64,000 bases of DNA from positions 32,001-96,000 of the forward strand of contig CAWGLD010000005.1 of NCBI GenBank assembly GCA_963823335.1. Reading direction: 5' to 3'. Source of the DNA: an uncultured delta proteobacterium (GTDB lineage: Bacteria > Desulfobacterota > Desulfobacteria > Desulfobacterales > B30-G6). Shown piece by piece: positions 1 through 64,000 of this stretch; positions within the stretch are counted from its first letter, which is position 1; every line of letters starts with the position of its first letter. The notes below the pieces were generated by a model, which did not search any database, was not told the DNA's origin, and saw nothing but the letters and a program-made list of their open reading frames with translations. Both the position numbers and the translations under genes were made by a program.

Positions 1-15696: not shown

Positions 15697-15802
15697 TACC
15701 CAGGGTCGGAGGGTTAGAGGTTTGAAGGGGTGGAGGGTAGCTGACAGTCTACAGTTTAAATAGCTAAAATCGTTTTGAAGGGAATAAAAAGATCGTCATC
15801 TC

Positions 15803-16897
15803 ATGAATGAAACCGCCACCATAGAATCAACAGATGAAGTAAAACCGCCGGTGACGAGCGTGGGGGTTATTGGATGGGTACGGGCCAACCTATTCAACAG
15901 TATCTTTAATTCGATTTTGACTCTGGCGTCTATTTACTTCTTGGGGAAAGTGCTCCCGCCCGTTATTCGATGGGCGATTATCGACAGCCACTGGTTTTCC
16001 ACCGGTGAAGTGTGTCGAGGGGCGGAAGGTGCCTGCTGGTCGGTGATCCCGGCCAATATCCGCTTTATTATTTTTGGTTTCTTCCCTTACGAAATGCAGT
16101 GGCGTCCCCTCCTGGCCATGCTTCTTTTAGTGGGCCTGCTCTTTTACAGCCGGAACAGACGGCATTGGAAAAAATCGCTGTTGTATGCCTGGCTGGCCGG
16201 TCTGTTCATCATGGGCCTCCTTATGAAAGGAGGCATCCTGGGGCTGGCGAGTGTTGAAAGCACCCAGTGGGGCGGGCTTCCTTTGACACTGCTGCTGTCG
16301 GTTTTTGGTCTGGCTGCGGCCTACCCCTTGGGGGTCATTCTGGCCCTGGGACGTCAATCCCAGATGCCGGCCATCAAGACCCTTTGTATTGTTTATATTG
16401 AAATGATCCGGGGCGTACCGCTGATCACCCTTTTGTTCATGTCGTCCATTGTCTTTCCGCTGTTCCTGCCCGAGGGTGTTACGGTAAATGTCATTTTGAG
16501 AGCCCAGGTGGCCATCATTATGTTCACCGCCGCTTATGTTGCGGAAGTTGTTCGCGGCGGACTGCAAGGGATGGAAAAAGGCCAGTATGAAGCAGCCGAT
16601 TCCCTGGGGCTCAACTATTACCAGACCATGCGTCTGGTGATCCTGCCCCAGGCGCTGAAAATCGTGATACCCCCGACAGTGAGCCAACTCATATCGGCGC
16701 TAAAGGATACCTCCCTGGTCGTCATTATCGCCCTGTATGACCTTCTCAAAACCACCCAGTCGGTACTGTCGGATCCCTCCTGGATGGCGTTTTCTTCAGA
16801 GCTCTATATTTTTGTGGCACTGATCTACTTTGGTTGCTGTTACTTCATGTCCAGTTACAGCCGGCGCCTGGAAAAGGAACTGGATACAGGGCTGTAA
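15803..16897 (+). CDS. aapM: Amino acid ABC transporter permease
   Basis: WGGLPLTL, IEMIRGVPLI, AEVVRGGLQ...GQYEAA. Confidence 0.92.
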   Translation: MNETATIESTDEVKPPVTSVGVIGWVRANLFNSIFNSILTLASIYFLGKVLPPVIRWAIIDSHWFSTGEVCRGAEGACWSVIPANIRFIIFGFFPYEMQWRPLLAMLLLVGLLFYSRNRRHWKKSLLYAWLAGLFIMGLLMKGGILGLASVESTQWGGLPLTLLLSVFGLAAAYPLGVILALGRQSQMPAIKTLCIVYIEMIRGVPLITLLFMSSIVFPLFLPEGVTVNVILRAQVAIIMFTAAYVAEVVRGGLQGMEKGQYEAADSLGLNYYQTMRLVILPQALKIVIPPTVSQLISALKDTSLVVIIALYDLLKTTQSVLSDPSWMAFSSELYIFVALIYFGCCYFMSSYSRRLEKELDTGL

Positions 16898-16944
16898 CGC
16901 ATGGTTGAGTAACGATTTTATATTGAAAAATAAAAGAGATAACC

Positions 16945-17715
16945 ATGAATGATACCAATGTGAATTTGAATTCCGCACCCACCGGTGATGCCATCATCGA
17001 AATCAAAAAGCTGCACAAATGGTTCGGCGAGTTCCATGTTCTTCAGAATATTGATCTAACCGTCCAGAAGAAAGAACGGATCGTTATTTGCGGGCCTTCA
17101 GGTTCGGGAAAATCGACCCTCATTCGTTGCATCAACCGCCTTGAAGAACATCAGCGTGGACAGATTATCGTGGATGGCATCGAGCTGAGCAATAATTTAA
17201 AAAACATTGAAAAGGTACGCACGGAAGTCGGTATGGTGTTCCAGCACTTCAATCTGTTTCCCCACCTGACCATCGTCGAAAATCTTACCCTCGGTCCCAT
17301 GTGGGTGCGAAAAGTTCCCAAAAAAGAGGCCGAAGAGACTGCCATGTATTATCTGGAAAAGGTTCAAATTGCCGAACAGGCAAAAAAATTTCCAGGTCAG
17401 CTTTCCGGTGGGCAACAGCAACGGGTGGCCATCGCCCGGAGCCTGTGCATGGCACCGAAAGTGATGCTTTTCGATGAGCCCACATCAGCCCTGGACCCTG
17501 AAATGATCAAAGAGGTTTTGGATGTCATGATCGATCTCGCCCAGGAAGGCATGACCATGATCGTGGTGACCCATGAAATGGGTTTTGCAAAAAGCGTGGC
17601 CCACCGGGTGCTTTTTATGGATTACGGAAAAATTGTGGAAGGCAATACACCCGGAGAATTCTTTGATAACCCGCAGCACGAAAGGACCAAGCTATTTTTG
17701 AGCCAGATCCTCTAA
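16945..17715 (+). CDS. aapP: Amino acid ABC transporter ATP-binding protein
   Basis: [33 protein letters not shown]. Confidence 0.95.
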
Positions 17716-17787
17716 TGTCCTCTGGGGACAGCTTTCACTTAATTCGTACATACTAATAAGACCCCGCAGCAAGCTGCAGGGTTAGTG

Positions 17788-18225
17788 CTAGCCGTTGTGG
17801 TTCAGATCGATTAGTGCTTGTTGGAGGGCCTGGTAAACCATCTCGGGGATGGTAGCCACTTTCAGTTCCAGGGGATTTCTGGCATCCATACATATCCGTT
17901 TTTCGGTGCCCACCACCATGTGCCGGCCATCTTCTGCACGGGTGATGAGGTGCTCAAGTGTCAGCCCTCTCTTGTTCAGGTCTTGGAGCCGCGTGAGGAT
18001 CTTGAGCCGCTGATGATAACGCCCCGCACGCAGGTACCGGCACTGGGTTTCCGCCAGGCCAAAAACAATGCCATGATCCTTCCACAGACGATCGTGCCGG
18101 ATGCCGATGACTTCGAAGAATTGATGTGCACAGGCATCGAACCATTCATAGTAACGCGGGTAGAATACAATGCCGAGTGCATCGAGATCACCCCACATGA
18201 TGCGTTTTTCAACGGTGTTTTCCAT
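17788..18225 (-). CDS. Acyl-CoA thioesterase (4HBT/YbgC family)
   Basis: WGDLDALGIVFYPRYYEWFD hot-dog thioesterase motif. Confidence 0.9.
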   Translation of the reverse strand: MENTVEKRIMWGDLDALGIVFYPRYYEWFDACAHQFFEVIGIRHDRLWKDHGIVFGLAETQCRYLRAGRYHQRLKILTRLQDLNKRGLTLEHLITRAEDGRHMVVGTEKRICMDARNPLELKVATIPEMVYQALQQALIDLNHNG

Positions 18226-18391
18226 TATGGATCCTTCTATACTTATTGTGATAACCGATTACTTTTTACTGCTTCTGAAGACCTGATAGCATTTTAGGGG
18301 TTTAGGCTGTAGGCTGTTAGGTGTTATTCGCTGATAGCTGTCAGCCACCCTCCAACCCTTGTATCACCCTCAGACCCTCGGACCCTTCTCT

Positions 18392-19660
18392 TTAATCCCC
18401 ATGCACCCGCCACATGTCTTCGTCTGTGTAACATTTTTCAGGGTTGGCATCCGCTCCCCTGGCGTCCATTTCGACATTTCGTATCGCTGGGGATGATGCG
18501 AGAATTTCACGGTAGTATTCATGCTGAATCAGCAGGTTCATGATTTCGTTGGTGCCGGTCCATATCTGCGTCAGACGGATATCTCGCACGATTTTTTCGA
18601 TGGGGTATACCTCTGTGTAACCGATTCCACCCATGATCTGCATGGCCTTGTTGGCAATTTCCCAGGCCGCATCGGTGGCAAATTTTTTGGCCTCACTGAC
18701 GAGTCTCCTCGCGTTGGGCGCCCCGGTGTCCACGGCGCGGGCCGCCATATAAACGATAGCCCGGGCGGCGTCCAGTTGTGTAATGGCATCCGCCACCATA
18801 AAATTGACGCCCTGGAACTTGCGGATGGCTTTTCCAAAAGCAAAGCGCTTGTCGCTGTAGCGCAGTGCAAGATCAAGCCCTGCCCGGACCCCCAGGCTTG
18901 CCGCAGCAGAGGTCAGGCGTTCTGGAATCATCATCTGGTGAAAGACCAGTGAACCGGAGTTCATATCGCTGATCAGATTCTCTTTAGGCACGCGGACATT
19001 TCTAAAGACAAGACGTCCGGTGCCGCCGCCCCGGGTACCCATGAGACCGTACTGGTATTCGGTTTCCACCCCCGGACCCCGTTCGATCAGCAAGGCACTG
19101 ATCCGTTCATACTTGTGGGCATTCTCGTCAAAGTTGGTCCGACAGTAAACCAGAAAAACATCGGCTTCGGTAGCTCCCACCACAAAACGTTTCTGGCCAT
19201 TGACGATGAAGTGATCGTTTTTCAGGGCGGCTGTTGTGGTGGCCCCAAAAAAGTCTGAACCACCTCTGGGTTCTGTCAGGGCTTCGGCACAGATGAGCTT
19301 GCCCTGTAGGATCGGTTTCAGAAATTTTTCTTTCTGGGTTTCGGTTCCAAATATGTGCAGTGCTTCACCGACGATGGAGGGCATCACGAAGGCACATCCC
19401 AATGCGGTTCCCAGGACACCGATTTCCTCTTCGGCAATGACCTCAGCGGTCCATGACAGACCGCGTCCGCCCCATCTGGGATCGAAGCGCAGACCGAGAA
19501 GATTCCTTGCGGCCAGTTTTTCGACGTATTCACGCGGGTATTCAATCTCATCCTTATCCATGGCACGGATCAAATCAGGAGACACGTCATCGCGTACAAA
19601 TGCCCTGACTTCCGCCTGGATGGCTTTTTCTGCATCAGTCATCATGCTGTCGTAAAACAT
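18392..19660 (-). CDS. Acyl-CoA dehydrogenase
   Basis: ALTEPRGGSD, NGQKRFV, QIMGGIGY, IWTGTNEI; start moved to ATG 19660 after SD AGGAGG because the longer ORF reads through a repeat array. Confidence 0.95.
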   Translation of the reverse strand: MFYDSMMTDAEKAIQAEVRAFVRDDVSPDLIRAMDKDEIEYPREYVEKLAARNLLGLRFDPRWGGRGLSWTAEVIAEEEIGVLGTALGCAFVMPSIVGEALHIFGTETQKEKFLKPILQGKLICAEALTEPRGGSDFFGATTTAALKNDHFIVNGQKRFVVGATEADVFLVYCRTNFDENAHKYERISALLIERGPGVETEYQYGLMGTRGGGTGRLVFRNVRVPKENLISDMNSGSLVFHQMMIPERLTSAAASLGVRAGLDLALRYSDKRFAFGKAIRKFQGVNFMVADAITQLDAARAIVYMAARAVDTGAPNARRLVSEAKKFATDAAWEIANKAMQIMGGIGYTEVYPIEKIVRDIRLTQIWTGTNEIMNLLIQHEYYREILASSPAIRNVEMDARGADANPEKCYTDEDMWRVHGD

Positions 19661-19678
19661 TTTGCCTCCTTTCCGAGG

Positions 19679-19819
19679 GTCATATAGCCTTCGGCTGTCA
19701 TTTGCACTTCGTGCGTCATTTGCGCTGCGCACGATATTAGGCCTGCGGCCGTCATTTATCCTTCGGATGTTATTAGCGCTACGCGCATCATTAAGCCTTC
19801 GGCTGTCATTTATTGTTGC
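19679..19819 (-). repeat. 18-bp-period array of seven GNA-triloop mini-hairpins
   Basis: 7-nt linker (gtcattt consensus on +) alternating with 11-nt palindromes agccttcggct, gcacttcgtgc, gcgctgcgcac, ggcctgcggcc, atccttcggat, gcgctacgcgc, agccttcggct. Confidence 0.95.
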
Positions 19820-19904
19820 TCACAGCGTATTGCTCGGAGTTTATTTAAAACTTAACACCTAAAACTTAACACCACCCTTAATGACGTGAAACAAATGACT
19901 TGCT

Positions 19905-21218
19905 CTATCCTTTACGATTATTTTCTAATACTGCGAGTCGCTTAACGAGCGCAAGCACCCCCTCCAACGTAGCGCCCTTGAATCGGATACCGAGAGCGGC
20001 CACGAGCATGTCCAGGCTGATCAACCGTTTCTGTTGTGCCAGGAGGCTCAATGCCACCATGGCCATATCCTGGCGCTTGATCTTATTTCCCTTGAAGTCA
20101 ATGGGTAGTATGGTGCCGCGACACTTCGGGATTTCTGCCTTTGAATCCGCCAAGACAAAGGTGTCATCACTGCAGGTACTGAATACCGCTTTTTTGCGGT
20201 CGATGCCTTCCTGTCCCAGGGCCAGAATAACATCTGGTACTGTGATGCCGGCGTAGTCTATTTTGTCGGGGGATAAAATCACCTCACAGGCCGAGTGTCC
20301 CCTTAGAACCGTAATCGGGTAATCATTTTTCTGGGTTGCATGGAGTCCGGCCGTGAGTCCGGCATAGCACAATATCTCACCGGCGGTAACGATCCGCTGA
20401 CCGGCACTTCCCAGAATCAAAATTTCTTTGCGGTCGTTAAAGAGAGCTGGAAACTTCTTTGACACCTCCATGGGTGCCGGCAATGGTTTCTGCAAAGAAG
20501 CCTTTTGTCTATAGTGCTCACCGTACTCCTCCCGAATGTTTTCCGAAACAGGTCCATGATAGGTCGGCAGGCTGTCGATGGATGCCTGGATGGTCTTGAA
20601 GGTGGTTTTGTTTTGGCGGGTGTAACGACCCGGGCAGATGCCCCAGATGTCCATGGTGGAAAAGCCCTTGAATCGAATGGCCTGTTCCATTTCTGTTGAA
20701 AGGTCACTCTGGTAGGCAGAAACTCGGGTAACATAGCCTGCCCCGGCTGCGCGCACTACCCGGCAGGCATCCATGGGCTTCTCTATCTGGTTGAGAAAGC
20801 CGGATCCCACCAGTGCATCCTGCGGTGTGGTGACCGAGAACTGACCTCCGGTCATTCCATAATTGAAATTGTTGAGGATCAGCAAGGTGATGTCGATGTT
20901 GCGTCGGCAGGTGCTGAGCAGGTGGGCACCGCCGATACCCAGACCGCCGTCCCCCATGGTGACCACCACATGAAGATCGGGTTTCGCCAGTTTGATGCCC
21001 GTGGCATAGGTCAATGCCCGGCCATGGAGGCCGTGAAAAGCATGGGTCTTGAAAAAGGTGTCGAAAAGGCCTGAACAACCGATGTCACTAACAATAACGA
21101 CCTGGTTTTCGTGGATGCCCATCTGCAAAAAAGTCTTGTCCAGGGCGCGTGTCACGACCTCGTGAGAGCAGCCGGGACAATAGGCCGGCGGTCTGGAACT
21201 ATTGATAAAACTAGGCAT
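19905..21218 (-). CDS. 2-oxoacid:ferredoxin oxidoreductase fused beta (TPP-binding) and gamma-like domains
   Basis: YCPGCSH, SDIGCS, GDG...NN TPP motif, YGMTGGQFS; C-terminal LGSAGQRIVTAG gamma-like domain. Confidence 0.9.
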   Translation of the reverse strand: MPSFINSSRPPAYCPGCSHEVVTRALDKTFLQMGIHENQVVIVSDIGCSGLFDTFFKTHAFHGLHGRALTYATGIKLAKPDLHVVVTMGDGGLGIGGAHLLSTCRRNIDITLLILNNFNYGMTGGQFSVTTPQDALVGSGFLNQIEKPMDACRVVRAAGAGYVTRVSAYQSDLSTEMEQAIRFKGFSTMDIWGICPGRYTRQNKTTFKTIQASIDSLPTYHGPVSENIREEYGEHYRQKASLQKPLPAPMEVSKKFPALFNDRKEILILGSAGQRIVTAGEILCYAGLTAGLHATQKNDYPITVLRGHSACEVILSPDKIDYAGITVPDVILALGQEGIDRKKAVFSTCSDDTFVLADSKAEIPKCRGTILPIDFKGNKIKRQDMAMVALSLLAQQKRLISLDMLVAALGIRFKGATLEGVLALVKRLAVLENNRKG

Positions 21219-22332
21219 GTGTGATGAATTCCTCCACTTGAGATGGTTTTATGAGGTTGCCATCCATCCGGCCCAGAAATCTGACAGAATGAGCCGATAA
21301 TATTCGCCTTATTTCATGGACATACTGACCAAGGTTCATTTCCACGACAAGAATTTGTCTATATGCCGAGGCTTTTTTCTTGATCAGCGCCTCGGGGATG
21401 GGCCACAGGGTTTTAAGGGTCAGTATGGAGACCGGTGTTCCGGAGATGGAGAGTTTCTTTGCGGCGGCCATGACTGCGCGTGCACTGATGCCATAGGTGA
21501 TCACCAGGATCTCGGCACCCTGTTCCACGTGTTCATCGTAAAACGTGAAATCCTCCACAGAGGCTTCCAGTTTGTTGCAGAGGCGTTCCTGGCTTTTTGC
21601 GATGATCTCCGGATCCACCGTGATGTAACCATCCGGACCATGTGTTGAGGATGTTTGACGGGCGATGGTTTTTCCGCCGACGGGCAAAAAATCAGGCGTA
21701 CTGGAAGGGTATAGGGCGGCAAAAGGGAGATAGGGGCTATCGTCAGGGGCGCTGGCCCGCTGGATGATGGGCGGCAAGGTCACTGTATCCAGGTCGAGAC
21801 TCTCCCGGGTCATACCGATTTCCTTGTTGGATGCAACGAATACAGGGCAGCGAAATGTTTCTGCCAGATTGAAGGCGTGAGCGGTCAGAGCATAGCAGTC
21901 TGCCACATCCGTGGGTGCCAGAACGATGACAGGTATTCCACCGCTGTTGCCCCAGCGTAGAAATTGGATATCACCGTCAGCGCCTTTTGTCGCCGATCCT
22001 GTAGAGGGGCCAAGCCGCTGGACATCGACGATAACGATGGGAATTTCGGATCCGATGGCAAAAGAAATGTTTTCGCTGTACAAACTGATGCCGGGGCCTG
22101 ATGTGGCTGTCATCACCTTCATGCCGGCCATGGAGGCGCCCAGGCAGAATCCAATGGAGGCGATCTCGTCTTCTCCCTGAATACAGATACCGCCTCTGGG
22201 AGGCAGTAGTTTCAGCATGGTGTTCAATATGGTTGTGGCCGGTGTAATGGGGTATCCTGCAAAAAAACGGCAGCCTGCGTGGTACGCTCCCCAGGCAACG
22301 GCCTCGTTTCCTTCCATTAGTGTCAGGGACAT
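21211..22332 (-). CDS. 2-oxoacid:ferredoxin oxidoreductase alpha subunit
   Basis: GNEAVAWGA, FAGYPITPAT, EDEIAS, TATSGPG, QRLGPSTG, VVEMNLGQ. Confidence 0.93.
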   Translation of the reverse strand: MSLTLMEGNEAVAWGAYHAGCRFFAGYPITPATTILNTMLKLLPPRGGICIQGEDEIASIGFCLGASMAGMKVMTATSGPGISLYSENISFAIGSEIPIVIVDVQRLGPSTGSATKGADGDIQFLRWGNSGGIPVIVLAPTDVADCYALTAHAFNLAETFRCPVFVASNKEIGMTRESLDLDTVTLPPIIQRASAPDDSPYLPFAALYPSSTPDFLPVGGKTIARQTSSTHGPDGYITVDPEIIAKSQERLCNKLEASVEDFTFYDEHVEQGAEILVITYGISARAVMAAAKKLSISGTPVSILTLKTLWPIPEALIKKKASAYRQILVVEMNLGQYVHEIRRILSAHSVRFLGRMDGNLIKPSQVEEFITHA

Positions 22333-22851
22333 GGGGCTCCTTTTTATAGCTCGAATATTTATATTTGAGGCGTTGTACGTGATTTATAGATATAAATCAA
22401 ATCTCAATTTCAGAGAGGCCCATGGGGTCCGGGATTCGAGGGTTCAAGTGGATGTGAAACCATCTATGTGCCAGGAGTACAGGGGCTCTTGTTTCATTTT
22501 TATTGTATAAACCAAACATGTGATGCCTGTCACGTGAAAATTGCCTTTAATCATTATGGACGATGATGTATAAGACCTATTAGGTGTTCAGGCTGTAGCC
22601 TGTTAGGCTGCTAATAGCCGATTGCTTTCTGCCACCCTTGAACCTCAACAGCGAGTGCATTCCCCGCTGCTTACGGCGGGGGATTTTCGAACCCTTTATG
22701 CGGGGAAGCTAGAATGCTCGGAAGATGGGATGCTGCTGTCCGCTTACAGCTGTTAGCTACCCTCGGATCCTTGGACCCTGTTTCCCAACGTCACAATAGA
22801 AGAAGCAGGGGATATTTTTCTTTTTGATATTGTTTGGAAGAAAGAACTTTT

Positions 22852-24189
22852 ATGAAACCTATTGTAGCCATCATTGGTCGACCCAACGTGGGGAAGTCGA
22901 CCTTTTTCAACCGCATCACAAAATCGAGAGATGCCCTTGTGGAGAACTTTCCCGGTGTTACCAGAGATCGTATTTATGGTGATGCAACCTGGAACGACGT
23001 TGCGTTTACCTTGATCGACACCGGAGGATTCACAGAGGCAGCCGACACGTTTGCGCCCCAGATCCGGTTGCAGATTCAGCTGGCCATGAACGATGCCGAT
23101 CTTGTCATTTTCATGCTGGACGGCAAGGGGGGGATTTCGCCCTTTGACCAGGATATCATCCAAATGCTGCGTGCAACCACCAAACCGGTCATGGTGGCAG
23201 TCAATAAAATCGATGGGTTTGAACAGGAAAAAGGCATCTATGATTTTTACAGCCTGGGTATAGAGGATCCCTATCCTGTGTCGTCTGAACACGGATACGG
23301 CATGCATGACTTTCTGGATAGTCTGGTGGAGCGCTTGACTCGGATTATGACCTTGAACACAGGGGATCAAGAAGAGGACTTCATAAAAATAGCCGTAGTG
23401 GGTCGACCAAATGTCGGAAAATCATCGCTGATCAACGCTATTATCGGCGAGGATCGGCACCTGGTGAGCGACATACCGGGCACAACCCGCGACGCAGTGG
23501 ATTCGGATTGTCGAAAGGATGGGCGCCAATATCGCTTTGTCGATACTGCCGGGATCCGGCGCAAGGGTAAGGTTCATCACAAACTGGAAAAATTTTCAGT
23601 CATCAAGGCCTTGAGGAGCCTTGACAGATGTGATGTTGCCTTGATGGTCTTGGATGCGGCCGACGGTATCACGGAACAGGATATCAACATCGCCGGTTAT
23701 GCATATGATAGGGGCTGCGGATGTATTTTTCTGCTGAACAAGTGGGATCTGGTGGAGAAAGACAGCAATACAGCCAAAAAATTTCAGCAGCAGGTAAAAG
23801 AGGCGGCAAAATTCCTTAATTTTGCCCCGGTTTTGACCATATCCGCCCTCACAGGTACCCGGGTTCGCAAGATTTTCGACATGGTTGACGAGGTCCACAG
23901 CCAGTTCGCTACCCGGATCAATACAGGGCAGCTAAACAGGATCGTGGAAAAAGCAACCCAGAAGAACGAGCCTTCCTTGGTCAAGGGGAAGCGGTTAAAA
24001 TTTTACTATGCCACCCAGATCACCACAAAACCGCCCACATTCGTGTGTTTTGTCAACTATCCCCAAGCGGTTCATTTTTCGTACAAACGCTATTTATTGA
24101 ACCAGATCCGTTTAGGCACCGGTCTCAACCAGACGCCCATGCGTCTCATCTTCCGCCAGCGAACAGGGCGGTTGACCAAGACGAAGTGA
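22852..24189 (+). CDS. der: Ribosome biogenesis GTPase Der
   Basis: Two tandem GRPNVGKS G domains (DTGG, DTAG) and a C-terminal KH-like domain. Confidence 0.97.
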   Translation: MKPIVAIIGRPNVGKSTFFNRITKSRDALVENFPGVTRDRIYGDATWNDVAFTLIDTGGFTEAADTFAPQIRLQIQLAMNDADLVIFMLDGKGGISPFDQDIIQMLRATTKPVMVAVNKIDGFEQEKGIYDFYSLGIEDPYPVSSEHGYGMHDFLDSLVERLTRIMTLNTGDQEEDFIKIAVVGRPNVGKSSLINAIIGEDRHLVSDIPGTTRDAVDSDCRKDGRQYRFVDTAGIRRKGKVHHKLEKFSVIKALRSLDRCDVALMVLDAADGITEQDINIAGYAYDRGCGCIFLLNKWDLVEKDSNTAKKFQQQVKEAAKFLNFAPVLTISALTGTRVRKIFDMVDEVHSQFATRINTGQLNRIVEKATQKNEPSLVKGKRLKFYYATQITTKPPTFVCFVNYPQAVHFSYKRYLLNQIRLGTGLNQTPMRLIFRQRTGRLTKTK

Positions 24190-24254
24190 AGCAAATAGCA
24201 ATGTGCTGTAAGCCATAAGCGGTCTAAAGCTTCCCGGTATTCCGGTATAAAAAA

Positions 24255-24393
24255 GGGTTCGAGGGTTAGAAGAGCAGGGATCGAGGGTCCGTGGGGGATA
24301 TGAGGGTTTGAGGGTAGGAGGTTTGGAGGGGTGGCGGGTAGCTGAGAGCTATCGGCTATTAGCAATTTGCAGCCTACAGTCTAAATGCCTAAA
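24255..24393. repeat. Composite G-rich octamer plus heptamer tract
   Basis: gggttcga gggttaga ... gggtttga gggtagga ggtttgga then tgagagc tatcggc tattagc ... agcctac agtctaa; related tracts at 15701-15768 and (inverted) 18293-18388. Confidence 0.75.
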
Positions 24394-24400
24394 GGGCGAT

Positions 24401-25768
24401 ATGGACCTTTTCGAATATAATTCACAGCAATCCAGGACCAAGAGTCAACCCCTTGCGGAACGGGTTCGACCCACTAGCCTGGAGGCTTTTGTGGGGCAGA
24501 AACACCTCCTGGGTAAGGGTAAGCTGATCCAGACCGCCATCGAAACCGACCACCTCTTTTCTATGATCCTCTGGGGGCCTCCGGGTTGCGGGAAAACAAC
24601 GTTGGCCCGCATTGTCGCCAAGGAAACTCGAGCACATTTTGTTCATTTTTCAGCGGTGTTGTCGGGTGTCAAGGAAATCCGGTCCGTCATCAAGATCGCC
24701 AAGGACCAGCAATCTTTGTACCGGCAGGAAACCATTCTGTTCGTGGATGAAATTCATCGCTTCAACAAAGCCCAGCAGGATGCCTTTCTGCACCATGTTG
24801 AAGACGGGTTGATTACATTGATCGGGGCGACCACAGAAAACCCCTCCTTTGAAGTGATTGCACCACTTTTATCACGCTGTCGTGTGATCACCATGAAGGT
24901 CCTGTCGGATGAGGACATCGCCCTGATTCTCGAATTTGCGCTCAGGGACGAAGACAGGGGGCTGGGAAAAGCCTCCTGGCAGTTGAGTCAGGAGGCCATT
25001 CGCTATCTGGTTCAAATATCCGATGGAGATGCCCGCATGGCGTTGAACAATCTCGAACTGGTGACCAGCCTGAAAAGAGCGGATACAGAAGAAAAAAAGA
25101 TCACATTGGCAGAGATTAAAACAGCGCTGCAGGAAAAGGCGCTCGTTTATGACAAATCAGGCGAATCCCATTACAATCTTATCTCGGCCCTGCACAAGAG
25201 CATGCGCGGCAGCGACCCCGATGCAGCCATATACTGGCTCGGCCGCATGCTGGCTTCCGGAGAAGACCCGCTTTATGTGGCACGCAGAATGGTCCGTTTT
25301 GCTGTGGAAGACATCGGGAATGCAGATCCCGAAGCCCTTAACATGGCGCTGAACGGCATGGAGGCCTATCGTTTTCTTGGGTCCCCCGAAGGGGAGCTGG
25401 CCCTGGCCCAGGTAGCTGTATACCTGGCAACGGCCCCTAAAAGCAATGCCATCTACACGGCTTATAACAAGGTGCAGGAGACCATCAAACAGACCGGCTC
25501 TCTGCAAACACCTTTGCACATTCGCAATGCCCCCACAAAACTGATGAAGTCCATCGGTTATGGCAAGGATTACCAGTATGCCCACAATTATCAGGATGCC
25601 ATCGACTCTCAGGAATATCTGCCGGAAAAGATCCGGGGAAGTCAATTTTATCATCCCGTGGACAGGGGGCATGAACAGACCATCAGGAAACGGCTTGACT
25701 GGTGGCGGCACAAGAAAAAGAAAATGCGCGGGTCCTCTGATCCCAAAATAGGGGACGTCCTTGACTAA
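24401..25768 (+). CDS. rarA: Replication-associated recombination protein A
   Basis: PLAERVRP, WGPPGCGKTT, VDEIHRFNKAQQD, ISALHKSMRGSD, PLHIRNAPT. Confidence 0.96.
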   Translation: MDLFEYNSQQSRTKSQPLAERVRPTSLEAFVGQKHLLGKGKLIQTAIETDHLFSMILWGPPGCGKTTLARIVAKETRAHFVHFSAVLSGVKEIRSVIKIAKDQQSLYRQETILFVDEIHRFNKAQQDAFLHHVEDGLITLIGATTENPSFEVIAPLLSRCRVITMKVLSDEDIALILEFALRDEDRGLGKASWQLSQEAIRYLVQISDGDARMALNNLELVTSLKRADTEEKKITLAEIKTALQEKALVYDKSGESHYNLISALHKSMRGSDPDAAIYWLGRMLASGEDPLYVARRMVRFAVEDIGNADPEALNMALNGMEAYRFLGSPEGELALAQVAVYLATAPKSNAIYTAYNKVQETIKQTGSLQTPLHIRNAPTKLMKSIGYGKDYQYAHNYQDAIDSQEYLPEKIRGSQFYHPVDRGHEQTIRKRLDWWRHKKKKMRGSSDPKIGDVLD

Positions 25769-25883
25769 GTAGACTTACTCGGAGCCCTGATATCTCCTCG
25801 CCTGATTGCAGATACATCAATTTGCCAATCTCTGTTCGTTTCGATTCAATATGTCAAGATAGTCAAGGACGTCCCCTATTTTG
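25744..25883. mobile_element. MITE-like element with perfect 24-bp terminal inverted repeats
   Basis: caaaataggggacgtccttgacta (25744-25767) and tagtcaaggacgtcccctattttg (25860-25883); no internal ORF. Confidence 0.7.
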
Positions 25884-25901
25884 TATAATCGACAGAATTC
25901 C

Positions 25902-26705
25902 TTACGGTGAAGATTCCCAGCTGCTTACGGCGGGGAGCATCAATTCATGACGCCGGGTCGTCATTTTGGGATTGCCCCCGGCATTCCTGTCAAACGTCCG
26001 CTCCAGGAACGTGATCTCACCGGTATATTTCCAAAGTATCATGGACGCACATCGGGTCCCGTAAATATCACTCGTTATAAACATGGGTGATAAAACTCTT
26101 TCCCATTCCAGGCCAACCCCAGTGTCGGGAAGGTCTTCATCCGATGGAATGGATCGATTTCCCAGAATCATGAAGATGTCTTCGGGGGAAAACCCTTCCT
26201 TTTGACTGATCAATGTATGCAGTCTGGAGGTTCCCTGGGCTACTTTGGGCCAGGGCGTGTTCAGGAGATGGTTGCTGAGACCATGCACACCGGGTTCGAT
26301 GTTGTGGATGTTTCCATCACGGTTGGAATAGTAGAAGAGAGAGTTAACATCCCCGAGGATGAGGTTGAAGCCATTATAGTCCTGACCCTTGTTCTGCAAG
26401 CTTTCCAGATAATCATAGGGATTTGATTTGCCGATCAAAAAATTTTTTACCAGAGCTCCCCGTGAAGGTGCATCCTCTATTGTCATGCCGGAATCTCTGT
26501 AATTCGTAATGGCCGCAAAACGTCCCTTTTTCGTGATTCCCATCCAGGTACCACCCGCCTTGAGATCCCGTCCGGCAAGGAGTTCCGGGGCATCTTCCCA
26601 GAAGACCGCCGCTAACGTGGGCCGATCATAAAACTCGTCTCTATTGGCAGCCAGGATGAGTTGGTAATCCGGGTGAGACCGGTAAGCAAAGATGATAAGA
26701 CACAC
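25902..26705 (-). CDS. NRDE (TANGO2) family protein
   Basis: N-terminal MC, LILAANRDEF, GGTWMG, SRGALV, YGTR. Confidence 0.95.
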   Translation of the reverse strand: MCLIIFAYRSHPDYQLILAANRDEFYDRPTLAAVFWEDAPELLAGRDLKAGGTWMGITKKGRFAAITNYRDSGMTIEDAPSRGALVKNFLIGKSNPYDYLESLQNKGQDYNGFNLILGDVNSLFYYSNRDGNIHNIEPGVHGLSNHLLNTPWPKVAQGTSRLHTLISQKEGFSPEDIFMILGNRSIPSDEDLPDTGVGLEWERVLSPMFITSDIYGTRCASMILWKYTGEITFLERTFDRNAGGNPKMTTRRHELMLPAVSSWESSP

Positions 26706-26871
26706 GGCGAATTATTGACCTTTTGGATGAGGATATGATACGTAGCCATAGCATTATGAAATCGTAAACGATTTTAAAATGCGTGACGTTACCGCTTTGA
26801 AAATAAACTTACAGTTTTCTAAAATATCAACAGTTAACTAGGACTGTCAATGTGAATAAAGGAGAAACGGT

Positions 26872-28158
26872 ATGAAAGAAGTCGTCGTTGTGGGTGGTGC
26901 AAGAACTGCCATAGGAACCTTTGGAAGTGGTTTGAAAACGATTTCCGTCGTGGAACTGGGGTCTATTGTCATGAAAGATGTTTTCAGGCGGGCCAATCTC
27001 CGGCCGGTAGCCAGTGAATCCATGGAGGCTTTTGCCCCGGACAAGTTGAAGGGCAGGGGCAGGATCGAACTGGAAACACAACATGGCCAGTGGGACGATA
27101 CAGCCATTCCTGTAACCGTCGACGAGGTCATCATGGGCAATGTTCTCCAGGCCGCTCAAGGCCAGAATCCGGCCCGCCAGGCCATGATTCGGGCTGGTAT
27201 CTCCAAGGAAACCCCTGCCTTGACCATCAACAAGGTCTGCGGATCCGGATTAAAAGCCATTGCCATAGGTGCCGCGGCCATTATGTCCGGCCAGGCTGAT
27301 GTCGTTCTTGCGGGAGGACAGGAGAGTATGAGCACCGTGCCCATGGCTCTGCCTAAAGCAAGATGGGGGCATCGCATGGAGTTGACCGGCGTGGGAGATA
27401 TTTACGACCTGATGGTTTTTGACGGTCTTTATGAAATATTTTATGGCTATCACATGGGTCTTACCGCCGAAAACATTGCTGAATTGTACCATATCAGCCG
27501 GGAAGAGCAAGACGAGCTTGCCGTATTGAGCCACCAGCGTGCGAGAAAGGCTATCACGGACGGCGATTTTGCAGCAGAAATTGTTCCGGTCACCATCAAG
27601 TCACGCAAAGAAGAGACCCTGTTCGATACAGACGAAAGACCCATGGAAACAGACATGCAAAAGATGTCCCGCTTACGACCGGCCTTCAAAACGGACGGTA
27701 CGGTGACTGCCGGAAATGCTTCGGGTATCAACGATGGCGCGGCGGCTGTACTCCTCATGAACGCTGAAAGGGCCCGTGAGCTGGGTCTCGAGCCGATTGT
27801 CAAGATCAAAGCATTTGCGTCCGGTGGTGTAGACCCTGCGTATATGGGGCTGGGACCGGTGCCCGCTATACGGAAAGTGCTCAAGTCGACGGGGATGAGT
27901 CTGGACGATATTGACATGATCGAATTGAACGAGGCCTTTGCAGCTCAGGCCATCGGTTGTATGCGTGAACTGGGTCTTGAAACCAGTCGTCCAAATGAAT
28001 TAGGAAGCGGTATTTCACTTGGTCATCCCATTGGCTGTACCGGAGCACGTCAAATGGTCAGTGGCATGAATTTAATGAAACGGAAAGATTACCAGACCGG
28101 CCTGATAAGCATGTGCATCGGCGGTGGAATGGGCATGGCCATGATCATTGAACGTTGA
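26872..28158 (+). CDS. Acetyl-CoA C-acetyltransferase (thiolase)
   Basis: INKVCGSG, NEAFA, GHPIGCTG, MCIGGGMG. Confidence 0.96.
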   Translation: MKEVVVVGGARTAIGTFGSGLKTISVVELGSIVMKDVFRRANLRPVASESMEAFAPDKLKGRGRIELETQHGQWDDTAIPVTVDEVIMGNVLQAAQGQNPARQAMIRAGISKETPALTINKVCGSGLKAIAIGAAAIMSGQADVVLAGGQESMSTVPMALPKARWGHRMELTGVGDIYDLMVFDGLYEIFYGYHMGLTAENIAELYHISREEQDELAVLSHQRARKAITDGDFAAEIVPVTIKSRKEETLFDTDERPMETDMQKMSRLRPAFKTDGTVTAGNASGINDGAAAVLLMNAERARELGLEPIVKIKAFASGGVDPAYMGLGPVPAIRKVLKSTGMSLDDIDMIELNEAFAAQAIGCMRELGLETSRPNELGSGISLGHPIGCTGARQMVSGMNLMKRKDYQTGLISMCIGGGMGMAMIIER

Positions 28159-28271
28159 TTTTTCTCTTTACTTCATGGACAATTATTGTTAAAAAATAGA
28201 ATTGTTACACGCCAGAAAACGACACCCATTTTATTAAAAAATTGGGCTAATCACGTAGTTGGGAGATCTGT

Positions 28272-28427
28272 ATGAACGTTAGCAGAAAATTGGGCATTCT
28301 GGTTTTTTGTGGTGTGCCGGCGATTGTCGGCGGCGGGATTTTATATGCTGTTTTTGGGAACTATATACCTGTATTTATATATGAAGTTTTGCTTGTTTTT
28401 GCAGCTGGTAGCTATGTAAGCAGATAG
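28272..28427 (+). CDS. Small two-helix membrane protein, 51 aa (absent from ORF track)
   Basis: SD GGGAG then MNVSRKLGILVFCGVPAIVGGGILYAVFGNYIPVFIYEVLLVFAAGSYVSR*. Confidence 0.7.
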   Translation: MNVSRKLGILVFCGVPAIVGGGILYAVFGNYIPVFIYEVLLVFAAGSYVSR

Positions 28428-28609
28428 AACACCTGCCATTTATCGCACCATATCGCCAGTCACAACGACTTTTCCGCTGTGGAGCGCTATCACTTGTGGA
28501 TGTCGCTCACTCCGGGTATCACGCATTCTCTTTCAACGTGGATCACACATTGGTTGTTTCACTCAATGACCATCCGTTTTATAATTCCATGTAATACAGT
28601 GGGGATCGT

Positions 28610-29758
28610 ATGACCGAAAAAAACACCAACTATACGATTTTACTGTTTTTTATAGCCTGTTTTCTGATTTCGATATTTCTGCTCGGCTGGCTTCTGTGGC
28701 CGTTTCTGTCCATTATCATCATTGCGGCAGTCGTTACCGGTATTTTCAGCCCCCTGTATCGTCTTATTATCCGCGGCGGCTATATTCGGCCTGCCATTGG
28801 ATCCTTTTTGACCTGTTGTGTTATTTTCTGCATTCTTTTTATCCCCATTGCTTTTTTTGTGAGTGTCCTGTCCAAGGAGGCCTACGATCTTTATCTGGCG
28901 GCCAAAAGTGCCATTATCACCCCGCAGATCAGCGCCCTCATGGCAGGGAGTAAAGTCCTTGAGCTTACCAACAACTTGCTGGCGAATTTTAATTTTCAGA
29001 TTACCGTTGAGGAACTCAATACCTACATTTCCGACATCGCTAAATTCGTAGGGTTCTTTCTTTACAACCAGGCCAGAGCGATTGCATCCAACATGCTGGC
29101 ATTTTTTATCAATTTTTTCCTGATGCTGCTTGTTATCTATTATCTGCTTGTCGATGGTGAGCGGCTTGTTCGTTTTATTGTCGACCTGTCTCCGCTCCCC
29201 AACAATCAGGATCAGATCCTTCTGAAAAAATTCAAGGAGATGGCGGGGGCTCTTCTCATCGGGAATGGGGTCGGTGGTCTGATCCAGGGACTGGCAGGTG
29301 GGGGGGTATTCAGCCTTTTTGGATTACCTTCACCGTTCCTGTGGGGCGTCATCATGGGGCTGCTTGCATTTCTGCCGATTATCGGCATCGGCATCGTTTT
29401 TATACCTGCGGCCATTTATCTGTTTCTCAAGGGGCGGGTCGCGGCGAGCATCTTCTTTATCATATTTTACGTTGTTCTTTCCGGGGGGGTAGAATATTTA
29501 TTCAAACCCAAACTCGTGGGACAGCGGGTAAAAATGCACACACTGCTGGTGTTTTTATCCATCATCGGCGGGCTGAAGCTTTTCGGTATCCTGGGTATTA
29601 TTTACGGTCCCCTGGTGATTACCGCATTCTTGACCCTGACAGAAATCTATCGTTCCAACTATCAGACAATGGTGAATCCACTGGGGCTGCCGTTGAAAGA
29701 AACATGCGCTTCGGAATTTCATGAATCCAATACAACAGAAATGCAAGGTGAAAAATGA
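28610..29758 (+). CDS. AI-2E family transporter
   Basis: Multi-[36 protein letters not shown] signature. Confidence 0.92.
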
Positions 29759-32181
29759 CGACGAGTGAATACACACCTGAGATCAGCATCGAAAAAGAGA
29801 TGAAAAAGTCATATCTTGACTATGCCATGAGTGTCATCATCGGTCGGGCGCTGCCCGATGTCAGAGATGGCCTCAAACCGGTACACCGCCGGGTACTTTA
29901 TGCCATGCGAGAACTGAAAAACGACTGGAACAAGGCGTATAAAAAATCCGCCAGAATTGTCGGTGACGTTATCGGTAAGTACCACCCTCATGGTGATACC
30001 GCCGTGTATGATACCATTGTTCGGATGGCACAGAATTTTTCCATGCGCTACCCGCTGGTGGACGGGCAGGGTAACTTTGGTTCCGTGGACGGAGATCCGC
30101 CCGCAGCCATGCGATACACAGAGGTTCGAATGATGCAGCTTTCGCATCAAATGCTCATGGACCTGGAAAAAGACACGGTGGATCTGATTCCAAATTACGA
30201 CGAGTCCATGACAGAGCCGTCTGTTCTGCCGACCATTATTCCGACACTATTGGCAAATGGGTCCTCGGGCATAGCAGTGGGCATGGCAACCAATATACCA
30301 CCCCACAACCTGTGTGAGCTCATTGATGCCCTCACAGCCCTTATCGATGACCCTGATATCTCCATCAAGGGGCTTATGAAAAAAATGCCGGGGCCGGATT
30401 TTCCTACAGCGGGTATCATTCATGGCACAAAGGGAATCACGGACGCCTATCACACCGGCCGGGGGATCATTCGTGTCAGGGCGCGGGCCAATATTGAAAA
30501 AGATAAGCGAACAGGCACGGAGACAATCGTCATCACCGAAATTCCTTTCCAGGTCAACAAGGCTCGCGTAATAGAAAAAGTAGCGGAGCTGATGAAGTCA
30601 AAACATCTGGAAGGCATCAAATTCATCAGAGACGAGTCTGACCGGGACGGTATGCGCATCGCTTTGGGTTTGAAAAAAGACCAGGTGGCAGGGGTTATCG
30701 TCAACAAGCTGTATAAGCACACCCAGCTCGAAAATACATTCGGAATCATTTTTCTTGCTGTTGTTAACAAGCAACCTGAAGTACTGAACTTAAAAGCGCT
30801 TCTGGATCATTTCATTCTACATCGTAAAGAGGTGATCGTCCGGCGGACACGCTACGATCTGAACAAGGCCGAAGCCAGGGCTCATATCCTGGAAGGCTTG
30901 AAAATCGCTTTGGATCACCTGGATAGAATCGTGGCGCTTATCCGTGGTTCCAAGACACCTCCGGAGGCAAAAGCCCGACTGATGGAAGAATTTGACCTGT
31001 CCGTGCTGCAGGCCCAGGCAATTCTGGATATGCGCCTGCAGAGATTGACAGGTCTCGAAAGAGACAAGATCAATGATGAGTATGTCGGTCTGTTGAAGGA
31101 TATTGCTTATTTCAAGGAAATTCTGGGGAGTGAAAGACTGGTCCTGAGCATCATCAAGGGCGAGCTGGCAGAAGTCAGGAATGAATACGGGGATCCCCGT
31201 CGAACCGAGATCATAGAGGCCACGCGTGAACTGACCATCGAGGACATGATCGTTGAAGAAGACATGGTGGTTACCATTTCCAACAGTGGCTATATCAAGC
31301 GTAACCCCATTACGCTGTACCAAAGCCAGCGGCGTGGCGGGAAAGGAAAAACCGCCATGGGAACGAAAGAGGAAGATTTTGTCGAACGCCTCTTTGTCGC
31401 TTCGACGCATCACACATTTCTCTTTTTTACCAACAAAGGCCGGGTTTACTGGCGCAAGGTGTACGAAATACCCCAGGCCGGGCGCTTGAGCAAAGGCAAG
31501 GCTATCGTGAATCTTCTGAACCTCGAGAAAGATGAGGAGTTGGCGACGGTTCTCGATGTGCCTTCATTTGATCCGGGATCCTATATTATCAAGGCGACAA
31601 AAAACGGACTGGTGAAAAAGACGGATCTCATGGCTTACAGTCGACCACGTGTAGGCGGTATTATTGCGCTGAGTCTGGTAGAGGGTGACGAACTTATTTC
31701 CGCACGGATAACGGATGGCACCCGGAACGTGTTTTTGGGCTCGGTAGAAGGGAAATCGATCCGTTTTCATGAATCCGATGTTCGCCCGACCGGCAGGGCG
31801 GCCCAGGGGGTCCGCGGGATGCGTTTATCCTCCGGAGATGCCATCATCGGTATGGAGGTCATGGGGCATGGGCAGACGTTGTTTACAGCAACCCAGAATG
31901 GATATGGGAAGCGAACATCCATTGATGCCTACCCAATCCAGAAACGGGGTGGCCTGGGGGTCATCACCATCAAAACTAGCAAAAGAAACGGAAAAGTCGT
32001 CTCCATACTACTGGTAGAAGAGGATGATGACCTGATGCTCATGACGGATATAGGCAAGATTATCCGGATGCCCATCAGGGGTATTTCCGTGATCAGCCGC
32101 AATACCCAAGGTGTGACACTGATCGATATAGAAGAAGGCGAGCGTGTGGTTGGTGCCGCACGCCTGGCAGAAAAAGAATAA
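29755..32181 (+). CDS. gyrA: DNA gyrase subunit A
   Basis: [32 protein letters not shown], GyrA-box QRRGGKG. Confidence 0.98.
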
Positions 32182-32183
32182 AT

Positions 32184-33212
32184 ATGTCTGAAGACATAAC
32201 GAGATATAAAATTGGTGTTGTGGGCGCCGGCAGTTGGGGGACCGCCCTGGCGAATCTTCTCGCCACAAAGGGGTATGCCGTTGACTTGTGGGTTTATGAG
32301 GCATCTGTCAGGGATGAAATTCTGAAAAACAGGGAAAACCGGTCATTTCTTCCTGGTATCACCTTGTCCAGTCAACTGACCCCCTGGAATGATATTGCCG
32401 ATGTCGTTACGGGTAAAGACATGGTTCTGACGGTGGTGCCGTCCCATCTTGTTCGGCAGGTTGCAGCCAAAATGGAGCCTCACATCTCTGCCGATACGAT
32501 TATCGTGTCGGCTTCAAAGGGCATAGAGAATAAGACCTATCTGACCATGACCCGGGTGTTAGGTGACATGCTCCCGAAAATCCGCAAAGGAAACTTTGCC
32601 GTACTGTCGGGACCGAGTTTTGCTTCTGAAGTGGCCAGGGCCATGCCTACTGTCTTGACGGTGGCCTCGGGTGACTTGAAAATAGCTGAAACCATCCAGC
32701 ATGTTTTTGCGACGCCATTTTTTCGGGTATACACCAACGATGACCCCATCGGCGTGGAACTGGGAGGGTCGGTAAAGAATGTGATTGCCATAGCAGCAGG
32801 CATTATCGATGGTCTGGGTCTCGGTTTGAATACCCGTGCGGCGTTGATTACAAGGGGTCAGACCGAAATCAGGAGACTGGGTCTGAAAATGGGAGCCAAT
32901 CCCAGAACATTCACCGGTCTTGCCGGTATCGGTGATCTGATTCTGACATGTACGGGTGACCTGAGCCGAAATCATACGGTCGGCAAGAGAATCGGCCAGG
33001 GTGAAAAACTTGCCGATATTCTGTCGGGCATGAATATGGTGGCAGAGGGAATCAAAACATCTGAATCCGTGTATAATTTTTCCCGCAGTCTGGGTGTAGA
33101 AATGCCTATTTCTCATGAGATTTATCATGTGTTGTATGATGATGTCTCTCCGGAGGATGCGCTGTTTCGTCTCATGACCCGGGATCTCAAACACGAGTTG
33201 GATGAGAATTAA
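32184..33212 (+). CDS. gpsA: NAD(P)H-dependent glycerol-3-phosphate dehydrogenase
   Basis: GAGSWGTALA, SGPSFA, KNVIAIAAG, GIGDLILTC..SRN. Confidence 0.96.
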   Translation: MSEDITRYKIGVVGAGSWGTALANLLATKGYAVDLWVYEASVRDEILKNRENRSFLPGITLSSQLTPWNDIADVVTGKDMVLTVVPSHLVRQVAAKMEPHISADTIIVSASKGIENKTYLTMTRVLGDMLPKIRKGNFAVLSGPSFASEVARAMPTVLTVASGDLKIAETIQHVFATPFFRVYTNDDPIGVELGGSVKNVIAIAAGIIDGLGLGLNTRAALITRGQTEIRRLGLKMGANPRTFTGLAGIGDLILTCTGDLSRNHTVGKRIGQGEKLADILSGMNMVAEGIKTSESVYNFSRSLGVEMPISHEIYHVLYDDVSPEDALFRLMTRDLKHELDEN

Positions 33213-33217
33213 ACCTC

Positions 33218-33274
33218 AACTGAGCGATTTTTCCCGAAGAGATCGGTGCAGATCGAGAAAAAAAACGCTCAGTT
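33218..33274. repeat. Inverted repeat after gpsA
   Basis: aactgagcg...cgctcagtt with T/A-tract extension of the stem. Confidence 0.5.
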
Positions 33275-33329
33275 CAGGCCAAACCCAAGGTGAGCAGTTC
33301 AGATTTTAAATTGATTGGGTGGAAAAGCG

Positions 33330-34073
33330 ATGGATCGGAGGCAGGAACATAAGGGTGCCGGCCACAGGCAGCGCTTGAGAGAAAAGTTTCTTGATACCGG
33401 TCTGGCAGGATTTCATGATTATGAAGTGATCGAGCTTCTCTTGACACTTGGGACGCCCCGCAAAGATTGCAAAGAGGCGGCAAAATCAGCCCTGAAACGA
33501 TTTAAGACACTCCAGGGGGTTTTTGAGGCATCTTCCCGGGAATTATGTGAGGTCGCCGGTATCGGTGAGAAGAATCTGTTCGGTATCAAATTGATCAAAG
33601 ATGCAGCAGATCGGTATTTGAATGCCAGGATACTGCGGAAAGATCCCATCAACAACTCAAAGGAGTTGTATGCGTATCTCACCGCCAGCATGAGAGATAA
33701 GAGCAGGGAATGCTTCAGGGCTGTTTACCTGGATGCCAAGAACAGGATTCTGGCCACAGAAACACTTTTTCAAGGGACTTTGACTGCCAGTTCCGTATAC
33801 CCGAGAGAGGTTGTCCGTGCAGCACTCGACCACCATGCTGCGGCGCTGATCTTCGCGCACAATCACCCATCCGGAGATCCCGAGCCTTCTGAGGAAGATA
33901 TCGCCATCACACGGAAACTTGTCTTTGCCTGTCAGATGATGGGCATTGCAGTTCATGAACATGTAATCATTGGACATAACCAATACTTCAGTTTTGCCGA
34001 TCAAGGCTATATGAAGAGATTGAACAGAGAATATGAACGAAGAGAAACCGAGTCGCCCAGCTTGCTTCGCTGA
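33330..34073 (+). CDS. radC: RadC/JAB-domain protein
   Basis: GHRQRLR, ELLL, HhH, VYPREVV, AHNHPSG..PSEED. Confidence 0.95.
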   Translation: MDRRQEHKGAGHRQRLREKFLDTGLAGFHDYEVIELLLTLGTPRKDCKEAAKSALKRFKTLQGVFEASSRELCEVAGIGEKNLFGIKLIKDAADRYLNARILRKDPINNSKELYAYLTASMRDKSRECFRAVYLDAKNRILATETLFQGTLTASSVYPREVVRAALDHHAAALIFAHNHPSGDPEPSEEDIAITRKLVFACQMMGIAVHEHVIIGHNQYFSFADQGYMKRLNREYERRETESPSLLR

Positions 34074-34347
34074 TCTGGAAATTGTCTTTCCGGAAAGTGG
34101 TGACGGACTCAGGGCATCTCCTGAAACCTGCATGGCGTGTCTGCAGAAAACAGAGTGTCTGAGAACTGCCATGAAAGGAACATCCGGTATCAACGTGCGC
34201 GAGGCAGCCGTCGACAGGGCATACACATCCGGTTCAATGGGGTTTGTTGAGCGCTGGTCGAGAAAGAAGGAATTGAGTCGCCGGCTCAAGCAACAGGTCA
34301 AGAGAGAGAAATTACAAAAAGAAAAACAGCGGAGGGATGGACCATGA
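34033..34347 (+). CDS. Cys-rich hypothetical protein
   Basis: Four Cys (CF...CMAC...EC); overlaps the radC end and the pgk start. Confidence 0.7.
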
Positions 34348-35543
34348 AAACCATCAAGGACATCGCTATATCAAATAAAAAAGTCTTTATCAGGGTCGAT
34401 TTCAATGTGCCCCTGGACAGCAAACAGCAGATTACAGATGACGCCAGAATAGAAGCGGTGCTGCCGACACTGAAATATGCGTTGTCTCAGGATGCCTGCC
34501 TGATTCTTGCCTCACATCTGGGGCGGCCCAAAGGGCAAATCAAAGCGGAATTCAGTCTGCAACCGGTGGCCAGTCGTTTGGGTGAGATTCTAGGACTGGA
34601 TGTGATGATGGCCCCTGACTGTGTTGGTAAAGATGTGGCCGCAATCGTCGACGGTATGAAAGGCGGACAGGTATTGATGCTGGAGAACCTTCGTTTCTAT
34701 AAAGAGGAAGAACAGAATGACAGTGATTTTGGAAAAGCCCTGGCCGCTTTCTGTGATGTTTATATCAACGATGCCTTTGCCGTGTCCCATCGTGCCAATG
34801 CTTCGGTAGCGTCCATCACGGAGCATGCACCGGTTTCGGCAGCAGGATTGCTCCTGGAAAGGGAGCTCGATTTTTTTGATAAAGCCATGAAGAATCCTGT
34901 CCGTCCACTGGTGGCAGTTGTGGGTGGTGCCAAGATATCAAGCAAGTTGTCTGCACTGAAAAATATGTTGCAGCATGTGGATAAGATTATTGTGGGCGGC
35001 GCTATGGCAAATACCTTTATCAAAAGCAGCGGCTCTGATGTGGGCCAGTCGTTGATCGAAGAAGATTTGGTGGATACTGCCAGAAACGTTGTCGAAAAGG
35101 CCCGGGAACGCGGTATCAAATTCTATATGCCGGTGGATGTTGTCGTGGCGGATCGGTTGGACCCGGACGCACATGTGAAAAATGTCCCCATACAGGAAAT
35201 TCCACCGCAATGGTTGGCAGCGGATATAGGACCGGCCACATCCTGTCTCTTTTCAGAAGTACTTCAGGATGCCGGAACCATTATCTGGAACGGACCCATG
35301 GGGGTGTTTGAAATGGCACCCTTCAGTCAGGGAACATTTGAACTTGCCCGGGTGGTCGCAGGGTCAAAGGCTACATCCATCATCGGTGGTGGCGAAACCG
35401 GAAGTGCGGTGCAAAAAGCCGGTGTAGCCGACCAGATATCCTATATCTCCACCGGGGGCGGTGCCTTTCTGACACTCATGGAAGGGGAACAACTGGTGGC
35501 GGTAGCAGCCCTGGAAAAGGCCATGTCCCGGGAAATTTCATGA
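34344..35543 (+). CDS. pgk: Phosphoglycerate kinase
   Basis: [37 protein letters not shown]. Confidence 0.98.
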
Positions 35544-36250
35544 AGGAGCTGGGTTTTCGTCGCTTGGCAGGCAGATGGGGTCTGGGTCTATTGGTCTTTT
35601 TTCTCATCCTGGGTCTGCTGCTCTTTTTTTATGGTGGAGAACTCTGGTCTTTGATTGTGCGCTTTTTTTCTTTTCTTTCGGACAGGGAAAAAACCAGTGC
35701 CTATATTGAAGGATTCGGCTCTACGGCTCCGCTGGTCTTTATGCTGGTACAAGTTCTTCAGGTTCTTCTGGCACCCGTACCCGGTGAGGCTACCGGGTTT
35801 ATCGGTGGCTATCTATTTGGTGTAACAAAAGGCTTTCTTTTATCGAGTATTGCGTTAAGCATCGGCTCCATCATCAACTTCGGTATCGGTCGGTTTTTCG
35901 GGCAACGGTATGTGAGAAAAGTCATACCACCCAAATACCTGGCACGATTCGATACGGTTGCCAGGCGGGAAGGTGTCTTGATCGTTTTTATGCTGTTCGT
36001 CTTTCCAGGGTTTCCAAAAGACTACCTGTGTCTGTTTCTGGGATTAAGCTCCCTTCCGTTCAAAATATTTTTTTTAATGACGACCATCGGCAGGATGCCG
36101 GGCACATTTATCCTGAGTCTGCAGGGCGCCATGCTGTTCGAACAGAACTATTTGATTCTGGCACTGGCGACAGTGATCTGTTCCATAATTTTCCTGATTG
36201 TTTACCGATACCGCGAATCTTTCTATACCTGGATCGAAAAGCAAACCTGA
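35540..36250 (+). CDS. TVP38/TMEM64 (DedA superfamily) membrane protein
   Basis: [31 protein letters not shown]. Confidence 0.9.
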
Positions 36251-36315
36251 CATCGTAGAACGATTTTGTGGGTCCAAACATTTCTTTTCTCATCTGCAAT
36301 ACCTGTTCCTAATAG

Positions 36316-36344
36316 TTGACCATTTATCGATTTGATGGTATGAT
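36316..36344 (+). promoter_or_regulatory. Sigma-70-type promoter
   Basis: TTGACC-17 bp-TATGAT with extended TG. Confidence 0.6.
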
Positions 36345-36383
36345 CTACCTATTATTCCATATTCCTAAAGACAGGAGAACGGC

Positions 36384-37445
36384 ATGGCATTTTGGGGTGT
36401 CCGGGAAGAGTTGAGCCGTGCAAATCAACTGAGACGTTCCTATTACGAGCTCTTGAGAGATGAGCTCGATCAATTTGTTCTTCAGTATGCATTAGTCGAC
36501 TCATTCAACAACTTCTTGTCGAAAAATGAAACATATCCCTTTGTAGCTAAGCGCGAATTAAAACCACGTGCCCGAATACCCGACCTCGAGTACGGAAGTC
36601 ACAACACCTTCCTGCTGCTCTTCGTAGAGGAAGCGGTGTCCGCCATTCATAAAAAATATATCCGGTTTTTTGATGTCAACAAAACAACCCTGGCAAATCT
36701 TCTCAATTCGCAGGCACTGACACTTTCCGAAAAGTACGACAGAAACCAGAAAAACCTGGAATCGGTTCATTTTTTCAACTTTCTGAAGGATCTTCTTCCG
36801 GTTGATTATGCATTGCTCATTCAACGAGATCCGGCCAGCAAAAAGAGACATCGATATTCCCTGTCCCACTTCCATGTCCGCGTAGACTGGCCTATCGCTG
36901 ATGCCGCCGAGGACCTGGCCAAGAGTCTTCGTTATATATCCCAGGACTTGTACGAAAGAGGGGACAAGTATGCCGAGGATATTCAAAAGAAATATTTTGA
37001 GTATTACGGTGTTCCTGTAATGGTCGGTGGCCGACGCACAGCGGCCATTGTCGCTGCCCAATACTTCAAGAGGATCAGCTGCATCACAACGGTTTATGTG
37101 GGCAGCAGTGAGTCGCGGGCATTGATACGGATTTCAGAGCGGGGAACTTCGAGGATCGTGCTCATCAAACTCAACGAGATGGAACTCAATGCGATTGCAG
37201 TGTCCAACCGGATCAAGCCCAAGACTTTCAAGAAAAACTATGTCGCCGTAAAGTACAACAATACCAACATCTGCCTGTTTCAGACCACCTATGGTTACAC
37301 CAACCATGCCCGACCGCCCGATGACGGCAAACTGCGGGATCTAAAGCCGGATCTCAACTGGCTTTCGGTCAGCGGGCAGCATATCCTGCCTAAACCCGGC
37401 GCCTGGAAAAGCCCGCCCATACCCTGGAACCTTGTTTACACATAA
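36384..37445 (+). CDS. Hypothetical protein, 353 aa
   Basis: Long ORF with SD AGGAG and own promoter; no motif recognised. Confidence 0.85.
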   Translation: MAFWGVREELSRANQLRRSYYELLRDELDQFVLQYALVDSFNNFLSKNETYPFVAKRELKPRARIPDLEYGSHNTFLLLFVEEAVSAIHKKYIRFFDVNKTTLANLLNSQALTLSEKYDRNQKNLESVHFFNFLKDLLPVDYALLIQRDPASKKRHRYSLSHFHVRVDWPIADAAEDLAKSLRYISQDLYERGDKYAEDIQKKYFEYYGVPVMVGGRRTAAIVAAQYFKRISCITTVYVGSSESRALIRISERGTSRIVLIKLNEMELNAIAVSNRIKPKTFKKNYVAVKYNNTNICLFQTTYGYTNHARPPDDGKLRDLKPDLNWLSVSGQHILPKPGAWKSPPIPWNLVYT

Positions 37446-37519
37446 TCGTTACTACGAAATGTATCCCTGGAATCCACATTTCATGGAAACGCTCAGCTTA
37501 GGTTGAAAGAGGAGAGGAG

Positions 37520-38998
37520 ATGTCCGAACTCATTTTATCCATCGACCAGGGCACCACGGGAACGATGGTGCTGCTCATGGATGAAGAACTCACTATTCGT
37601 GGGAAAGGGTATCGAGAACTCAGACAGATCTACCCAAAACCCGGATGGGTCGAACATGATCCTGCAGACATATGGGCGTCCGTTCTAGGAGCCATCGAAC
37701 AAGCAATTCAGACAGGCGGCGTGACAGCATCGGAGATTGTCGGCATCGGTATTACCAATCAGCGTGAAACCAACCTAATCTGGAACCGCGGGACCGGCCA
37801 GCCTTATCACAATGCCATTGTGTGGCAATGCCGCAGAACTTCCGGGATCGTCGAGGAGTTGAAAGCCAAAGGGCACGAAACACTGTTTCAGAAGAGAACC
37901 GGTCTTTTGCTGGATCCCTACTTCAGTGGCACCAAACTCAAATGGCAGCTCGATAACATCACCGGCCTGCGAAAGGAAGTTGAGGCTGAAAGGGCTATTG
38001 CCGGAACAGTAGACACTTTCCTGGTCTGGAAACTAACGCAAGGAAAAGCCCATGTCACAGACGTCACCAACGCCTCCAGAACCTTGCTCATGAATCTTGA
38101 AACCTTGTCGTGGGACGATGAACTTTGCTCGATTCTCCGTGTGCCGAAAAGCATGCTGCCCGAAATCCGGAGCTGTTCCGAGATATATGGACACACCCGG
38201 CGTGTACCGGGCTTACCGGATGGCATTCCAATCTGCGGCATAGCAGGTGATCAGCAGGCCGCCTTGTTTGGCCAGGCCTGCTTTGAAAAAGGTGAAGCAA
38301 AGTGTACTTATGGAACCGGCGGGTTTCTGTTGATGAATACCGGGTCAACCCCGGTGCCCAGCAAAAACAGACTTTTGACAACGGTAGCCTGGAAAGTCAA
38401 AGATACGGTCGCCTATGCGCTCGAAGGATCGGCATTTATCGCTGGATCAGCCGTAAAATGGCTTCGGGATGGCTTGCAGTTTTTTGATGAGGCCTCTCAG
38501 ATAGAAGCTTTGGCGAGTCAGGTGGCGGATTCCGGGGGGGTTACAGTGGTTCCGGCATTTGTTGGACTGGGAGCGCCGCACTGGCGTTCGGAGGCCAGAG
38601 GACTGATTTGCGGATTGACCCTCGGGACCCATCGCGGGCATGTGGCTAGGGCGACCTTGGAAGGAATTGCCTTGCAGAACGTAGAGATTTTGCAAGCCAT
38701 GATTGCGGACACCAAACAGCCGCTGGTGCAGCTCAAAGTGGATGGCGGTGCGAGCGCCAATAACCTGTTGATGCAGATGCAGGCCGATTTTCTAGGCTGC
38801 CGTATCGTCCGCCCAGAAATGGTCGAGACCACGGCGCTGGGAGCTGCGTTTCTGGCCGGTCTGGGGGCGGGTGTGTGGCGGAATTTTGATGACATCGCCA
38901 GGGCCTGGAAAATGGACCGGGATTTTCAACCCGGTATTGATGAGCAAGAACGTTTAGAGGCTCTTCGTCGATGGCGTGAGGCGGTTCTAAAGGCTTGA
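37520..38998 (+). CDS. glpK: Glycerol kinase
   Basis: DQGTTG, GITNQRET, DPYFSGTK, GDQQAALFGQ, KCTYGTG, LKVDGGA. Confidence 0.97.
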   Translation: MSELILSIDQGTTGTMVLLMDEELTIRGKGYRELRQIYPKPGWVEHDPADIWASVLGAIEQAIQTGGVTASEIVGIGITNQRETNLIWNRGTGQPYHNAIVWQCRRTSGIVEELKAKGHETLFQKRTGLLLDPYFSGTKLKWQLDNITGLRKEVEAERAIAGTVDTFLVWKLTQGKAHVTDVTNASRTLLMNLETLSWDDELCSILRVPKSMLPEIRSCSEIYGHTRRVPGLPDGIPICGIAGDQQAALFGQACFEKGEAKCTYGTGGFLLMNTGSTPVPSKNRLLTTVAWKVKDTVAYALEGSAFIAGSAVKWLRDGLQFFDEASQIEALASQVADSGGVTVVPAFVGLGAPHWRSEARGLICGLTLGTHRGHVARATLEGIALQNVEILQAMIADTKQPLVQLKVDGGASANNLLMQMQADFLGCRIVRPEMVETTALGAAFLAGLGAGVWRNFDDIARAWKMDRDFQPGIDEQERLEALRRWREAVLKA

Positions 38999-39293
38999 AC
39001 CCCTGATGATGTTCGCATCCTATGCCGTTTCAATCACAGGATCTTTTTCATCTGCAGCTAATGCGCGATGTTCCCCCAATTCTATTCACAGTAAATCAGG
39101 GATCACCTATCAGTCTTGGAGACTTACTTTTGTTTGGTTCTTATTCTGTTTGCCGTCACCCGCCGAAGCGCAAGTCGGAAGCCAAACGGAACATACTTAT
39201 GACAACGCTGTTCGTTTAAACAAAATGTTGCAATAATACGATGGCTGTGTTAATAAAACTAAACAATTGAACAACAAATAGATAGGTTCTAAT

Positions 39294-39947
39294 GTGAATT
39301 CAGCTGATTTTGAGGCAATTATTCAAAGAGTGTTTGAGGCCACGGGAATCGATTCCCAAAACGAATTGGCCCAGGCTCTTCAGATCAATCGCTCAGCGGT
39401 CACCCAGGCAAGGAAAAAGGGGCAGGTGCCGGATCGCTGGCTGCTTAAGCTGTACAGGAAATACGGCTTGAACCCGGAATGGCTGGAAAAAGGTGACGGG
39501 CGCACCTTCTTAAAAAAAAACAATAGCGGGGCAGTTTCGGAATTTGAAAGAATACCCAAAGTCCATGCCAGGCTTTGTGCGGGTGACGGGTCTTTTGAAA
39601 CGGATGGGGATATCCAGTGCTTTTATGCCTTTCAAAAGGACTGGTTGCGAAAAAGGGGTTCAGCTGGGGCCATGGTGTTGTTCGATATTTTTGGGAACAG
39701 CATGGAGCCGGAGATCAGAAGCGGTGATACTGTTTTGGTCGACCAAAGTCAGAAGGCGATCCTGGCCGGGGCGATGTATGCCGTCGGTATTGAAGATACC
39801 ATTATGGTGAAACGGATTGAGAAGCGACCCAATAAGCTGGTATTGTTGAGCAATCACATGGACTATCTCCCAATTATGCTCAATAGGGAAGATGCCGACG
39901 CGGTGAGGATTATCGGTAAGGTTATCTGGAGTTGCCGTGAAATTTAA
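39294..39947 (+). CDS. Phage CI/LexA-like repressor with S24 peptidase domain
   Basis: N-terminal HTH, Ala-Gly site LCAGDG, catalytic GNSMEP and VKR. Confidence 0.92.
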   Translation: MNSADFEAIIQRVFEATGIDSQNELAQALQINRSAVTQARKKGQVPDRWLLKLYRKYGLNPEWLEKGDGRTFLKKNNSGAVSEFERIPKVHARLCAGDGSFETDGDIQCFYAFQKDWLRKRGSAGAMVLFDIFGNSMEPEIRSGDTVLVDQSQKAILAGAMYAVGIEDTIMVKRIEKRPNKLVLLSNHMDYLPIMLNREDADAVRIIGKVIWSCREI

Positions 39948-40030
39948 ACAAATAGGATATTTAATTTTTGTTGGTATGTTCATATAAATAAACATCATGC
40001 ATAAATAAATTAAGCAAAGGAGACAGGAGA

Positions 40031-40183
40031 ATGACCGAGGATATGGTTCGGTGCCCCAAAGATTCAAAAATTATGTATCAACGGGATGTCTGTGAAAATG
40101 TTTTTCGCAAAGGAAATATCCGCTGCTGGTGTAAAACGTGTGAGGTATTTCAGGATGAAGAACTGGAGACGGAGGACCTGTAG
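40031..40183 (+). CDS. Small Cys-rich protein, 50 aa (absent from ORF track)
   Basis: AAGGAG/AGGAG upstream; MTEDMVRCPKDSKIMYQRDVCENVFRKGNIRCWCKTCEVFQDEELETEDL*. Confidence 0.7.
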   Translation: MTEDMVRCPKDSKIMYQRDVCENVFRKGNIRCWCKTCEVFQDEELETEDL

Positions 40184-40400
40184 CCCGAATTTTTATGTGA
40201 GATGCGCGGGCTGGCGACGTCCTCAATTTGAGTCTCTGTTCTTTGGATGGCGTTTTGATGACCGAATAAAACCAAGCCGGGGATTGACATGTAAGTCAGA
40301 TCGCAGGAAAGATCAAACCGGCTGAACATGAAATCGTTGACAACACAGATTGCTATCTGTTCTGTTCAGCCGGTTTGCGTGGATATATTGCAGGGCGTGT

Positions 40401-40574
40401 TTAATATTCAAAATGTTCTGGGCAGGTATCGGTCTTTATCAGCGCTTGTCCACAATGGGGGCAGAAAGGCGTGGCTATATTATGCTCATCGACACATGCT
40501 TCTTGTGGAATACTTAACACATAGGGTCCTACACCGTCGTAATTGCAAGCTTCTTCTGGACAGGAAAATTCCAT
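40401..40574 (-). CDS. Small zinc-ribbon-like protein, 57 aa (absent from ORF track)
   Basis: SD GGAG; MEFSCPEEACNYDGVGPYVLSIPQEACVDEHNIATPFCPHCGQALIKTDTCPEHFEY*. Confidence 0.75.
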   Translation of the reverse strand: MEFSCPEEACNYDGVGPYVLSIPQEACVDEHNIATPFCPHCGQALIKTDTCPEHFEY

Positions 40575-40946
40575 TGTTGTATCTCCATTTTTATGTTTTT
40601 ACCCGACAACGTCATCCGTCTCATACCCTATGTACATTGGGTATGCAAGCGTATTTTGTATGAAGGCAACGCCTTGATGTGTTACCGGATAGTCACTTCA
40701 AATAATTCCTTTTATTGTTATATTCACCTAACTTAAACAAAATAGTCACAGTTCCGTCAATGGCAAGTCTATTTCATTCTAAAAGATCAAAATCATGAAC
40801 CCATCTCAAAAATAGGATTTTGTTTCAAGATCAAGGCGATCTCAAGTTTCAACCCGCAGGAATACTTTTGTATTTTGAGGAGTTGAAACGAGAGAGCAAC
40901 ACAGAGATTGAGGCAAAAGACATTTTTGAGATAGGTTCATATAAAA

Positions 40947-41813
40947 ATGCATCAGGAGGAAATGGTGAAACACGAAGAAGGGTATATGAAAGGTATTCGG
41001 AATTCCAATATTTACTATCAACAATGGTTATCGGAAGATAAACCCAAAGCTATTCTTTTGATAGTACATGGACTGGCAGAACACAGTGGGCGATATATGA
41101 ATGTTGTCAATCACTTTGTTCCATTGGGCTATGCCGTGTATGGGATCGATCACATTGGACATGGGAAGTCAGATGGAGAGAGAGCGTATGTGGAGGGATT
41201 CCAGGATTACACCGACACCCTGAGCACCTACGTTGATATGATTCGCGATTGGCAGCCGGGAAAACCACTGTTTTTAATCGGGCACAGTATGGGTGGTTTG
41301 ATCGGGGGCGCCTACCTGCTGGAACATCAGCACGAATTTGCAGGCGCCGTTCTTTCCGGCCCGGGTATTAAGGTTCCTGATAATATATCGCAGACCGTCA
41401 TTTTCATAGGCAAGATACTGTCCAAGATATTGCCCAAGATCGGGATTCTGCAACTGGATTCAAAAGGCGTCAGCAGGGACCCGGCCGTGGTGGATGCATA
41501 CGTCAATGATCCTATGGTATATACGGGAAAAATCACGGCCCGGCTGGGTGCTGAAATGCTAAGGACAATGCAGGAAGTTACAGACAATGCAGCCCGGATA
41601 AAGCTGCCGCTGACAATTCTGCAGGGAAGCGAAGATATATTGATTGATCCGAGAGGCGCTCAATTGCTTTATGAATCTGTAAGCTCAGAGGATAAATCGA
41701 TCAAGATCTATGAGGGTCTTTACCATGAAGTGTTCAATGAGCCGGAGCACGAGCAAGTCTTGAATGATGTCCAGAAATGGATAGAAGCGCATCTCGGTAC
41801 AGGCGCAACATAG
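40947..41813 (+). CDS. Alpha/beta hydrolase (lysophospholipase/monoacylglycerol lipase-like); start may be 40962
   Basis: VHGLAEHSGRY, GHGKS, GHSMGG, YHEVFNE. Confidence 0.93.
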   Translation: MHQEEMVKHEEGYMKGIRNSNIYYQQWLSEDKPKAILLIVHGLAEHSGRYMNVVNHFVPLGYAVYGIDHIGHGKSDGERAYVEGFQDYTDTLSTYVDMIRDWQPGKPLFLIGHSMGGLIGGAYLLEHQHEFAGAVLSGPGIKVPDNISQTVIFIGKILSKILPKIGILQLDSKGVSRDPAVVDAYVNDPMVYTGKITARLGAEMLRTMQEVTDNAARIKLPLTILQGSEDILIDPRGAQLLYESVSSEDKSIKIYEGLYHEVFNEPEHEQVLNDVQKWIEAHLGTGAT

Positions 41814-41886
41814 AGCGCAAGAACGAGGTCTTATGAAACAGCCTTTTTTATGGCGCATAAGATCTTCATGGGAGTCCATAACCACA

Positions 41887-43434
41887 ATGGGAAAAAAGCA
41901 CCGGTTTTATAACAGCATATTCACACAGGCCGTTCTTATCGTGATCGGGTTTACGTTAGTCGCCCTGGTGATGAGCAGCTACCTTTTCCAGCAAAGTATG
42001 AGAATGGTAGCCATGAAAGAGGTGAAAAACAAGGCCACGATATTTCTTTCCGCCATGGAGACATCTTTACGCCGGCTTGTGATGAGCAGTGAGTCTGACC
42101 GCCTGACAGAATTGGTGGAAGAACGCGCAACCCTACTGGAAAGTGAGTTGAACTTTACAATTATCAGAATAATCGTGCTTGATCCCCAAGGTCAAATCCT
42201 GGACCACACCAGACCGGAGAAGATAGGACAGTCCCATTTGGACAGCGATTTTCAAAAAGTGATAAGCTCTAATCGTCTACTGATTAACCAGCAGGTCAAG
42301 ACCTTTGAACGGGAGCCTGGAAAACCGGAAATACAGGTCATTGAGATCACTTCTCCGGTTCGTAACCACCTGGGACATATAATAGCGGCTGTCAAAATCA
42401 TTCTCGATGTCAGGCGCACTCTTGAACTAATCCATGGGGAATATTGGCGCTATGGGAGAAGGGTGTTTTTCGGATTCTTTCTAGCTGCCGTTCTTCTGAT
42501 TTTGGGAACACTTTATTCCCTGAGTCGTCGAATTATTACCCCTGTGCTATCCGTCGCAGAAGCTTCGGCAAGGGTTGCCGCAGGGGATTTGGATACACGC
42601 CTTGTTTCCCTGGGTCAAGATGAGATCGGAAACTTGATACAATCGTTCAATCAAATGGTAGAAGGTCTAAAACATCGAGATCAGATGCGCCAATCACTGG
42701 AAATAGCCATGGAAGTTCAGCAAAATCTTCTGCCGAAAGACAATCCTGTTTTTGAGGGGCTGGATATTGCAGGTAAAAGTATTTACTGTGATGAGACGGG
42801 TGGAGATTATTACGATTTTTTTGAATTTGACGACCAGAGAACAGAAAAAATCGGAATTGTCTTAGGTGATGTTTCCGGGCACGGTATTTCCTCAGCCCTT
42901 CTGATGGCCACTGCCCGGGCATTTCTTCGTCAGCGGTCTGCCTTGCCCGGTACTATATCTCAGGTTATTTCAGATGTAAACCGGCAGCTTGCAAGAGATG
43001 TCGTAAACTCTGGCAGTTTCATGAGTATGTTTTATATGATCATCGATAGAACAAACAAAAGTTTAAAGTGGGTTCGTGCCGGGCACGATCCGGCCATATT
43101 TTATGACTCGAATACGGATGCAATATCGGAATTAAAAGGTGTCGGAATGGCACTGGGTATAGATGAAAACTGTCAGTATGGAGAAAATATAAAACAGAAT
43201 CTTGCAACCGGGCAGATTATCGTTCTTGGAACCGATGGTATTTGGGAGGCGCGTAACCCAAAAGGCGAAATGTTTGGGAAAGAACCTATCTTCACCATCA
43301 TCAGAGAAAAAGCCAATCTCAATGCCAAGTCGATTTTAAACACAATTATTGAATCATTAACAAAATTTAAGGAAAACTTTAGTCTTGAAGATGATGTTAC
43401 CTTAGTCGTAATAAAGATTTTGCCCAAATTCTAA
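41887..43434 (+). CDS. Membrane HAMP-SpoIIE (RsbU-like PP2C) phosphatase; start uncertain
   Basis: Two TM, HAMP, GGDYYD, GDVSGHG, RAGH, TDGIWE, DDVT. Confidence 0.93.
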   Translation: MGKKHRFYNSIFTQAVLIVIGFTLVALVMSSYLFQQSMRMVAMKEVKNKATIFLSAMETSLRRLVMSSESDRLTELVEERATLLESELNFTIIRIIVLDPQGQILDHTRPEKIGQSHLDSDFQKVISSNRLLINQQVKTFEREPGKPEIQVIEITSPVRNHLGHIIAAVKIILDVRRTLELIHGEYWRYGRRVFFGFFLAAVLLILGTLYSLSRRIITPVLSVAEASARVAAGDLDTRLVSLGQDEIGNLIQSFNQMVEGLKHRDQMRQSLEIAMEVQQNLLPKDNPVFEGLDIAGKSIYCDETGGDYYDFFEFDDQRTEKIGIVLGDVSGHGISSALLMATARAFLRQRSALPGTISQVISDVNRQLARDVVNSGSFMSMFYMIIDRTNKSLKWVRAGHDPAIFYDSNTDAISELKGVGMALGIDENCQYGENIKQNLATGQIIVLGTDGIWEARNPKGEMFGKEPIFTIIREKANLNAKSILNTIIESLTKFKENFSLEDDVTLVVIKILPKF

Positions 43435-43513
43435 TTCTAATCTAAATCCTCCACCCCTGGTGGAGGACCCGGAAAGGTTATAGAAGGGATTCCTTCACAA
43501 CAGGGGATAGCAA

Positions 43514-44761
43514 ATGATCGCAGAAATCCTTGCAACCGGTGACGAAATACGATCCGGAGCACTCATCGATTCGAATTCCGCTTATATCGCAGAAAAACTC
43601 GAGGAAATCGGGATACCGGTCACCCGTCACAGTTGTGTGGGAGACGATTTTGAAGCACTGGTTTCGATTCTAAAAGAAATCTCCACCCGGGTGGACATCT
43701 GTGTGGCTACCGGTGGCCTGGGACCCACGGCAGATGATCTTTCATCGGAGGCAGCTGCATCTGCAGCGGGAGAACCCCTTGTGCTGGACTCCAAAGCGCT
43801 TGCTGACATCGAAACTTTTTTCAGGCATCGCAAACGGGAGATGGCCGATTCAAACAGGAAACAGGCCCTCCTGCCGCGCAGTGCCGAAGCCATGTACAAC
43901 CCTGTCGGAACAGCACCTGGATTCAGCCTGAAGATCGAAAGGTGCATATTTTTCTTCCTTCCGGGTGTGCCGCCTGAAATGAAACACATGCTTTCCCATG
44001 AGGCACTTCCCAGAATTGAGAAGATGCCGGGGGCCACAAAGGAACACTGTCTTGTCAGGAACATTTCAACCTTTGGCTTGACCGAATCCGCAACCGGGGA
44101 AAAAGTGGCCGAGCTTGAAAATGAATTTCCTGGTATCAAGCTGGGATTACGGGCCAAATTTCCGGAAATTCATATCAAACTTTATTTAAATGGGCTGGAT
44201 CTGGCTGCCATGGAAACCAAGTTGGCATCGGCCTCAGAATGGATTTTATACCGACTGGGACAACATGTGCTGTCACTGGAGGGCGCATCCATGCAGGCCG
44301 TGGTGGGGGATCTTCTGAGAAAAAAGAGCGCGACCGTTGCAGTTGCCGAAAGCTGCACCGGGGGCCGAATCGCCAACTGGCTGACCGACGTACCCGGCAG
44401 TTCCGACTATTTTCTTTTTTCGGCTGTAAGCTATTCCAACCACGCCAAGACCAAGGTCTTGGGCGTCAGGCCTGATTTGTTGAAACAATACGGGGCTGTG
44501 CACGAGGAGACCGCCAAAGCCATGGCACAAGGCGCGCGTCTCGTATCAGGTGCGACGTATGCCATATCCACCACAGGGATCGCCGGGCCCACCGGAGGAT
44601 CCGATGACAAGCCCGTGGGGACGGTCTGCATCGGTCTGGCGACACCGGAAAAAGTAATGGCCAAGCGCTTCTATTTCCCCTTTGGACAGCGTTCCATGAA
44701 CAAAAGCATTTTCGGTATGGCGGCTTTGAATATGCTCAGAAAAGAATTGTTAAACCAATAG
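43514..44761 (+). CDS. cinA: CinA family protein (molybdopterin-binding plus NMN deamidase domain)
   Basis: TGDE...DSNS, TGGLGPT.DD, LPGVP, AESCTGG, TGIAGPTGG. Confidence 0.95.
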   Translation: MIAEILATGDEIRSGALIDSNSAYIAEKLEEIGIPVTRHSCVGDDFEALVSILKEISTRVDICVATGGLGPTADDLSSEAAASAAGEPLVLDSKALADIETFFRHRKREMADSNRKQALLPRSAEAMYNPVGTAPGFSLKIERCIFFFLPGVPPEMKHMLSHEALPRIEKMPGATKEHCLVRNISTFGLTESATGEKVAELENEFPGIKLGLRAKFPEIHIKLYLNGLDLAAMETKLASASEWILYRLGQHVLSLEGASMQAVVGDLLRKKSATVAVAESCTGGRIANWLTDVPGSSDYFLFSAVSYSNHAKTKVLGVRPDLLKQYGAVHEETAKAMAQGARLVSGATYAISTTGIAGPTGGSDDKPVGTVCIGLATPEKVMAKRFYFPFGQRSMNKSIFGMAALNMLRKELLNQ

Positions 44762-44853
44762 GGTTCAAGGGGTCGAGGATTCGAGGGTTCAAGTGGCGCT
44801 CCTCGCTGAGAGCTTTCACTCGAATCCTTGAACCCTCGAATTTTCGGACCCTT
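44761..44853. repeat. Octamer-based long inverted repeat
   Basis: gggttcaa ggggtcga ggattcga gggttcaa gtg ... cac tcgaatcc ttgaaccc tcgaattt tcggaccc; left-arm relative at 22423-22450. Confidence 0.8.
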
Positions 44854-44884
44854 CAATGTTTTATAGGGTAATTGGGAGTCATCC

Positions 44885-45730
44885 GTGACTATTATTATAA
44901 TTATTATCGGCACCATTGCATTCTACCTCCTATCCACATTTCTGCTGTCTTTTGTTGTGCAGCGAATTCCAAGAAATCCCATTGTGGATGAACCGGATTG
45001 GGGAAAGGTGATCGATACAAGGATACCTGCCACGGATGGCGGGTCCCTGGAGGTCTGGCGTGTCGAGCCGGATGGGGAATCTCAGGGAATCGTTGTTTTT
45101 GTACACGGCTGGGGTCGCAACCGGGACCGCATGGTTTACAGGGCCCGACTGTTTGCCGATCTCGGTTTTACCACGGTCATGCACAGCGCACGCGATCATG
45201 GTGGCTCCACCAAGTCGTGTATTGTCAATGCGGTCAAGTTTGCCGAAGATGTCGAGGAGGTTCTGAAGTGGATCAACCAACCTGTCATTTTATACGGCCA
45301 CTCGGCTGGTGCGGCAGGTGCTATCATTGCCGCCCACAGGAACCCCGAGAAAATTAGACGACTCTTTATAGAAGCGAGTTATGCCTATACCAAGGAAGGC
45401 TTGTTAAGTCTCTATACCTGGGTTAACCGGTTTTTCGGAAAAGCAATCGGTCCCATGATCATTTTCTGGTGGGAGCTATTGTATCCGGGTGCCATGGATC
45501 AATACAGCCCTGCCAATCTGGCACCTGCTCTTTGCATGCCCGTGATGATCATTCATGGCGAGAAAGATCAACGATTCCCGGTGGCATTTGCCCATACCCT
45601 GAAGCATCGCTTCCCGGCTGGCAAGGTGGATATGTATATTGCGCCTTGCGCCGGCCACAGTGATGCGAGTCTTACGCCCGGTTATTCGGAGGCTATCCGC
45701 TCCTTTCTCAATAGCCATGGTGAAAAATGA
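44885..45730 (+). CDS. Membrane-anchored alpha/beta hydrolase
   Basis: N-terminal TM, VHGWG, GHSAG, IHGEKD, AGH. Confidence 0.88.
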   Translation: MTIIIIIIGTIAFYLLSTFLLSFVVQRIPRNPIVDEPDWGKVIDTRIPATDGGSLEVWRVEPDGESQGIVVFVHGWGRNRDRMVYRARLFADLGFTTVMHSARDHGGSTKSCIVNAVKFAEDVEEVLKWINQPVILYGHSAGAAGAIIAAHRNPEKIRRLFIEASYAYTKEGLLSLYTWVNRFFGKAIGPMIIFWWELLYPGAMDQYSPANLAPALCMPVMIIHGEKDQRFPVAFAHTLKHRFPAGKVDMYIAPCAGHSDASLTPGYSEAIRSFLNSHGEK

Positions 45731-47028
45731 CGTCCGAATCGATATTGGCGGGATGGCTGGTGGATGGCAGCGGAGGGCCTGCCAGAGAGAATGTTTTGCT
45801 GACCATCGATAAGGGCACGATTACGCACATCGAGGAGGCAATTCCTGAAAAGACTTGTCAACTGGAAGTAACCGATTTTTCACATTGCACTTTGTTGCCG
45901 GGCCTGATCGATGCCCATATCCATCTTTTCATGTCAGGTACTGAGGATCTGGATATCAGAGATAAACAGTTGAACTTGACCTTTGATGACCTGATCGGTG
46001 GTATGGAAGAGCGACTTGGCAATTTAATTGCTTGCGGGATTGTGGCATGCAGGGATGGTGGAGACCGACATGCATATACCCTGAAGTATAAGATAGACCG
46101 TCTGGCCGGAAACGCATTTCCGCTGCACCTCAAAGTGGCGGGTGCCGCCTGGCACCAGATCGGTCGGTACGGTAAAATGATCGGCAACTCTCCCGGAATT
46201 TCTGAAAAACTGGGCCAGAGCATTTGTAAACAGATCCAGGGTATCGACCATATTAAGATCGTCAATTCCGGATTGAATAGTCTGGTACATTTCGGTAGAG
46301 AGACATCGCCTCAGTTTGATGTCCTGGAATTGCAGGACGCCATAACAATCGGTGAGGGCTTCGGTTGTAAAACCATGGTGCATGCCAATGGGAAAAAACC
46401 GGTTGAAGTTGCCCTGGAAGCAGGGTGTCATTCAATAGAGCATGGGTTTTTCATGGGGCAAGAAAATCTCAAACGGATGGCGGACAAGCAGATATTCTGG
46501 GTGCCCACAGCCGTGACCATGCAAGCCTATCGTGACACATTTGAGCGGCGGATCAAAAAAAACAGAATCCAGAGCCCTTCGATAGATCCATCCCTGGTGC
46601 GGATCGACAAGATGGTTGAGGTAGCTTCAAGAAATCTGGAGCACCAGTTGGAACAGATCCACCAGGCAAAAGGACTGGGGGTACCGATTGCAGTGGGAAC
46701 CGATTCAGGAAGTATCGGGGTTTACCATGGCGTGTCTGTAAAGGAGGAAATACGGTTGCTCATGATGGCGGGATTTTCAGGTCCGGAGGCCATTCAATGT
46801 GCAACACAGAACAACGCACGTCTGCTCAATTTAAAGAATTGCGGTCTGATCGCCAAGGGAACGGTGGCTACGTTTGTTGCCGTGGCCGGCCCGCCTCAGG
46901 ATCTGCCGGACAGCCTTGGCAGGATAGCGTATCTGTATATAAAGGGCAGTGAATATGGAAGAAGAGAAGAAATAAAGCAACAAGACATTTCCCGAACCAG
47001 TGGAGCAGGAACGACTAACATTGTATGA
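45727..47028 (+). CDS. Metal-dependent amidohydrolase
   Basis: LLPGLIDAHIH, MVHA, SIEHG, VGTDSG. Confidence 0.92.
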   Translation: MTSESILAGWLVDGSGGPARENVLLTIDKGTITHIEEAIPEKTCQLEVTDFSHCTLLPGLIDAHIHLFMSGTEDLDIRDKQLNLTFDDLIGGMEERLGNLIACGIVACRDGGDRHAYTLKYKIDRLAGNAFPLHLKVAGAAWHQIGRYGKMIGNSPGISEKLGQSICKQIQGIDHIKIVNSGLNSLVHFGRETSPQFDVLELQDAITIGEGFGCKTMVHANGKKPVEVALEAGCHSIEHGFFMGQENLKRMADKQIFWVPTAVTMQAYRDTFERRIKKNRIQSPSIDPSLVRIDKMVEVASRNLEHQLEQIHQAKGLGVPIAVGTDSGSIGVYHGVSVKEEIRLLMMAGFSGPEAIQCATQNNARLLNLKNCGLIAKGTVATFVAVAGPPQDLPDSLGRIAYLYIKGSEYGRREEIKQQDISRTSGAGTTNIV

Positions 47029-47062
47029 GTACGACAACACCAGCATTTGAAATTCTTTTGAC

Positions 47063-48286
47063 TTACAGGTTTTTTGCATGCGCCAGCATATTTTTGTTGA
47101 CGGCCAGACCCATCCCGGGCTGAACCAGATCATGCTGTTTTTCAACAAAAGGTAGATATACAAGGACAAAGCTTCTGGGTGTTATCTGGATATCCGGCAG
47201 GATGCTCATTACCTTTCGCCGGGGCTTGATAATACCGGACAAGGTCAATTTCAGACTTTCGAGAGCTTCTTTCAGGGGCAGGTTGACCGGGTGCAGGTTG
47301 CTGCTGGGTGTTCCCCGTAAAAATTTTCCGGCAGGTTGAGCAATGGTCATGGTTTGGGAAAGTTTGATAAAAAACTGTGGTCGAACTTTAAAAGCCAGAG
47401 CCCAGAAGTGAAATGCGGGATCCGGCATCCCGGGCTGGACAGTCTTGGGAAGATTGGCCTCCCGGACCAGATCGGCATAGGAGTTCAGTGCTATATTGGA
47501 GATATCTGCCTTGATACGCCAGAAGGGCAAATAGCGCAGATGTTCTCCTGCTCCTGCAAGATGGACAGCGGTGAGCTTGGAAAAGCCATTTTGGCCGGGT
47601 TTATACACCGATCTGCAATTGCCACATCCCAGCACCAGTGAATCCCGTTTTCCCTCAAGATCCCATCCACAATGCGGGCACAGGGTGGGCAGAAAACGAA
47701 GGTTCCAGTCGAGATGGTTACCGGCATACACGGAAGTGTCAAAATCGTCCGCAAGTTTTTTCGTAATTGGCTGGTTCAGGATTGCATCCACCAGACGTCC
47801 ATCAAAATAGAAGGGTGAATATATGATGCTGAGACTATCCCCGATGTTCGCCTGGTGGACAATGGGTCTGGAAAGCGAAGCATTGAAACGTTTGTCGACG
47901 ATATCGATCATCTTGGAAAACGACAGAGTGGTTGTGAGAAACCGGCCCTTTATTTCGGATGAGGCAAATCGGAGTTTTTGCGTCTGGCTGCGAAGACCTA
48001 CGGAAGAGGGGAACTGCTCGTCATCGATGGCCTTGTGACTGACATCCACCAGCTGGTGCTCCATCTTGCCGGCAAGACAGGAGAAGCGCATACCCTTAAA
48101 ACGCCAGTAGGGAACATATAAAAGCTCTTTATCTTCAGGCGCATTGCTCGGCAGCACGTAGCGAAATTGCGTGGTCTGTAGATATGATTTTACCCTGCAG
48201 TACTGGCATTGGAACAGCCTGTCGGTTTCTTCCAGGATTGCCGGGGCGCCACACTGGGGGCATTGGTGCTCGATCTGAAAACGGAT
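47063..48286 (-). CDS. Zinc-ribbon protein; probable non-canonical ATC start at 48286
   Basis: Frame extends 43 codons beyond the track start and includes CPQCG...CQYC; internal CPHCG...CGNC. Confidence 0.8.
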   Translation of the reverse strand: MRFQIEHQCPQCGAPAILEETDRLFQCQYCRVKSYLQTTQFRYVLPSNAPEDKELLYVPYWRFKGMRFSCLAGKMEHQLVDVSHKAIDDEQFPSSVGLRSQTQKLRFASSEIKGRFLTTTLSFSKMIDIVDKRFNASLSRPIVHQANIGDSLSIIYSPFYFDGRLVDAILNQPITKKLADDFDTSVYAGNHLDWNLRFLPTLCPHCGWDLEGKRDSLVLGCGNCRSVYKPGQNGFSKLTAVHLAGAGEHLRYLPFWRIKADISNIALNSYADLVREANLPKTVQPGMPDPAFHFWALAFKVRPQFFIKLSQTMTIAQPAGKFLRGTPSSNLHPVNLPLKEALESLKLTLSGIIKPRRKVMSILPDIQITPRSFVLVYLPFVEKQHDLVQPGMGLAVNKNMLAHAKNL

Positions 48287-48364
48287 GGGGAACTCCCTGA
48301 AAATCTGTTTTAGGTTTTAAGCAGTGCTAAGAGCCAAAAGCAAAGAGCTACAGGCCAACAACCG

Positions 48365-49510
48365 TCAGGTTGTTCCTAATTTTTCCCCACAACTCCCACA
48401 GAATTTCGAATCCGGCAGGTTTTCCTGATTGCACTTGGTGCAGTGTTTTGGCACCGGTTTTTCTTCGGCAGGGTGACCGCAGCGTGAGCAGAATTTGGCA
48501 CTGGCTGTCAAGTTCTTCCCGCAGGCGGCGCACTGCCGAATGACAAGTTGTTGATGGCCGCAATAAGGGCAAAATTTAGCATCGGTGGGAATCTCGTTGT
48601 GACATTCCGGACAGGAAAAAATTTCTGCCAGGCTTTGTTTTTGGGCACCGCCCCCCCCGGTAAAATATTGGGCAAACATGGCAGGCATCATGAGTCCCAG
48701 CCCGGTTCCCATACCCATGCCTGCGCCGGAAGAGTCAGCCTCCGCGGCTTTTTCCATAGCCATGGCGGCTTTCATTTGCATGAGCTTGTTCATATCGTTG
48801 AAGACACCCATCCGACTCCGGTCGTCAATGGCCTCTTGCACCTCAGGCGGCGGTGTAATCGAATTCAGATACAGATGGGTCAAGGCCAGTCCGAAATGGC
48901 TGAAATCTTCCTGAAGACGCCGTATCAGCCCGTTGGCGAGCTCGTCATATTTTGCGGGAAGGTTCAGAATGGAGTCGATGGTTTCCCCCATATAATCATT
49001 GAATCTGGAAACGATGACGCGGTTCAGGTATTCATCGACCTCTGCCGTGGTGTAGATTCCCTGGGTACCAACCATGCTGTTGATAAACAGCACGGGTTGC
49101 ACGACCTGCAGGTTGAAGATGCCGAATGCCCGCAGACGGATCAAGCCCAGTTCACTGTCTTTGAACGCGACAGGATCACGGGTTCCCCACTTGAGGTTGG
49201 TGAAGATCTTCAGGTTGATGAAATATACTTCTGCTCGCAACGGGCTGTTCATGGCCCAGGGAATACTGGCTATTTTTGTGAGAATCGGTATGTTGCCGGT
49301 TTTGAGCGTATGCCGGCCCGGTCCAAAAGCTTCGATTGCCTTGCCTTTATAGAAAAAAACCCCTGCCTGGCTTTCCCGGACGGTCAGCTGGGCCCCGTAT
49401 TTGATTTCACCGGAGCCTGTTTCCGGAAGCCGGTGCACCAGCTCCTGACCGGTATTGTCAAACCATTCTAAATTTTCTAAAAAGATGAGATTGTCTGTAC
49501 CCATAGTCAT
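48365..49510 (-). CDS. SPFH domain protein with C-terminal double zinc ribbons
   Basis: LTVRESQ, FGPGRHTL, KWGT..P, LRAFG; six CxxC motifs at the C terminus. Confidence 0.92.
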   Translation of the reverse strand: MTMGTDNLIFLENLEWFDNTGQELVHRLPETGSGEIKYGAQLTVRESQAGVFFYKGKAIEAFGPGRHTLKTGNIPILTKIASIPWAMNSPLRAEVYFINLKIFTNLKWGTRDPVAFKDSELGLIRLRAFGIFNLQVVQPVLFINSMVGTQGIYTTAEVDEYLNRVIVSRFNDYMGETIDSILNLPAKYDELANGLIRRLQEDFSHFGLALTHLYLNSITPPPEVQEAIDDRSRMGVFNDMNKLMQMKAAMAMEKAAEADSSGAGMGMGTGLGLMMPAMFAQYFTGGGGAQKQSLAEIFSCPECHNEIPTDAKFCPYCGHQQLVIRQCAACGKNLTASAKFCSRCGHPAEEKPVPKHCTKCNQENLPDSKFCGSCGEKLGTT

Positions 49511-49597
49511 ATACTCCCAACCCGGATAAACCGGAAAAGTAAAAGATCCTTTATCACAAAGTACACCATTTTTACAATTAAGGAACTAAGAAGATTA

Positions 49598-51289
49598 TCA
49601 TTCTGTCTGTTCATTGTCTATCTGGTCTGGATTCATGAATGCTTTGGCATACTCCAAAAGCAATCTGCTGTTGACAACCAGGTCGTGTATATCCGGATCG
49701 ATGTGCCCGTCTTTTTTTAAAAAAGATAGAATTTTCAATGCCTGTGAAAGCTTCATGGGTTTTTTATAGGGCCGGTCCTTGGCCGTCAATGCTTCAAAAA
49801 TATCTGCTACTGCCATAATGCGTGACTGCAGGGGGAGTTCGTCTTTGCTGAGGTGCCTGAAGTATCCGGATCCATCCAGTTTCTCGTGATGTCCGGCAGC
49901 ATATTCAGCTACCATTGCGTGTTTTTTTGGAAAGGGGAGTTCATTGAGCATCTTGTAGGTAACTTCCACATGGTTTTCAATGATCCCGCGTTCTTCTTTG
50001 GTGAGGGTTCCTTTTCGGATACTCAGGTTTTTGATCTCATCTTCGCTAAGATAGGGACGCTGCCTGCCATTCATGTGGTATGTCTTTTGGGCGATTTTAT
50101 GGAGTTTTTCGAGATTGTCGTCATCCATAAACTCGACAGCCTCGTTAATGGTCCGTAGAAAATCGAACTCCCTTTTAACCGTGGCGATTTGTTCAGACAT
50201 ATCCTTATCGAGACGGGACTTCACCTGCGGGTCAAGTTGCCCTTGGGCGGACAATTCGAGCTTATGCTTGAGACAAGCGTTTTCTATGGCTGTCGCGATG
50301 AGATCGAACCGGGTTTCGATAAATTCAATCCGATCGACAAAGGACTGCAGTTTGGTGGCTTTGTCTACAATGACCTCAGGCGTGGTAATTTTGCCGACAT
50401 CGTGCATCCAGGCTGCCAGACGCAATTCTTCCATTTCATCGTCGCTGAAGCAGGTGTCCTGAAAAGGCGTCTGGCCTGTATCATTGATCTCTTTGGCAAT
50501 CATCATGGTGAGATCAACCACCCGTGTAATATGCCCGCCGGTGAAAGGCGATTTTTCATCCATGGCAGTTGCAATGCTTTTGATGAAGGCATAAAAAAGA
50601 TCGGTCAGGTTCTGGATCAGCTGTGTGTTGGTCAGCGCAACGGCTCCCTGGGAGGCGAGGGAGACCACCAGATCGATGTATTCGGGAGAAAAAGAGATGA
50701 CTTCTGCGGTTTCCAGGTCCTGCGCATTCAGCAACTGAAGCACCCCGATGGTCTCGTTCTCGTGGTTCTGCATGGCAAGTACCAGCATTGATTTAGATAT
50801 GTAGCCGGTTGATTTGTCATAACCCCGGGTTCCGGAAAAATCAAAACCTTCAGCATCATAGACATCGGGGATGTTGATAATCTCTCCTGTCAGGGCCGCA
50901 TACGAGGAAACATTTGCATGGTTTGGCTTACCCTGGGAATCAAACAGCGGCACGTTGGGGAGATTGATTTCAGCGCCACTCGTTCCGCCGAGCCGGATTC
51001 CCATGGTATCGTTCTGAAGGATCTGGAACTGGAGGGTCTGTTTTTCCTTGTCCAGGATATAGAGCGTCCCTGCATCGGCGTTTGTCAGGCTTTTGGCTTC
51101 ATCGACAATCATTTCGAGAAGCTTGTGAATATCCTTTTCTACCGACAGAGCTGCACCGATTCTGGTAATTTTTTTGAGATGTATGGCGAGGTGATTTTCC
51201 AGGGACTCATCCTTGGATGGGCTATAGGAGTATTGGCTCAATCTCTTTGAAATGCTGCCGGGCGGATTCAAGTTTGAAAATGCGCTCAT
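49598..51289 (-). CDS. GAF + HD-GYP domain phosphohydrolase
   Basis: GAF domain, HDVGK, HHEKLDGSGYF, AVADIFEALTA.DRPYK. Confidence 0.93.
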   Translation of the reverse strand: MSAFSNLNPPGSISKRLSQYSYSPSKDESLENHLAIHLKKITRIGAALSVEKDIHKLLEMIVDEAKSLTNADAGTLYILDKEKQTLQFQILQNDTMGIRLGGTSGAEINLPNVPLFDSQGKPNHANVSSYAALTGEIINIPDVYDAEGFDFSGTRGYDKSTGYISKSMLVLAMQNHENETIGVLQLLNAQDLETAEVISFSPEYIDLVVSLASQGAVALTNTQLIQNLTDLFYAFIKSIATAMDEKSPFTGGHITRVVDLTMMIAKEINDTGQTPFQDTCFSDDEMEELRLAAWMHDVGKITTPEVIVDKATKLQSFVDRIEFIETRFDLIATAIENACLKHKLELSAQGQLDPQVKSRLDKDMSEQIATVKREFDFLRTINEAVEFMDDDNLEKLHKIAQKTYHMNGRQRPYLSEDEIKNLSIRKGTLTKEERGIIENHVEVTYKMLNELPFPKKHAMVAEYAAGHHEKLDGSGYFRHLSKDELPLQSRIMAVADIFEALTAKDRPYKKPMKLSQALKILSFLKKDGHIDPDIHDLVVNSRLLLEYAKAFMNPDQIDNEQTE

Positions 51290-51436
51290 AGCATCACCCT
51301 GTTGTGTGTGAAAGATGCAGCTCCTGTCGTGTTCTGATGCAAGCCAAACATACGTGGTATCCCAAGGATAGAGAAATTTCGCCCATGATTAGATGCGCTG
51401 GAAACATATCATAATCTGTCGGCGGGTGCAAATAGC

Positions 51437-52093
51437 TCAGCCTGTCAGGATATGCTTAAAGGTTGCGATGGTTTTTGCGTAGTCGGGGCTTTTGAAAATA
51501 GCCGATCCGGCGACAAAGATGTCGGCACCGGCTGCAGAAATTTCGCCAATGGTGTTTTCATTTACACCCCCATCAATTTCGATGCGTGTCTCAAGCTTTT
51601 TTTCATCAATCGTTCTTCTGAGAGCTCTAATTTTGTCGAGACAGCTCGGAATGAATTTTTGCCCTCCGAAACCGGGGTTTACACTCATCAGCATGACATG
51701 GTAGACGTTCTCCAGCTCCCAATCCAGTGTTGACAGAGGGGTGGATGGATTCAATACAACACCTGCCCTGGCACCTGTTTCCTTGATCATCTGTATGGTC
51801 CGGTTCAAATGGCCGCAGGCTTCCACCTGAACTGAAATAAGATCGGATCCTGCATCGGCAAAGGCCTGTATGTATCGTTCTGGTTTTTCTATCATCAAAT
51901 GAACATCGAGAGGCAGATCGGTCACCCGCTTGGCGGCTTTGACAACCAATGGACCGATGGTGATGTTCGGCACGAAGTGGCCGTCCATGACGTCGATGTG
52001 TATCCAGTCGGCGCCTGCGGCCTCAACAGCCCTGATTTCGTCCCCCAGTCTGGTAAAATCTGCTGAAAGAATCGATGGTGCAATCAATTTCAT
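51437..52093 (-). CDS. rpe: Ribulose-phosphate 3-epimerase
   Basis: IAPSILSADF, HIDVMDGHFVPN, MSVNPGFGGQ, EIDGG. Confidence 0.97.
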   Translation of the reverse strand: MKLIAPSILSADFTRLGDEIRAVEAAGADWIHIDVMDGHFVPNITIGPLVVKAAKRVTDLPLDVHLMIEKPERYIQAFADAGSDLISVQVEACGHLNRTIQMIKETGARAGVVLNPSTPLSTLDWELENVYHVMLMSVNPGFGGQKFIPSCLDKIRALRRTIDEKKLETRIEIDGGVNENTIGEISAAGADIFVAGSAIFKSPDYAKTIATFKHILTG

Positions 52094-52128
52094 TTCTTTA
52101 CTCCTCATATCAGCCTACAGCCTATGGT

Positions 52129-53103
52129 CTATGGTTCATTGAATACCTGGGTTTTTACAAGTTCACCGTCTACATACAGAAACAATGTCGCGATGGTGTT
52201 GGTGGGAACCAGCAGCCAAAGTTCTTCACCTGGGTTCATGAAGTCGTTGTAGAGTTCACTCGACACCCCCATGCTGTCCAACCGGACCAGGACATGTTTG
52301 TTCAGAAATCCGGAATCTATTTTGTGTCTGAAAAAACCAGATCGCCGGGCTTGGTCTACACTATGTCCGGAATCCGACCCGGGTTTTCTGTTGACCACCA
52401 GGTCGATGGGGGATTTCTCTATAACACGGTATCCTGAATTTGGATACTGTCCTACGATGATGCTGTCGGGCTTGTCCTGATGAAATTCATGCCGGAAGCG
52501 GCCAACCTGTAAATGACTTCGTTCAATATCTACGACAGCCTCATCAACGGACAATCCTCTCAAATCCAGCATTTGATAGGCCCTGGGTCGTTGTCCCATG
52601 CTTATCAGCAGGTTCACGCAATGGCCGCGGTTAACCAGAATGCTGTAAGAGGGCTCCTGCGCGATGACAACATCCTTGCCGGTTGTCTCATTATCATGCA
52701 CATAGGTGTCATGCCCCAGGCATAATCCGCTTTCTTCCAATAAAAGCTGGGCTTGCCTTAGCGGAAGTCCGGTGACATTCGGCATGGTAATGACTTTCGG
52801 TCCCTTGGATAGTAGAATCCTTAAGTCCCTTCCTTTCTTGATTTCCGAGCCGGGTAGGGGTTCCTGGAATATAACATGATTTTTTGGGTAGTCATCATTG
52901 TACTCGGAACCTTTTATCTTGGTATTGAGCCCGAGATCCGTGAGTATTTCCAGTGAATAAACCACATCTCTTCCCAGCAGGTCCGGCACCACCACGGTAT
53001 CTTCGCTTTTGATGATAAACGTCAGGGTCAGATATGCCGTCGTGCCGGTGATCATGAGAAACACGATCAGTAGTGCGGATATTTTTGCAAAGCGTCGTAT
53101 CAT
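52129..53103 (-). CDS. Membrane-anchored triple-PASTA protein
   Basis: N-terminal TM then VPDLLG, MPNVTG, MLDLRG repeats each with Q-x-P. Confidence 0.9.
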   Translation of the reverse strand: MIRRFAKISALLIVFLMITGTTAYLTLTFIIKSEDTVVVPDLLGRDVVYSLEILTDLGLNTKIKGSEYNDDYPKNHVIFQEPLPGSEIKKGRDLRILLSKGPKVITMPNVTGLPLRQAQLLLEESGLCLGHDTYVHDNETTGKDVVIAQEPSYSILVNRGHCVNLLISMGQRPRAYQMLDLRGLSVDEAVVDIERSHLQVGRFRHEFHQDKPDSIIVGQYPNSGYRVIEKSPIDLVVNRKPGSDSGHSVDQARRSGFFRHKIDSGFLNKHVLVRLDSMGVSSELYNDFMNPGEELWLLVPTNTIATLFLYVDGELVKTQVFNEP

Positions 53104-54464
53104 TGCATCCGTTTAAACCGAACGGAAAAAAAGCCATCCATATGGCTGGTATGGGGATACGTTCTGAAAAAACCATTGTTGTCGACAAAGGGTTGAACCG
53201 TTTTTAATAGAGAGTCGTGTGTTTTGTAGATCATAAATTTCTGATGAGTGTCCATAAACTTGGCCACCACCTGTTCATTTTCTTCCGGCTCCAGGCTGCA
53301 CACAACATATTGCAGGATCCCGCCAATTTTTACCATGGGTGCCAGTGTCTGCAGAAATGTGCATTGTCGCTGCTGATAGTGCGCGAGATTCATTTTTGAA
53401 AAAGCCCATTTTGCATCGGGGTTTCTTCTCAGAACTCCCAAACCCGAGCAGGGGGCATCCAGTAGAATCCGGTCAAAGGTTCTCGAGGGATCTTTTGCAA
53501 AAGGAGTGTTCAAGTCATGGGAGTTGGTGGTGACAATCGATATGCCCAGGTGCATCATTTCGGATCGAAGTTGTGAAAGTTTCTGCTTTTGATGATCCAT
53601 GGCAATGATACGCCCCTGGTTTGACATTAACTGGGCCATATGTCCGGTTTTTCCTCCCAGACCGGCGCAGGCGTCCAGAACGGTTTCACCGGGCTGGGGA
53701 TTCAAAAAACAGGAGACAAGCTGCGCTGCTTCGTCCTGCACCTGAAACCAGCCCTTATGGAATGCGGTCAGGTTTGCGACAGGCAGTTTTGGATGATAGA
53801 ATGAAACGCCGTCCGGGGAATGGGGTGTTGCCTGTACATCCACGGCTTCGTCACTCAGTAGCCGAATCAAGCTCTCACGGTCGGTTTTGAGGCGGTTTGT
53901 CCTGACGGTTATAGGTGGAATGGTGTTGAATGCGTCACATAATTTGCGTGTTTCAAGGGGCCCGAATCGATTCACCCAGCGCTGGACCAACCATTCCGGA
54001 AATGCATGTGAGGCTGCCAGGGAGGCCACTGGATATTTCCTGAAATCAGGAAAGTCTACATCCTGGTATTGGACACTCGCTTTTCTCAGCAGGGCATTGA
54101 CATAGTTGACGGTCCGGGTATCTGCAACGGTTTTGGCCAATTCCACGGATGTGTTCACAGCTGCGGATATGGGTACACGCGTGAGATACATCATTTGAAA
54201 GAGCGCCATACGCAGGATATTGAAAATCTTGGGATCTATTTTGTCCGGTTTGGTGTGTGAAAAATGTTTAACGATCCAATCCAGGCGACCGCGCCATCTG
54301 AGAACGCCATACACCAGACTATAAATAAAGGCCTTGTCCAGTTTTGACTGTTGACCGGTGCTGAAAACGGAATCGATAATCGTATCGAGAGTCATCTGGG
54401 AATTATCAAGCGTGTTCAGGACATCGAGGGCGGTTTCGCGTGCTTTGTCTCTTGTTTTCTTCAT
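53100..54464 (-). CDS. rsmB: 16S rRNA m5C967 methyltransferase
   Basis: NusB-like N terminus, VQDEAAQ, DACAGLGGKT, DAPCSGLG; ATG overlaps the fmt stop. Confidence 0.96.
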   Translation of the reverse strand: MKKTRDKARETALDVLNTLDNSQMTLDTIIDSVFSTGQQSKLDKAFIYSLVYGVLRWRGRLDWIVKHFSHTKPDKIDPKIFNILRMALFQMMYLTRVPISAAVNTSVELAKTVADTRTVNYVNALLRKASVQYQDVDFPDFRKYPVASLAASHAFPEWLVQRWVNRFGPLETRKLCDAFNTIPPITVRTNRLKTDRESLIRLLSDEAVDVQATPHSPDGVSFYHPKLPVANLTAFHKGWFQVQDEAAQLVSCFLNPQPGETVLDACAGLGGKTGHMAQLMSNQGRIIAMDHQKQKLSQLRSEMMHLGISIVTTNSHDLNTPFAKDPSRTFDRILLDAPCSGLGVLRRNPDAKWAFSKMNLAHYQQRQCTFLQTLAPMVKIGGILQYVVCSLEPEENEQVVAKFMDTHQKFMIYKTHDSLLKTVQPFVDNNGFFRTYPHTSHMDGFFSVRFKRMQ

Positions 54465-55408
54465 GTAAGAACCGTGCCTGTTTCCATGCTGCATCCACAC
54501 AGATACTCTTTTGTGGCCAGGCATTTTCCCGAGGCGCCTTGAAGCTCTTCGATGAGAAGTGCGCCTTTACCCGTGGCCACAAGCATTTCATCCGGAAAAG
54601 ACATGAGCACGGTGCCGGGTGCCTCATGGGTTTCCTTGTCCAGGCATTTTGATCTGTATATTTTCAGCCGTGTGTCACCGCAGAACGTAAAGGCACCGGG
54701 CCAGGGGTTGATACCCCGGATGAAATTTGCAATATCGCTTGCCGGCAGTCCCCAGTTGATACGGCCGTCTTTTTTTTTCAGCATTGGGACATAGGATGCT
54801 GCAGCTGGATCCTGGGCTGTGGAAACGAGCTTTCCGGTGGCGAGCTTTTCCAGTGTTTCCAACAGCAGACAAGCCCCTTCCCGGGCCAGTTTGTCATGAA
54901 GTGTTACAGAAGTGTCTTCGGGAGAGATCTGCACAGTTTGTTGCAGAAGGATGTCTCCGGTGTCGAGGCCTTCATCCATCATCATGGTTGTAACGCCGGT
55001 TTCTTTTTCTCCGTTGATAATTGCCCATTGAATTGGAGCCGGACCCCGGTACCTGGGAAGCAGTGATGCGTGAACATTGATGGCCTTGAAAGGAGGGAGT
55101 TCAAGCAGACGTTTGGGCAGAATCTGTCCGAAGGCGACAACGACGAGCAAATCCGGTTTAAGGTCTGCAATGACGTCAAGAAACGTATCTGGTTTAACGC
55201 TCTCGGGCTGCGAAAAACCATATCCATAACGAATAGCCGACTCCTTGATCGGAGAGGGCATGATTTTGCGCCCACGCCCACTGGGCCTGTCCGGTTGCGT
55301 TACCACCAGAACAATATCATGGCGGCTTTCATGGAGAGCCTGCAGGGAAGGGACCGCAAATTCAGGTGTTCCCATGAATACGACCTTGAGTGGTGTTGTG
55401 GTTTCGAT
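54461..55408 (-). CDS. fmt: Methionyl-tRNA formyltransferase; probable ATC start at 55408
   Basis: LKVVFMGTPEFA, TQPDRP.GRG, NVHASLLPRYRG.APIQ, LDTGD. Confidence 0.96.
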   Translation of the reverse strand: METTTPLKVVFMGTPEFAVPSLQALHESRHDIVLVVTQPDRPSGRGRKIMPSPIKESAIRYGYGFSQPESVKPDTFLDVIADLKPDLLVVVAFGQILPKRLLELPPFKAINVHASLLPRYRGPAPIQWAIINGEKETGVTTMMMDEGLDTGDILLQQTVQISPEDTSVTLHDKLAREGACLLLETLEKLATGKLVSTAQDPAAASYVPMLKKKDGRINWGLPASDIANFIRGINPWPGAFTFCGDTRLKIYRSKCLDKETHEAPGTVLMSFPDEMLVATGKGALLIEELQGASGKCLATKEYLCGCSMETGTVLT

Positions 55409-55409
55409 A

Positions 55410-55922
55410 CTACTCTCCCCGTTTTATCTGTTTCTGTATACGTCTGGCGTAAAGCTGTCTCTTGAGCGCACTGATCCGGTCGATGAAAAGTTTGCCCTTC
55501 AGATGATCTATTTCGTGCTGCAGAACAATGGACAAGAAATCGTGAGCCTCAAAGCGAAGCAGTTTTTCATTCCTGTCGTAGGCTTCCACCAGGATCGAGG
55601 CAAAGCGTTTAACATCCGAGCGATATTCCGGAACACTCAGACAGCCTTCATTTTCAGACAACACGTCCCCTTCGCTTTCGATAATCCGTGGGTTAACCAG
55701 GACCTTTATGGAACGGTCTTCGTCCTGAGGTGAAATGTCATATATGAGCAAGCTCCGGTCGATGCCCACCTGGATCGCAGCCAATCCTACCCCGGGTGCT
55801 TGATACATGGTTTCCCCCATGTTGTCGATAAGTTCCTGAAGGGCACCATCAATATTCTCAACCGGTTTTGTGGGTTGTTTCAGAAATATGTCAGGGTAGG
55901 TTACTATGTCGAGTATGGCCAT
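55410..55922 (-). CDS. def: Peptide deformylase
   Basis: GVGLAAIQ, EGCLS, QHEIDH. Confidence 0.98.
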   Translation of the reverse strand: MAILDIVTYPDIFLKQPTKPVENIDGALQELIDNMGETMYQAPGVGLAAIQVGIDRSLLIYDISPQDEDRSIKVLVNPRIIESEGDVLSENEGCLSVPEYRSDVKRFASILVEAYDRNEKLLRFEAHDFLSIVLQHEIDHLKGKLFIDRISALKRQLYARRIQKQIKRGE

Positions 55923-56132
55923 GAGATATCCTGTTGAACGTCTGGGTCAGTGATAAACAGGTAACGGTTTATCCGAACTTGTAAATTATTATACCAAAGG
56001 ACCTGAGGGGTCAAGGGTTTGGCGTTAGGGTCTTTGTTGATCAGACGGTAGCCCTAAACTGTACGTCACAAGCAATAAAAGGCTTACAACGTAACCGCCG
56101 AATTCTTGGCTCCTGGTTTTATTGTACAATAG

Positions 56133-57104
56133 TCATTTTATGCAGAATTGCAATGGAGACAGGTGGCGGTTTGTCAAGATGTGTCTTGCCGTTACAACAT
56201 CATTGGCAATCTGTTGGGAAAGGGCATCTATTCCCGAAAACTTGATCTCATCCCGGATGCGCTCGATGAACTTGACGATGATGGATTGTCCGTAAAGATC
56301 CTTGTTAAAGTCCAATATGTGTACTTCGACGGTCAGTTCATTTTCATCAAAAGTGGGGCTGTACCCGATATTGGCTACGCCCTGGTAGGTTTCATCCAGA
56401 CAGTCGACGGTGACGGCGTAGATGCCGTTCTTTGGATAAAGTTCTTCTTTGAGTTTGATGTTTGCCGTAGGAAATCCCAGGAGTTTACCACCTCTGTTTC
56501 GTCCAGGGGTTACGATGCCGCTGACCTGGTAGTGGCGACCCAACAGTTTATGTGCCTCGCCGACCTCCCCATCACGCATCAGCAATTCCCGGATGCGGGT
56601 ACTGCTGATGCGTGATGGAATATTGTTTGAGACCGGAATCCAATCAACCACATCGACTTCAAAGTCGAAAGCTTCGGCATACGATTTTAACAGATTGAGA
56701 TTTCCTTCACGGTTTTTTCCGAAGGTATAGTCTTTTCCCACGACAATGGCCTGGATACCAATCCGGCCCAGCAATATATCCAGAACAAATTCTTTGGCCG
56801 TAATGGCTGCAAACTCGCGGGTAAAAGGAACACAGATAAGCACATCAATTCCCGACTTCTCGATCAGTTCGATTTTTTGAGCATAAGGGGTGATGAGTGG
56901 AGGGTGTCCATTATTTTTCAGGACACGAATCGGGTGAGGCTCGAACGTCATGGCAATGGCCGTGCCATTTCTCATGTCGGCATTCTCCATGACCTCATGA
57001 AAAAGTGCCTGATGCCCGATATGAACGCCGTCAAAATTGCCGATGGTTATAACGGCGTTAGGGAAAGGGGTTTCAATATCTTCAAGTTTTTCAATAAGTT
57101 TCAT
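56133..57104 (-). CDS. ribF: Bifunctional riboflavin kinase/FAD synthetase
   Basis: IGNFDGVHIGH, ISSTRIR, GFPTAN, EVHILDF. Confidence 0.97.
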   Translation of the reverse strand: MKLIEKLEDIETPFPNAVITIGNFDGVHIGHQALFHEVMENADMRNGTAIAMTFEPHPIRVLKNNGHPPLITPYAQKIELIEKSGIDVLICVPFTREFAAITAKEFVLDILLGRIGIQAIVVGKDYTFGKNREGNLNLLKSYAEAFDFEVDVVDWIPVSNNIPSRISSTRIRELLMRDGEVGEAHKLLGRHYQVSGIVTPGRNRGGKLLGFPTANIKLKEELYPKNGIYAVTVDCLDETYQGVANIGYSPTFDENELTVEVHILDFNKDLYGQSIIVKFIERIRDEIKFSGIDALSQQIANDVVTARHILTNRHLSPLQFCIK

Positions 57105-57244
57105 TCATTTACCCAGCAGCAATTAATGCCTTGACATCAAAAATAAAAAGATATACCTATAGCATCCTACGAATTACATCAATCTCTTTTTGTTCGAAGT
57201 GCTGAAAGAACATGAAAGGGACTGATCAACGCCAATCCCATCGT

Positions 57245-57331
57245 GCCGAAGTGGCGGAACTGGTAGACGCGCTAGGTTCAGGGTCTAGTAAGGGTTTCCT
57301 TGTGGGAGTTCAAATCTCCCCTTCGGCACCA
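57245..57331 (+). tRNA. tRNA-Leu (CAG)
   Basis: GCCGAAG/CTTCGGC-ACCA acceptor stem, anticodon loop TTCAGGG, long variable arm. Confidence 0.97.
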
Positions 57332-57472
57332 CTTTTTTTCTTAACTTCCTGTTTTATATTAATATCCTAAGCCTAAAAATACGCCAAAAATGGCGTTTTT
57401 CCGAATAATGGGGCAAAGCCACTACACTGGTACATAATGAAACTTGTACCGGAGATAGAGAGGAGCTGGCTT

Positions 57473-57835
57473 ATGACCACACGGTCTTCCCCTTCGTACC
57501 TTTTTCAATCCCCGTATTCCTATTATTTCAGAATCCGGATCCCAGATGATTTGCGGTTGCACTTCGCTGGCAAAACTGAAATAAAACGATCACTCCAAAC
57601 CGGATATCTGTCTGATGCAAAGTATAAGGCTCGGTTGCTTGCTGGTCAAGTTCAAAGGCTGTTCAGATACTTGCACGGAAAGGAAGCTAATGCCATGACC
57701 GCAAAAAAATACTCCAAACTTACAGACGATCTGCTGAACGACATTGTGTCTATAACTTTCTTGGACGGGTTATTAGGATTTGTAACCTGTGGCATATACA
57801 CACCGCATACGGCTAAAGTTTATTGCACCGATTAA
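57473..57835 (+). pseudogene. Truncated integrase N terminus (DUF6538-like)
   Basis: YYFRIRIPDDLR...EIKRSLQT...A pattern directly after a tRNA; no tyrosine-recombinase catalytic domain follows. Confidence 0.75.
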
Positions 57836-58101
57836 ATAGCGAATAATCGCTTTGGGTAAACCACAATATGTATGCATTCTAATTATCAAGAGAAATGGAA
57901 GATTACTGGCATAAGTCTTCAATGACCGGTGTTGCTATCTCCTACTCATCCAAGATCTTTGTTGGCTTGAATATGCTGTGACACTAACAATATTTGATCT
58001 AAAAGATGGTTGATGGTATTTTCATTGAACCACAACTATTCGGACATTAATTTGTCATATGGTATTCTCTATTATTCATTCAAATAAGGAGGTCAAAAAT
58101 C

Positions 58102-59187
58102 ATGAGCGAAGAAATGTATCTAAAGTTAGCCAAAGTGCTTGACACCCTCCCAAACGGCTTTCCTACAACAGAATCAGGCGTTGAAATCAAATTATTGAAA
58201 AAGATATTTAGACCCGAAGATACAGAGCTTTTCTGCGACTTGAAACTTAGTTTTGAGACTGCGGAGCAGATTTCAGAGAGAACAGGAAGACCGATAGATG
58301 GCTTGGAAGATCACTTGATTGAAATGTGGCGGAGAGGGCAACTTTTTGGAGCTGATATTGGAGGAATAATGGTTTTCAAAATGGTGCCTTGGGCATTCGG
58401 AATTTATGAATTTCAACTGCCCCACCTGGACCGTGAAATGGCAGAAATGTGTGAGGAGTACATGAAAGTTTTTGGTGAACAGTTTTTCAAAAATAAGCCG
58501 CAACTCATGCAAGTCGTCCCAGTTGAGAAAGAAATTTCTGCCAAACAGCAAACTCTTCATTACGAGCAGGTTTCCAATATAATTGAAAATAGCCAGTCAT
58601 TTGCTGTTTTTGACTGCATATGTAAAAAAGAAAAACACCTATTGGACAAAGGCTGCGATAAGCCATTAGAAATTTGTACTGCATATGCTCCTATCCCAGG
58701 CGTTTTCGATGAAGTACCGCATTACCGTTCAATGTCAAAAGATGAGGCATATGCCGTCTTGGACAAAGCAGAAAAGGCCGCTTTAGTCCATCTAACATGG
58801 AATATGGAAAGTGGTCATTTTTTTATCTGTAATTGTTGTGGCTGTTGCTGCCATGTTTTGACCTCTATCAATGATTTGGGGATAAATGCTTCCGACGTAA
58901 TTAATTCAAACTATTATGCTGAAATCAACTCTGATTCATGTATCGTCTGCAATACCTGCATTGATGAACGCTGCCAGGTAGTGGCAATTGAAGAGGGAGA
59001 TGATGCGAACCATATCATCCGTGAAAAATGTATTGGGTGCGGGCTTTGTATATCAACTTGTCCGACAGAATCCATAAAGCTGATACGAAAAGATCCCGAG
59101 GAAATAATTACGCCACCAAAAGATGAGATGGAATGGTTTGAAAAACGTGCAAACCAAGTAGGAGTAGATATCAGTAAGTATACATGA
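58102..59187 (+). CDS. 4Fe-4S dicluster protein
   Basis: NCCGCCC, CIVCNTC...C, CIGCGLCISTCP; SD AGGAGG. Confidence 0.92.
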   Translation: MSEEMYLKLAKVLDTLPNGFPTTESGVEIKLLKKIFRPEDTELFCDLKLSFETAEQISERTGRPIDGLEDHLIEMWRRGQLFGADIGGIMVFKMVPWAFGIYEFQLPHLDREMAEMCEEYMKVFGEQFFKNKPQLMQVVPVEKEISAKQQTLHYEQVSNIIENSQSFAVFDCICKKEKHLLDKGCDKPLEICTAYAPIPGVFDEVPHYRSMSKDEAYAVLDKAEKAALVHLTWNMESGHFFICNCCGCCCHVLTSINDLGINASDVINSNYYAEINSDSCIVCNTCIDERCQVVAIEEGDDANHIIREKCIGCGLCISTCPTESIKLIRKDPEEIITPPKDEMEWFEKRANQVGVDISKYT

Positions 59188-59223
59188 TTAATTATCCCAT
59201 GCTTATCAGCCGTGAGAAACGGT

Positions 59224-59370
59224 GATGCCTCCAACGAAAATGTAGATATCAGGCTCCTAATATTTTACCGGTGTGCGAAAATTATCACAACAGGCCAAAT
59301 CTTGCATTCATAAGCCCTGCCGTGATACCTTGATGATGACCAGATGGTATCGTTAATAATACCATAATTC
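59224..59370 (+). repeat. ~147-bp island repeat, copy 1
   Basis: Shares gtagatatcag, ttaccggtgtgcgaaaat, atcacaac, aatcttgcattcata, gatgacca.atggtatcg in order with 61770-61916. Confidence 0.9.
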
Positions 59371-59395
59371 AAAAACGCACGATGTTCTCCATGTA

Positions 59396-60065
59396 GTGTG
59401 CCAAGAGCGCACTTTTAAATATAGTGTGTGCAACTGTGTAAAAGATGAGGGTTGTTTGGCCCCTCGGAGCCGGCTTGCAGGAGCAGGCTTCAAACCGCCT
59501 AAAGCTGCGTTGGTTAAGAGCCAGGGTGGTGAGCGTTTAGGAAAAGTCACGGCATAGGATCGTGGCAGGTACGACTCAGAGAGATGAGCGCAAGCGAACC
59601 ATTCGATGAAGCGTCGAAAGATCATGGACGAGGTCAAAACTGAGCTGATATATGGGGTTCAGGATGAGCTTAGGGGGAGCCTGCGTATTGCCTAAGTGGC
59701 CTCCGGCGTTAAGGTGGCATGAATCTGAGTTAGGCTTTTGCATGGAACTTGGGAACCTGTCGTCTCGATGTTAAGGGAGAAATTCAAGTGGAGATCCCAC
59801 AAGAATGAGAGTACCGATGCGAGGCACAGGGGCGGATCATCCCGTATTAGTGTTGAAGTCTCTGTAATGGGGATGGAGTGAAGGGGATGAGCCAGCTCGC
59901 AGCAAGTGAAGGTCAACCAGGAAACTGGGAGGAACCGGATTTATTTCTGCGTAGGCTTGAGACCGTGAGGTTTCAAGAGAATGGCTGGCAGGAGCGGTAT
60001 GACGGGAGACTGTCACGTACCGTTCTGAGAGGGCCTGGGGGTGAAATTCCCCCGGGCACTCGACT
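59396..60065 (+). ncRNA. ORF-less group II intron (IIB, RmInt1/class D-like)
   Basis: 5' GTGTG; domain V gagcggtatgacgggagactgtcacgtaccgttc; domain VI hairpin ending cgac(t); no RT ORF; 3' end +/-1 nt. Confidence 0.92.
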
Positions 60066-60260
60066 CGGTATTGTTGAAATCGTCGAACCTTGACCAATCC
60101 GCTCAAATCATGTACGTATCTTACATTGCACTCAAATCACACTTGGGCTGAATCTTCAAACTGAACCTGATCTATCCTCATTCTCGACCTGTTCTTACCT
60201 TTCAAAGATGTATCATCTTTTTTTATCAATTGCTTTATTACAGACTCAGGAGGACAGATC

Positions 60261-61742
60261 ATGACGCTTTTCAAGAGGGTTCTTCAGCTAAGTGCAATCA
60301 TGTTTCTCATCAGTGCCCTCTTTTCCTGTGGAAAGTGTTCTGTCAAATCTCCCCATGACATCGACCTTGTCCATTTCAAATCCGCTACTGAGTTGACAAG
60401 CTCCATTCGGCGCGGCGAAATCACTTCCCTTGATCTTCTCAACCTCTACCTCGACCGCATAGAGCGTTATAATAATGATATCAATGCAGTCGTTGCCCTG
60501 GATATAACTGCAGCCCGGGCGCGAGCAGCGGAAGCAGACAAAGCTCTCGTGGAGGGCAAAGACTGGGGGCCACTCCATGGCCTCCCAATGACGGTTAAGG
60601 ATGTATTTGAAGTGGTTGGCATGCCCACAACATCGGGTGACCCAATGCTCAAAGGTTACATCCCAGATCGTAATGCAATAGCGGTACAACGTCTAATCGA
60701 TGCAGGTGCAATAATATTTGGCAAAACGAACGTTCCATTCCATGCATCGGATATTCAAACTTACAACGAAATCTATGGTACGACTAATAATCCCTGGGAT
60801 TTGTCCAGAACTCCAGGCGGTTCATCAGGCGGCTCGGCCGCGGCTCTCGCTGCCGGATTTACTCCTCTCGAACTGGGGAGCGACATAGGGGGGTCAGTCC
60901 GTAATCCAGCCCACTACACAGGGGTTTTCGGACATAAACCTACTTTTGGAATTGTTCCGAGATATGGACATATACCACCAATGCCCGGCCAGGTTCCCCC
61001 ACACGTAATGCCTGCGATTCCGCTTTTCGTAGTCGGACCTCTTGCTCGTAGTGCCGATGACTTAGAATTAGCTATAGAAGTATTGACGACTCCAAATAGG
61101 ATGGACAAGAGCGCTAACAGACCAGAGCTGTTGCCACCGCGAAGGCAGCAATTCAAAGATTATCGTGTTGCTGTGTGGCTCACGGATCCCTATCCAGCAG
61201 CCGAAATCGATGATGAAGTCTTGGCAGCACTCAAGATGACCGTAGAAAAACTGCGTGGTGCCGGTCTTGACATAGACGAGGAAGCGCGGCCTAACATCGA
61301 TTTGTTAATAGACGGATCACTTTGGTATGAAATATACAGTCAGATGATGATCGGCTCATTACCGCTGGATGAGGTGCTTGTCGAAAGACAGAAAAAGCAA
61401 CAAGCAATGTGGGCTGAACTATTTGAACGTTATGATGTACTGCTCGCTCCTATATCGCCAACTGTTGCCTTTCCGCATGACCATAAGGGGACGTTAACGA
61501 CCCGCAGTTTGGAGATCAATGGCCAGCAGAAACCCATGCTAAACAACATGACTTGGGCTTATATGGCAGTTGTATCAGGATTGCCGGCAACTGTTGCACC
61601 CGTTGGGCTGAGCGAATCAGGTCTTCCAGTAGGTATTCAGATTATTGGTGCCAGATTCGAGGATAGGACAACCATAGCTTTTGCTAAAGCTTTATCTGAG
61701 CTAATTGGTGGATTCAAACCTCCACCAGGCTTTGATAATTAG
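60261..61742 (+). CDS. Amidase-signature family protein, possible lipoprotein
   Basis: GLPMTVKD, GGSSGGS, GSDIGGSVRNPA; N-terminal LFSC lipobox-like. Confidence 0.94.
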   Translation: MTLFKRVLQLSAIMFLISALFSCGKCSVKSPHDIDLVHFKSATELTSSIRRGEITSLDLLNLYLDRIERYNNDINAVVALDITAARARAAEADKALVEGKDWGPLHGLPMTVKDVFEVVGMPTTSGDPMLKGYIPDRNAIAVQRLIDAGAIIFGKTNVPFHASDIQTYNEIYGTTNNPWDLSRTPGGSSGGSAAALAAGFTPLELGSDIGGSVRNPAHYTGVFGHKPTFGIVPRYGHIPPMPGQVPPHVMPAIPLFVVGPLARSADDLELAIEVLTTPNRMDKSANRPELLPPRRQQFKDYRVAVWLTDPYPAAEIDDEVLAALKMTVEKLRGAGLDIDEEARPNIDLLIDGSLWYEIYSQMMIGSLPLDEVLVERQKKQQAMWAELFERYDVLLAPISPTVAFPHDHKGTLTTRSLEINGQQKPMLNNMTWAYMAVVSGLPATVAPVGLSESGLPVGIQIIGARFEDRTTIAFAKALSELIGGFKPPPGFDN

Positions 61743-61769
61743 CACAAATGCACTTTTATTTAGCTAATA

Positions 61770-61916
61770 GATGAAACCAACAAAACCGTAGATATCAGAC
61801 CCCTAAAAATTACCGGTGTGCGAAAATAATCACAACCGACCGAATCTTGCATTCATAGACCCTAGTGTGGTACCGTGGGGATGACCAAATGGTATCGGCA
61901 ATATTGTCTATAATTC
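61770..61916 (+). repeat. ~147-bp island repeat, copy 2
   Basis: Colinear with 59224-59370. Confidence 0.9.
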
Positions 61917-62068
61917 CAGTTGGTAAGATACTCTCCATCAATCACCATTCTGAGATTCAGGTTTATTGCCTAATCTACAGATTAGAACTGGTTTAATTAT
62001 TACGCTCGTAATATATCCAGAACCACACAATAACTTTTCACGTGTTAAAGAATAAAGGAGGTTTCCAT

Positions 62069-62359
62069 ATGAGTGCATATATTGTTGTTGACACCAAGAT
62101 AAACAATCCAGAGATATATGAAGAGTATAAAAAACTTGCGAAGCCCATCGCTGAAAAATACGGAGGTGTTTATCGAGTTAGAGGTGGAGCGATGGATGTT
62201 AGGCAAACTGAGCTTTGGACGCCCACCAGGATCGTAATTATCGAATTTCCTGATGTTAAAAGCGCGCAGGCATTTGCAGACTCAGATGAATATGCTCCGG
62301 TAAAATCTATGCGTTTAAAAAATGCCGAATGCACGTTATTTATCGTGGATGGAGGGTAA
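62069..62359 (+). CDS. DUF1330 family protein
   Basis: MSAYIVV...Y..Y...KYGG.YRVRGG...RIVIIEFP...SDEY; SD AAGGAGG. Confidence 0.9.
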   Translation: MSAYIVVDTKINNPEIYEEYKKLAKPIAEKYGGVYRVRGGAMDVRQTELWTPTRIVIIEFPDVKSAQAFADSDEYAPVKSMRLKNAECTLFIVDGG

Positions 62360-62600
62360 CCGACAACGACTCTACCAAGATGTATACATCGCACGGTACG
62401 GTCCAGGGTTATAACAGCCAGGCGATCGTCGACTCCAAACACCAGGTGATCGTTCATGGTGAGGCTCTTGGGAGGGGCCCGGACAACGAAAATCTACCAC
62501 CGGTATTGGATGGAGCCAAAGAGAATCTTCAAAGCATCGGCAAGCCCCCGGATTATTTTGAAGACAAGATCCTAACGGCTGATTCAAGCTATCACAGCAT
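62356..62600 (+). pseudogene. Internal fragment of an IS1182-family transposase
   Basis: TDNDSTKM.TSHG.VQGYN.Q..VD..HQVI...LTADSSYHS; no start, no ends. Confidence 0.75.
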
Positions 62601-62864
62601 AGCGGAGCGTGCAAGGTGTGTCGAATGTAGAGTCTTAGTGATTGGATTAGCCAACAGGTTATTGCGTTGGTGATGGTGATGGTGCCATGCAATAAATCAG
62701 GCTTATGCAGGCGGTCGGAAATGGCTCTAAGTAAGAGTTAATTACCACCGGACTGACGATGAGCAGGGCAATAAACAGATGACCCGGTTATGAATCAGAA
62801 AGCGGCAAAGAGCGGTGACCCAACCGTCTATCTTTTCGAAAAACTCACAAGAGAGAAAGTAACC

Positions 62865-64000
62865 ATGACTCCACAGAAACGAGTAAGTACGACTGTACCA
62901 TTGAACTGGAAAGAAGTGTGGTTCACCAACTGCCCCATGGTATCTGCCAACAACGTCGACCAGGAACTGGGATGGTGCCGTGAAGAGTACAAGAAGATCG
63001 GCGTCGAGTACGCCTACTTCCGCCATGCACCGGAGAACAACTGGTACCCGCACTACATCCACAATCTCGACAATCTCATCCGATTCGGCGGTTTGTATCC
63101 CCCGATCCATGTTCACGCCGACTACCGTCGAACCAAACTGCTCGGGGCCACCTGGGTCTACGAAGGTGGTGGTTTGATCGTGCGCGCCCGCGACAGAATC
63201 TTCCGCGTGAAGGATCTGAAAGGGAAGAAGATCGGCATCTCCAAGAGCCTGAACACGATCAAGAACGACTGGTGGCGGATTCAGGAACACATGGCCATCG
63301 AAAATATCCTGATGCTGAACGACATGACCATGGACGATATAGAGCTCGTAGAGTTCCCCTACCCGGATGACTGGTATGACAAACCCGAGATGCTGACCCC
63401 GCCGATGAACAACCCCTCTGAGCTGTGGATGCGTCGCGACCACAAGCACGATCTGGCTTTCCGCCCGCTGGAAACGGCGCTCCTGGATGGCACCGTCGAT
63501 GCCATCTACACCCAGAGCAAGGTCTTCCAGCACCTCCAGGAGGCAACAGGTAAGATCAAGATGATTGTGGACCTGGCCAAGCTACCGGACTGGACCTTGC
63601 AGGTTGCCAACACCCCCGCCGTCATCACCTGTACCGAGGTGATGGCCAAGGAGCACCCCGAGCTGGTGATCGCCTACATGAAGGCCATGATCAAGGTCGG
63701 CCGTTGGGCCAACGAGCACAAACGCGCTGCTGCAGCGATTCTCAACCGGCAGACTTTCTACCTGGATGCCGAGGACACATACCAAGGCATCAAGCACGTC
63801 GATATGGTCCCAAGCCTGAGTGCTCAGAATTTGGAATGCATCAATATCGGCAAAGATTTCATGTTCAGCCACGGCTACATCAAGAACGACTTCAATGTGA
63901 ACGAATGGGCGGCCCCGGAGTTTCTGGAGAAGGCGGCGATGGAAGTGCTCAAGGAGGAATGGGAAAGAAGAAGCTGGAGCAAGCTTCCTCAAGGAGGTGG
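62865..64000 (+). CDS. DszB-like/SsuA-fold protein, 3'-partial (absent from ORF track because it has no stop in the window)
   Basis: Open frame from ATG 62865: WFTNCPM, PHYIHNLDNLIRFGG, DLKGKKIG, GTVDAIY, EHPELV, HGYIKNDF. Confidence 0.88.
   Translation, partial: MTPQKRVSTTVPLNWKEVWFTNCPMVSANNVDQELGWCREEYKKIGVEYAYFRHAPENNWYPHYIHNLDNLIRFGGLYPPIHVHADYRRTKLLGATWVYEGGGLIVRARDRIFRVKDLKGKKIGISKSLNTIKNDWWRIQEHMAIENILMLNDMTMDDIELVEFPYPDDWYDKPEMLTPPMNNPSELWMRRDHKHDLAFRPLETALLDGTVDAIYTQSKVFQHLQEATGKIKMIVDLAKLPDWTLQVANTPAVITCTEVMAKEHPELVIAYMKAMIKVGRWANEHKRAAAAILNRQTFYLDAEDTYQGIKHVDMVPSLSAQNLECINIGKDFMFSHGYIKNDFNVNEWAAPEFLEKAAMEVLKEEWERRSWSKLPQGG

Follow-up and report, generated by a model that had tools for sequence, protein, structure and literature searches.

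A phased array of C-GNA-G mini-hairpins in a Desulfobacterales spacer as a probable remnant of a four-helix-bundle gene cassette

Results

The array of mini-hairpins at positions 19679 to 19811 of the window is probably what survives of a small selfish cassette with a four-helix-bundle gene, namely, the 3' arm of a derivative that has decayed and has no gene. Next to it are the inner junction and what remains of the 5' arm. The window is the whole 64,000-nt stretch of DNA that was analysed, and it belongs to a 4.37-Mb assembly of 11 contigs that is 94% complete (G000). We establish here that the array is a member of a family, that the stems of this family covary, that arms and a gene subfamily are linked across two phyla, and that whole units are gained and lost, with the formation of chimeras, at orthologous sites.

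The array proper (19679-19811, minus strand) consists of eight 7-nt linkers of the WAATGWC type and seven hairpin units of the form NNNC-GNA-GNNN, at an exact 18-bp period; Tandem Repeats Finder gives periods of 18, 36, and 54. Read on the minus strand from 19811 to 19679, the 11-nt hairpins are AGCCGAAGGCT, GCGCGTAGCGC, ATCCGAAGGAT, GGCCGCAGGCC, GTGCGCAGCGC, GCACGAAGTGC, and AGCCGAAGGCT, and the linkers, in the same order, are AAATGAC, TAATGAT, TAATAAC, AAATGAC, TAATATC, AAATGAC, AAATGAC, and ATATGAC. Every unit has a 4-bp stem, a C-G closing pair, and a GNA loop, with GAA in four loops, GCA in two, and GTA in one. The original prediction had described just such an array, with 7-nt linkers, 11-nt palindromes, this tally of loops, and a single non-Watson-Crick pair, and all of this is borne out. 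The exceptional pair is a T-G in unit 5. Since the orthologous spacer of the relative G007 has C-G at that place, it represents a single uncompensated C-to-T change.

Two minus-strand genes flank the array, a 2-oxoacid:ferredoxin oxidoreductase of the beta type (TPP_enzyme_C and POR domains; TAG stop at 19907-19905) and then an acyl-CoA dehydrogenase, which probably starts at the ATG at 19660, preceded by GGAGG, rather than at the GTG of the longest ORF. The GGAGG (19669-19665) lies 9 nt beyond the end of the array, in agreement with the predicted distance of about 10 nt and with the predicted sense orientation. The host ribosome-binding region, CCTCGGAAAGGAGG (19665-19678, minus strand), is outside the repeat; pairing of CCUC with GAGG is possible, and every one of the five close orthologues retains the region, even the one that has no units.

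On its other side, the array is joined to a head, ...CCGAGCAATACGCTGTGAGCA-ACAATAAATGAC (19805-19846, minus strand), a conserved junction that precedes nearly all arrays; in G000, the head ...AGCAACAATAAATGAC stands before almost all of them. Many copies have a hairpin made up of GTCATTTATTGT, an 18-nt loop of AGCTATC-type words, and ACAATAAATGAC, and the head forms the 3' half of it. Next to it are two tandem 14-nt G/T-rich words, GGTGTTAAGTTTTA (19846-19873, minus strand; period 14, 2.0 copies, 100% match), which form a separate word module of the mosaic spacer. The remnant of the opposite (5') arm, GTCATTTGTTTCACGTCATTA (19879-19899, minus strand), is 21 nt long and begins 5 nt past the TAG stop. 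It reads GTCATTT-GTTTCAC-GTCATTA, the reverse complement of two linkers flanking a 7-nt GTGAAAC mini-hairpin; it is kept in G007, G005, G006, and G001, and L176, a Bacteroidales cassette, has an identical string in its upstream arm. The module 5' of the head is, in the family, one of three kinds, namely, G-rich 8-mers (AGGGTTGG type), G/T-rich 7-mers (AGGTTTT type), or a short opposite arm of reverse-complement linkers around 7-nt mini-hairpins, and the copy at 19679-19811 carries the last two.

The window contains a second, small member of the family (9947-10019, plus strand). It comprises a TTCATTGT...ACAATAAATGAC head, then ACGCAGT as a 7-nt mini-hairpin, CAT as a spacer, GCGCGTAGCGC, and linkers. 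This copy begins right past a TAA stop, is sense to both of its neighbours, and ends about 35 nt upstream of the next ATG. A looser one-unit pattern gave 11 matches in the window alone compared with 7.4 expected, which is not significant, and seven of the 11 are the array at 19679-19811. The array is thus not singular but one member of a dispersed family, with a conserved head (ACAATAAATGAC) and an upstream opposite-arm remnant.

About fifty copies of the mini-hairpin repeat are scattered over G000. Clusters of at least three units, each defined as linker plus hairpin, number 45 in the genome and 0 in the control, which was the genome reversed but not complemented; two-unit clusters number 12 versus 5, about half of them being noise. 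A set of units free of circularity was obtained by picking 11-nt segments by three phased linkers alone, with pairing ignored, and this gave 135 units in G000 and 0 in the reversed genome. Chance is excluded by these two comparisons. Four Watson-Crick pairs are present in 113 of the 135 units, the C-G closing pair in 125, and a GNA loop in 118. Mutual information is concentrated on pairs 1-11, 2-10, and 3-9. Pair 3-9 is Watson-Crick in 134 units (C-G 61, G-C 47, A-T 26; 1.46 bits), pair 2-10 in 130 (C-G, T-A, and G-C types; 1.04 bits), and pair 1-11 in 122 (0.63 bits). Thus, the GNA preference and the stem covariation are both found in the other copies, and it is the structure that is kept rather than the stem sequence, as had been predicted.

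The perfect units comprise only 11 stem types, so the covariation reflects few events, and a common type, AGCCGAAGGCG, with nine copies, retains a terminal mismatch. Within the loop, G stands at position 5 in 119 units and A at position 7 in 132, whereas the base between them varies freely (A 81, C 33, T 18, G 3). Variants with 4-nt loops also have the form G...A (GATA, GCTA, GGCA, GTAA, GAAA, and GCAA). This rule, with fixed ends and a free middle, fits the sheared G-A loops of mini-hairpin DNA and GNRA-type RNA alike. The commonest loop defect is a change of CG to CA, with A at the first loop position in 16 of the 135 units. The original prediction had also read a strand signal in the single wobble pair; family-wide, there are eight G-T pairs on the GNA strand and five on the other, so they are uninformative as a strand test. 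Two other readings of the repeat were rejected. A coding reading finds two frames open at the 18-nt period, with a 66-aa ORF on the plus strand, but 12-nt units with 4-nt loops break the frame. The anatomy is against a CRISPR-like reading, in which the 'repeats' would be 7 nt long and the 'spacers' would be 11-nt palindromes from a small vocabulary.

The arrays of G000 lie between genes, and their overlaps with called ORFs are due to over-extended starts. They are mosaic with G-rich and AGCTATC-type words, occur within operons for acyl-CoA metabolism and for other functions with no gene family common to their flanks, and are frequently separated from a start codon by no more than tens of bases.

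Eight relatives yielded the orthologous spacer. G007 also has seven units, the last two hairpins being of other types than in G000. One of these two, ATCCGAAGGCT, is a chimera in which the ATCC and AGCC types are joined inside the shared core, and three further units differ from those of G000 by single bases, two of them with CACAG for CGCAG and unit 1 with a GCA loop for GAA. G005 has three units, a difference of exactly 72 nt, or four units, from seven. G006 has two units and a complete head hairpin. G001 has no units and retains GGCATTTGTTTCACGTCAT, 14 nt, AAATGAC, and the ribosome-binding region. As these outer motifs, GGCATTTGTTTCACGTCAT and AAATGAC, are kept in G001, decay or growth in place is as possible as insertion. 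The spacers of G004, G008, and G009 contain unrelated word repeats instead, and the spacer is a hot spot for several such word repeats.

Similar turnover is seen at two other loci. At one of them, a plain spacer of 52 nt in G001 corresponds to a mosaic of about 290 nt in G000, and in the remaining comparisons the order and number of units differ between G000 and G007, or between G000 and G008 and G009. Locus L158 of G007 contains runs of identical two-unit blocks with a common loop change, as well as a spurious 88-aa ORF, and other arrays of G007 repeat at periods of 53 and 64 nt. The differences by whole units, the chimeric unit, and the identical two-unit blocks point to ordinary in-register duplication and deletion and to unequal exchange. 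The earlier argument that plain slippage does not explain the array therefore loses its force, and the templated repeat-building process that it had raised as a special builder is not needed. A role tied to the acyl-CoA dehydrogenase gene had likewise been implied by the position of the array, but the spacer is hypervariable among species.

Orientation was scored with crude gene calls, namely, longest ORFs chosen greedily. Between co-directional genes, arrays of at least three units are sense in 27 cases and antisense in 4 (p = 3e-5), and the downstream gene is in sense for 35 of the 45 arrays. The bias is 18:1 for arrays preceded by G/T-rich words and 9:3 (p = 0.15) for those without, so that it may belong to the G/T-rich modules rather than to the hairpins. 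The sense bias could mean selection at the level of the transcript. The GNA strand is the G-rich strand by GC skew in 27 of 57 arrays, which gives no signal of replication-strand bias by this proxy, a crude one in an 11-contig assembly. No promoter-like site was found at the locus, and the one terminator-like site is on the plus strand, so the sense strand has neither.

Compared with shuffles, the folding of the spacer is modest, with z = -1.9 for the sense RNA, -2.2 for the antisense RNA, and -1.6 as DNA, for which the nearest-neighbour parameters may or may not credit the special stability of the loops. In the predicted RNA fold, GUCAUUU words of the left arm would pair with the AAAUGAC linkers in several registers, with the mini-hairpins as side branches. 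Such pairing may account both for the constancy of the linker and for the freedom of the stems to change. Data from RNA libraries were available as contigs without ends, and such libraries may contain DNA; these data are evidence neither that the array is transcribed nor of any RNA ends. Among the matches listed for 18900-20700, none covers the entire stretch. The two flanking genes are connected in one contig (X2, record 14) across a different, 223-nt spacer, and this contig represents a strain variant. We also observed that the RNA-library pieces on the array have loose ends, some of which appear to match the flank of the family copy at C1:1832.7k.

A two-unit pattern is found in seven of nine genomes of the genus, in all four of a sister genus, and in none of 26 other families of the order. 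In a sample of the phylum, four of 300 other genomes have at least two matches (78, 13, 3, and 2), and single matches are at the level of the reversed control. Among species-representative genomes, at least 108 stretches carry the pattern; the 80 matches listed are mostly from Desulfobacterales-type MAGs, with eleven from nine Bacteroidota-labelled MAGs and one from an actinobacterial MAG. The last proved on inspection to be a simple duplication outside the family.

The gene that accompanies such arms belongs to PF05635/TIGR02436, the family of the 23S rRNA intervening-sequence (IVS) protein. In the intact cassette, a four-helix-bundle gene of about 120 aa lies between two mirror-image arms. 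Both arms are tandem arrays in which copies of a constant 7-nt word (AAATGAC and variants) and small G+C-rich hairpins follow one another in alternation; the hairpins have a C-G closing pair and a G-N-A or G-N-N-A loop. PF05635 has 20 matches in G000 and 7 to 23 in each of five relatives. Each of the 20 loci in G000 is bracketed by inverted runs of its own short words, and only one has mirror-image arms of the AAT[GT]AC-type word and GNA mini-hairpins; the other 19 have no such arms, each having other words. The exception is a broken copy at C1:744963-745178, in which 13-nt hairpins (GCTCCGNAGGAGC) alternate with 9-nt ones. Array units were found at only 4 of 30 loci around PF05635 matches in the five relatives, one of them (L158) being an array that is merely adjacent.

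The cognate subfamily is TIGR02436, with 2gsc as the nearest solved relative. Intact genes of this subfamily with both arms are present in G002 (L163), G004 (L172), G007 (L212), and G009 (L213), and G005 has a truncated cognate gene with units on one side only (L169). With the broken and truncated copies included, all six cognate-type genes seen in the genus carry arms of the AAT[GT]AC-type word and GNA mini-hairpins. The inverted repeat of the head has its counterpart in the inner ends of these arms (GTTATTTGTTGT ... ACAATGAATATC). The arms of intact cassettes share a vocabulary in a different order and are not unit-for-unit mirror images, so a long and perfect stem, such as the Coxiella IVS has (28 bp), is unlikely.

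Beside intact genes in the genus, the arms use 13-nt and 9-nt hairpins, and there is one case, L177, of the 11-nt type and the head directly beside a cognate gene. This locus is one of four in Bacteroidota, all of which have GTCATT/AATGAC arms and mini-hairpins, although at L178 the hairpins are in one arm only. Bacteroidota loci have the AAATGAC word and mini-hairpins of 7 to 13 nt, often with an opposite arm of GTCATTCAATA words. At L177, ACAATGAATGAC, which is part of the array head at 19805-19846 of the window, sits between the gene and the downstream arm; it is followed by the 11-nt units GGCCGCAGGCC and GCACGCAGTGC and by further 11- and 13-nt units, directly 3' of the gene. Three of five array-bearing Bacteroidota genomes encode proteins that are 64%, 57%, and 56% identical to the G004 protein, and there is a broken copy besides. 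The closest intact paralogue in G000 is only 44% identical. The higher identity across phyla, together with the matching arms, indicates that the gene subfamily and the arm type travel together across phyla.

The copy at 19679-19811 retains one arm together with a 21-nt remnant of the second, and it lacks an ORF. G000, at 94% completeness, contains no intact cognate gene, its closest copy being the broken one, so any dependence on the protein would be historical there. No ORF-bearing copy was found in G000 between head halves up to 4 kb apart. G001 has no arrays by the strict pattern (0 of 3 orthologous spacers) and no cognate gene at E up to 1e-15. In G003, which is 74% complete, arrays are present and the cognate gene was not found. 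In viral contigs, no relatives of the cognate gene were found by single-protein patterns that reach close relatives only.

Discussion

The arrays resemble known designs, an IVS-like cassette and a REP/BIME-like mosaic, and they pair an orphan protein family with a defined hairpin motif. REP, BIME, and REPIN elements, which are associated with RAYT genes in Enterobacteria and Pseudomonas, are imperfect palindromes some 20-40 nt long that come in inverted pairs and have a conserved guide tetranucleotide. Like them, the present units are abundant extragenic palindromes that form mosaics between co-directional genes and change rapidly in copy number and composition among relatives. Unlike them, the units are 11 nt long, are directly repeated at 18 bp, and have a four-helix-bundle gene as their associate. 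A match to an already described REP or STRR family had been named as the result that would overturn the original prediction, and no described family was found.

The IVS of 23S rRNA, with its S23p/PF05635 ORF in Leptospira and Coxiella burnetii, has been termed selfish, and its horizontal transfer has been suggested, in the parts of PMC4990558 drawn on here. The plan of the parent cassette is similar, with inverted terminal sequences on either side of a small ORF from this protein family (PMC4990558, same parts), an arrangement that is seen at L163, L172, L212, L213, L176, and L177. It differs in that the array copies lie between protein genes, whereas the IVS is in helix 25 or 45 of 23S rRNA, and in that its arms are long arrays of 7-nt words and mini-hairpins, whereas the IVS described in those parts has a single 28-bp stem (PMC4990558). 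Furthermore, the arms of the cassette are not complementary unit for unit, and the copy in the window is without an ORF. A further trait of the IVS is that RNase III cuts out its stem. The window's own 23S gene has no inverted repeat of at least 14 nt.

The unit core, a C-G closing pair with a G-N-A or G-N-N-A loop, is that of the mini-hairpin DNA d(GCGNAGC), or d(GCGNNAGC), of Hirao, Kimoto and colleagues, a motif that as a single strand is exceptionally stable to heat and nucleases, and some arm units are exactly GCGAAGC. The DNA forms are far more stable than the RNA ones, according to the sections of PMC13037366 used here. The natural examples named in those sections are single sites, in phage G4-type origins, ssiA of RSF1010, and phage N4 promoters, with no mention there of dispersed or tandem chromosomal arrays (PMC13037366). 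We found no other arrays of the motif in bacterial chromosomes. Nor did the literature, with subscription journals and supplements outside the scope of the search, yield any account of the arrays themselves or of four-helix-bundle cassettes outside rRNA that have arms of this kind.

Among RNA families, Rfam has no match to the array, whether at the gathering score or, for 19600-19950, at E up to 10. At E up to 1, the matches to seven array-rich loci were weak ones to microRNAs and snoRNAs, at the level of chance. The covariance model of the Gut-1 RNA motif (RF01706) gave no hit in the window at the gathering score, and with the E limits just named it matches neither 19600-19950 nor the seven loci. 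The GUCCY-hairpin motif of Weinberg et al. 2010 is listed for Bacteroidetes and Proteobacteria in the main text of PMC2864571. One common unit of the arrays is GTCC-GAA-GGAC, and this motif, which has no Rfam model and was compared by that main text only, may overlap with them (PMC2864571).

If the array is a decayed cassette arm, it would have grown and shrunk by slipped-strand or unequal recombination between identical linkers and cores, and intrastrand templated repair of near-palindromes may have helped. Each unit would have retained the ability to form a hairpin because the parent element depends on such sites, at which its own protein, or a mobilising or processing activity, would act. 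The orphan copy at 19679-19811 would then have no dedicated host task and would simply be carried along between two co-oriented genes.

An alternative, which we regard as rather unlikely, is that the array is a co-opted RNA element, in which the row of small hairpins, situated just before the ribosome-binding site in a polycistronic transcript, would protect the cistron that follows or insulate it, and might block 5'-end-dependent decay after processing or uncouple translation. The strong sense orientation (27 versus 4 between co-directional genes, and 35 of 45 relative to the downstream gene), the even distribution over the GC-skew strands (27 of 57), the location in catabolic operons with many arrays ending no more than tens of bases from a start codon, and a sense strand free of promoter-like and terminator-like sites are what such an element might show. 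However, the number of units in the orthologous spacer is 7, 3, 2, or 0, or quite different repeats take their place, so that no requirement is conserved, and the orientation bias comes mainly from copies that follow G/T-rich words (18:1 versus 9:3). Moreover, the fold is modest in both RNA orientations (z = -1.9 and -2.2), and mini-hairpins of RNA are much less stable than those of DNA in the sections of PMC13037366 consulted. Somewhat less likely still is a neutral minisatellite, functionless even for the parent, whose palindromy would come from intrastrand template switching that corrects near-palindromes and which would drift by slippage. Whole-unit insertions and deletions, the chimeric unit, and the identical duplicated blocks all suit this model; the 11 stem types among perfect units require few events, and the CG to CA loop defect (16 of 135) resembles plain mutational decay. 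It does not account for the persistence of the 7-nt linker and the C-GNA-G core in two phyla with a co-travelling gene. Correction of stems would also not yield loops of 3 and 4 nt in which the ends, G and A, are kept and the middle is free, and the mismatched AGCCGAAGGCG persists uncorrected in nine copies.

Mobilisation as single-stranded DNA, by a Y1 HUH transposase (RAYT or IS200/IS605 TnpA) that recognises the hairpins of a REP/REPIN-like element, appears quite improbable. The units are indeed extragenic, abundant, and hairpin-forming, the GNA loop with its C-G closing pair is a very stable type of DNA mini-hairpin in the cited sections of PMC13037366, and G000 has eight matches to Y1_Tnp (PF01797). 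Yet none of these eight loci has units within about 1.5 kb on either side, the nearest array being 7.4 kb away, so the linkage to HUH genes that was to be looked for is not seen. In addition, the repeats are direct and head to tail rather than in inverted pairs, no GTAG-like guide tetranucleotide is visible by eye in units or linkers, and the GC-skew strand is unbiased. We disfavour most strongly, as very improbable indeed, an array of double-stranded operators, in which the 11-bp palindromes bind a dimeric regulator of acyl-CoA operons. It would fit the regular spacing of palindromes near genes of acyl-CoA metabolism, including a TetR-family gene, but the outer stem varies freely with compensation, which preserves hairpin potential and not a recognition sequence, the flanking genes are unrelated among copies, and the same units occur in other phyla.

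The decayed cassette arm is thus the reading that we prefer. A bolder proposal, which we put forward as a tentative possibility, is that the arrays are the cis sites of an undescribed minimal mobile element that crosses phyla. Its sole gene would encode an Avd/S23p-like four-helix-bundle protein that recognises rows of ultra-stable mini-hairpins of single-stranded DNA (or RNA) to move or copy the element or to cut it from host transcripts, and the gene-less arrays would be its non-autonomous offspring. We found no stated function for PF05635/TIGR02436 four-helix-bundle genes outside diversity-generating retroelements. If the proposal is true, it would provide a function for a very large orphan protein family and a natural role for the d(GCGNAGC) mini-hairpin. 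The present analysis matches one small protein to one defined nucleic-acid motif in a concrete and testable way. The cassette design would also explain the dozens of odd 18-bp hairpin arrays inside operons. For annotation, it carries the warning that such arrays upstream of genes would be hypervariable passengers and not conserved leaders.

Ribosome-binding region and spacer of the acyl-CoA dehydrogenase gene

The acyl-CoA dehydrogenase gene has its ribosome-binding site directly downstream of the hairpin array, at window 19665-19678 on the minus strand, and the predicted RNA fold shows that a small CCUC...GAGG hairpin can sequester this site. This region is conserved in all five of the close orthologues, regardless of the number of units upstream. 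Read from the sequence alone, the ATG of a linker opens a frame on the minus strand (19658-19768) that continues across the last units of the array, overlaps the dehydrogenase start, and ends shortly beyond it. An AAGGA from the preceding unit stands before this putative start codon, and the frame is possibly an accidental leader ORF.

An RNA-library contig (run X2, record 14), compared with window 18900-20700, links both genes that flank the array via a different spacer of 223 nt, which replaces 286 nt of the window (19670 to 19957). Therefore, a close strain with a different spacer was present in that sample.

Related repeats and other elements

The stop codon of the acyl-CoA dehydrogenase gene immediately precedes a run of G-rich 8-mers on the minus strand (window 18283-18386; AGGGTCCG, AGGGTCTG, AGGGTGAT, AGGGTTGG and others), followed by CTGACAG/CTATCAG words and CCTAACAGCCTACAGCCTAAA words. 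These are the modules that lie upstream of the arrays in the composite, mosaic spacers, present here without a hairpin array.

PF05635 four-helix-bundle matches occur at 20 places in the genome containing the window (for example, C2:127769-128083, C7:178049-178363, and C4:31300-31611), and each sits between inverted series of short words particular to it, of the GGATTCCAG, GGGTTGGAG, GTGAGAC, CGGGATCG, and AACATCG types. Several of these cassettes are multicopy and near-identical. At 59447-60069 of the window, the Rfam models RF01999 and RF00029, which describe RNA domains of group II introns, reach their gathering scores.

Higher-order arrays and loop defects of the units

The highest copy number of strict two-unit matches in the genus, 62, is found in the relative G007. 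Higher-order tandem arrays are present in this genome at C1:130877-131121, C8:60203-60427, C15:33665-33858, and locus L158, in which one unit pair is repeated at periods of 53, 64, or about 72 nt, or five identical 36-nt blocks follow one another.

The commonest loop defect genome-wide replaces the G of the closing-pair CpG with A, so that CGAAG becomes CAAAG and CGTAG becomes CATAG; it is seen in 16 of the 135 units defined in the window's own genome by three phased linkers alone, and it is also frequent in G007. This defect looks like decay of the methyl-cytosine type on the opposite strand.

Follow-up and report, generated by a model that had tools for sequence, protein, structure and literature searches.

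The window, a stretch of 64,000 nucleotides of DNA from an uncultured delta proteobacterium, raises the question of where its formyltransferase gene, fmt, begins. The gene lies on the minus strand behind def, which encodes peptide deformylase (open reading frame 55410..55922 including the TAG stop; TIGR00079, 163.9 bits against a cut-off of 103.95). Its longest open reading frame with a canonical start yields a protein of 304 amino acids, MGTPEFA..., which does not include the residues LKVVF. The ATG of this frame (55373..55375, minus strand) forms part of an FMGTP motif and is the start chosen by gene callers.

The def-fmt junction

Across the junction, the minus strand reads AAA CGG GGA GAG TAG T ATC GAA ACC ACA ACA CCA CTC AAG and continues into fmt with GTC GTA TTC ATG GGA ACA CCT. 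The fmt frame is bounded upstream by an in-frame TAA (55424..55426, minus strand), so that the N-terminus of Fmt must lie downstream of this codon. The fmt-frame codons after the TAA are AAC GGG GAG AGT AGT ATC GAA ACC ACA ACA CCA CTC AAG GTC GTA TTC, and the window has no ATG, GTG or TTG in the fmt frame between the TAA (55426-55424) and the annotated ATG (55375-55373).

The proposed initiation codon is the ATC at 55406..55408 (minus strand). It is preceded at a distance of 1 base by the def stop TAG (55412-55410) and at a distance of 6 nucleotides by a Shine-Dalgarno (SD) sequence, GGGGAG (55415..55420, minus strand; core GGAG, 55418-55415), which is located within the last codons of def. 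The complete coding sequence proposed for fmt (54461..55408, minus strand) comprises 315 codons and a stop. Between the ATC and the annotated ATG it contains ten codons, ETTTPLKVVF (55376..55405, minus strand), which form a short variable tail and most of β-strand 1; the annotated start becomes Met12. The original prediction had described the junction in the same way, with ATC at 55408, GGAG 6 nt and the def stop 1 nt ahead of it and no canonical start, and this description is exact to the base.

In folding calculations, the start region was less structured than shuffled sequences (z +1.75; 195 of 200 shuffles folded at least as well), and both the SD sequence and the ATC were unpaired in the centroid structure, as would be expected if the site must recruit 30S subunits unaided. 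Control of the fmt start by a riboswitch or a hairpin was also considered and was rejected because folding gave no stable or special structure.

The base at 55406, which the original prediction had singled out for checking, was compared in contigs from three DNA studies and one RNA-library run. Positions 55406-55408 are covered by X1 record 2, X3 records 6 and 7 and X4 record 13, and likewise by the RNA-library contig X7 record 22 (55187-55438); all of them have ATC without a variant. Since contigs of several studies agree, the ATC bases are not an assembly error. X3 record 7 represents a strain variant in which the def stop has changed from TAG to TAA and the in-frame TAA is gone, as in the other g1 species (see below), while the ATC is kept. 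The RNA-library contig bridges the junction, which fits a single def-fmt transcript; as it gives no transcript end, strand or translation start, we left it out as expression evidence.

The annotated start codon lies inside the first β-strand

The protein started at ATC matches the NCBIfam equivalog TIGR00460 with 304.1 bits (cut-off 201.5). Profile positions 1-305 of 315 align to residues 7-307, with position 1 falling on residue 7, the L of LKVVF. In a comparison with E. coli Fmt (PDB 1FMT/2FMT), residues 3-300 of the E. coli protein align with residues 6-303 of the ATC-started protein, and in the first strand the alignment is SLRIIFAGTPDFA over PLKVVFMGTPEFA. The conserved residues 7-11 align to SLRIIF of 1FMT and the annotated Met pairs with an Ala inside SLRIIFAG, showing that it occupies an internal position and not the N-terminus. 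In an AlphaFold2 model (26 aligned sequences, mean pLDDT 80.2), the first strand spans residues 8-13; Met12 is the fifth of its six residues, and a protein starting there would lose four of the six. The complete N-terminal nucleotide-binding-type fold, including the strand before G-T-P, is obtained only with the ATC start.

The remainder of the protein has the expected features of Fmt, namely the formyltransferase core motif (HxSLLPxxRG; INVHASLLPRYRGPAPIQ aligns to INVHGSLLPRWRGAAPIQ of 1FMT) and the C-terminal Fmt domain. Precomputed domain assignments for Fmt of the window are PF00551 and PF02911. The genome encodes no other Fmt; a second match is a 28%-identical partial one and belongs to another formyltransferase.

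Across the family of the window, the five codons before the ATG are kept as protein, (L/F/Y)(K/R)(V/I)(V/I/A)F, and vary synonymously, Arg being encoded by AGG, AGA, CGC or CGA. This combination of protein conservation and synonymous change is the signature of coding sequence. As judged from the profile, the 1FMT alignment and the modelled strand, the predicted Fmt fold needs the upstream residues.

That the annotated ATG 55375 is nevertheless the true start, and the product a 304-residue Fmt lacking most of strand 1, could be argued from its being the sole canonical start and from the choice of the gene callers: of the 120 nearest protein clusters, 49 have MGTP as their N-terminus, and among the 35 with at least 73% identity the number is 31. 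We consider this highly improbable, given the location of Met12 inside a strand and opposite an Ala of 1FMT, and the conservation, with synonymous changes, of the five codons ahead of it. Further, there is no SD sequence before ATG 55375, the preceding bases being CTCAAGGTCGTATTC, and fmt genes with an upstream start generally have an internal Met in the FMGTP motif (79 of 79 loci among the matches listed).

No cluster among the 120 nearest has a length of 315 residues or a start at the ATC. Gene callers miss the ATC, and databases consequently hold Fmt truncated at its internal Met; the NCBI-named entries P0062 and P0106 are among the clusters truncated in this way. Such clusters have lost a structural strand and will be misleading for structure prediction, in family models and in completeness checks.

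Conservation of the ATC codon

We collected 40 relative genomes. The family of the window, f1, is represented by 15 genomes in three genera, g1 (10, including the window), g2 (1) and g3 (4). The ATC is present in 14 of the 15, i.e. in 10/10 of g1 and 4/4 of g3. It is followed by GAA, GAG, AAC or GTA and is located 11 codons before the FMGTP Met in the g1 and g3 genomes, except for G008 and G009, where a one-codon indel reduces the distance to 10 codons. Metagenome contigs were scanned with Fmt residues 150-315 only, so that this sample was not selected on the start. The scan gave 72 loci, with the N-terminus present in 64; loci at least 72% identical were regarded as g1-like. All 18 contigs of the family type have the ATC (11/11 g1-like, 7/7 g3-like). 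Counted as distinct junctions of g1 and g3, ATC is found in 28 of 28 (32 listed loci less four duplicates), which, coming from kin genomes, represent far fewer independent events.

The ATC is invariant, while the residues that follow (positions 2-8) are free to vary. Among the first 100 codons, only four others are likewise identical in all 14 genomes. In the long open reading frames of the window, Ile is encoded by ATC (48%), ATT (34%) and ATA (18%); were the ATC a plain Ile codon within a variable tail, drift among these codons would be expected, and the invariance thus favors it as a start. An exact match to the SD core of at least 4 nt is found 4-10 nt before the ATC in 30 of the 32 ATC loci, and the remaining two, L004 and L133, have G-rich runs at the SD position.

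The ATC could still be a plain Ile codon if translation began at some other start, either at sporadic ATG, GTG or TTG codons upstream or, in g3, at a GTG or ATG three codons upstream. Sporadic canonical codons do occur 11-25 codons upstream of the ATC in 9 of 19 distinct g1-like loci. They are not conserved and fall inside def where def abuts fmt; in two loci inspected by eye, L005 and L010, we noticed no SD sequence before them. The remaining 10 of the 19 loci have no canonical start before the first strand, making this explanation impossible there, as it is in the window, where the codon is absent.

The case of g3 is less clear-cut. Of 9 distinct g3 loci, 7 (8 of 11 when all listed loci are counted) have a GTG or ATG three codons upstream of the ATC, at position -14. 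It arises from the codon for the penultimate residue of def, always GGT or GAT, which gives xTG in the fmt frame. The position is the same as that of the ATG start of g2, which has no SD sequence and overlaps def as ATGnnTAA; the -11 codon of g2 is AAA. The g3 start is therefore ambiguous, and the ATC of this genus may act as a second start or simply encode Ile. Two g3 loci (L016, L141) lack the canonical codon at -14, and the start assigned to about 18 g3-like database clusters is MGTP, implying that they have no canonical upstream start. The purine run of g3 lies directly against the -14 codon (0-1 nt) but 4-10 nt from the ATC, which is invariant in this genus while neighboring codons vary. 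On sequence grounds, the spacing of the purine run and the loci without an upstream canonical codon favor the ATC in g3 as well. Across the family, we regard the use of another start as most improbable.

Initiation at ATC is strongly supported by the conservation of the codon, its SD distance, the unstructured start region, the lack of an alternative start and the first strand that would otherwise be lost. We thus conclude that fmt very probably starts at ATC 55408-55406 in this genome and in genus g1.

In a tree of Def and Fmt, from which the N-terminal tail was left out, the family forms one clade (SH-aLRT 98), in which g3 is sister to g1 and g2 (92); the genera are supported with 99-100. 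As g2 is nested with g1, the start state must have changed at least twice, and the ATC-bearing genomes do not make up one uninterrupted clade. We dropped the assignment of either the ATC or the -14 ATG as ancestral, because the support for g1 and g2 is only SH-aLRT 92 and the states conflict.

Distribution outside the family

Outside the family, all 148 fmt loci (matches listed, duplicates kept) have a canonical start 4 or more codons ahead of the FMGTP Met, usually at a distance of 5-14 codons. The 148 loci consist of 15 from other families of the order, 10 from further families, 79 from diverse bacteria and 44 from other metagenome contigs. The 79 diverse loci, taken from among the matches listed for a whole-protein search (at most 55% identity), are a background set and not kin; one of 80 ran off the end. 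Within the order, 25 of 26 families were seen, and genome G017 had no fmt match. The feature is thus confined to one family, placed in Desulfobacterales by database names. The lineage is marine, and the clade is known from sediments and estuaries.

For the original prediction, the junction alignment across relatives means that the ATC is conserved in two of the three genera of one family, but is not general in Desulfobacterota. It had named an ATG at this site in close relatives as the observation that would count against it, and no relative has ATG at the ATC codon.

Independence from the def stop codon

With the def stop 1 nt before the ATC in 12 of the 14 ATC-bearing family genomes, Fmt might be made by ribosomes leaving def, either through termination-reinitiation at the adjacent stop or through a +1 frameshift or readthrough that produces a Def-Fmt fusion. 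In line with this, the fmt frame is open 41 codons into def in 7 of the 9 other g1 genomes (L003-L009), and re-initiation in E. coli has been described as using the initiator tRNA and being lowered by IF3 (PMC2268962).

Against this stands a subclade of g1, that of G008 and G009, for which we have five loci (L010, L011, L131, L132, L133). The def stop of L010 and L011 lies about 110-140 nt ahead of the ATC, and the AT-rich spacer that follows it has stops in all three frames; L131-L133 share the subclade's upstream sequence, def having been located in L010 and L011 only. The sequence before the ATC is unlike the def-abutting junction. All five loci keep AAGGGGA, AAGGAG or AGGGGG, followed after 6-9 nt by ATC-GAR; in L010 and L011 the arrangement is AAGGGGA or AAGGAG, 6 nt and ATC-GAA. 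Three of the five (L011, L131, L133) have no ATG, GTG or TTG across 29-45 open codons. Since the SD sequence and the ATC are kept despite the spacer, the ATC is independent of an adjacent def stop, and since the spacer has stops in all frames, no def frameshift or readthrough explains Fmt in L010 and L011. An upstream mini-ORF ending beside the ATC in the spacer lineages was rejected as well: the TAG 2 nt before the ATC of L010 closes a frame of two codons only.

A stop 5 codons ahead of the ATC closes the fmt frame both in the window and in g3, so that a shift would have to take place within 4 def codons; by eye, we found no slippery site in these 4 codons of the window. The locus thus differs from a programmed frameshift of the prfB type, with its slippery site and two open frames, and also from termination-reinitiation in the strict sense, which would require the stop to be only a few bases from the start in every member and not just in 12 of 14 genomes. 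We consider it very unlikely that Fmt is owed to ribosomes leaving def. Adjacent re-initiation may add to SD-driven initiation at the ATC where def abuts, but it cannot be a requirement, and the coupling to def that had been part of the original prediction is not needed.

Initiation at AUC and the role of IF3

ARAGORN identified 46 tRNAs in the genome. Three have the anticodon CAU, one of them with the GGG/CCC anticodon stem of initiators, and the single tRNA-Ile(GAU) has an ordinary elongator stem. Among these 46 tRNAs, from an assembly that is 94% complete, we found no initiator-like tRNA able to read AUC, which leaves fMet-tRNA, with a mismatch at the third base, to read it. A dedicated initiator-like tRNA with the anticodon GAU, for which AUC would be a full-strength start, is conceivable as a tRNA missing from the assembly, but as the one GAU tRNA found has an elongator stem, we give this explanation almost no credence.

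In E. coli, AUC, AUU, AUA and CUG are reported to initiate at 1-2% of the level of AUG, or at 0.02-3% in other constructs, and GFP started from AUC was found by mass spectrometry to have an N-terminal Met (10.1101/063800). Non-canonical starts are described as repressed by IF3, whose own gene, infC, has an autoregulation codon that is ATT in E. coli and ATC in Streptomyces (PMC5472188). The infC gene of the genome studied here has AGGAGGTG, then 5 nt and then ATA directly after an in-frame TAA, and no canonical start. The IF3-sensed start that is usual for infC is thus present in this genome, and a parallel response of fmt would be expected.

We propose that the GGGGAG sequence in the last def codons would place the 30S subunit, and that the ordinary fMet-tRNA, with its anticodon CAU, would pair with AUC, leaving the third codon base mismatched. 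The product would be a 315-residue Fmt beginning Met-Glu-Thr-Thr-Thr-Pro-Leu-Lys; with Glu in second place, the methionine aminopeptidase rule predicts that the initiator Met stays on the protein. As the near-cognate AUC would be weak and IF3 would discriminate against it, the rate of Fmt synthesis would be low relative to that of Def from the same operon; falling IF3 activity would raise it, in step with infC and its ATA start. A weak, IF3-sensitive initiation of fmt is a reasonable inference by analogy with E. coli and Streptomyces. The tuning by a weak start that the original prediction had envisaged would follow from the published AUC rates of E. coli.

A benefit of holding Fmt down is suggested by reports that Fmt without enough Def is toxic in the yeast cytoplasm and that resistance to actinonin arises from loss of Fmt (PMC7949028). 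At the other extreme, very low Fmt is reported to compromise initiator selection in E. coli (PMC6393288). From this we infer that the weak start might serve a ratio of Def over Fmt. More speculatively, fmt and infC might form an IF3-sensed module, in which AUC would in steady state hold Fmt below Def so that formylation never outruns deformylation; both genes having AUH starts, a drop in IF3 would then raise both IF3 and the capacity for formylating the initiator tRNA. We offer this only tentatively and consider it rather doubtful. If true, it would be a translational circuit of start-codon fidelity, initiator formylation and deformylation, which is not known to have been reported from any bacterium.

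Comparison with other non-canonical starts

To our knowledge, non-canonical starts are established for very few bacterial genes. Passages of the preprint by Hecht et al. name only infC and pcnB as confirmed cases in E. coli (10.1101/063800). In the full texts searched, we found no report of a non-canonical fmt start; annotations of this kind might be listed in the supplementary tables of genome-wide surveys of start codons, for example in those of Hecht et al. By sequence, fmt resembles the group of genes with near-cognate starts to which infC, pcnB and sigR belong, in that it has no canonical alternative, an appropriate SD distance and a conserved codon. With it, the group would gain a core gene of translation, its near-cognate start being conserved in an uncultured family of the sulfate-reducer type. 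The gene offers a natural case for asking why a formyltransferase encoded beside a deformylase keeps a weak start. Conserved signatures of an SD sequence plus AUH can be detected from sequence alone.

The closest parallel is infC (AUU in E. coli, ATC in Streptomyces; PMC5472188), which like fmt is an initiation gene with a conserved AUH start and a good SD sequence that is missed by annotators. The feedback loop of infC is closed by its own product, which senses the codon. As start codons are not inspected by Fmt, any loop involving fmt would have to be indirect, and the autoregulation by Fmt itself that had been suggested for this locus finds no support.

The Streptomyces sigR gene, whose GTC start is reported to be repressed by IF3, keeps SigR below its operon partner RsrA (Feeney et al. 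2017, PMC5472188), much as we propose for Fmt and Def. Both genes have a conserved non-canonical start that is misannotated, in the case of sigR reportedly in all genomes. Whereas mutagenesis, Western blots and infC* mutants are reported to have proven the start of sigR (PMC5472188), that of fmt is proposed from sequence comparison. The codons also differ in kind, as the ATC of fmt is a near-cognate at the third base and the GTC of sigR deviates from ATG at two bases.

In E. coli pcnB (AUU) and Enterococcus faecalis ebpA (ATT), a rare AUH start is described as holding the protein level down (PMC4447247). These are unrelated genes, each in a single species, whereas the ATC of fmt is conserved across a family of genomes. 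The canonical def-fmt operon, as seen in 25 other families of the order, has the same order of def followed by fmt and a similarly tight junction, but an overlapping or adjacent ATG or GTG start. The family of the window instead combines ATC with a strong SD sequence, with g2 having ATG and no SD sequence.

In the sister genus g2 (L012, L136 and L137), fmt, the gene for methionyl-tRNA formyltransferase, starts at an ATG that overlaps the stop codon of the deformylase gene def (ATGnnTAA), and at these three junctions the ATG is not accompanied by a Shine-Dalgarno sequence. In contrast, all lineages with the proposed ATC start (55408–55406 on the minus strand in the window) carry a strong Shine-Dalgarno sequence. 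A strong Shine-Dalgarno sequence and a weak start codon are paired across these lineages.

In the genome of the window, infC, the IF3 gene (L112; G000:C1, 1452–1470), has no canonical start codon. Since AGGAGGTG is followed here by five bases and then by ATA, directly after an in-frame TAA, the start codon of IF3 in this genome is ATA.

In the third genus of the family, g3 (L013–L015, L138–L140, L142, L161), the penultimate def codon is always GGT or GAT, to the exclusion of any other glycine or aspartate codon, and this codon gives rise to a GTG or ATG in the fmt frame, three codons 5′ of ATC. This GTG or ATG may serve as an additional start, or it may mark a transitional stage.

In L003–L009, seven of the nine g1 genomes besides that of the window, no stop interrupts the fmt frame over 41 codons reaching back into def, whereas an in-frame stop five codons before ATC closes it in the window and in g3; this difference is probably due to chance.

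At the def–fmt junction of the window (55365–55412, minus strand), the def stop codon is TAG, but it is TAA in these seven genomes, the nearest in g1. Among the 46 tRNAs detected in the whole genome of the window are tRNA-Pyl(CUA) and tRNA-Sec(UCA). Readthrough of the UAG, if it occurred, would lengthen def by 15 codons, as far as a TGA, and carry ribosomes across the fmt start.
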